Source: a virus
Reading direction: 5' to 3' (one strand)
Length of the DNA: 13,404 nt
Virus genome (UHGV): UHGV-0358253
Shown: piece by piece, positions 1 through 13,404 of the stretch
How positions within the stretch are numbered: the stretch's first letter is position 1
Layout: every line of letters starts with the position of its first letter
Position numbers and translations under genes: made by a program
Notes under the pieces: model-generated
The model's input: only the letters and a program-made list of their open reading frames with translations
The model's database searches: none
What the model was told of the DNA's origin: nothing

Positions 1-33
1 GGGATACCAGATCAAGAGCCTGTCCAATGTGCA

Positions 34-69
34 TAAAAAAATCCGGAAACAAGTGAGCGTTTCCGGATT
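34..69 (-). terminator. Rho-independent terminator closing the leftward (cI-side) transcript
   Basis: Perfect 11-bp inverted repeat AATCCGGAAAC / GTTTCCGGATT (40-50, 59-69) with 8-nt loop; the A7 run at 34-40 on the + strand gives a U-run after the stem on the - strand. Confidence 0.7.
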
Positions 70-84
70 CTTACACAGCCACTG

Positions 85-111
85 GATCGGTCAACTGATC
101 CTTAACTGATC
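85..111. promoter_or_regulatory. Cluster of three phased GATC sites with AACTGATC direct repeat
   Basis: GATC at 85-88, 97-100 and 108-111 (12 and 11 bp apart); AACTGATC repeated at 93-100 and 104-111; lies just upstream of the RBS and ATG of ORF 138-398. Confidence 0.35.
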
Positions 112-137
112 GGCATTAATCAACATGGAGAACAGTT

Positions 138-398
138 ATGTTTTCGAACTTTTTCATGGTTTCCTCAGCTGACTTATATGTTCTGCTATATAGCGAGTCT
201 CAGAAGTGTTTTCATATTGAGACTGTTTCCGCAATGATTGATAAAAATGTTCGCATGTACCTTGAGGGGCGAAGCGGCGATTATGTCACCATTGGTATTG
301 GTTCTTCCGTAGAAGAGCTTCGCGAGATAAGGGGCAAACTTGTTGAGATGCGTCATGGTGTTGCTGCTCCTCACTTTTTGGTTGCTCCGGAGGAGTAA
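138..398 (+). CDS. Hypothetical 86-aa protein, convergent with and overlapping the 3' end of the 286-789 gene
   Basis: ORF with GGAG 7 nt upstream of ATG (127-130); no recognisable motif; overlaps the C-terminal tail of the minus-strand HTH gene by 113 nt, so it may be a shadow ORF. Confidence 0.3.
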   Translation: MFSNFFMVSSADLYVLLYSESQKCFHIETVSAMIDKNVRMYLEGRSGDYVTIGIGSSVEELREIRGKLVEMRHGVAAPHFLVAPEE

Positions 399-789
399 CC
401 TCACCAGTTAACAGCCACATCGGATCGCAGCCAAGAATATTTGCCAGTGGGATAAGCATACTGATAGTTGGTTCATACTCTCCGCTCTCCCACTGGATGA
501 TAATTTCTTCATCGAGATCGAGCAGCCTGGCGAGTTCGGCGGTTGTTAAGCCGCAGGCTTCGCGTTGGGTGCGAAGACGGGTGTTGATTGCAGAATTTTT
601 GTTCTGTAAAAGCATTGCTGACGATAGCTTTCTGGATATGCTATTTGTCATATCCCATGCCAGTCCTGCGCATGACTCTATATCGCTAGAGAGCGTAGCA
701 TCAGGTGTTGCTTTTGCTATTAGTGTAATGAGGCTGCCGAGGTTTTTCAGTTCTTCGAGACAGTCAAGAGTTGTAGCTTTATTGATCAT
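286..789 (-). CDS. XRE-family helix-turn-helix protein with unassigned ~65-aa N-terminal domain and low-complexity C-terminal tail
   Basis: 167-aa ORF; central segment LRTQREACGLTTAELARLLDLDEEIIIQWESGEYEPTISMLIPLANILGCDPMWLL fits an XRE/Cro-C1-type HTH; GAGG 9 nt upstream of the ATG; same strand as and downstream of cI, followed by the terminator at 34-69. Confidence 0.65.
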   Translation of the reverse strand: MINKATTLDCLEELKNLGSLITLIAKATPDATLSSDIESCAGLAWDMTNSISRKLSSAMLLQNKNSAINTRLRTQREACGLTTAELARLLDLDEEIIIQWESGEYEPTISMLIPLANILGCDPMWLLTGEVTPPEQPKSEEQQHHDASQQVCPLSREALLRKNQYQW

Positions 790-820
790 GAGATGATACC
801 TCAGTTACGAACTTTGTTTT

Positions 821-873
821 ATGGTAACTAAGGTATCAAGGTGTGGCAAGTGATTTTTGATACTTTGGTTTCT
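821..873 (-). promoter_or_regulatory. pL-like leftward promoter with two operator-like TTGATAC sites between cI and the downstream HTH gene
   Basis: On the - strand TTGCCA (849-844), 17-nt spacer, TACCAT (826-821); TTGATAC-containing sites at 824-839 (- orientation, overlapping the spacer and -10) and 857-873 (upstream of -35) match the repeat family found upstream of cI. Confidence 0.4.
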
Positions 874-892
874 TTTTGTGTTTTGTGTCTGG

Positions 893-1549
893 TCAGAAAA
901 TATCCCACCTGGCATCAACCACAACACCTACTATTTCGCAATCATTGTCCATTTCTATGATTGGATATTGTGGATTAAGGGGCTTTAGAAACGCCTTTCC
1001 CATGTCAGAAATATATTTTTTGAATGTTGCTTCATTGGTAGATTTTTTTCTGGCGATGACGTAACACCCTGAAAAAACTTCTTTATCTGGGTTGACAAGG
1101 ATCGACATTCCTTCAGGAAATGTTATTCCTACGGGCGAAGTCATTGAGTCTCCGTGCACTTCCAGCCAGAACCCCCTCTCACCAGCGTATTTTACAGAAT
1201 GCCTCCAATTATCCTGATCATACATGTTGTAGTCATCACCAGAAGTTGCGAATAATCCTGCCTGAACCCAGTTAATTACAGGGTAAGAGTGTGCTGTGTC
1301 TCTCTGTGGGCAGCTCTTAACATTATTTTCCCAATGCTTATCTTTTTCATCTCCGTTCTGAAGCCACTGCGGTGAACACCGCAGTGCAGCTGCAACTTTA
1401 AAAAGGGTGTCACCGTTGAAACTTTTTGTAAGGCCTTGCTCGGCTTTACTGATTGCAACTCTGGTGATCCCAGCTTTTTTAGCCAACGCATCTTGTGTTA
1501 ACCCAGCTTTTTGCCGTGCGTTGATGAGACGTTCACCTAAAGACTTCAT
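893..1549 (-). CDS. cI: Phage CI-type repressor: N-terminal HTH plus C-terminal S24 (LexA-like) autopeptidase domain
   Basis: C-terminal half is recognisably lambda-cI-like (FWLEVHGDSM with the Ser nucleophile, ATFKKYI...FLKPLNPQYPIIE, YPVINWVQAG hinge); N-terminal HTH resembles P22 C2/434 repressor. Start placed at ATG 1549 with GGAGAAGAAAA SD rather than the ORF-track start at 1624, which lacks an RBS and would run into the operator region. Confidence 0.9.
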   Translation of the reverse strand: MKSLGERLINARQKAGLTQDALAKKAGITRVAISKAEQGLTKSFNGDTLFKVAAALRCSPQWLQNGDEKDKHWENNVKSCPQRDTAHSYPVINWVQAGLFATSGDDYNMYDQDNWRHSVKYAGERGFWLEVHGDSMTSPVGITFPEGMSILVNPDKEVFSGCYVIARKKSTNEATFKKYISDMGKAFLKPLNPQYPIIEMDNDCEIVGVVVDARWDIF

Positions 1550-1558
1550 TTTTCTTCT

Positions 1559-1643
1559 CCTCTCATGGCTGTTGATACTAAAGTAACAGAATTTCTTGAT
1601 ACTTTGGGTTCCTGTGGTTAACATCGTTGAATAACAAAGTATC
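1559..1643. promoter_or_regulatory. Divergent OR-like region: rightward promoter plus three operator-like repeats
   Basis: TTGATA (1596-1601), 17-nt spacer, TAACAT (1619-1624) on +; TTGATAC-family sites at 1572-1589, 1596-1612 and inverted at 1628-1643; CTGTT...AACAG inverted repeat at 1569-1589. Confidence 0.5.
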
Positions 1644-1660
1644 TGGTGTGAGACTAAAGA

Positions 1661-1888
1661 ATGACCCTTTATGAAATATTAAAAATTCAATTTAAAACCA
1701 ATGCCGCTATTGGTCGCAGGTTCCCAAAGAAAGGAAGGCCTCGTGGCAGTCAAGGTGTTGGAAAGTGGAAAACGCGAGGTGTTCCGGAGGATGTTGCCAT
1801 TCTTTGTCATCTGGATCCGAGCATTCCATATACACACCCAAGTCTAGCGAATACAGAAGATGACAAGCCCACAGGAGACCAACAATGA
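1661..1888 (+). CDS. Hypothetical basic 75-aa protein at the Cro position
   Basis: ORF whose stop overlaps the next gene's start (ATGA at 1885-1888); weak RBS; G/P/R/K-rich with no clear HTH, so it may be an untranslated leader instead. Confidence 0.35.
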   Translation: MTLYEILKIQFKTNAAIGRRFPKKGRPRGSQGVGKWKTRGVPEDVAILCHLDPSIPYTHPSLANTEDDKPTGDQQ

Positions 1889-2592
1889 ACACCGCAATTT
1901 TTAACGGCAAAGCATCCATGACCAGCGTTGAGATCGCAGAGCTGGTGGGAAGCCGACCAGATAGTGTTAAGAGAACTATTGAAACACTGGCTAAAAAGGG
2001 AATCATCCAATTTCCACAGACTGTGGAAATTGAGAATAAACAATCACTTGGGCCTCGCCGATTTTCTAGCGCGTATGTATTCGAAGGTGAACGAGGTAAG
2101 CGCGACAGCATCATTGTCGTCGCACAGCTCTGTCCTGAATTCACATCTCGCCTGGTAGATCGCTGGCGCGAACTGGAAGAACAGATCCGTAAGCCAATGA
2201 GCGAAATCGAAATGGTTGCCGCGATGGCTCTTGAAGCCGTTCGCCAACAGAAACGGATCACTCAGGTGGAAGAAAAAGTCAGCCACGTTGCTGAAACAGT
2301 CGAGCAAATTAAAAAGGGCACTATTCGTGAGGGCTATGCCGGATATCGCCAACTGAAAGCAAAAACCGGTTTGTCAGATGATAAATGCCGCAATCTGGTG
2401 AACGCCTATCAAATTCCTACAGACACCCATGAGTTCATGACGCCGGACGGATTGTTGTCACGTCGCGCAATTGTTGCTGTGGAACCGTTTATGGCTGCTT
2501 TTTATCGGGTTATGGAGGAAGCAGAACCGCGAGGGACTCGCTGGTATCACCCGAAAATGGGGTTATTTCAGGTTATTGGTTGGCAGCGGTGA
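1885..2592 (+). CDS. Phage regulatory DNA-binding protein, Rha/ORF6N-like N-terminal domain (antirepressor-like)
   Basis: 235-aa ORF with AGGAGA SD 6 nt upstream; N-terminus MTSVEIAELVGSRPDSVKRTIETL follows the T-S-x-E-I-A-E-L-x-G-x-R-x-D-x-V pattern of Rha-type phage regulators. Confidence 0.8.
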   Translation: MNTAIFNGKASMTSVEIAELVGSRPDSVKRTIETLAKKGIIQFPQTVEIENKQSLGPRRFSSAYVFEGERGKRDSIIVVAQLCPEFTSRLVDRWRELEEQIRKPMSEIEMVAAMALEAVRQQKRITQVEEKVSHVAETVEQIKKGTIREGYAGYRQLKAKTGLSDDKCRNLVNAYQIPTDTHEFMTPDGLLSRRAIVAVEPFMAAFYRVMEEAEPRGTRWYHPKMGLFQVIGWQR

Positions 2593-2615
2593 AAAAAAGC
2601 CGGGAGTAACCCGGC
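2592..2615 (-). terminator. Hairpin immediately after the 1885-2592 stop, terminator-like on the minus strand
   Basis: A7 (2592-2598) then GCCGGG-agtaa-CCCGGC (2599-2615); the U-run follows the stem only on the - strand, while the + strand continues TCACTCAAC. Confidence 0.35.
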
Positions 2616-2780
2616 TCACTCAACATCAATAACGGGGAGCTGTTTCGCATAAAACGGCTCCGAAACATCCAAGAACAGTTCTAAAGATATCAGCAGCTAT
2701 ATGATCATTTCAAGACCAAATATTGATTCTGCAATTTCGGGACGTTACACTGTCTCCGCACCTTATAAAGCGGGTGCCGG

Positions 2781-2986
2781 GATTGGCGTCCTGAAATTCG
2801 CACATGCGCATAACCGCGCTTCAGCGGTTTTTTTGCGCACGTTTCCTCACATCCAAATTATGGTGGGGCGTGCAGGGGCATCGAAAGATGCGCCGGGGTC
2901 ATGTGCGACCGGTTACGCCAACCCTGTACGTCTCACCACCTCTGTGATTGGCGTCCCATGTGGTGAGTTTTCAAAATTCGCACATG
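2781..2986 (+). repeat. Direct repeat GATTGGCGTCC...AAATTCGCACATG in two copies (2781-2806 and 2946-2986), the second with a 17-bp insertion
   Basis: Copy 1 gattggcgtcctgaaattcgcacatg; copy 2 gattggcgtcc-catgtggtgagttttc-aaattcgcacatg, ending 12 nt before the Rha start codon. Confidence 0.6.
2812..2834 (+). terminator. Rho-independent terminator between the two Rha-like genes
   Basis: AACCGC-gcttca-GCGGTT stem-loop followed by a T7 run. Confidence 0.5.
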
Positions 2987-2997
2987 AGGATGTCACT

Positions 2998-3549
2998 ATG
3001 GCAACCACCCCTACCCAAACTCACCCTAAAATTGATGTTATCCATGGGAAGGCTGTTACCTCTTCTTTGGCCGTTGCCGAATATTTCTGCAAGCAGCACA
3101 AAAACGTTATTCAAAAAATCCAGACGCTTGAGTGCTCTGTTGAATTCACTGAGCTGAATTTTCAGCCCAGTGATTACACCGATTGCACAGGCCGCAAACT
3201 ACCTTGCTATCAAATCACCCGCGATGGCTTCGCGTTCCTTGCTATGGGCTTTACTGGCAAACGTGCAGCCCGGTTCAAAGAGGAATACATCAACGCCTTT
3301 AACCAGATGGAGAAGAATTTATCTGGTGCTGACGCGGTTGATATGTCAGCTGTCGCACGAAACGCCAGAGGCGTATACCTGCATTTGCGTGAAATCCATC
3401 AAATCTGGACAAGCCAGCTTTATCCAATGCTTAAGGCCGTTGAATCTCCGCTGGCTAGCAAACTGTACGACCGTGTTGGTGATGCTGTTTTTGGCGCTGC
3501 ACTTGTTGATTCCAGGCTGAATGGTTCTGACAAGGAGGTTCGCCCATGA
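2998..3549 (+). CDS. rha: Phage regulatory protein Rha family
   Basis: AVTSSLAVAEYFCKQHKNVIQKIQTL...ELNFQPSDY...YQITRDGFAFLAMGFTGKRAARFKEEYINAFNQME matches the conserved Rha core; start moved to ATG 2998 (GAGGA SD) because the upstream 2701 extension has no RBS and contains the terminator at 2812-2834. Confidence 0.85.
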   Translation: MATTPTQTHPKIDVIHGKAVTSSLAVAEYFCKQHKNVIQKIQTLECSVEFTELNFQPSDYTDCTGRKLPCYQITRDGFAFLAMGFTGKRAARFKEEYINAFNQMEKNLSGADAVDMSAVARNARGVYLHLREIHQIWTSQLYPMLKAVESPLASKLYDRVGDAVFGAALVDSRLNGSDKEVRP

Positions 3550-3740
3550 TTAGTTACGAAATCATCATCTCCACTACGGAATACAGAAACGATGTATCAG
3601 TTCGCACGGATGTATCTGTCTGGCACCGTCGCTATAAATCCAGAAAAACAGCGGAACTGAAAGCGGCAGAGATGTGTGAAACCATCTCAATGAAAGGTAG
3701 CCCGGTTAAATACGTAACTACGGCGGAGGTGCGTCCATGA
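3546..3740 (+). CDS. Hypothetical small phage protein (64 aa)
   Basis: AAGGAGG SD 7 nt upstream; ATGA overlap with the Rha stop. Confidence 0.55.
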   Translation: MISYEIIISTTEYRNDVSVRTDVSVWHRRYKSRKTAELKAAEMCETISMKGSPVKYVTTAEVRP

Positions 3741-3961
3741 TCCGCCACATCGTTAATTCCCTGTATCACCGATACAACCGTTGCCCCCGTGTGGGGCAGT
3801 GGTTCGCCACCAGCAACGGTCACGTTCTGCGGGTTTGCCTAGTCAACGCTGAAAGCCAGAAAGTCGTGTGCGAACTACAGGGGCGTAGCTACACCATCAG
3901 TTACCCTCTGGCGGTATTTCTGTCTGGAAAAATGTTTAAGCGTCTGGGAGGTGTGGCGTGA
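3737..3961 (+). CDS. Hypothetical small phage protein (74 aa)
   Basis: GGAGG SD; ATGA overlap with the previous stop. Confidence 0.55.
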   Translation: MIRHIVNSLYHRYNRCPRVGQWFATSNGHVLRVCLVNAESQKVVCELQGRSYTISYPLAVFLSGKMFKRLGGVA

Positions 3962-4257
3962 ACTGTTTTCAGTTTGTGTGCGGATGTGCTTTCGATAACC
4001 CGATTCAGCGCCTGATTATGTTGCGTGTTTTGATGTCGGGTTCTTCAGACGGTGAAGGCGAGAGAGTTATTGATCATCAGGTGCTTGCTGATTTCTGCTG
4101 TTGTTCTAAGCAAGCGATATTCAGGGAAACCCTGGCACTGGAAAGAGCTGGTTATCTTCATATCCGAAAAATTGCAACGCTTACTATTGATGCAAAAGCC
4201 AGACTACAACCTGCGCGTGGCTACACAATTCTCATGCCGCGGAAGGAGGTTGTATGA
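3958..4257 (+). CDS. Hypothetical phage protein (99 aa), GTG start
   Basis: GGGAGG SD 6 nt upstream of GTG; GTGA overlap with the previous stop; Cys-rich N-terminus. Confidence 0.55.
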   Translation: MNCFQFVCGCAFDNPIQRLIMLRVLMSGSSDGEGERVIDHQVLADFCCCSKQAIFRETLALERAGYLHIRKIATLTIDAKARLQPARGYTILMPRKEVV

Positions 4258-5246
4258 GCCGTTACGCCCCCACACCGGAAGTTATGGCTATTGGTCAAAT
4301 TAATATTTCCGGCAATGTTACACCTGCGAACTGGTGGAAATATATTCGACTACCCAGTGGGCGTCCGGATGCGACGGCTATCGCTCTGCTTTCAGAGATC
4401 GTTTACTGGTACCGCCCGACAGAGGTCAGGGATGAGCACACCGGAGCGTTGCTGGGATATCGCAAGCGTTTTCAGGGCGACAAACTGCAAAGAAGCTACC
4501 AGGCGTTTGCTGAGCAGTTTGGTTTCGGGAAAAGGGAAACCGCAGATGCGCTGAAGCGTCTGCGCGATGCAGGGTTTATTACTCTGGATTTACGCACGGT
4601 GGAAATGCTCGATGGGGTGAAATGCAGCAATATTTTGTTTGTCGGGATCAACCCACAGGCAATTGCGGCCATCACCACACCTTCTTCTGTTTCGCCAGAA
4701 AGTAACAGCAATAATGCAATCAGCGATACAGCTATTACGTTAAAACGGAACACCCCCCGACGTCATAACGGAACAGGGGATACGCCGAATGTTGATACAA
4801 ATACAGAGATTACTACAGAGATTACAACGGAGACTAAAAACACTATTGATGCGTCCGCTGACGCGTCTGCGCCAGCGCGTTCTGCCCGACAGGAATATTC
4901 ACCGGAATTTGAACAGGCCTGGCAGGAATATCCCAAACGTGCTGGTGGCAATTCCAAGTCAGCAGCCTTCAAAGCCTGGAAAGCCCGTATCAGGGAGGGA
5001 ATAAAACCGGAGACCATGCTTGATGGCGTGAAGCGGTATGCCGCTTGGGTACGTGCTACAGGAAATACCGGCACACAGTTCGTGAAGCAGGCTGCGACGT
5101 TCTTTGGACCCGATCGTCACTTCGAAGATTACTGGCAACAGCCAGCCGCTCACGGAGGTGGGCGACAGCGACAGGTCGATGTCCTGGCTGGCCTGGGAGC
5201 CATGTCTGACAAATTCGGTAAATCCAGTAACAAATTGACATTCTGA
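4254..5246 (+). CDS. Phage replication initiator / replisome organizer (at the lambda O position)
   Basis: 330-aa ORF with AAGGAGG SD; sits directly before the DnaC-like and DnaB-like genes; N-terminal putative DNA-binding domain, Thr/Glu- and Asp/Ala-rich linker, conserved-looking C-terminal domain (EFEQAWQEYPKR...FEDYWQQ). Confidence 0.8.
   Translation: MSRYAPTPEVMAIGQINISGNVTPANWWKYIRLPSGRPDATAIALLSEIVYWYRPTEVRDEHTGALLGYRKRFQGDKLQRSYQAFAEQFGFGKRETADALKRLRDAGFITLDLRTVEMLDGVKCSNILFVGINPQAIAAITTPSSVSPESNSNNAISDTAITLKRNTPRRHNGTGDTPNVDTNTEITTEITTETKNTIDASADASAPARSARQEYSPEFEQAWQEYPKRAGGNSKSAAFKAWKARIREGIKPETMLDGVKRYAAWVRATGNTGTQFVKQAATFFGPDRHFEDYWQQPAAHGGGRQRQVDVLAGLGAMSDKFGKSSNKLTF
4802..4883 (+). 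repeat. Tandem and near-tandem short repeats inside the replication initiator gene (possible origin iterons)
   Basis: Perfect tandem 12-mer TACAGAGATTAC at 4802-4813 and 4814-4825, followed by GCGTCCGC / GCGTCTGC near-repeats around a GACGCGTC palindrome; this is the linker region of the initiator, where lambda carries ori. Confidence 0.3.
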
Positions 5247-5247
5247 G

Positions 5248-6156
5248 GTGACAGCGATGATGACGATTGACCAACGTGAGAAACAAACAAGACTACAGGC
5301 GCGAATGGATGAGTTACGGGCAGAAATGGATGAGTTACGGGCAGAGATTGCATTTGCTCAGAAGGGCGAAAAGCCATGGCCTTATCGTTCCTGCCTGATG
5401 CGTGAAGGTCGCGGATATTGCGAAAAACACGGTAAATATCGTACGCATATACTGGTGTGGATCGATCGTAATGGCGAGGACAGAGAAAAAATTTCATGCT
5501 GCCCTGACTGCTTGATCGCTGAGGCCAGTGATTTGACCATGGAACTGTCGTCCCTCAAGGCGGAAGAACTGACTGATAACGCCGGAATTGCTCTGCGTTT
5601 TCGGGACTGCGAGTTTGATAATTATCTGGAGGTTAATCCTGACGCAGCCAGAAATCTTGCGGCCTGTCGCCGCTATGCGGAGAACTGGCCAGATATGCTG
5701 GAGAACGGTACCAGTCTTGTTATGACCGGCAGTTGCGGTACCGGGAAAAATCATCTGGCGGTATCAATGGCAAAACACATCATCCGTAACTATCTGGCCA
5801 GTGTGGAGATCACCGACGTGATGCGCCTTACCCGGGCTGTGAAAAACTGCTGGCGGAATGACAGTGAAAAAACAGCGGATGACGTCATTGAGCATTATGC
5901 GTCACTGGATTTGCTGATTGTCGACGAAGTCGGCGTTCAGTTTGGCAGTGCGGCTGAAATGGCCATTTTGCAGGAAATTATCAATGCCCGGTATGAGGGT
6001 ATTTTGCCAACTATCCTGATCAGCAACCTTTCACCGGAAGAATTGTGGGCGTTCATCAGTCCCCGGATTGCCGACAGAATCACCGATGGCGGGCGCAACT
6101 GGTTGTCGTTTAACTGGCCCAGCTACCGTTCTCGTATCGGAGGTGTTGCCGCATGA
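5248..6156 (+). CDS. DnaC-family helicase loader (AAA+ ATPase) with N-terminal Cys-rich zinc-ribbon-like segment
   Basis: Walker A GSCGTGKNHLA (DnaC-type GTGKNHLA), Walker B LLIVDEVG; GAGGTGA SD; upstream CxxC/CCPDC cysteines. Confidence 0.9.
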   Translation: MTAMMTIDQREKQTRLQARMDELRAEMDELRAEIAFAQKGEKPWPYRSCLMREGRGYCEKHGKYRTHILVWIDRNGEDREKISCCPDCLIAEASDLTMELSSLKAEELTDNAGIALRFRDCEFDNYLEVNPDAARNLAACRRYAENWPDMLENGTSLVMTGSCGTGKNHLAVSMAKHIIRNYLASVEITDVMRLTRAVKNCWRNDSEKTADDVIEHYASLDLLIVDEVGVQFGSAAEMAILQEIINARYEGILPTILISNLSPEELWAFISPRIADRITDGGRNWLSFNWPSYRSRIGGVAA

Positions 6157-7553
6157 CCAGCCAGAACACCCCGGCATGGCGTAACGATGACCTGGAAGGC
6201 GCTGTCATCGGTGCGTTTTTTCTGCGTGGGGCCGATCCGGAAGTGATGGATATTCTGGCCACACTTCCGGCGGATGTATTTTTTGTGCGTCAGTACCGGG
6301 ATATTTACGCGGGGATTTGCAGACAGGCTCGCATATCCGGCGTCATTGACCCCGTACTGCTGTGCAATGAGATGCCGGAACTTGCCCCGGTGATTACCGA
6401 CACCGGACGCAAAACCTGGGTGAAGTCTTCACTGGAGCACTATGTCGCAGCGTTGCGGCGCAATGCCGCACTGCGCGATGCAGAAAAAACACTGACTGAA
6501 GCATTACAGAATTTACGTGATGCGTATACCTGTGAAGCAGCCGAGGATGCCCTGAAGGATGTGCAGAACATGATGGCCTCACTGTCGACCGGAAAGGGCG
6601 TCATTCAGCCGGTTCACATTGATGATGTCCTTCCGGAAGTGGTCGACCGTGTTGAATGCCGCAATCAGGGACTGGAGAAATCCAGGGCGCTGATGACCGG
6701 TATTGATGAACTGGACGCAAAAACGGGCGGTATGGAGCCCGGAGACCTGGTATTCATTGCCGCCCGTCCTTCGATGGGGAAAACCGAACTTGCGCTGGAC
6801 ATCATCGACAAGGTGACTGAGCAGGGGCATGGCGTGCTTCTGTTCACCATGGAGATGGCGAACATCCAGATTGGTGAACGTATGGTGTCTGCTGCCGGTG
6901 GAATGCCGGTATCCCGTCTTAAGTCTGTTGCCCGTTTTGAAGATGAAGACTGGGCGCGTTTCTCGCAGGGCGTGGGACGAATGACGGGGCGTAATATCTG
7001 GATGGTGGATCAGGCAAACCTGACCATTGATGAGATATGTGCAACCACGAAGCACCACCGGATGAAACACCCGGAAACGGCGCTGGTGGTGGTCGATTAC
7101 CTCGGTCTGATTAAAACCCGCAGCACGGGGCGTCACGACCTTGCTGTGGGGGAAATCTCAAAGGGACTTAAAAGCCTGGCAAAATCCGGCGGTTTCCCGC
7201 TGATTGCTCTGAGCCAGCTCTCCCGAGGCGTGGAATCCAGACCCAATAAACGTCCCATGAACTCAGACCTGAAAAACTCCGGGGAAATAGAGGCTGATGC
7301 CGACATCATTCTGATGCTTTACAGGGATGAGGTGTATAACCCGGATACACAGGCCAGAGGCATAGCAGAAATCAACATCACGAAACAGCGTAATGGCACA
7401 CTCGGGACCATTTACCGGCGTTTTCATAACGGACATTTTCTGCCTGTGGACCAGGAGAGTGCCCGGGTTCTTTCCACACCCATGACGCCGGGCAATCCGC
7501 GCAGATACAGCAATAACCGCATGTCGGGCAGTAAAACGGAGCGTTTATTTTGA
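6153..7553 (+). CDS. DnaB-family replicative DNA helicase
   Basis: Walker A AARPSMGKTELALD, Walker B-like VVVDYLGLI, Arg-finger region ALSQLSRGVESR; GGAGGTG SD; ATGA overlap with the DnaC-like stop. Confidence 0.9.
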   Translation: MTSQNTPAWRNDDLEGAVIGAFFLRGADPEVMDILATLPADVFFVRQYRDIYAGICRQARISGVIDPVLLCNEMPELAPVITDTGRKTWVKSSLEHYVAALRRNAALRDAEKTLTEALQNLRDAYTCEAAEDALKDVQNMMASLSTGKGVIQPVHIDDVLPEVVDRVECRNQGLEKSRALMTGIDELDAKTGGMEPGDLVFIAARPSMGKTELALDIIDKVTEQGHGVLLFTMEMANIQIGERMVSAAGGMPVSRLKSVARFEDEDWARFSQGVGRMTGRNIWMVDQANLTIDEICATTKHHRMKHPETALVVVDYLGLIKTRSTGRHDLAVGEISKGLKSLAKSGGFPLIALSQLSRGVESRPNKRPMNSDLKNSGEIEADADIILMLYRDEVYNPDTQARGIAEINITKQRNGTLGTIYRRFHNGHFLPVDQESARVLSTPMTPGNPRRYSNNRMSGSKTERLF

Positions 7554-7807
7554 ACAACAGAACAATCACTGTTTCACCGGAACAACTTCGTCGGCAGGCG
7601 CAGGAGATGCTTCGTTGTGCTGAACAGATGGAAAAAACGAGCGTGAAAAAAGATACGCTCCGCAAGCAGCTTACTCCGGCGCTTCGTGATCTGCTGCAGG
7701 CAAAACACCGCACACAAAAGGCGGTGGATGAGCTGGTGGATTGCGTGGCGGAACTGGAAGGACAGGTAAGCCAGTTTGAAACGCTGGTGAAGGAGTTTAC
7801 TGCGTGA
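7550..7807 (+). CDS. Hypothetical 85-aa helical protein, TTG start
   Basis: GGAG 8 nt upstream of TTG 7550; TTGA overlap with the helicase stop; predicted coiled-coil-like composition. Confidence 0.5.
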   Translation: MNNRTITVSPEQLRRQAQEMLRCAEQMEKTSVKKDTLRKQLTPALRDLLQAKHRTQKAVDELVDCVAELEGQVSQFETLVKEFTA

Positions 7808-7853
7808 TGGCTGAATTTTTTTCTCCTGCGTTCATGCAATACCGTTCGCTGAG

Positions 7854-8849
7854 GTGACCGTGAGAGCACTGCTGACCCCTGAAATTGCCCCGCGTATGGG
7901 GATCGTCTTGTTCAGACCCGGTTCAGAGCTGATGCCCCTGTTTATGCAGGGGCGTGTCCTGCTGGAGCCTGAGCCGGAACGTTATTCATCTTTTGCCAGT
8001 GGTGCCGTTCCGGCAGCATCACAACCGCTGGCGGATGATCCTGCCGTTCGGGCCGTGTTCCGCCATGAGGCGGTGATCCGTCGTGCTGGTGGCGTGGAAT
8101 GCCTTGAGAGCTGGTTACTTCGTGAAAAAGGCTGCCAGTGGCCTCATTCCGGATGGCACAGCGAGAACATGACCACAATGCGACACGCGCCGGGCGCAAT
8201 CCGTCTGTGTTGGCACTGCGATAACCAGTTGCGTGATCAGTTCACGGAACGGCTGGAATCAATGGCAACGGATAACTGTGCCCACTGGGTGTTATCTGTC
8301 GTGCGTCGGGATCTCGGTTTTGATGACAGTCACGTAGTGACAATGCCGGAACTGTGCTGGTGGCTGGTTCGTAATGACCTGGCGGATGCCTTACCGGAAA
8401 GTGCAGCCCGTAAGGCACTGAGATTACCGAAGCCGGTTGTGCCGTCTGTCACCCGGGAGAGTGACCTTGTTCCTTCGGTTCCTGCCACCAGCATTATCCA
8501 GGATAAAGCGAAAAAGGTGCTGGCGCTGAAAGTGGATCCAGAGTCGCCGGAGTCTTTTATGTTACGCCCAAAACGTCGCCGCTGGGTTAATGAAAAGTAC
8601 ACGCGCTGGGTTAAGACACAGCCGTGTGCATGTTGTGGAAAGCCTGCTGATGATCCCCACCACCTGATAGGCCATGGTCAGGGTGGAATGGGTACAAAAG
8701 CGCATGACCTCTTTGTGTTGCCTTTGTGCAGAAAGCATCACGACGAGCTGCATGCGGATACCGTGGCATTTGAAGAGATGTATGGCTCCCAGCTGGAGCT
8801 GATATTTCGTTTTATCGATCATGCGCTGGCAATAGGCGTACTGGCGTAA
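7854..8849 (+). CDS. Nin-region phage protein, YdfU/DUF968-like, with C-terminal CxxC...HH (HNH-like) motif
   Basis: 331-aa ORF directly upstream of the Q-like gene; C-terminus QPCACCGKPADDPHHLIGHG...LCRKHHDELH; start codon uncertain (GTG 7854 with weak RBS). Family name is from memory. Confidence 0.7.
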   Translation: MTVRALLTPEIAPRMGIVLFRPGSELMPLFMQGRVLLEPEPERYSSFASGAVPAASQPLADDPAVRAVFRHEAVIRRAGGVECLESWLLREKGCQWPHSGWHSENMTTMRHAPGAIRLCWHCDNQLRDQFTERLESMATDNCAHWVLSVVRRDLGFDDSHVVTMPELCWWLVRNDLADALPESAARKALRLPKPVVPSVTRESDLVPSVPATSIIQDKAKKVLALKVDPESPESFMLRPKRRRWVNEKYTRWVKTQPCACCGKPADDPHHLIGHGQGGMGTKAHDLFVLPLCRKHHDELHADTVAFEEMYGSQLELIFRFIDHALAIGVLA

Positions 8850-8862
8850 GTGGAGAACGAGC

Positions 8863-9615
8863 ATGAACCTTGAAGCCTTACCAAAATATTACTCCCCAAA
8901 ATCTCCAAAATTGAGCGATGACGCACCGGCGACAGGCTCAGGTGGTTTAACGATTACGGATGTGATGGCTGCGCAGGGGATGGTGCAGTCGAAAGCACCG
9001 CTTGGGTTTGCCTTATTCCTGGCAAAAGTTGGTGTTCAGGATCCTCAGTTTGCGATTGAAGGTCTGCTCAATTACGCGATGGCAATGGATAACCCGACAT
9101 TGAACAAATTGAGTGAAGAAACCCGGTTACAGATCATCCCTTACCTTGTGAGTTTTGCCTTTGCTGATTATTCCAGGTCTGCGGCAAGTAAGGCTCGCTG
9201 TGAGCATTGTGCTGGTACTGGATTTCATAGTGTATTGCGCGAAGTGGTGAAACACTCCAGAAGCGGGGAATCTGTTATCAAGGAAGAGTGGGTGAAGGAA
9301 TTATGTCAGCATTGCCATGGTAAGGGAGAAGTCAGCACGGCTTGCAGAGGGTGTAAGGGTAAAGGCATTGTCCTGGATGAAAAAAGAACCCGGCTTCATG
9401 GCGCGCCTGTTTATAAGATTTGTGGGCGTTGCAATGGAAACCGGTTTAGTCGTTTACCGACCACACTGGCACGACGTCATGTCCAGAAGCTGGTACCAGA
9501 CCTGACTGATTATCAGTGGTACAAAGGATATGCAGACGTCATTGATAAACTGGTAACAAAGTGCTGGCAGGAAGAAGCATTCGCTGAAGCACAATTGAGA
9601 AAGGTGACGAGATAA
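8863..9615 (+). CDS. Q: Late-gene antiterminator Q (Q82/QuuQ-type) with four CxxCxGxG-like zinc-finger repeats
   Basis: 250-aa ORF with GGAG SD; sits between the nin-like gene and a promoter/terminator pair ahead of the lysis region; CEHCAGTG, CQHCHGKG, CRGCKGKG, CGRCNGNR repeats. Confidence 0.7.
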   Translation: MNLEALPKYYSPKSPKLSDDAPATGSGGLTITDVMAAQGMVQSKAPLGFALFLAKVGVQDPQFAIEGLLNYAMAMDNPTLNKLSEETRLQIIPYLVSFAFADYSRSAASKARCEHCAGTGFHSVLREVVKHSRSGESVIKEEWVKELCQHCHGKGEVSTACRGCKGKGIVLDEKRTRLHGAPVYKICGRCNGNRFSRLPTTLARRHVQKLVPDLTDYQWYKGYADVIDKLVTKCWQEEAFAEAQLRKVTR

Positions 9616-9646
9616 GTGATTTTCACCGAAGATGGCGACATGATGC

Positions 9647-9687
9647 TTGCATTTCTCAAAAAATATGGATAAGATTTTCCCAACGAT
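9647..9687 (+). promoter_or_regulatory. Candidate late promoter pR' with a downstream -10-like pause element
   Basis: TTGCAT (9647-9652), 17-nt spacer, TAAGAT (9670-9675), then AACGAT at 9682-9687 at roughly +1 to +6, the arrangement used for sigma70-dependent promoter-proximal pausing at lambdoid pR'. Confidence 0.4.
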
Positions 9688-9720
9688 GGGCTTTGTATGT
9701 CTACCGTTGATGAGTTCAAG

Positions 9721-9755
9721 AACCCGCCGCCGAGCGGGTTAAATTATTTTTTCTT
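9721..9755 (+). terminator. Candidate tR'-like intrinsic terminator downstream of Q
   Basis: AACCCGC-cgccga-GCGGGTT stem-loop followed by AAATTATTTTTTCTT. Confidence 0.5.
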
Positions 9756-9769
9756 ACACGGGGATATGG

Positions 9770-10300
9770 ATGTTATACCGAGATCTTTTGCCTATTTTCT
9801 CAGAAAGACCCATATTTAAAGCTCCTGAGGCTGAAAGAATACTTCGTGAGCAATATTCTATCGCCGCCCCCACTCCTGTAATTCAGGAGATTTATTATGG
9901 ATTGGCAGGTTATGACAGATTTCAGGAGCTTTATGGGGATCTTAATATTGACCAAATCGAATGGAAATTGATTGAACTTCCCACTAAAAATTTTTTAACT
10001 ATCGGGGATAATGCTACTTACCCTGATTTTTTGCATGAGGTCGTTGAAGATTTCACAACCCGTAAAGGCGATGTATTTATGGATGATGAAATAAAAGCGC
10101 ATTGGTGTAATTTTGGCACATGGTGTGAACCTCCATTTTTTATAGATCGAGCTTTGCTGAAAAGTAATACAACAGGGCTTCATTTAATGGAAGGGCATAC
10201 AAGAGTTGGAACCCTGTTAGGGGCAGTTAAGTATAACTTCGTTAAGCTTGCTAATACTCATAAAATTTATTATGCGCAAGCAAAAGAATGTATTAAATAA
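9770..10300 (+). CDS. Hypothetical 176-aa protein in a low-GC moron; function unknown
   Basis: Clean ORF with GGGGA SD 5 nt upstream; by eye about 37-40 percent GC against about 50 percent in flanking phage genes; contains YPD-x20-EIK and GHTRVG segments; followed by a strong terminator. Confidence 0.75.
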   Translation: MLYRDLLPIFSERPIFKAPEAERILREQYSIAAPTPVIQEIYYGLAGYDRFQELYGDLNIDQIEWKLIELPTKNFLTIGDNATYPDFLHEVVEDFTTRKGDVFMDDEIKAHWCNFGTWCEPPFFIDRALLKSNTTGLHLMEGHTRVGTLLGAVKYNFVKLANTHKIYYAQAKECIK

Positions 10301-10337
10301 GTTGAGTGAAATTACTGTTTTTTTTTAACAATACTTA

Positions 10338-10358
10338 CCGCGTTCTCGCGGTTTTTTT
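10338..10358 (+). terminator. Rho-independent terminator after the low-GC moron gene
   Basis: CCGCG-ttct-CGCGG stem-loop followed by T7; an additional T9 run lies at 10318-10326. Confidence 0.7.
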
Positions 10359-10481
10359 ATAAATTAAACATTGGTGCAGTACGGTAAACACGCTGGTGGT
10401 CGTGAATACTGACTTTTTATCTTGCTGGCTTTTTAGACAAGAGTTATTGGTATGTCATGTTAACCATGAAGGTAAAAAGAC

Positions 10482-10676
10482 ATGCTAAAACAGCAAGATA
10501 TGACAGAAACGGCGAAAGTTGTTTTTAATGAATTAAACGGCAAACCGGCAACAGTCGGGGAGATAGCACAAAACACATACCTTTCACGCGAACGCTGTCA
10601 GTTAATACTGACCCAGCTGGTTATGGCGGGGCTGGCAGATTACCAGTTCGGCTGTTACAGACGCCTTCAGCAATGA
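10482..10676 (+). CDS. Small (64 aa) putative winged-helix DNA-binding protein, possibly PapI/FaeA-like
   Basis: AAGG SD 9 nt upstream; GKPATVGEIAQNTYLSRERCQLILTQLVMAGLADY resembles the recognition-helix region of small winged-helix regulators; similarity is weak and from memory. Confidence 0.5.
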   Translation: MLKQQDMTETAKVVFNELNGKPATVGEIAQNTYLSRERCQLILTQLVMAGLADYQFGCYRRLQQ

Positions 10677-10825
10677 AGGGCTTTTAATTTGTGAAAATGG
10701 GCGGCTGGTGGGTGTTGGTAGCACCTGCCAGCCATTCGCTCATGCTTACTGGTCACAAGCGAACCATGGCCCACTGCTTTAGCGCAAAAGCAGAGTGAGC
10801 CTACCAGAGTTACGCTTACTGATCC

Positions 10826-11851
10826 ATGAAAAACACTGTAAAAATAAACAGTATTGATTTAATCAACGCTGATTGCCTGCATTTTATTCAGTCCCTGCCT
10901 GATGATTCCATTGACCTGATTGTTACCGATCCGCCTTACTTCAAGGTGAAACCCAACGGTTGGGACAATCAGTGGAAAGGGGACGAAGATTACCTTAAGT
11001 GGCTGGACCACTGTCTGGCCCAGTTCTGGCGGGTGTTGAAACCTGCCGGAAGCCTTTACCTGTTCTGTGGGCATCGCCTGGCATCTGATATTGAGATCAT
11101 GATGCGTGAACGTTTCAACGTGCTTAACCATATCATCTGGGCGAAGCCGTCCGGACGTTGGAATGGGTGTAATAAAGAAAGTCTGCGCGCATATTTTCCT
11201 GCCACAGAGCGCGTTCTGTTTGCTGAACATTACCGGGGGCCATATCGCGGCAAAAGTGACGGCTATGTGGCAAAAGAAAGGGAACTCAAACAGCACATAA
11301 TGGCACCGCTGATATCGTATTTCAGGGATGCTCGTGCCGAACTGGGTATAACGGCAAAACAAATTGCCGAAGCCACAGGTAAGAAAAATATGGTTTCCCA
11401 CTGGTTTGGTGCCAGTCAGTGGCAGTTGCCGAATGAGGCTGACTACCGGAAGTTACAGGCACTGTTTTCCCGTATAGCGGCAGAGAAGTTTCAGGAACAA
11501 CAACTGGAACAACCACACCACCAGTTGGTGGCATCTTATGATTCACTGAATCGCAAATATTCTGAATTGCTGGATGAGTTTAAATCTCTCCGGCGCTATT
11601 TCTCCGTATCAGTCTCCGTGCCTTATACCGATGTCTGGATGCATAAACCCGTTCAGTTCTACCCGGGTAAACATCCGTGTGAGAAACCGGCGGATATGCT
11701 CAGGCAAATAATCAATGCCAGTAGTCGACCCGGCGATCTGGTTGCTGATTTCTTTATGGGATCCGGTTCCACAATAAAAGCAGCAATGGCGCTGGGGCGT
11801 CGGGCGTTAGGTGTTGAGCTTGAGACAGAGCGGTTTAATCAGACCATCTAG
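10826..11851 (+). CDS. Beta-class (N6-adenine or N4-cytosine) DNA methyltransferase, apparently orphan
   Basis: Motif IV DLIVTDPPY near the N-terminus and motif I DFFMGSGST near the C-terminus (order IV then I defines the beta class); about 200-aa intervening region with an HTH-like segment ELGITAKQIAEATG; no SD before the ATG. Confidence 0.9.
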   Translation: MKNTVKINSIDLINADCLHFIQSLPDDSIDLIVTDPPYFKVKPNGWDNQWKGDEDYLKWLDHCLAQFWRVLKPAGSLYLFCGHRLASDIEIMMRERFNVLNHIIWAKPSGRWNGCNKESLRAYFPATERVLFAEHYRGPYRGKSDGYVAKERELKQHIMAPLISYFRDARAELGITAKQIAEATGKKNMVSHWFGASQWQLPNEADYRKLQALFSRIAAEKFQEQQLEQPHHQLVASYDSLNRKYSELLDEFKSLRRYFSVSVSVPYTDVWMHKPVQFYPGKHPCEKPADMLRQIINASSRPGDLVADFFMGSGSTIKAAMALGRRALGVELETERFNQTI

Positions 11852-11897
11852 GAAATCAGTATGTTATCAGCAAATACAATTTTGTGAATTAATTCAA

Positions 11898-11926
11898 TTA
11901 TTGGTGGGATGTCTGTGCCGTATAAT
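11898..11926 (+). promoter_or_regulatory. Candidate promoter with a perfect -10 (TATAAT) and weak -35
   Basis: TATAAT at 11921-11926; best -35 is TTATTG at 11898-11903 with 17-nt spacer; a transcript from here would end at the terminator at 12129-12168. Confidence 0.25.
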
Positions 11927-12128
11927 GATTACAGATACAGTGTATCCTGCAATGCAGCAGGGCTGATGTGGTGGGTTGTACATAGCCTGCAAAGGATTGG
12001 CTTCATTAATTCATCGTTGATACAAGCGAGTCACGGTTGACCACGCCAACGGCTCATCGGTAAAAATCCGACACCGTGTCTTCTTAACTCACTTATTGTT
12101 TCCACCCATGTTTTTGGATACCTGCTGT

Positions 12129-12168
12129 AGCTGTCAGATTAGCGCGATAATCTGACAGCTTTTTTTTT
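12129..12168 (+). terminator. Strong Rho-independent terminator
   Basis: 13-bp perfect stem AGCTGTCAGATTA / TAATCTGACAGCT, loop GCGCGA, then T8. Confidence 0.8.
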
Positions 12169-12457
12169 ACAACGAATCCTTCTGATCTGCTTTTGCGGGG
12201 CTTTTTTGTATCCGCTCCATGCCCGGCGTATAAGCGGAGGTTGGTCAGTTTTCTAAAAATTGAAATACCTCACAATTCAGCCAGTTAATGGTTGTTTGTC
12301 TGGCGAAGAGTTTGTAAATAAAAAAACGCATGGTGAATCCCCCTAAGCGGCGGGGCGAATCAGCAGTCAGTTCTGGGATAATCGCGGGTTCGTATGCTGA
12401 TGCCGGACTCACCGGGAGGCACCCGGCACCATGCATCATGGTCATCCCCTTGTATGA

Positions 12458-12483
12458 TACCCCTCTCCGGAGGGGTATTTTTT
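12458..12483 (+). terminator. Strong Rho-independent terminator
   Basis: TACCCCTC-tccg-GAGGGGTA stem-loop followed by T6; a weaker GCCCG...CGGGC hairpin preceded by A6 at 12488-12515 could terminate the opposite strand. Confidence 0.75.
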
Positions 12484-12916
12484 GGATAAAAAAGCCCGCG
12501 CTGGGAGGCACGGGCGGCAAGGAATAAAACGTGAAGAAATTTTCACAGGCGCATAATAATCCGATGTTGCCAGATTTTGCAACTGCATCATCTGGTTATT
12601 ATGTGAGCTGGAAAATCAGATTCTGTATGGACTGAAGCCATGCTGTTATTTAGGGCCAAAGAGCTGGCTTTTTCCCGCCTTCTCTCCAGTAACGATTAAT
12701 GAGAAAAGAATGAAATGCTTTTCCTGGGGAGGAGGGCAGTAGAAAAAAGAACCCGCCAGCAAAAATATGGGGGATGAACAGCTTTTGCTACTCAGGTTGC
12801 TGGCGGGTATGGTTCTTCATGAAATAAGAATGTTACGCGGTATTTTTAATGAAAATGATAATTATTGTCAATTGGTTGTGCGTATTTTTTCATACATGAC
12901 TGGTAAAGGTGATTCA

Positions 12917-12947
12917 GGCCATCAGAGTTTTGCTGATGGCCTTTTTT
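12917..12947 (+). terminator. Rho-independent terminator about 35 nt upstream of the holin start
   Basis: GGCCATCAG-agttttg-CTGATGGCC stem-loop followed by TTTTTTCTTTCC. Confidence 0.7.
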
Positions 12948-12980
12948 CTTTCCGGTAGCACAGGTCTGTTGGGGCGGGAT

Positions 12981-13196
12981 ATGTATCAGATGGAAAAAAT
13001 ATCAACAGGCATTGCCTACGGCACCTCCGCAGGCAGTGCTGGCTACTGGTTTTTACAATGGCTTGATCAGGTTAGTCCGTCTCAGTGGGCTGCGATTGGT
13101 GTACTGGGAAGTCTGGTTCTGGGCTTTCTGACTTATCTGACGAATCTGTACTTCAAAATCAGAGAAGACAGAAGAAAGGCTGCGAGAGGAGAGTAA
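12981..13196 (+). CDS. Phage holin, S21/EssQ-type class II (pinholin-like), dual-start
   Basis: 71-aa product [28 protein letters not shown]...[36 protein letters not shown]: two hydrophobic segments, charged C-terminus, two in-frame ATGs three codons apart (12981, 12990); the ORF-track N-terminal extension from 12909 crosses the terminator and is rejected. Confidence 0.85.
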
Positions 13197-13200
13197 TATA

Positions 13201-13404
13201 ATGGTCCAAAACTATGAAATGATTGTGAAAGGGATCCGCAATTTTGAGAATAAAGTTACGGTAACTTTAGCATTACAGGACAAAGAACGCTTTGACGGTG
13301 AAATTTTTGACCTGGACATCTCGCTGGACCGTGTTGAAGGTGCCGCGCTGGAGTTTTATGAGGCAGCAGCCAGAAGGAGCATCAGACAGGTCTTCCTGGA
13401 TGTT
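13201..13404 (+). CDS. Small phage protein downstream of the holin (YdfR-like position), 3'-truncated by the window edge
   Basis: AGGAGA SD 10 nt upstream of ATG 13201; open frame to the window end (MVQNYEMIVKGIRNFENKVTVTLALQDKERFDGEIFDLDISLDRVEGAALEFYEAAARRSIRQVFLDV...); the YdfR analogy rests on gene order only. Confidence 0.6.
   Translation, partial: MVQNYEMIVKGIRNFENKVTVTLALQDKERFDGEIFDLDISLDRVEGAALEFYEAAARRSIRQVFLDV

Follow-up and report, generated by a model that had tools for sequence, protein, structure and literature searches.

The window, as we call the whole 13.4-kb stretch of DNA that was analyzed, is the early region of a lambdoid prophage. From left to right, it carries a gene for an HTH_3 protein of 167 aa (286-789, minus strand; phrog_4739), the cI repressor gene (893-1549, minus strand; 218 aa, with HTH_3 and Peptidase_S24 domains), and a gene in the cro position (1661-1888, plus strand; 75 aa), to the right of which lie two Rha/antirepressor-like genes. 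The segment from 1 to ~8200 matches the prophage that adjoins mlrA in E. coli strain N32, with a single mismatch at 5671; beyond ~8200 the two sequences diverge, with many mismatches from 8210 on, which points to a possible mosaic junction in the replication/late-regulatory region. The immunity region (780-1670) was found in 195 of 5,426 complete E. coli genomes, in one copy each and on the chromosome every time. Over positions 250-1950 the identity to phage phiP27 is 95.5%, and that to a set of Stx1a- and Stx2a-converting phages is ~86%; phiP27 itself, an Stx2e phage, has this type of cI, as do several Stx1a-/Stx2a-converting phages. It should be noted that phiP27 (L001 among our loci) has an extra minus-strand gene, P27p13 (3000-3671, 672 bp), between the cro-like and Rha-like genes, which is not present in the window (compare position 1888).

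The start of the window is contained in an IS4 element, the terminal inverted repeat of which (TAATGCCGATCAGTTAAGG, in the minus-strand reading) ends at 118. It is followed by a 12-bp target duplication, ATCAACATGGAG, at 119-130, and the same 12-mer is found at the other end of IS4 in N32. The insertion lies ~160 bp downstream of the 286-789 gene, the first gene of the leftward (pL) operon, so that the operon is interrupted there. An 86-aa ORF on the plus strand (138-398) matches phrog_6104 (E 5e-49); it runs toward the HTH gene and overlaps its 3' end by 113 bp; in strain N32, RefSeq annotates the HTH gene and not the 86-aa ORF. Within the HTH gene, the stretch ~420-575 (query 172-324 of the search with window 250-1950) is 92-94% identical to DNA of otherwise unrelated Stx2a phages and of phi467, where the matching DNA lies under a DicA-type regulator. 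This suggests a mosaic junction.

Both domains of CI are readily recognized (HTH_3, E 1.7e-14; Peptidase_S24, E 3.2e-22), and the N-terminal domain matches 434 Cro (E 1.2e-9, the best match among solved structures) and P22 C2 (E 1.7e-9), as the preliminary description of this DNA had proposed. The C-terminal domain aligns with that of lambda CI (chain 2ho0; E 4e-31, with ~50% identity by eye), and Ala97-Gly98, Ser135 and Lys177 align to lambda Ala111-Gly112, Ser149 and Lys192. The N-terminal HTH, the S24 domain, the Ala-Gly site and the Ser/Lys dyad together mark the protein as a predicted self-cleaving repressor of the LexA/CI type. The N-terminal domain is rare: it was found at an identity of at least 90% in 11 of 50,697 phage records (phiP27 and Stx1a/Stx2a phages), and in all other matching phage records its identity was below 60%.

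The protein encoded at the cro position is a member of phrog_4749, an orphan PHROG family of unknown function; the family is small and consists of hypothetical proteins, and its named members are from Enterobacterales. No Pfam match was obtained for the 75-aa protein, and a Foldseek search of viral models returned only a non-significant match of the YdaS type. Its AlphaFold model (pLDDT 84.6) has a predicted fold closest to all-alpha Cro proteins, and with moderate confidence we regard the protein as a divergent Cro. Between its two putative HTH helices there is a conserved basic stretch of nine residues, FPKKGRPRG, in which P22, G25 and R28 are invariant in 34 homologues and the pLDDT of the model exceeds 90; the turn between the helices of an HTH usually has 3-4 residues.

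Short repeats on both sides of cI are in clear excess over chance. The heptamer TTGATAC occurs seven times in the window compared to 1.54 expected, a number reached in 0 of 200 shuffles, and four of the copies are located in the two intergenic regions that flank cI (833-839 on the minus strand, 857-863, 1572-1578 and 1596-1602). The remaining copies, at 4792, 5761 and 12017, score at most 4.7 bits as full sites and were therefore treated as chance occurrences. The full motif, GATACNNNNGTATC, allowing up to two mismatches, has 12 matches in the window against 3.6 expected, six of which fall inside the two intergenic regions, 214 bp together. We also constructed a weight matrix from relatives alone, with the window and phiP27 excluded, and scored both strands of the 13.4 kb. 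The six intergenic sites are the top six of the window; five of them have scores of 17.5-24.7 bits, whereas the maximum in 200 random sequences was 17.9 bits.

One may ask if such recurrence is a by-product of AT-rich intergenic DNA and promoter hexamers, with no repressor involved. Both intergenic regions have a G+C content of 36%, and the TTGATA at 1596-1601 coincides with the -35 hexamer of the predicted rightward promoter. However, this is the single copy of TTGATA placed as a -35 element, and local dinucleotide shuffles of both regions, which preserve composition, yielded 0.057 sites on average and at most 2 in any of 20,000 shuffles, versus 6 observed. Base composition would also not account for the inverted-repeat form of the sites, their constant spacing or their association with the recognition helix of CI, all described below. 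Because of the shuffles and the helix link, this explanation is effectively refuted, and we assign it a negligible probability.

The six putative operators are placed three on each side of cI (795-872 and 1574-1643), in close association with two predicted promoters. These promoters, pL and pR, are predictions of a consensus scan that are conserved in position in diverged relatives, and they lie where they had been placed previously. On the left, pL (821-849, minus strand; TTGCCA-17-TACCAT) would drive the 286-789 gene; sequences read at the same position in other loci are TTGACA-17-TACATT (L112) and TTGCAC-17-TACCTT (L084). On the right, pR (1596-1624, plus strand; TTGATA-17-TAACAT) would drive the cro-like gene, and a promoter of the form TTGATA-17/18-TAnnnT is found at the same offset from the OR3 site in 8 of 8 lineages.

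Among the leftward sites, the putative operator OLc (859-872, GATAC TTTG GTTTC) has the highest score of the window, 24.7 bits; it starts 10 bp upstream of the -35 hexamer of pL, and 20 bp separate its end from the stop codon of cI. OLb (824-837, GTAAC TAAG GTATC; 22.9 bits) fills the spacer of pL, overlapping the first 3 nt of the -10 hexamer, and is kept in every examined lineage that has an OL. The third candidate, OLa (795-808, GATAC CTCA GTTAC; 17.5 bits), occupies about +6 to +19 of the predicted pL transcript, within the leader that precedes the 286-789 gene, and the Shine-Dalgarno sequence of this gene falls at the center of the site. It was missed in the preliminary description, which counted five sites in total and two on the leftward side; OLa is conserved in relatives (phiP27, L002, L003 and L069), and the window has three OL sites. 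The Phytobacter (L084) and Raoultella (L085) loci have two OL sites only, with no equivalent of OLa. In these two loci, a G+C-rich hairpin followed by a T run is located between the cI stop codon and OL; there is no such hairpin in the window.

On the rightward side, the putative operator nearest to the cI start is OR3 (1574-1587, GATAC TAAA GTAAC; 21.7 bits), 9-22 bp upstream of the -35 hexamer of pR. OR3 probably overlaps pRM, a promoter for which there is no conserved candidate: relaxed scoring of -35 and -10 elements in 8 lineages detected no conserved sigma-70-like promoter on the cI strand, and the one candidate that recurred, GTATCA-16-TAGTAT, has 7 of 12 matching positions and is present in some lineages only. 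OR2 (1598-1611, GATAC TTTG GGTTC; 21.7 bits) reaches from the -35 hexamer of pR into the spacer; its sequence, TTGATACTTTGG, is near-invariant in 8 aligned lineages, the sole change being A for G in L069. An alternative register with five spacer nucleotides at OR2 (TTGATAC TTTGG GTTCC) was rejected, since G10 and C14 are invariant across relatives only with four.

The weakest of the putative sites is OR1 (1630-1643, AATAA CAAA GTATC), which covers the predicted start of transcription from pR. Its score, 9.7 bits, is at the level expected by chance, and we accepted the site on the basis of its conserved position, 32 bp from OR2 in 8 lineages. The five sites listed originally were described as sharing TTGATAC; four of them contain it exactly, and the fifth (1628-1643), which corresponds to OR1, has GATAC on the minus strand only. 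We considered whether TTGAATAAC (1628-1636) could be a TTGATAC that has gained one base, and rejected this because relatives align with GATAA or GATAC-N4-GTATC at 1630-1643. At position 1630 the window has A (TTGAATAAC), whereas most relatives have G (TTGGATAAC); the A allele is found in 7 of 66 close IMG/VR relatives. This G-to-A change falls at a half-site position occupied by G in nearly all other sites, and it may weaken the binding of the repressor or Cro at the pR start.

As judged from aligned sites, the unit of recognition is a 14-bp imperfect inverted repeat, GATAC-N4-GTATC. For this comparison we used a non-redundant set of 40 sites, all from lineages with the same recognition helix in CI. 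In the better half of the site, G1, A2, A4 and C5 are invariant in all 40, a conservation that is inflated by orienting the sites by this half; the pattern of the other half is independent of the choice of orientation, and there G10 (35/40), T11 (31/40) and C14 (38/40) are the reverse complement of C5, A4 and G1. The spacer, given earlier as a variable 4-5 nt, is a fixed N4, with which G10 and C14 are near-invariant. When the right half is reverse-complemented, its base frequencies track those of the left half (r = 0.82); compared in the direct orientation, the two halves show no correlation (r = -0.07), in disagreement with the earlier impression that the sites resemble direct repeats. Perfect palindromes were found in two relatives, namely, GATACTTAAGTATC at OR1 of the Stx2a phage L002 and GATACTAAAGTATC at OLc of L069. 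The asymmetry had been considered unusual for a dimeric CI; in lambdoid operators, however, a consensus-like half-site paired with a degenerate one is normal.

Direct repeats, or single TTGATAC half-sites, read by a non-symmetric assembly of the repressor would account for the invariance of the TTGATAC half next to a half that is always degenerate, for the low number of perfect dyads (2 of the 40 sites) and for the TT flank that is conserved on one side only. This model is highly improbable. The degenerate half retains G10, T11 and C14 at the frequencies given above, the correlation in the direct-repeat register is absent, the fixed N4 spacing is the geometry of P22, and the nearest relatives with solved structures, 434 Cro and P22 C2, bind DNA as symmetric dimers.

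The arrangement of the sites is conserved along with their sequence. Measured between site starts, the distances from OR3 to OR2 and from OR2 to OR1 are 24 and 32 bp in 8 of 8 lineages in which the identity of CI ranges from 100% to 56%; in a ninth lineage, from Yersinia (52% CI identity), the spacings are 24 and 35 bp, so that the OR3-OR2 distance is fixed at 24 bp in nine lineages. The mean frequency of the most common base is 0.917 in half-site columns compared to 0.623 in the remaining intergenic columns (ungapped; Mann-Whitney p = 5.5e-9, a value that overstates independence, as the lineages are interrelated). The degenerate halves are conserved as well, each in its own form: OR3 always has GTA[A/G]C, and OR2 has G[G/A]TTC in eight aligned lineages. 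Site-specific conservation of this kind suggests that graded operator affinities may be under selection.

Given these sites, the question is which protein binds them, and a comparison of loci fetched by CI homology is informative. A site was defined as at least 8 of 10 matches, and upstream sites were counted within 150 bp of cI. All of the 70 loci with the helix [IV]TRVAISKAE[QL]G have the motif, with 3.0 sites upstream of cI (OR) and 2.0-3.0 downstream (OL). About 90 loci with other helices (P22-like SNVAISQWERS, etc.) have approximately zero sites, and, as a positive control, P22-type loci show TTAAG-N4-CTTAA at the corresponding places. Thus, relatives with the same helix keep the motif and those with other helices do not have it; the loss of the motif in phages with the same repressor, named beforehand as the finding that would speak against an operator function, was not seen. 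A further locus is that of Serratia sp. Ag1 (L071 and L087, which are the same sequence). Its CI is 51% identical to that of the window and has the helix SRMAISKIEMG, and its half-sites, TAAAC or GTAAC-N4-GTTTA(C), occupy the same positions as the sites of the window. The Cro-like protein of this locus is 69% identical to that of the window despite the changes in the CI helix and the half-site, which makes the locus a candidate for a natural specificity switch.

The sites could also be real and belong to another regulator, either the Cro-like 75-aa protein alone, with some other target for CI, or the HTH protein encoded at 286-789. Every motif-bearing locus and lineage also has the gene in the cro position, such that sequence comparison does not distinguish binding by CI, by the Cro-like protein or by both, and the 286-789 product carries an HTH_3 domain. 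We rejected the latter as the motif binder because L084, L086 and L112 have no homologue of it and the motif persists there; its gene is a target of the switch. Against both proteins, the motif tracks the recognition helix of CI, and in L071 the half-site and the CI helix change together next to a Cro-like protein that is still similar. Furthermore, inspection by eye of the two intergenic regions reveals no other repeated dyad that CI could use. Binding by another regulator is therefore very unlikely.

In our view, the six sites are very probably the OL and OR operators of a lambda-type immunity switch in a phiP27-type prophage. The layout of a heteroimmune repressor proposed in the preliminary description is thereby upheld, inasmuch as the sites track the CI recognition helix and overlap both predicted promoters. 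From these comparisons we infer the following scheme. A CI dimer would place one helix-turn-helix on each half of the 14-bp pseudo-dyad, and the near-perfect half (TTGATAC) together with the site-specific degenerate half of each site would confer graded affinities and, presumably, an order of occupancy. Bound at OR2, on the -35 hexamer of pR, and at OR1, on the pR start, CI would turn off the cro-like gene and the rightward early operon; bound at OLb, over the spacer and the -10 hexamer of pL, with the aid of OLc and OLa, it would turn off the leftward operon. OR3, which adjoins the cI start, would most likely serve in autoregulation of cI. Cooperative binding between neighboring sites would be expected from the lambda-like C-terminal domain, which may also support looping between OL and OR across ~770 bp. 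In the SOS response, RecA-stimulated self-cleavage at Ala97-Gly98 would lift repression, and the 75-aa Cro-like protein would be expected to act afterwards at the same sites.

The predicted switch shares its main features with that of lambda. In both, three sites are found on each side of cI, over divergent early promoters; each operator combines a consensus-like and a degenerate half-site; and the C-terminal domains of CI are clearly homologous and have in common the Ala-Gly cleavage site and the Ser/Lys dyad. The OR3-OR2 distance of 24 bp is also lambda-like, as neighboring operators of lambda are 23-24 bp apart. There are, however, a number of differences: the core of the site is the 14-bp GATAC-N4-GTATC in place of 17-bp sites of the TATCACCGC type; CI has an N-terminal domain of the 434/P22 type and not of the lambda type; OR1, 32 bp away from OR2, is located at the start of pR transcription; ~770 bp separate OL from OR, compared to ~2.3 kb in lambda; the first gene of pL encodes an HTH protein and not N; and Cro comes from an orphan family.

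The similarity to P22 includes the match of the N-terminal domain to C2, the VAIS core that is common to the two recognition helices, and the 5-4-5 geometry of two 5-bp half-sites with 4 bp between them: the P22-type loci L072 and L079 carry TTAAG-N4-CTTAA sites whose placement with respect to the repressor gene is the same. The half-site itself is different (GATAC versus TTAAG), sites of the P22 type are more symmetric, and the N-terminal domains are only ~42% identical. With 434 the prophage shares the best solved match to its CI N-terminal domain, 434 Cro, and a 14-bp operator dyad. The 434 operators are of the form ACAA-N6-TTGT, however, i.e., 4-6-4 as opposed to 5-4-5, with another sequence, and the Cro of this prophage is not a homologue of 434 Cro. 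Among Shiga-toxin phages, the operators of 933W and H-19B have the same functional role. Phage 933W has three OR sites and two OL sites only, and H-19B has four OR sites (PMC8065619). The window has three of each, and the repressors of those two phages are of other immunity types.

A more far-reaching possibility is that the switch is wired unlike those of lambda, P22 and 434, in ways conserved within this family. The invariant TTGATAC half paired with a conserved site-specific half, the position of OR1 at the start of transcription, with 32 bp (three helical turns) between it and OR2 and 24 bp between OR3 and OR2, the OL-OR distance of ~770 bp and the orphan Cro are the observations that led us to consider it. 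The FPKKGRPRG insertion of the Cro-like protein might recognize the four A/T-rich base pairs at the center of the site by way of the minor groove. We consider such wiring unlikely; if it were real, CI and Cro would discriminate between the sites in a manner unseen in the classical phages.

The literature that we searched, the scope of which did not extend to the phiP27 genome paper (Recktenwald and Schmidt 2002), contains no description of the phiP27 operators or of this motif. The operator sequence GATAC-N4-GTATC and the layout of three plus three sites are thus defined here for an immunity type with no description in that literature. Judging by its sequence features, this is a new immunity specificity, common to phiP27 and some Stx1a/Stx2a phages; the kind of system to which it belongs is well known, and conceptually it is a routine lambdoid switch. 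In Stx phages, spontaneous induction and the release of toxin are commonly considered to be influenced by the interaction of CI with its operators. The six predicted sites are therefore concrete targets for footprinting, reporter fusions and predictions of superinfection immunity.

Follow-up and report, generated by a model that had tools for sequence, protein, structure and literature searches.

A predicted Q-lambda-type late-gene cassette of a lambdoid prophage, with a cargo gene inserted at its tR' hairpin

What does the short stretch between a Q antiterminator gene and the cargo gene behind it control in the window (the whole 13,404-nt stretch of DNA analysed here), and would transcripts that begin there still stop ahead of the cargo gene? 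Our best answer, to which we give a probability of roughly 0.8, is that positions 9647-9740 form a cassette that regulates the late genes of a lambdoid prophage with a Q of the lambda-Q family, and that an insertion of cargo has probably weakened the terminator of this cassette. The features of the Q gene and of the promoter region on which the argument draws are as follows.

8863-9615, + strand: Q antiterminator gene, 250 aa, PF03589 (lambda-Q family), with TAA as its stop codon
9647-9652, + strand: -35 element of pR', TTGCAT, in the same register as TTGACT of lambda
9653-9669, + strand: spacer of the pR' promoter, candidate Q-binding element (QBE) by its clade-wise conservation
9670-9675, + strand: -10 element of pR', TAAGAT; lambda has TAAATT at an equal distance from AACGAT
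9682-9690, + strand: predicted start (+1 = 9682) and sigma70-dependent pause element AACGAT (+1 to +6) with GGG behind it; AACGATGGG is identical to lambda
9697-9699, + strand: putative pause position, +16 to +18, by analogy with the +16/+17 pause of lambda
9682-9708, + strand: predicted 5'-terminal RNA hairpin, AACG.UGGGC / GUCUA.CGUU, folded with RNAfold, whose 5' arm is the pause element

The ORF at 8863-9615 matches PF03589 (E 1.7e-53), which is the Q-lambda family, one of three unrelated families of Q proteins (Yin et al., PMC9388147). BLASTP aligned it with lambda Q at 35% identity (E 4e-43), and its best sequence match in the PDB was again lambda Q (7UBM chain Q, E 7.9e-39; loading complexes 7UBM/7UBN). 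Relative to lambda Q, which shows a 48-residue gap in the alignment, the window Q carries a 48-aa insertion immediately after its first CxxCxGTG motif, and this adjacency places the insertion in the zinc-ribbon 'arm' of the protein. Two additional CxxCxGxG motifs lie within the insertion, from which a sub-threshold DnaJ zinc-finger match also arises. The zinc-ribbon arm of lambda Q touches the distal part of the QBE and sigma region 4 (PMC9388147).

Downstream of the Q stop (9615), a gap of 31 nt leads to TTGCAT. The window reads TTGCAT-17-TAAGAT-TTTCCC-AACGATGGGCTTTGTATG and lambda pR' reads TTGACT-17-TAAATT-TGACTC-AACGATGGGTTAATTCG; the register is identical, and so are the nine bases AACGATGGG, which are separated from TAAGAT in the window by the six bases TTTCCC. 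We predict that TTGCAT-17-TAAGAT is a sigma70 promoter lying within ~100 nt after Q, and the strings and coordinates that the original prediction gave for it are correct when read directly from the sequence. The match to consensus is 3/6 for the -35 and 4/6 for the -10 element (7/12 together). A consensus promoter scan of the window listed 17 sites with 16.5 expected, and pR' was missing from them; with this chance-level total and with pR' unlisted, the scan was dropped as unhelpful for promoters of the pR' class. Since the hexamers are weak and not above chance, the evidence for pR' is its conservation.

Hexamers at chance level, taken alone, would also suit the view that the pR' and pause hexamers are accidental and that late transcription really begins at another promoter, perhaps one nearer the holin. 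This view is hardly credible. The full composite TTG-N20-TAnnnT-N6-AACGATGGG has a single occurrence in the window and none in 200 shuffles, and the unit stays at a constant distance from Q in ~100 loci, lambda included, whose Q identity goes down to 35-44%. For the shorter pattern TAnnnT-N6-AAYGATRGG, allowing at most one mismatch, 0.23 chance occurrences are expected, and a second copy of the pause-element promoter motif was not found in the window. Moreover, the only promoter-like site that the scan listed on the + strand of 9700-13404 (13244-13273) is downstream of the holin gene.

Conservation was followed in two sets of related loci. The first comprises 17 loci from GTDB species representatives, collected by a Q protein scan (Q identity 40-97%; genera Escherichia, Shigella, Mangrovibacter, Kosakonia, Phytobacter, Atlantibacter, Scandinavium, Buttiauxella and Entomohabitans), and the second comprises the 80 IMG/VR contigs closest to the window Q; SfV, Ayreon, one Stx2c phage and lambda were added. 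The -10/pause-element block stands at the same place in 101/102 Q-homologue loci (Q identity 40-100%), L015 being the only one without the promoter/pause unit. The pattern TAnnnT-N6-AAYGATRGG was present exactly once, at a fixed distance 3' of Q, in 97 of the 106 loci compared, and five further loci have single-base variants of the pause element (AAAGAT in L016 and two others, AACAAT, GACGAT). Across all variants of the hexamer that were seen (AATGAT, AAAGAT, AACAAT and GACGAT), A2, A5 and T6 are unchanged. In A1, an alignment of 26 diverse relatives, the invariant columns are TTG of the -35 element, TA...T of the -10 element and AA.GAT.GG. Thus T1, A2 and T6 of the -10 element show no change, and TTG is invariant or nearly so at a fixed distance of 17 nt from the -10 element; the most distant clade has a spacing of 16, against 17 elsewhere in A1. 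The 3' end of Q together with the promoter was matched in 2538 of 5426 complete E. coli genomes, including the K-12 Qin gene ydfT/quuQ. In the literature we found no experimental study of the late promoter of the window-clade Q, including those of quuQ/ydfT and of Stx2c phages, nor did we find data on this promoter in the genome-wide sigma70-pause paper. Homology with lambda and conservation in ~100 loci lend strong support to the Q-dependent pR' with a sigma70 pause element that had been proposed at the outset.

The spacer behaves differently from the hexamers on either side of it. Its sequence (T.TTC..AAA...TGG) is nearly invariant among loci whose Qs are 64-100% identical, and is wholly different in the clade with 40-44% Q identity and in lambda, where the pause element is kept. 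A spacer that is constant within a Q clade and swapped between clades shows the pattern expected of a Q-specific site, the hexamer being read by host sigma. The exact place of the QBE in lambda is inside the promoter spacer. The spacer at 9653-9669 is a candidate for holding a clade-specific QBE, in keeping with lambda, in which the QBE is bound by Q and lies upstream of the pause element (PMC9388147). Further, one IMG/VR contig (L055) carries a window-clade Q and promoter fused exactly at AACGATGGG to lambda 6S/tR' sequence, which places everything Q-specific upstream of +9.

The start site in the window follows from homology with lambda pR', where wild-type AACGAT occupies +1 to +6 (Strobel and Roberts, PMC4005639); +1 would be position 9682. 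AACGAT is found at 9682-9687 in the lambda register with GGG behind it, as anticipated by the original prediction, which had set it at about +1 to +6. In lambda, the GGG after AACGAT is a discriminator-like sequence and Q-lambda requires the sigma70-dependent pause at +16 (PMC4005639). By analogy, polymerase would pause at about +16 to +18 of the window pR'; T17-G18 together with the G at +8 agrees with the pause consensus G-10 Y-1 G+1, and the T residues at +13, +15 and +17 are invariant or nearly so in A1. A2 and T6 of the pause hexamer correspond to the two positions of a -10 element at which recognition by sigma region 2 is most specific. In lambda, a -35-like TTGACT precedes the pause element by 1 bp; the window lacks it and has TTTTCC at -7 to -2 (3/6 to TTGACA). 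The -35-like element serves the repositioned sigma region 4 in lambda (PMC9388147), and it is an accessory feature of lambda that does not define the family. The enlarged zinc-ribbon arm of the window Q and the missing -35-like element may be linked.

The predicted 5' hairpin is paired in 95.3% of cells among the 26 relatives, compared with 29-52% after its partner strand was slid. Of its nine pairs six vary, always in a single strand, and two-sided compensation was seen in none. The pause element that makes up the 5' arm is invariant, which confines the changes to one side, and with one-sided changes alone an RNA structure is indistinguishable from a DNA inverted repeat at 9682-9708. Lambda has the same kind of fold at +2 to +25, built with a different 3' arm of its own.

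Downstream of the pause, relatives of the window have a compact terminator. Of the 97 loci with the motif, 89 have a G/C-closed hairpin core with 4-9 T directly behind it, and the median 3' end of the core is +58. A hairpin with an adjoining T-run in 89/97 loci should make unmodified transcripts of ~60-66 nt the normal case for this Q clade, and in some genera a length down to ~52 nt is expected. The lambda T-run ends at ~+193 (6S RNA), and the earlier remark that the terminated transcript is much shorter than 6S RNA holds for the clade as a whole. The hairpin CCCGC-N6-GCGGG, in 23 distinct versions, is paired in 98% of cells. Two of its pairs show two-sided compensation, C-G to A-T in L041 and C-G to T-A in L066 with a T-G intermediate in L083, and its loop varies freely with 16 different sequences. 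Other relatives have an alternative stem class, CCTCGC-N4-GCGGGG, at the same position. To judge from sequence, the tR' hairpin of the clade is under selection. It is annotated as a terminator in the GenBank records of SfV ('putative rho-independent terminator') and Ayreon, and a matching hairpin is also present in Stx2c phages.

A short RNA of this kind may also have a function of its own. For one pR'-tR' transcript a role as a regulatory sRNA has been shown, and antiterminated phage promoters have been proposed as a source of sRNAs (PMC7547250). A functional, trans-acting sRNA like StxS would suit the high conservation of +1 to +27, which folds as the 5' hairpin, and the presence of the module in about half of the complete E. 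coli genomes; it would also be compatible with the late-cassette reading. We nonetheless consider it improbable that the short or leader RNA from pR' acts in this way. The conserved 5' part coincides with the pause element and the pause site, which are DNA elements and explain the conservation, and nowhere in the unit is variation greater than between the two hairpins. In addition, Rfam gave no match for 9616-9769 at E <= 1, its only two matches in 9000-13404 being STnc100 (12299-12487) and SgrS (12851-12947; sub-threshold), and no ncRNA is annotated after ydfT in MG1655. StxS was taken as a precedent only and rejected as a homologue of the window RNA. HnrS, a 66-nt multicopy prophage sRNA of EHEC Sakai Sp9/10/12 (PMC13502914), was considered as the same RNA for its similarity to the 60-66-nt size and was also rejected, because the Q of Sp9 is of another family (PF06530/DUF1133) and its locus does not contain the motif of the window.

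The region in which the window departs from this arrangement, and the genes beyond it, contain the following features.

9721-9740, + strand: ancestral tR' hairpin AACCCGC-CGCCGA-GCGGGTT (G/C core 9723-9738), lacking the T-tract, recognized by the scan and from relatives
9741 to about 10349, + strand: AT-rich cargo cassette of 0.6 kb, its left junction exact and its right junction approximate
9770-10300, + strand: cargo ORF of 176 aa, matching phrog_8867 (E 1e-96)
10337-10359, + strand: hairpin ACCGC-GTTCTC-GCGGT (10337-10352) with seven T behind it, found by the scan
12916-12942, + strand: terminator located 39 nt ahead of the holin gene, with a 10-bp stem and six T
12981-13196, + strand: class II holin gene, from PF04971 and the RefSeq annotation

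The hairpin at 9721-9740 has a folding energy of -10.6 kcal/mol. On its 3' side come AAATTA and then TTTTTT (9747-9752), which puts the T-run six bases off the stem; the tail after the G/C core is TTAAATTA, and the post-hairpin tail entered in the U-tract test is UUAAAUUA, compared with an adjoining U-tract in 89/97 relatives. Among the 30 distinct hairpin types (23 + 7), that of the window is the only one without a T-run. Candidate terminators were ranked by a discriminant of the d'Aubenton-Carafa form, in a search that took perfect stems only and left lambda tR', a long imperfect hairpin, out of the comparison. The window hairpin scored -25.6, and the 89 intact relatives ranged from +3.7 to +39.3, figures of which only the ranking is reliable because approximate constants were combined with modern energy parameters. 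Accordingly, of the terminator originally placed at 9721-9755 the hairpin is real, but its T-run is displaced and non-canonical, and the ranking makes an efficient stop giving the ~70-nt transcript envisaged there doubtful. On this sequence evidence we lean, by a modest degree, towards the hairpin at 9721-9740 being a weak terminator.

The opposite may be argued, namely that the hairpin, aided by a weak lower stem and by UUUUUU at 9747-9752, is still efficient, so that an RNA of 66-72 nt would arise in lysogens and expression of the cargo ORF would require Q. The permissive scan does list 9721-9740 as terminator-like. In the MFE fold, AGUU/AAUU pairs form a lower stem that could place the U-run beside a two-tier hairpin, but this stem, set off by a 5x5 internal loop, contributes only ~1-2 kcal/mol. 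Past the stem the hybrid is all A/U, but just UU directly follow the G/C core, and AAA comes next. The all-A/U stretch and the possible lower stem together make partial termination at about +66 to +71 possible. In prophages of Klebsiella and Citrobacter, members of the cargo family are preceded by an intact tR', which would also fit efficient termination. Against it are the position of the window as the sole T-run-less type, its place at the bottom of the discriminant ranking, and the fate of the hairpin in related copies. The junction at 9740 is common to three haplotypes (the window with L023 and L024; L045; and strain PS1Thumoskin9), and in the most diverged of these a C has become A in the 5' arm of the hairpin with no compensating change opposite, as expected if selection on the hairpin were relaxed. 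Efficient termination at 9721-9740 is therefore unlikely in our view, although it keeps appreciable weight.

The origin of the displaced T-run can be read from the junctions of the cassette. Homology of all relatives to the window breaks off at 9740, after GCGGGTT, and comes back in the 3' arm of the hairpin at 10337-10352. The 3' arm, T-run and flank (ATAAATTAAACATTGGTGCAGTACGGTAAACACGC...) of this second hairpin align with the intact tR' of L047, L103 and SfV, and the alignment places the cassette between the ancestral hairpin and the ancestral T-tract, bordered by GCGGGTT and GCGGTTT. The cassette has a GC content of 35-38%, compared with 46-50% in Q, and this variant is present in 90/5426 complete E. 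coli genomes. The ATG of the cargo ORF (9770) is 29 nt from the junction.

It is probable from this structure that 10337-10359 acts as the effective first terminator for unmodified pR' transcripts, and the cargo ORF at 9770-10300 probably lies in a constitutive, Q-independent pR' transcript. In lambdoid phages, the late promoter is constitutive in lysogens and is restrained by the terminator alone (PMC7547250). The full reading, in which the cassette between the tR' hairpin and the U-tract has put the 176-aa gene on a constitutive leader, the gene is expressed in lysogens and 10337-10359 serves as the effective tR', is put forward tentatively, at somewhat less than even odds. If it is true, the insertion of the cassette turned an always-on late promoter into a lysogenic-conversion promoter.

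The junction might alternatively have made a promoter of its own, TCAAGA-18-TAAATT (9716-9745), from which the cargo ORF would be driven independently of readthrough from pR'. The hexamer TAAATT across the junction is that of the -10 element of lambda pR', and the pair matches the consensus at 7/12 positions, no worse than pR' itself. However, its -35 element matches at only 3/6 with a spacing of 18 nt, the site is unlisted by the consensus scan, it shows no conservation outside the cassette lineage, and it overlaps a stable hairpin. We regard such a fusion promoter as very improbable, and readthrough from pR' is kept as the preferred source of the cargo transcript.

The distribution of the cargo gene bears on how general this placement is. 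The family comprises 22 clusters, all from Enterobacterales and every one annotated as 'hypothetical', and a member is always the first gene 3' of a Q gene. The preceding Q is of the unrelated PF06323 family in Hafnia, Klebsiella, Citrobacter and Salmonella. Klebsiella and Citrobacter prophages have an intact AACCCGC-N6-GCGGG with six T ahead of the cargo ORF; those of Hafnia have a terminator after the ORF and none between Q and the ORF; Salmonella has a weak hairpin before it. The intact tR' in Klebsiella and Citrobacter indicates that placement in an unterminated leader is not a general property of the cargo gene. The cargo gene inside an unterminated leader is thus an arrangement with more than one occurrence, but not a universal one, and late-region modules share the tR' hairpin as a joint at which they recombine.

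Beyond the first hairpin, the window has four further strong terminator-like sites on the + strand, at 10337-10352, 12129-12160, 12456-12479 and 12916-12942, with discriminants of +26.6, +40.9, +32.6 and +32.7, respectively, again to be read as a ranking. It had been proposed that the late transcript contains all cargo genes and three further terminators; cargo genes and terminators do belong to one same-strand unit that reaches the holin, but the terminators within it number four. The site before the holin, which had been named as an alternative tR' (12917-12947), is better seen as a downstream barrier. A distance of 3.2 kb separates it from the one pause-element promoter of the window, no second such promoter was found near it or the holin in the window, and its counterpart in SfV is annotated before S. 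In a matching genome, lysozyme and Rz genes follow the holin. The better alternative candidate for the effective tR' is 10337-10352, which bears the ancestral T-tract.

From the observed register, homology, conservation and junction structure, we infer the start, the pause, Q loading and the termination efficiencies in the following scheme. Sigma70 holoenzyme would start at about 9682 from the constitutive promoter TTGCAT-17-TAAGAT. AACGAT(GGG), with its hexamer at +1 to +6 on the non-template strand, would be re-bound by sigma region 2, holding polymerase at about +16 to +18. Q, sitting on its clade-specific site in the spacer, would load onto the paused complex, and the Q-modified complex would pass every terminator as far as the lysis genes (12129-12160, 12456-12479, 12916-12942, holin). 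Without Q, polymerase in the relatives would stop at the hairpin and T-run and release an RNA of 60-66 nt. In the lineage of the window, a 0.6-kb cargo cassette has recombined exactly between hairpin and T-tract, and without Q a part or most of the transcripts from 9682 would run through the 176-aa ORF and stop at 10353-10359, giving an RNA of ~680 nt.

The analysis locates the late promoter, the pause element and the first terminator for a very common E. coli Q clade, which includes K-12 Qin, SfV-like phages and O157 Stx2c phages. The terminator of the clade lies only ~25-45 nt past the pause site, which implies that loading of the Q-lambda type must finish before polymerase has covered those nucleotides. 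Late-region modules, even ones with different Q families, are joined by recombination at the AACGATGGG block and at the tR' hairpin. Whether a cargo gene lies before or after the effective tR' would decide its expression in lysogens, and in toxin-carrying relatives such as the Stx2c phages the same local anatomy would set the basal transcription of the toxin.

Among known systems, a close one is the pR'-qut-tR' cassette of lambda. The two share a homologous Q (35%), a promoter just 3' of Q with the same -35/17/-10/6/AACGATGGG register, a pause element at +1 to +6 with a predicted 5' RNA hairpin on it, a tR' hairpin further downstream, probably weak as a terminator in the window, and lysis genes on the same strand. 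In contrast, lambda has its own spacer (QBE) sequence, has TTGACT beside the pause element, and has a Q without the 48-aa insertion in the arm that contacts DNA and sigma; its tR' is at ~+193, compared with +40 to +66 in the window clade, and the T-tract of the window is displaced by the cargo cassette. Also close are SfV, Ayreon, mEp460, the O157 Stx2c phages and K-12 Qin (ydfT/quuQ), which are 90-92% identical to the window from the 3' end of Q through the hairpin. Downstream they likewise have a 64-aa ORF, a DNA methylase, a terminator and a holin, whereas directly after the hairpin they have TTTTTTT where the window has the 0.6-kb insertion.

StxS of Stx phages, likened here by its published description, resembles the window in having a constitutive late promoter, a near terminator in lysogens and a short RNA that is a by-product of Q regulation, but it is 258 nt long, is processed to 74 nt and has a demonstrated trans-acting role (PMC7547250). 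The Q cassettes of phage 21 (PF06530) and phage 82 (PF06323) are functional analogues that combine Q, promoter, sigma-dependent pause and terminator (PMC9388147), although their Q proteins are unrelated to that of the window. Prophages with a PF06323 Q nonetheless have the hairpin type of the window and the cargo family right after Q. The pause elements of phages 21 and 82 lie further downstream than +1 to +6. Taken together, the element at 9647-9740 is of a known kind, a Q-lambda-type late cassette in a common Q clade that leaves the textbook mechanism unchanged, and what sets this copy apart is that recombination has put a cargo gene between the tR' hairpin and the T-tract, where the gene is probably exposed to the constitutive late promoter.

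Exchange of segments around the predicted late promoter pR' is seen in a natural recombinant, the IMG/VR contig UViG_2565956633_000004 (positions ~2008-2130), in which a Q gene and promoter of the window's clade are fused to the 6S/tR' sequence of lambda. The fusion point lies exactly at AACGATGGG, and therefore the pause element AACGAT serves as a recombination joint downstream of which the leader is exchangeable. In E. coli FDAARGOS_1303 (1485-1520), the same tR' hairpin, AACCCGCCGCTGAGCGG followed by T7, and the same downstream block, consisting of a 64-aa ORF and a methylase shared with the clade, stand behind a Q of the unrelated PF06530 family and a minus-strand cargo gene. Thus, the hairpin accompanies not only the Q module but also the downstream module. 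In the Sakai prophage Sp9 of E. coli O157 (locus positions 15391-15510), a different Q (ECs_1778, PF06530 and DUF1133) is followed by a region of ~110 nt ending in GGAAGCCACCGGAAGGTGG and T7. HnrS, a 66-nt sRNA, has been reported from the late regions of Sp9, Sp10 and Sp12 (PMC13502914) and might represent the pR' leader RNA of Sp9. In addition, E. coli PS1Thumoskin9 (1060-1260) carries a divergent version of the lineage with the cassette. Its junction, GCGGGTT joined to AAATTA, is identical to the window's, and the 5' arm of its hairpin (AAACCGC with GCGGGTT) has a C-to-A change that is not compensated.

The cargo ORF at 9770-10300 encodes a 176-aa protein of phrog_8867, a family found only in Enterobacterales. 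In every case its gene is the first one behind Q, and that Q belongs to either PF03589 or PF06323. The protein contains an invariant motif, EGHTRxGTLLG, and shows weak but recurrent ParB/sulfiredoxin-like matches; its AlphaFold model (pLDDT 78) had no significant match in fold comparison. Further downstream in the late transcription unit, two Rfam matches were found:

12299-12487, plus strand, STnc100 (RF02076), 114.5 bits versus a threshold of 47
12851-12947, plus strand, SgrS, sub-threshold, 24.8 bits versus a threshold of 37

The STnc100 match lies after the DNA methylase and ahead of the holin, has its own terminator (12456-12479) and is overlapped by a minus-strand 64-aa ORF (12245-12439) annotated in RefSeq as a hypothetical protein. 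The SgrS match overlaps the pre-holin terminator and most likely reflects similarity of the terminator hairpin only.

Within the leader, a 40-codon plus-strand ORF (9697-9819) opens at +16 of the predicted pR' transcript, spans the tR' hairpin and reaches the start of the cargo gene in another frame. Its ATG opens just 7 codons in SfV-type relatives and is not conserved in K-12-type relatives; the ORF probably does not represent a gene. The 5' end of the predicted RNA (9682-9708) would itself form a hairpin, AACG.UGGGC with GUCUA.CGUU, of which the pause element is the 5' arm. Across 26 relatives, this pairing is kept in 95% of cells and the changes are one-sided only; it could represent a stem at the 5' end of the RNA or, alternatively, an inverted repeat in the DNA. 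Lambda has an analogous 9-bp hairpin at +2 to +25 (789-812 of the lambda locus), but its 3' arm differs from that of the window. The -35-like element TTGACT of lambda is missing from the window, which has TTTTCC there instead (9675-9680). Moreover, relative to lambda Q, the window's Q contains a 48-aa insertion (residues 121-168; 9223-9366) with two extra CxxCxGxG motifs, which are DnaJ-like with a sub-threshold PF00684 match, and this insertion falls within the zinc-ribbon arm, whose counterpart in lambda Q touches the distal Q-binding element and sigma region 4.

Follow-up and report, generated by a model that had tools for sequence, protein, structure and literature searches.

A winged-helix gene, a conserved leader RNA and an M.EcoGII-family methylase gene as a putative late cassette of temperate phages

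How does a temperate phage restrain a toxic DNA methylase, and does the small gene in front of the methylase take part in this restraint? The question is raised by positions 10482-11851 of UHGV-0358253 (the window, by which we mean the whole analysed stretch of 13,404 nt), which originates from an E. coli prophage. Two open reading frames were confirmed in this interval, 10482-10676 (64 aa) and 10826-11851 (341 aa), which are separated by a 150-nt spacer and have Q (8863-9615), ORF176, the STnc100 sRNA and a holin gene as neighbours. Relatives of M.EcoGII, the enzyme family to which the larger product belongs, were found in 2372 of 5426 complete E. coli genomes (~44%), and M.EcoGII itself is a commercial enzyme in wide use as a tool; to our knowledge, the way in which phages silence a toxic enzyme of this type and then switch it on has so far not been described.

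A preliminary description of the locus had proposed an epigenetic module, in which a PapI/FaeA-like protein would work together with an orphan methylase. This interpretation is partly supported by our analysis. The explanation which we prefer, and which taken as a whole we consider slightly on the probable side, is a mobile cassette which temperate phages carry and which has three parts, a winged-helix gene, a leader RNA and an M.EcoGII-family methylase gene, where the methylase would be produced late and held back by layered restraint, the leader would act in cis and the winged-helix protein would be a regulator.

The methylase and its position in the late region

The features of the methylase gene are the following:

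10826-11851, + strand: M.EcoGII-family beta-class N6-adenine DNA methyltransferase, 341 aa
10928-10939, + strand: DPPY (motif IV) of the methylase, aa 35-38
about 11303-11536, + strand: target-recognition domain of the methylase
11753-11767, + strand: FMGSG (motif I) of the methylase, aa 310-314

The protein matches Pfam N6_N4_Mtase (E=6e-42) and has the beta-class order, since motif IV precedes motif I, with the catalytic DPPY in the N-terminal and the SAM-binding FxGxG in the C-terminal part; order and motifs are shared with M.EcoGII and M.EcoGI from prophages of E. coli O104:H4 (Murray et al. 2018, PMC5778455). BLASTP against M.EcoGII, whose reference sequence was taken from an OCR copy of SUPREM Table S1, gave 278 identities in 342 positions (81%) over the full length, free of gaps before residue 274 and unbroken across the four-helix target-recognition domain with its HTH. 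The weak HTH_3 match at aa 167-193 lies in the region which in M.EcoGII is the target-recognition domain (PMC11551740), and the HTH-like insertion noted in the preliminary description is thus an ordinary part of the family. At its C-terminus the window's enzyme is 8-9 aa shorter than those of SfV and M.EcoGII, and its non-specificity is a prediction from the family. The location in a lambdoid prophage is shared as well, and this small ORF and leader also stand in front of native M.EcoGII-type genes: M.EcoGII is 96.6% identical to the methylases of two of our loci, L075 and L068, both of which contain these two elements. The published M.EcoGII work (PMC5778455) has no description of the upstream small ORF or the leader.

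M.EcoGII accepts adenines whatever the surrounding sequence; lysogens do not express it, and its production is harmful (PMC5778455). An enzyme with these properties cannot write a site-specific heritable mark, which removes the ground from the proposed methylation-sensitive module. The absence of a restriction partner, by contrast, was stated correctly: none was found among the neighbours (Q, ORF176, sRNA, holin), and in a PADLOC search with four proteins (small ORF, methylase, ORF176 and DUF968) the methylase was the sole match. Judged by its sequence, the window's methylase is a known type of non-specific adenine methylase of phages, and an orphan. Its gene has no canonical Shine-Dalgarno sequence.

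Upstream of the methylase, the following signals may bear on its transcription:

9647-9675, + strand: candidate late promoter pR' (TTGCAT, 17-nt spacer, TAAGAT), just 3' of Q, read from the sequence
9721-9752, + strand: tR'-like intrinsic terminator, from a terminator scan
10337-10359, + strand: second intrinsic terminator (ACCGCG-TTCT-CGCGGT followed by T7), 3' of ORF176, from a terminator scan
10421-10458, + strand: conserved block CTTGCTG-N14-AGAGTTATTGGTATGTCA, 5' of the small ORF, from conservation
10664-10690, + strand: terminator- or attenuator-like hairpin (CCTTCA-GCAA-TGAAGG followed by a U-rich tract), overlapping the small-ORF stop codon, from a terminator scan

A consensus promoter scan of 9500-13000 flagged no promoter on the + strand, hence none inside the cassette, and the promoters proposed here are therefore drawn from conservation. 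The putative pR' agrees in position with SfV and mEp460, and in SfV a terminator is annotated as far from Q as the one at 9721-9752. At the position of the second terminator, which bounds the mobile cassette on its 5' side, a terminator is present in every related locus; resemblance to phage cdtI and others starts at about 10348. The block at 10421-10458 may be a weak promoter (-35 TTGCTG, -10 TAYNNK) or an operator; it is kept from Escherichia to Proteus, Morganella and Mixta, and occurs also 5' of gene 50 in the N15-like phages N15, YDC107_1 and Kpn74, with TACAGT as its -10. The hairpin at the end of the small ORF is retained elsewhere with other sequences (for example CCTCCA/TGGGGG, GCTGCC/GGCGGT and CTGTCG/CGGCAG), and N15-like, Vibrio and Aeromonas phages have a full terminator in its place, immediately 5' of the RNA motif described below.

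The order is thus Q, pR', two terminators, the cassette and the lysis genes, and in the terminator scan the cassette has terminators at its flanks. A cassette between Q and the lysis genes is likewise found in SfV, mEp460, cdtI and the window's own E. coli genome, and homologous methylase genes lie just 5' of the lysis genes in N15, PY54, Morganella phage IME1369_02 and in Vibrio and Aeromonas phages. This position points to late lytic expression and not to a function in the lysogen, so that the cassette most likely serves as a late-expressed anti-restriction function. The literature on the pR' region and on StxS which we consulted makes no mention of the methylase.

A structured leader RNA between the two genes

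The most unusual feature of the interval is a structured RNA in the spacer, which the preliminary description had missed. Its elements are:

10689-10825, + strand: conserved structured leader RNA, ~137 nt, a three-way junction and two hairpins
10698-10702 with 10769-10773, + strand: P0, closing the three-way junction
10703-10714 with 10722-10733, + strand: P1
10735-10740 with 10758-10763 and 10743-10744 with 10754-10755, + strand: P2
10776-10780 with 10787-10791, + strand: P3
10794-10800 with 10814-10820, + strand: P4
10821-10824, + strand: invariant GATC adjoining the ATG of the methylase

Mean pairwise identity in the leader is 0.82, about the level of non-synonymous positions, compared with 0.50-0.53 at third codon positions. 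A covariance model (R1) scores 169 bits at the leader and finds one match per locus, always immediately 5' of the first ORF. Compensation was seen in 31 of the 37 pairs; compensated cells numbered 268, compared with 77 in shuffles (none of 500 shuffles reached the observed value), and 86% of cells were paired against 31-40% in slid controls, all of these counts coming from alignments fitted to the model, which biases them in favour of structure. The G-U pairs indicate a functional RNA on the + strand. At the three-way junction, the junction nucleotides are near-invariant among phages of Enterobacterales, Vibrio and Aeromonas in front of unrelated enzymes, and an invariant GCUCAUG segment could alternatively pair with the 5' strand of P0. 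A cmscan against Rfam 15 gave no match to the leader, whether in the window (E<=1), in 10340-10860 (521 nt, E<=10) or in four ParB-type loci (E<=0.1), and a literature search with the leader sequence itself was equally negative. Two other ideas about the spacer were rejected: a 33-codon ORF (MGGWWVL...) is stopped after 7 codons in the Kluyvera, Salmonella and other versions, and a pseudoknot between the loops of P2 (CUGGU) and P4 (ACCAG) is, by inspection, not kept in other lineages.

The motif is not confined to the gene pair of the window. Homologous methylases of N15-like, Vibrio and Aeromonas phages have it in front of them, in some cases along with a homologue of Mu Com, as in Aeromonas phage PhAER-1, where motif and methylase are separated by a true Com homologue (PF10122, E=1.4e-8); and it stands before operons of ParB_N with Mom, of ParB_N with TAGT (TET-associated glycosyltransferase) and of ParB_N with a methylase domain. 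Conversely, P2-like phiO18P and an archaeal virus have methylase homologues without the motif, and in Erwinia endophytica the methylase occurs with neither small ORF nor leader. Two kinds of loci count against our preferred explanation: in two of them the motif lies immediately 5' of a holin gene with no modification gene, and E. coli phage 666R9 has ParB_N and TAGT and lacks the motif. Four unnamed candidate RNAs located 5' of DNA N6-adenine methyltransferase genes were listed from IMG/VR by Fremin et al. (2023, PMC10690425). The leader motif may overlap with one of the four; the text of that paper gives neither a structure or distribution nor a link to Mom, TAGT or ParB.

The winged-helix protein

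The third component is the product of the small ORF:

10482-10676, + strand: 64-aa winged-helix protein of phrog_331, listed in public records as 'hypothetical' or as 'TrmB family transcriptional regulator'

Across diverse loci, its codon positions 1, 2 and 3 have mean pairwise identities of 0.80, 0.84 and 0.53, and this difference between the first two positions and the third marks the ORF as a real gene. Homologues form 320 protein clusters in Enterobacterales. The family is narrow: 1.84 billion proteins yielded 63 representative clusters. Phrog_331, which it matches, is a family of unknown function. A canonical winged helix, as suspected in the preliminary description, is confidently predicted: the AlphaFold2 model (33-sequence alignment) has a mean pLDDT of 88.6 and the arrangement H1-b-H2-H3-beta hairpin, that is, the topology H1-S1-H2-H3-S2-wing-S3, and it closely matches the structures of solved winged-helix domains. 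Even alleles with only 50% identity share the N-terminus and helix 3 (RCQLILTQL).

Sequence comparisons place the protein in none of the named families considered. The TrmB label is not borne out, as PF01978 is matched with 16.6 bits against a cut-off of 25.6 and over 36 residues only, the protein being a bare winged helix of 64 aa. The supposed likeness to PapI/FaeA amounts to generic winged-helix similarity: PF04703 was not matched at E<=1, and hhalign against a hand-entered PapI sequence gave a probability of 1.5%. Neither HTH_3 nor PF10122 (Com) was matched; NCBIfam and PADLOC gave no match for the small ORF (nor did PADLOC for ORF176 or DUF968), and a PDB sequence search with it returned noise.

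The pairing with the methylase, on the other hand, was well seen and extends far beyond the window. In ~95 of 104 loci, sampled via the 64-aa protein, leader and methylase follow the winged-helix gene by ~150 nt, in at least nine genera and next to several types of Q and holin. The gene is almost never found without the cassette, while the cassette is often found without the gene: starting from the RNA, a recognisable winged-helix gene is missing in about half of the leader-methylase loci and in all ParB-type loci, which means that the leader does not need the protein. Distant homologues in N15-like phages are doubtful (hhalign probability only 35% for N15 gp51 and 18% for PY54 ORF59), and in N15 and PY54 they lie 5' of the late promoter and outside the methylase transcript, which counts against the preferred explanation. 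The same holds for the charge of the 64-aa protein, which is nearly neutral, and for its conserved helix 3, which is mostly hydrophobic, if the protein is to be a regulator.

Control of the methylase and competing readings

From these observations we infer the following course. Productive transcription of the methylase would need RNA polymerase modified by Q and would thus belong to lytic growth, as is expected of a cassette which follows Q, pR' and two terminators and precedes the lysis genes. The enzyme would then heavily methylate the progeny phage DNA and so protect it from many restriction systems of the next host. Since indiscriminate methylation is toxic, expression would be restrained at several levels, namely by the terminators, by the lack of a normal ribosome-binding site and by the folded leader. 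The leader most likely affects, in cis, how the operon's first gene is translated or how stable its message is. As for the winged-helix protein, it would most likely be a lineage-specific nucleic-acid-binding regulator of the cassette; control of the methylase is probably its most plausible role, and to this extent the controller suggested in the preliminary description survives.

The logic of such a cassette would resemble com-mom of phage Mu, where Com is the translational activator of mom; com-like genes also precede other non-specific methylases, the alpha-class Hin1523, Nma1821 and Hia5 (PMC3299994). In each case a toxic, late anti-restriction modification gene follows a small protein gene and, in Mu as here, an mRNA structured around the start codon; moreover, Aeromonas relatives of the cassette possess a true Com (PF10122), and the same leader precedes Mom-family genes elsewhere. 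Yet Com is a CxxC...CxxC zinc ribbon, whereas the window's protein is a winged helix with two cysteines only, and com lies directly 5' of the modification gene and overlaps it, whereas the winged-helix gene lies 5' of the folded RNA and 150 nt from the methylase. A bolder proposal, which we regard as unlikely in its full form, is that the ~137-nt leader represents a new class of cis-regulatory RNA, a ligand or protein sensor before unrelated toxic DNA-modification operons in phages of Enterobacterales, Vibrio and Aeromonas, with the 64-aa protein as a lineage-specific trans-acting partner and non-homologous functional counterpart of Mu Com.

Of the competing readings, the one which survives best, being somewhat unlikely, regards the winged-helix protein as a DNA-binding transcription factor in the manner of the C proteins of restriction-modification systems, acting at its own upstream block or at the late promoter to set the level or timing of methylase transcription, independently of the leader. 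C proteins likewise are small nucleic-acid-binding proteins (such binding is predicted for the window's protein) encoded just 5' of a gene of a DNA-modification system. They are, however, of the Xre HTH type, bind C-boxes and delay a restriction gene, whereas here the fold is a winged helix, no restriction gene is present that would require a delay, and inspection revealed neither a C-box-like dyad operator nor any clear dyad-symmetric operator in the block of the lambdoid phages.

Rather less probable is a leader that works as a self-contained sensor, be it a riboswitch or an element that senses temperature or the ribosome, and that gates the DNA-modification genes of phages in response to a small molecule, for example SAM or SAH, or to the state of the cell, with the winged-helix gene as an unrelated passenger. 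The near-invariant junction before unrelated enzymes, the many motifs without a winged-helix gene and the alternative pairing of GCUCAUG would all suit a sensor; but the leader resembles no known riboswitch class, Mom and TAGT are not users of SAM, so that SAM/SAH would be no obvious common ligand, and the Com homologues between motif and gene in some phages suggest control by a protein.

Still more doubtful is a winged-helix protein separate from the control of methylase expression, which might act against host defences, read or protect hypermethylated DNA (e.g. against m6A-dependent type IV enzymes such as Mrr) or modify the activity of the methylase as its partner. Its one-sided dependence on the cassette would fit an accessory that requires the product of the enzyme, and prokaryotic winged-helix domains can read m6A, for example those of DpnI type (PMC11037411).

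Finally, a PapI/Dam-type switch, in which site-specific methylation and DNA binding sensitive to it set heritable on and off states of promoters of the phage or the host, can claim a winged helix of about PapI size beside an adenine methylase, as in pap phase variation with Lrp and Dam, an orphan enzyme and an invariant GATC at the methylase start codon, but is largely refuted and highly improbable, given the non-specific, lysogen-silent enzyme family (PMC5778455), the missing family-level similarity to FaeA/PapI, the absence here of paired GATC/Lrp sites in a fimbrial-type promoter and the place of the cassette in a late lytic operon behind terminators.

Under the preferred reading of a restrained late cassette, the leader RNA and its winged-helix companion are concrete candidates for the elements controlling a toxic methylase. 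The recurrence of the same RNA fold before Mom, glycosyltransferase and other methylase operons suggests that it may be a general switch for anti-restriction DNA modification in phages; in that case it would bear on the arms race between phage and host and on the safe expression of such enzymes, and could help to predict from which prophages, Stx-converting phages among them, DNA is released that is hypermodified and resists restriction. In phage P840, neither lysis nor lysogeny requires the related methylase (PMC10612081).

The leader RNA and its distribution

The chief novelty of the locus is a widespread leader RNA, supported by covariation and not contained in Rfam, which is common to unrelated phage DNA-modification operons. 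It lies between two ORFs that a preliminary description, made from the sequence alone, had paired as a possible regulatory module; both were found exactly where they had been placed, and the three elements together are referred to here as the cassette:

10482-10676 (+), ORF of 64 aa, the small protein (predicted winged-helix fold)
10689-10825 (+), structured leader RNA of about 137 nt
10826-11851 (+), ORF of 341 aa, the methylase

The 150-nt spacer is conserved beyond either ORF, its mean pairwise identity of 0.82 being at the level of non-synonymous positions. A conserved reading frame in the spacer was considered and rejected. According to RNAalifold and a model refined by hand, the core is a three-way junction shut by a helix of five pairs (UGGGC/GCCCA), whose two branches are a hairpin of 12 pairs, weak at its centre, and a hairpin of 6+2 pairs; the 3' part holds two more hairpins followed by UGAUC(C/U)AUG, which includes the methylase start codon; a canonical Shine-Dalgarno sequence is absent before the methylase. 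The covariance model built from the leader (R1) detects a single copy in each locus, sense-stranded and immediately 5' of the methylase, and G-U pairs mark this strand as the functional one. The fold of the window's leader has a z-score of -4.1. No Rfam 15 family matches it; an automated catalogue mentions four candidate RNAs, none of them named, that precede genes for N6-adenine methyltransferases, possibly including this motif (PMC10690425).

Enterobacterales versions of the leader vary little in sequence and so show only modest covariation. Among 40 distinct sequences, 31 of the 37 pairs have changed on both sides; compensated cells number 268 against 77 in shuffles (the observed value was reached by none of 500), and paired cells make up 86% against 31-40% with slid partners (a second count gave similar figures), a margin that is still large given that the alignments were fitted to the model and hence are biased towards the structure. 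R1 also matches ahead of methylases that are 49-64% identical homologues, in N15, YDC107_1, PY54, P840, Klebsiella phage Kpn74 and Morganella phage IME1369_02, in the Vibrio phages MAR, VP58.5 and Val-yong3, and in the Aeromonas phages PhAER-1 and PhAER-5. Across this set compensatory changes have altered the stem sequences, and the junction nucleotides are unchanged.

IMG/VR was scanned with a pattern taken from the junction nucleotides, and 78 loci among the matches listed were analysed. An M.EcoGII-like methylase begins 52-91 nt past the pattern in about 37 of them, and in about 30 an ORF with a ParB_N domain, in some cases fused to an N6_N4 methylase domain, takes its place, followed either by a gene of the Mom family (PF25680, E=2e-44) or by one for a TET-associated glycosyltransferase (PF20691, E=2e-31). 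In two of the 78 the motif stands immediately before a holin-like ORF. R1 verifies the loci found by the pattern as full-length leader matches, and the leader is therefore common to phage DNA-modification operons of several kinds.

In PhAER-1, the small ORF between motif and methylase is a true homologue of Com (PF10122, E=1.4e-8), and Val-yong3 has a similar zinc-ribbon ORF; the 38-aa product that its record names 'RNA polymerase subunit P' resembles a zinc ribbon of the Com type. Com activates the translation of Mu mom, and genes resembling com also stand ahead of other non-specific methylases (PMC3299994).

The methylase and its small companion

The methylase matches Pfam N6_N4_Mtase (E=6e-42), with DPPY towards the N-terminus and FMGSG towards the C-terminus, and its closest solved relatives are beta-class enzymes including M.RsrI, M.MboIIA and CcrM. 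It shares 81% identity over the full length with M.EcoGII (reference from Table S1 of PMC11551740, in an OCR copy of which a few residues may be wrong). Judged by its sequence, the enzyme is of an already known type; what is new is a narrow winged-helix family almost never found apart from the cassette. M.EcoGII methylates adenine in any context; it is prophage-encoded and silent in the lysogen, and growth slows on its expression. Defeat of restriction during infection is the role proposed by its authors (PMC5778455). The methylase of P840 is not needed for lysis or lysogeny (PMC10612081), consistent with an accessory anti-restriction role. What had been described as an HTH-like segment inserted between motifs IV and I turned out to be the target-recognition domain of the family, a four-helix bundle with helix-turn-helix at residues 160-237 (PMC11551740), across which the alignment with M.EcoGII is free of gaps.

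The window's enzyme is 8-9 residues shorter at the C-terminus than the SfV and M.EcoGII copies:

11844-11866, C-terminal end of the methylase, with a TAG stop 8-9 codons before the SfV/M.EcoGII end

With 82 E. coli records matching the query at 99% identity or more, this short-ended form is common. Similarity extends beyond the stop (QTI*EIS against QTVREVQ) and DNA similarity to other phages stops at ~11844, the latter identifying the end as a recombination junction or a nonsense change. Two annotations of relatives deserve a remark: the start given for N15 gene 52 (L146 1735) lies 78 codons past the onset of methylase similarity (1501), and the VP58.5 methylase (L157 871-1933) is recorded as two ORFs, suggesting a frameshift.

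For the small protein, all Pfam matches are below threshold and NCBIfam gives none; its PHROGs entry is phrog_331 (function unknown), NCBI names it "TrmB family transcriptional regulator" or "hypothetical", and the family comprises 63 representative clusters among 1.84 billion proteins. In 104 loci, nearly all retrieved via this protein, an M.EcoGII-like methylase begins about 150 nt 3' of the small ORF wherever the sequence is sufficiently long, with few exceptions, which are contig ends or secondary losses. The linked loci span Escherichia, Kluyvera, Citrobacter, Salmonella, Buttiauxella, Klebsiella, Enterobacter, Phytobacter and Proteus and bear several unrelated types of Q and of holin. 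In L044 (1499-3547) and L057 (5254-7242), an ORF of 660-680 aa, by inspection alone taken to be a NanS-p-type esterase, replaces the methylase, the small ORF and part of the spacer/leader being kept. mEp460 and cdtI combine a methylase of 99% identity with a second allele of the small protein, only ~50% identical, in which the N-terminus and helix 3 are retained. Since L075 and L068 carry the same small ORF upstream of a methylase 96.6% identical to the M.EcoGII sequence, the characterised enzyme belongs to the same cassette. In P0042, the small ORF is fused directly to the final methylase residues (..CYRRRATGVELEAERF..), which indicates that the DNA between two short stretches of similar sequence, RRL and GRRA, was deleted.

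The association runs in one direction: the small protein almost never occurs without leader and methylase, whereas in the sample collected via the RNA a recognisable copy directly precedes only about half of the leader-methylase loci and none of the ParB-type loci. N15 gp51 and PY54 ORF59 (hhalign probabilities of 35% and 18%), which share the MTE.A motif and the wing, look like distant relatives; both are located upstream of the late promoter and terminator preceding the motif. An unannotated ORF of Val-yong3 (L149 787-1086, +), with a winged-helix-like C-terminal half (..HVAFVMEQLTIAGQLKQIPDGRYITT..), also lies upstream of the late promoter; the record annotates an opposite-strand gene there.

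The proposed pairing of small protein and methylase holds as an observation, and the PapI-like epigenetic reading of it is not supported, the enzyme being of the M.EcoGII family and no specific similarity of the small protein to PapI having been found. For the small protein, our best current guess is the fallback offered at the time, a controller of the methyltransferase.

Prophage setting and proposed control

The window is an E. coli prophage of lambdoid type, 100% identical to the N32 strain chromosome, with the order RusA, KilA-N, DUF968, Q, ORF176, 64-aa ORF, methyltransferase, ~1 kb mostly non-coding, holin, lysis genes and iss. Ahead of the small gene, lambdoid phages conserve a block TTGMTG, ~17 nt, TAYNNK within ..CAGAGTTAY..TGT.TGTC, and at its stop codon a hairpin is preserved with different sequences across lineages; from these two signals the gene looks like a separate little transcription unit directly ahead of the leader. 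The same TTGMTG/TAYNNK block precedes gene 50 in the N15-like N15, YDC107_1 and Kpn74. N15-like phages have perfect palindromes of 14-18 bp in the interval that separates the winged-helix-like gene from the late promoter (GTGCGACCATGGTCGCAC in N15, L146 ~1236-1262; GGGACCATGGTCCC in PY54 and GCGACCGCGGTCGC in Kpn74, at equivalent places of L147 and L153); these may be operators, or terminators that lack a U-tract.

Gene identities, predicted fold, synteny and RNA structure are shown by the analysis; the timing of expression, the leader's action in cis and the part played by the small protein are inferred, and the resulting control would be similar in logic to com-mom. In the prophage, transcripts from pR', the candidate late promoter, would end at the tR'-like terminator (9721-9752) or else at 10337-10359 and 10664-10690, and any escaping message would still carry the folded leader and lack a proper ribosome-binding site. 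After induction, Q-modified polymerase would read through the terminators, the methylase would be made alongside the lysis proteins, and the heavily methylated progeny DNA would be shielded against many restriction enzymes. The probable role of the leader is to control translation or stability of the first ORF, and the winged-helix protein probably tunes the cassette by binding RNA or DNA.

Further elements surround the cassette:

2745-2943 (+), C4 antisense RNA (75 bits), isrK (62 bits) and c4 a1/b1 target, Rfam matches
7854-8849 (+), DUF968 protein with a weak HNH-nuclease signature, directly upstream of Q
9770-10300 (+), ORF176 (phrog_8867), between tR' and the second terminator
12299-12487 (+), STnc100 sRNA, full-length Rfam match (114.5 bits against a gathering score of 47)

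The STnc100 match falls in the ~1-kb interval between methylase and holin, where no convincing ORF was found and RefSeq has two short hypothetical proteins. ORF176 has no match in Pfam, NCBIfam or PADLOC; it is missing from SfV, an annotated ORF of 417 nt occupies the equivalent place in mEp460, and the site resembles a moron slot. The C4, isrK and c4 a1/b1 target matches are positioned 5' of and within ORF 2701-3549, a region resembling a P1/P7-type C4-ant immunity module within a lambdoid prophage. DUF968 also stands upstream of Q in cassette-bearing loci of Mixta, Pantoea and Atlantibacter, which may be ordinary nin-region synteny.

Follow-up and report, generated by a model that had tools for sequence, protein, structure and literature searches.

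A non-coding tract upstream of the lysis genes of an Escherichia coli lambda-like prophage is probably a mosaic cluster of small RNA genes

What is encoded by more than a kilobase of late-operon DNA that seems to lack protein genes? We investigated this for the viral genome UHGV-0358253, analysed over its whole length of 13,404 nt (the window), in which a tract of 1.1 kb (11852-12980) lies between a methyltransferase gene on its left and a holin gene on its right. The tract is truly non-coding, as the first-pass annotation had proposed: we found no tRNA genes in the window, although these are present at the matching site in Stx phages, and no tract ORF with family support of its own in either the ORF listing or a PHROG scan. 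RefSeq annotates no ncRNA under it. A prophage of IHE3034, APEC O78 and other genomes matches the window at 100% identity, and the full tract is carried by 122 E. coli genomes. The same methyltransferase in SfV has a terminator and the holin within approximately 75 bp downstream, and the 1.1 kb found here is therefore extra DNA. We conclude that the tract is accessory ("moron") DNA in the Q-dependent late operon of an E. coli lambda-like prophage, in which the DNA methyltransferase is the last moron protein gene, and that it is put together, mosaic-like, from sharply bounded modules. We counted approximately five candidate sRNA transcription units, on both strands (E1 to E5; Table 1). Most of these appear from their sequences to be relatives of Hfq-bound prophage sRNAs already known from pathogenic E. 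coli, and the tract is a real feature of a largely known kind. We consider it likely that it represents a mosaic cluster of autonomous sRNA genes ("morons"), extending from the methyltransferase to the lysis cassette.

Table 1. Features of the late region, in window coordinates, with the evidence for each.
Feature	Position	Strand	Evidence
Q gene	8863-9615	+ (sense to late operon)	PF03589, 1.7e-53
Late promoter module pR'-tR', directly after Q and 2.2 kb upstream of the tract	9647-9751	+	Sequence reading, terminator scan
E1, structured sRNA-like gene	11921-12169 including -10; RNA ~11933-12168	+	Covariance model, variants, fold
Decayed terminator-like hairpin	12186-12205	+	Terminator scan, comparison with Sakai Sp4
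E2, STnc100 family sRNA	12267/12328-12485 (entry to 12487)	+	Rfam RF02076, custom model
E3, sRNA convergent with E2	12488-12582 including promoter; short form ~12545 to 12488	-	Terminator scan, fold, homology
Conserved block	12585-12655		~92-95% conserved by eye in alignment, not computed
E4, sRNA-like gene	12742-12871 including promoter; RNA ~12835 to 12742	-	Terminator scan, fold, EcOnc32 alignment
E5, terminator hairpin	12896-12948; hairpin 12916-12942	+	Terminator scan, fold, 46 upstream regions
Class II holin (phage 21 S type), first lysis gene	12981-13196	+	PF04971, 1.2e-35; RefSeq

Terminator-like sites are enriched in this part of the genome, with 14 identified between 10400 and 13404 compared to 3.1 +/- 1.7 in shuffled sequences. 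The three strong plus-strand terminators reported previously are all present, at 12129-12160 (13 bp, then T9; E1), 12456-12479 (10 bp plus U-run; E2) and 12916-12942 (10 bp plus T6, 32 nt before the holin start; E5), as is the perfect TATAAT at 11921-11926. The previous reading considered one strand, and missed, on the minus strand, a strong terminator (12515 to 12494) preceded by a promoter-like site (12582 to 12553) and a long hairpin and U-run (~12810 to 12742) preceded by a TTGACA promoter-like site (12871 to 12842), as well as, on the plus strand, a decayed fourth terminator (12186-12205). A promoter scan showed no enrichment overall (4 found, 4.9 expected in shuffles); E1 to E4 each possess a promoter-like (sigma-70-like) site at the right distance, that of E5 being weak, with transcription starts throughout placed by consensus matches. 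Low GC content, which had been proposed for 12540-12900, was found at ~12800-12950 (0.32-0.35) and not over the remainder of that segment. Other GC dips, at 11850-11950 and 12250-12350, coincide with promoter regions.

E2 is a bona fide member of the STnc100 family. It scores 114.5 bits against RF02076 (gathering score 47, E=5.7e-25; match at 12299-12487, model positions 1-206), and 98 bits against a custom covariance model. Its 5' domain (12328-12434), in which helices P1, P2, P4 and P5 align and P3 is formed by the 7-bp duplex AUCAGCA/UGCUGAU, is followed by a variable 3' seed region (12435-12455) and the intrinsic terminator. Transcription may start at ~12328, from TTGTTT (12292-12297), a 17 nt spacer and TAAATA (12315-12320), or at ~12267, just before a conserved CUCACAAUUCAG motif, which would yield an RNA of ~219 nt, similar to the EHEC homologues EcOnc27/sRNA103 and EcOnc05. 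These are Hfq-bound and visible on Northern blots, at ~222-247 nt, and cultures grown without induction contain abundant PasD and EcOnc27. E2 resembles these homologues in its late-operon position upstream of the lysis genes, its orientation, and its possession of a convergent partner. In contrast, its 3' seed module (AUCAUGGUCAUCCCCUUGUAUGA) differs from those of the EHEC STnc100 alleles, and its targets are therefore probably different. The prophage that carries it is of an ExPEC/APEC type and has neither stx nor tRNA genes, unlike the EHEC hosts of STnc100.

This arrangement recurs across the family. Wherever an STnc100 core had a holin within 6 kb, the core was upstream of the holin and on its strand (62 of 62 cases); a convergent terminator was found 3' of STnc100 in 35 of 91 distinct copies; and in related loci AgvB and AsxR are located directly 3' of STnc100, on the opposite strand. 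Such sRNA dyads between pR' and the lysis genes have been described in at least eight Sakai prophages, and the reason for the arrangement was stated to be unclear in a 2021 review. An 8-codon ORF after the GGGAGG loop of E2 was rejected, as it was not conserved, by inspection, among the alleles inspected. The decayed hairpin at 12186-12205 is what is left of a terminator located, in Sakai Sp4, after the ileZ-argN-argO tRNA cluster that precedes STnc100.

E1 appears to be a new, diverged relative of the STnc100/PasD fold, and a conserved structured RNA gene. Its -10 element is the perfect TATAAT, retained in all four E1 unit variants, with a poor -35 and a predicted start at ~11933. An STnc100-like 5' domain (11935-12079; P1 to P5, including the P3/P4 pseudoknot) precedes a conserved single-stranded segment (~12083-12125) and the terminator. 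E1 scores 20.3 bits on the custom model (noise no higher than 11.6 bits), with a modest E-value of 0.0036, and a homologue with 73% identity (L126) scores 28.8 bits (E=3e-5), both E-values coming from a shortened calibration. We do not file E1 as STnc100, because its score against the Rfam model (17.6 bits, E=1.1) is below the gathering threshold; it matches the STnc100/PasD superfamily significantly over the 5' domain, with all helices including P3. This helix is GUGGU/ACCAC here and GUGGCAG/UUGCCAC in L126, a compensatory difference. Among the four distinct variants, 98% of cells are paired, with five compensatory pairs, located in P3, P4 and the terminator (fold z=-2.7). One E1 homologue stands alone between IS elements, with no late operon around it. 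In an exact 22-mer scan of one genome per species, which speaks to shared 22-mers only, we found no E1 outside E. coli and its phages.

The 5' domain of STnc100, PasD and E1 is a pseudoknotted five-helix fold with extensive covariation. Compensatory change was identified in 16 of 26 nested pairs, versus 3.9 in shuffles, using an alignment that was fitted to the model and so is biased toward structure. As the MAFFT register shifts by one column between classes, the pseudoknot helix P3 was assessed by a duplex search within each sequence, with cross-partner and shuffle controls. P3 of at least 6 bp was found in 46 of 50 distinct sequences, in 24 different duplexes, and matched partners scored 15.6 against 9.4 for mismatched ones. 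The EPEC RIL-seq sRNAs PasD1 and PasD2 share this 5' fold (P1, P2 and the P3/P4 pseudoknot; PasD scores 55.6 bits on the custom model), and a link between PasD and STnc100 is also made by Zhu et al. (2026). PasD differs in being without the P5 hairpin, and in its UGUGAG seed and different terminator, a 3' module absent from E1 and E2. In the papers we consulted, we found no description of a pseudoknotted fold common to STnc100, PasD and E1, or of modular swapping of the 3' seed regions. The 5' module combines five helices, a loop-to-strand P3 covarying in more than 20 versions, invariant loops and a hypervariable insert. We propose, tentatively, and while regarding it as rather doubtful, that it might be a functional module that binds a partner (protein, polymerase, ribosome or ligand) or acts in cis, onto which phages shuffle 3' seed and terminator modules, and which they amplify in tandem arrays. 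These RNAs would then form a distinct class of structured phage RNA, and not ordinary Hfq sRNAs.

E3 is convergent with E2, their terminators abutting at 12487/12488. It consists of a promoter-like site (TTGCAA, 12582 to 12577; 18 nt; TATTAT, 12558 to 12553), a 5' hairpin, a U-rich single strand containing CCUUGCC, and an 8-bp terminator followed by U6 (fold z=-5.6). E3 is collinear with the 3' ~65 nt of the EPEC sRNA "E2348C_1409.E2348C_1408.IGR", to which it is ~85% identical by eye (not computed) barring a 6-nt gap, and CCUUGCC and the terminator are kept; in a megablast search, positions 12402-12528 were 82.8% identical to Stx2a phages. The EPEC RIL-seq paper equates this IGR RNA with EcOnc08/21/42 of EHEC. 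The CCUUGCC of the IGR RNA matches the target motif GGCAAGG, and the RNA forms 767 chimeras with the cfa 5'UTR; its partners seen here are mRNA regions (cfa, dppA, tir, emrA). E3 shares its convergent position with EcOnc08/21/42, and differs in a 6-nt deletion within the U-rich stretch. These homologues are 182 to ~271 nt in length, compared to ~58 nt for the short form of E3, as measured from its predicted 5' end. The sequence upstream of the short E3 promoter is unrelated to EcOnc08/21/42, and a long form (182-271 nt) would therefore have a different 5' part.

The layout of E3 is AgvB/AsxR-like, in that it occupies the moron site, convergent with STnc100, and has an Hfq-type 3' end and, from its predicted 5' end, a short length. 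As in AgvB, AsxR and EcOnc03, it occupies the same site and strand, would be similarly short from a GCAGTTGC promoter (the -35 frame being shared with AgvB and AsxR), and ends in a GCCCG...CGGGC terminator; its body is unlike theirs, and is without the CACAACA motif. Neither the AgvB (RF02702) nor the AsxR (RF02703) model matched at E<=10 across 9500-13404, and both do find true members in related loci. EcOnc08/21/42, the closest relatives of E3, are longer RNAs that pair with mRNAs via CCUUGCC, and are not shown to be sponges. Taken together, E3 reads as an EcOnc08/21/42-type sRNA at the AgvB/AsxR position. A 34-codon ORF starting at the GTG at 12531, suggested previously to encode a micro-protein, lies antisense to E3 and does not survive this comparison. 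Its AAGGA is the reverse complement of the conserved E3 seed segment UUCCUUGCC, its frame reads GTG AAG TAA in E3-type relatives, and on ColV plasmids and in ST131, where its 3' half recurs, there is an in-frame TAA and no start region.

E4, also antisense to the late operon, consists of a promoter-like site (TTGACA, 12871 to 12866; 18 nt; AAAAAT, 12847 to 12842) and a long bulged hairpin (CCCGCCAGCAA...UUGCUGGCGGG) with a U-run (fold z=-6.3). The EcOnc32-type unit of E2348/69 PP4 and Sakai Sp3 aligns collinearly with E4, with a similarity above chance (z=8.2; none of 500 shuffles reached it). On Northern blots EcOnc32 measures ~112 nt, and CRAC shows it bound to Hfq; its Northern probe sequence maps to the E2348/69 PP4 unit (E2348C_1013), and EPEC RIL-seq chimeras map to the same unit. 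E4 resembles EcOnc32 (Sakai Sp3) and E2348C_1013 in its antisense orientation relative to the late operon, its place immediately before the holin, its length of ~95-110 nt, its ATTGACAATAAT promoter and a terminator stem that contains GCCAGC, although only the promoter and the overall collinearity are clearly alike. We consider E4 a relative of EcOnc32. PasA and PasC are positional analogues, and were rejected as homologues of E4 by local alignment (z=0.3 and 1.5, respectively, against 49.6 for PasA with PasC); PasB is unrelated.

The E4 core is almost invariant across ~1400 E. coli genomes, and remains near-invariant in copies that are ~84% identical overall and whose flanks diverge. The E4/E5 block accompanies the serum-survival gene iss on ~640 ColV-type virulence plasmids, and also occurs in ST131 chromosomes. 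Both copies start at ~12585, so that the conserved block at 12585-12655 marks the left edge of the shared E4/E5 module. No convincing promoter, terminator or ORF accounts for the conservation of this block. Its flanks are visibly less conserved in the same alignment.

The third plus-strand terminator, E5, resembles a conserved terminator that guards the holin more than it does the 3' end of an sRNA in its own right. Across 46 distinct regions upstream of class II holins, most contain a hairpin and T-run ~35-40 nt before the holin whatever precedes it, with a sequence that varies and a stem that is kept, and a terminator is annotated at the equivalent place in SfV. Because ~25 nt upstream of the E5 hairpin are also conserved, a weak promoter (TTGTCA, 12865-12870) may give rise to a short RNA that ends at E5. 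An SgrS-like match in this region was sub-threshold (24.8 bits; gathering score 37), and this and other sub-threshold Rfam matches (istR, anti-hemB, mir-320) were discarded as chance or terminator-driven. At a permissive Rfam threshold there were no matches to Esr41, AgvB or AsxR.

We considered other explanations for the tract. One, which is compatible with a cluster of sRNA genes, is that its main role is in cis, with stacked terminators and antisense promoters that protect the lethal lysis genes against read-through during lysogeny, and/or a pseudoknotted STnc100 fold that acts on the late transcript (stability, processing or polymerase behaviour). The terminator kept directly before the holin whatever lies upstream, the sense and upstream placement of STnc100 cores (62 versus 0), and a fold whose elaboration and conservation greatly exceed those of its attached seed modules all favour such a role. 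However, a single terminator suffices in SfV, the E1 homologue and the E4/E5 block persist away from any holin (at the IS-flanked site, on ColV plasmids and in ST131), and homologues of the tract RNAs bind Hfq and form chimeras with many mRNAs. We regard a mainly cis-acting role as unlikely.

Could the RNAs instead be by-products of the late transcript, terminated or processed at the three plus-strand terminators? The late operon is of the lambda-type, Q-dependent kind, with Q, promoter, pause-type motif, tR' and lysis genes, from which pausing and Q action are predicted. Its pR' consists of TTGCAT (9647-9652), a 17 nt spacer and TAAGAT (9670-9675), followed after 6 nt by a lambda-like AACGATGGG pause-type motif (9682-9690) and by the tR' hairpin (9721-9740) and T-run. 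SfV, mEp460 and Ayreon carry a module of ~91% identity, with a terminator annotated at the equivalent place, and the homology stops at 9740. We take the module to be like lambda pR'. Short pR'-tR' transcripts that act as sRNAs are known (lambda 6S RNA, StxS), produced in lysogens within the late operon, and the window has an equivalent module; moreover, E1, E2 and E5 share the strand of the late operon, and each ends in a strong terminator. Several observations argue against this origin. The tR' is only 40-70 nt downstream of pR', and a further terminator lies between it and the tract (10337-10352), and therefore unmodified polymerase should rarely reach the tract, whereas Q-modified polymerase ignores terminators. 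E1 and E2 have conserved promoters of their own, 2.2 kb downstream of pR'-tR', unlike lambda 6S RNA and StxS; the isolated E1 homologue is outside any late operon; PasD and EcOnc27 are abundant without induction; and E3 and E4 are on the opposite strand from the late transcript. An STnc100 RNA as the 6S-like pR' transcript was rejected, since the lambda-like pR'/tR' is directly after Q. We consider the by-product explanation improbable. The first-pass annotation was thus correct in suggesting sRNAs here, as the E2 terminator ends an STnc100 member and E1 is, by its covariation, a conserved RNA gene, and not in attributing them primarily to the termination or processing of late transcripts.

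It is very improbable that the tract is a decaying, functionless prophage spacer with leftover or chance hairpins. The mosaic modules with sharp boundaries, at least one decayed terminator (12186-12205) and an IS-interrupted related STnc100 copy in EPEC PP6 are consistent with decay, but not the strong covariance-model match of E2, the compensatory changes in E1, E2 and the E5 hairpin, the near-invariant E4 core amid diverging flanks, the enrichment of terminator-like sites, or the Hfq-bound homologues of the tract units. Finally, that the tract codes for small proteins, either the ORF at 12531 with its upstream AAGGA or the RefSeq hypotheticals at 12245-12439 (-) and 12767-12958 (+), is scarcely credible: PGAP annotates two tract ORFs in some genomes, and a 91-aa minus-strand ORF has the sole PHROG matches (two PHROGs of unknown function, 1.5e-6), but the frame at 12531 is broken in relatives, a 63-aa ORF has 1-nt indels in both of its 84%-identical homologues, RefSeq drops both hypothetical ORFs in IHE3034, and the PHROG matches lie opposite the conserved STnc100 RNA, most simply as ORF calls over RNA-coding DNA.

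Our preferred reading, a cluster of autonomous sRNA genes, is carried by family membership, structure, covariation, synteny and distribution; what we propose for expression, Hfq dependence and targets draws by analogy on the EHEC and EPEC homologues. In a lysogen, host RNA polymerase would start at the promoters of the units themselves and stop at their own intrinsic terminators, yielding E1 and E2, both with the STnc100 fold and read in the direction of the late operon; E3, short, convergent and of the EcOnc08/21/42 type; and E4, an antisense EcOnc32-like RNA. By homology, these would be Hfq-associated, trans-acting RNAs that base-pair with host or prophage targets through a variable single-stranded segment, at the 3' side or, in the short anti-sRNA type, at the 5' side. 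The terminators of the sense units, and E5, would shield the lysis genes from constitutive transcription. Upon induction, Q-modified polymerase from pR' would pass through tR' and all of the tract terminators to the holin.

These results extend the "sRNA dyad in the moron site" architecture of EHEC and EPEC to an ExPEC/APEC prophage lineage, and suggest that up to five sRNA-type units may be stacked within 1.1 kb. Present annotations leave such regions empty or fill them with spurious hypothetical proteins, and the antisense strand of STnc100 is probably the source of some PHROG families. The pseudoknotted fold, with its modular swapping of 3' seeds, offers a testable handle on why the scaffold is conserved. 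Any regulatory activity of the E4/E5 block, which travels with iss on virulence plasmids, would bear on extraintestinal virulence.

We observed family membership, structure, covariation, synteny and strand bias for the units in the tract between the methyltransferase and the holin (Table), and the tract contains new members of an already known kind of prophage small RNA. The first-pass annotation had proposed small RNAs here, together with three plus-strand terminators and a TATAAT; all four signals were recovered in place, and terminator-like sites are enriched (14 against 3.1 +/- 1.7 in shuffles). The proposal itself was partly borne out: the second terminator ends an Rfam RF02076 match that scores 114.5 bits (gathering score 47). 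The minus strand had been overlooked, and carries a strong terminator (12515 to 12494) and a long hairpin with a U-run ending at ~12742, both at the right distance from promoter-like sites. The proposed AT-rich segment is real for ~12800-12950 only and not for the rest of its range; GC dips in the tract coincide with promoter regions.

Table. Gene order, late promoter module and candidate small-RNA units
Feature	Coordinates	Strand	Remarks
DUF968			first in gene order, before Q
Q-type antiterminator	8863-9615		PF03589
Late promoter module	9647-9751	+	directly 3' of Q; pR'-like promoter TTGCAT-17-TAAGAT, 6 nt, AACGATGGG, terminator 9721-9740
176-aa ORF			after Q
64-aa ORF			after 176-aa ORF, before methyltransferase
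DNA methyltransferase	10826-11851		followed by tract
Tract	11852-12980
E1	from TATAAT at 11921	+	~236 nt, to 13-bp terminator
E2	12299-12487	+	RF02076 match
E3		-
E4	~12835 to 12742	-	fold z=-6.3
E5		+	third terminator
Class II holin	12981-13196		PF04971; preceded by tract

The tract has a 100%-identical counterpart in a prophage of 122 complete E. coli genomes, IHE3034, APEC O78 and PMV-1 among them; the RefSeq annotation gives it no RNA gene and, in some genomes, two "hypothetical proteins". The late promoter lies outside the tract, and the layout after Q matches that of lambda pR', its promoter-proximal pause element and tR'. SfV, mEp460, Ayreon and Stx2c phages share the Q-to-terminator module at ~91% identity, and homology to these phages ends exactly at 9740, where a terminator is annotated; the predicted product of the module is a ~60-70-nt 6S-like RNA. 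SfV has the same 64-aa ORF and methyltransferase, but these are followed by a terminator and the holin within ~75 bp. As SfV thus lacks the 1.1 kb, and the pR'-tR' module lies directly after Q, sequence comparison indicates that the tract is accessory DNA within a Q-dependent late operon. No tRNA was found in the window. We additionally identified Rfam matches to the Hfq-binding RNA isrK (2758-2834, plus strand; 62.3 bits, gathering score 50) and to C4 antisense RNA (2856-2943, plus strand; 75.1 bits, gathering score 45). The two adjoin each other where a 282-aa ORF (2701-3549) has its 5' end, indicating two further known prophage RNAs in the early region.

By its Rfam match, E2 is assigned to the STnc100 family. 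Its homologue in Sakai Sp5 lies directly after stx2B and contains the Northern probe sequence of EcOnc27, a ~235/247-nt Hfq-dependent RNA also named sRNA103; EcOnc05, in Sakai Sp4, is ~222 nt. The EPEC sRNA PasD is related to STnc100, and both are found near the holin/lysozyme operon (Zhu, Shabalina and Storz, bioRxiv 2026); all holin-proximal STnc100 cores in our comparison (62/62) lie upstream of the holin, on its strand. A conserved motif, CUCACAAUUCAG (12268-12281, with homologous sites in the related loci L130 and L134), precedes the STnc100 core by ~55 nt and falls close to the 5' end expected from Northern sizes of 222-247 nt. RIL-seq gives CUCACA, present at this motif, as the target of the PasD seed UGUGAG, so that PasD could pair with a long form of STnc100. 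An ORF antisense to STnc100 (12245-12520, minus strand), part of which PGAP calls a hypothetical protein, matches PHROGs 24488 and 27294, of unknown function; these families probably arose artefactually, from ORF calls made on conserved DNA that encodes RNA. At 12186-12205 (plus strand), a weak hairpin and T-run resemble the strong terminator 3' of the ileZ-argN-argO tRNA cluster, which lies upstream of STnc100 in Sakai Sp4, suggesting that the E2/E3 module derived from a tRNA-bearing, Stx-phage-like late region.

Scanning viral contigs for the core motif yielded more than 120 loci, in which a conserved 5' domain of ~100-130 nt is joined to interchangeable 3' seed/terminator modules, frequently in tandem copies. 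The domain comprises a closing helix (P1), hairpins P2, P4 and P5, and a pseudoknot pairing (P3) between the strand just 3' of P2 and the P4 loop. The covariation check suggested in the first-pass annotation revealed compensatory change both in the helices of this fold and in variants of E1. In 53 distinct sequences, aligned by fitting to the model, 16 of 26 nested pairs show such change, against 3.9 in shuffles, as do 8 of 8 pairs in P4, and pairing falls from 95% to 37-50% on sliding the partners. Of 50 parsed sequences, 46 have a P3 of 6 bp or more, through 24 different duplexes, and the score is 15.6 for matched partners but 9.4 when partners are taken from other classes; of the four sequences with a shorter P3, at least one was mis-parsed (L076, 7 bp in another search). 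The preprint of Zhu, Shabalina and Storz (2026) makes no mention of the pseudoknot. Locus L009 holds a tandem array of four clear copies and a degenerate fifth (2326-3350, minus strand), and several EHEC-type loci hold three-copy arrays (L012 3150-3741; L021 840-1431) with a diverged middle copy (34.8 bits). In a variant class (L020 168-270; L009 3248-3350) the post-P2 strand finds its partner ahead of P4, not in the P4 loop, and the pairing GUGAUACC...GGUAUCAC, then GAAC...GUUC, is nested, not pseudoknotted. In E2348/69 prophage PP6 (L131 1340-1500) ISEc13 cuts an STnc100 copy inside P2; the convergent EcOnc08-type sRNA beside it, which is the RNA detected by RIL-seq, is intact.

E1 scores 17.6 bits as STnc100, below the Rfam threshold, and is therefore classed as a new, diverged subfamily of the STnc100/PasD fold, not STnc100 itself. 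In a custom covariance model built without E1, positions 11935-12079 score 20.3 bits (E=0.0036 in 42 kb; best noise 11.6 bits), and a 73%-identical homologue at an IS-flanked site of other E. coli scores 28.8 bits (E=3e-5). The -10 element, every helix, a conserved single-stranded 3' segment and the terminator are retained in four distinct variants of E1, with 98% of cells paired and compensatory changes in P3, P4 and the terminator; like STnc100, they carry a hypervariable insert. Diverged extra copies beside canonical ones occur at other loci too.

In related loci, Rfam finds AgvB or AsxR directly 3' of STnc100 on the other strand, an arrangement that Tree et al. 2014 described as "dyads" lying between pR' and the lysis genes. 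E3, the convergent partner of E2, occupies this site with the same GCAGTTGC promoter frame, but its body is unlike theirs, with a 5' hairpin, GUUUUAUUCCUUGCC, an 8-bp terminator and U6 (fold z=-5.6). E3 corresponds to the 3' portion of an sRNA found by RIL-seq in EPEC and equated by its authors with EcOnc08/21/42; the target motif of that RNA, GGCAAGG, is complementary to CCUUGCC. These homologues run from 182 to ~271 nt, which leaves the 5' end of E3 uncertain. A 34-codon micro-ORF had been proposed at 12531; it lies antisense to E3, relatives read GTG AAG TAA or have an in-frame TAA, and its AAGGA is the complement of UCCUU in E3, which refutes it.

E4 is collinear with an EcOnc32-type unit of E2348/69 PP4 and Sakai Sp3 (alignment z=8.2), to which EPEC chimeras map; EcOnc32 binds Hfq and is ~112 nt long. 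No similarity of E4 to PasA, PasC or PasB was found. A terminator equivalent to E5 lies ~35-40 nt upstream of the holin in most relatives, irrespective of the sequence preceding it. We interpret E5 chiefly as a guard terminator, which may also end a short RNA, given the conservation of the 25 nt 5' of the hairpin. The conserved segment 12851-12947 (plus strand), which includes this terminator, gives a sub-threshold match to the SgrS 3' end (24.8 bits, gathering score 37, E=5e-4), with GACUG-GUAAAGGUGAUU against GACUGAGUAUUGGUGUAA, probably by chance.

About 1400 E. coli genomes carry the block 12585-12950 at ~84% identity, with about 640 copies on plasmids and others in ST131 chromosomes; the left end is ~12585 in both the plasmid and ST131 copies examined, and the E4 core is nearly invariant in a three-sequence alignment. 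On the one plasmid examined (L129, pAH01-4, 2501-2846), which also carries iroB, the block adjoins iss and is fused to an Rz fragment; in an ST131 chromosome (L128, 2501-2846) it lies in a remnant near papI. In both copies the E4 promoter has survived intact although holin and endolysin have been lost. The ~70 bp at 12585-12655, at the exact left boundary of the ColV/ST131-shared module, are more conserved than their flanks, with no explanatory promoter, terminator or conserved ORF found there.

Relative to the literature compared, the stacking of five units, the E1 subfamily, the pseudoknot and the link to ColV plasmids and ST131 are new. In the lysogen, each unit would be transcribed from its own promoter and stop at its own terminator, giving Hfq-type trans-acting RNAs, and the terminators may additionally shield the lysis genes; after induction, Q-modified polymerase would pass through them.
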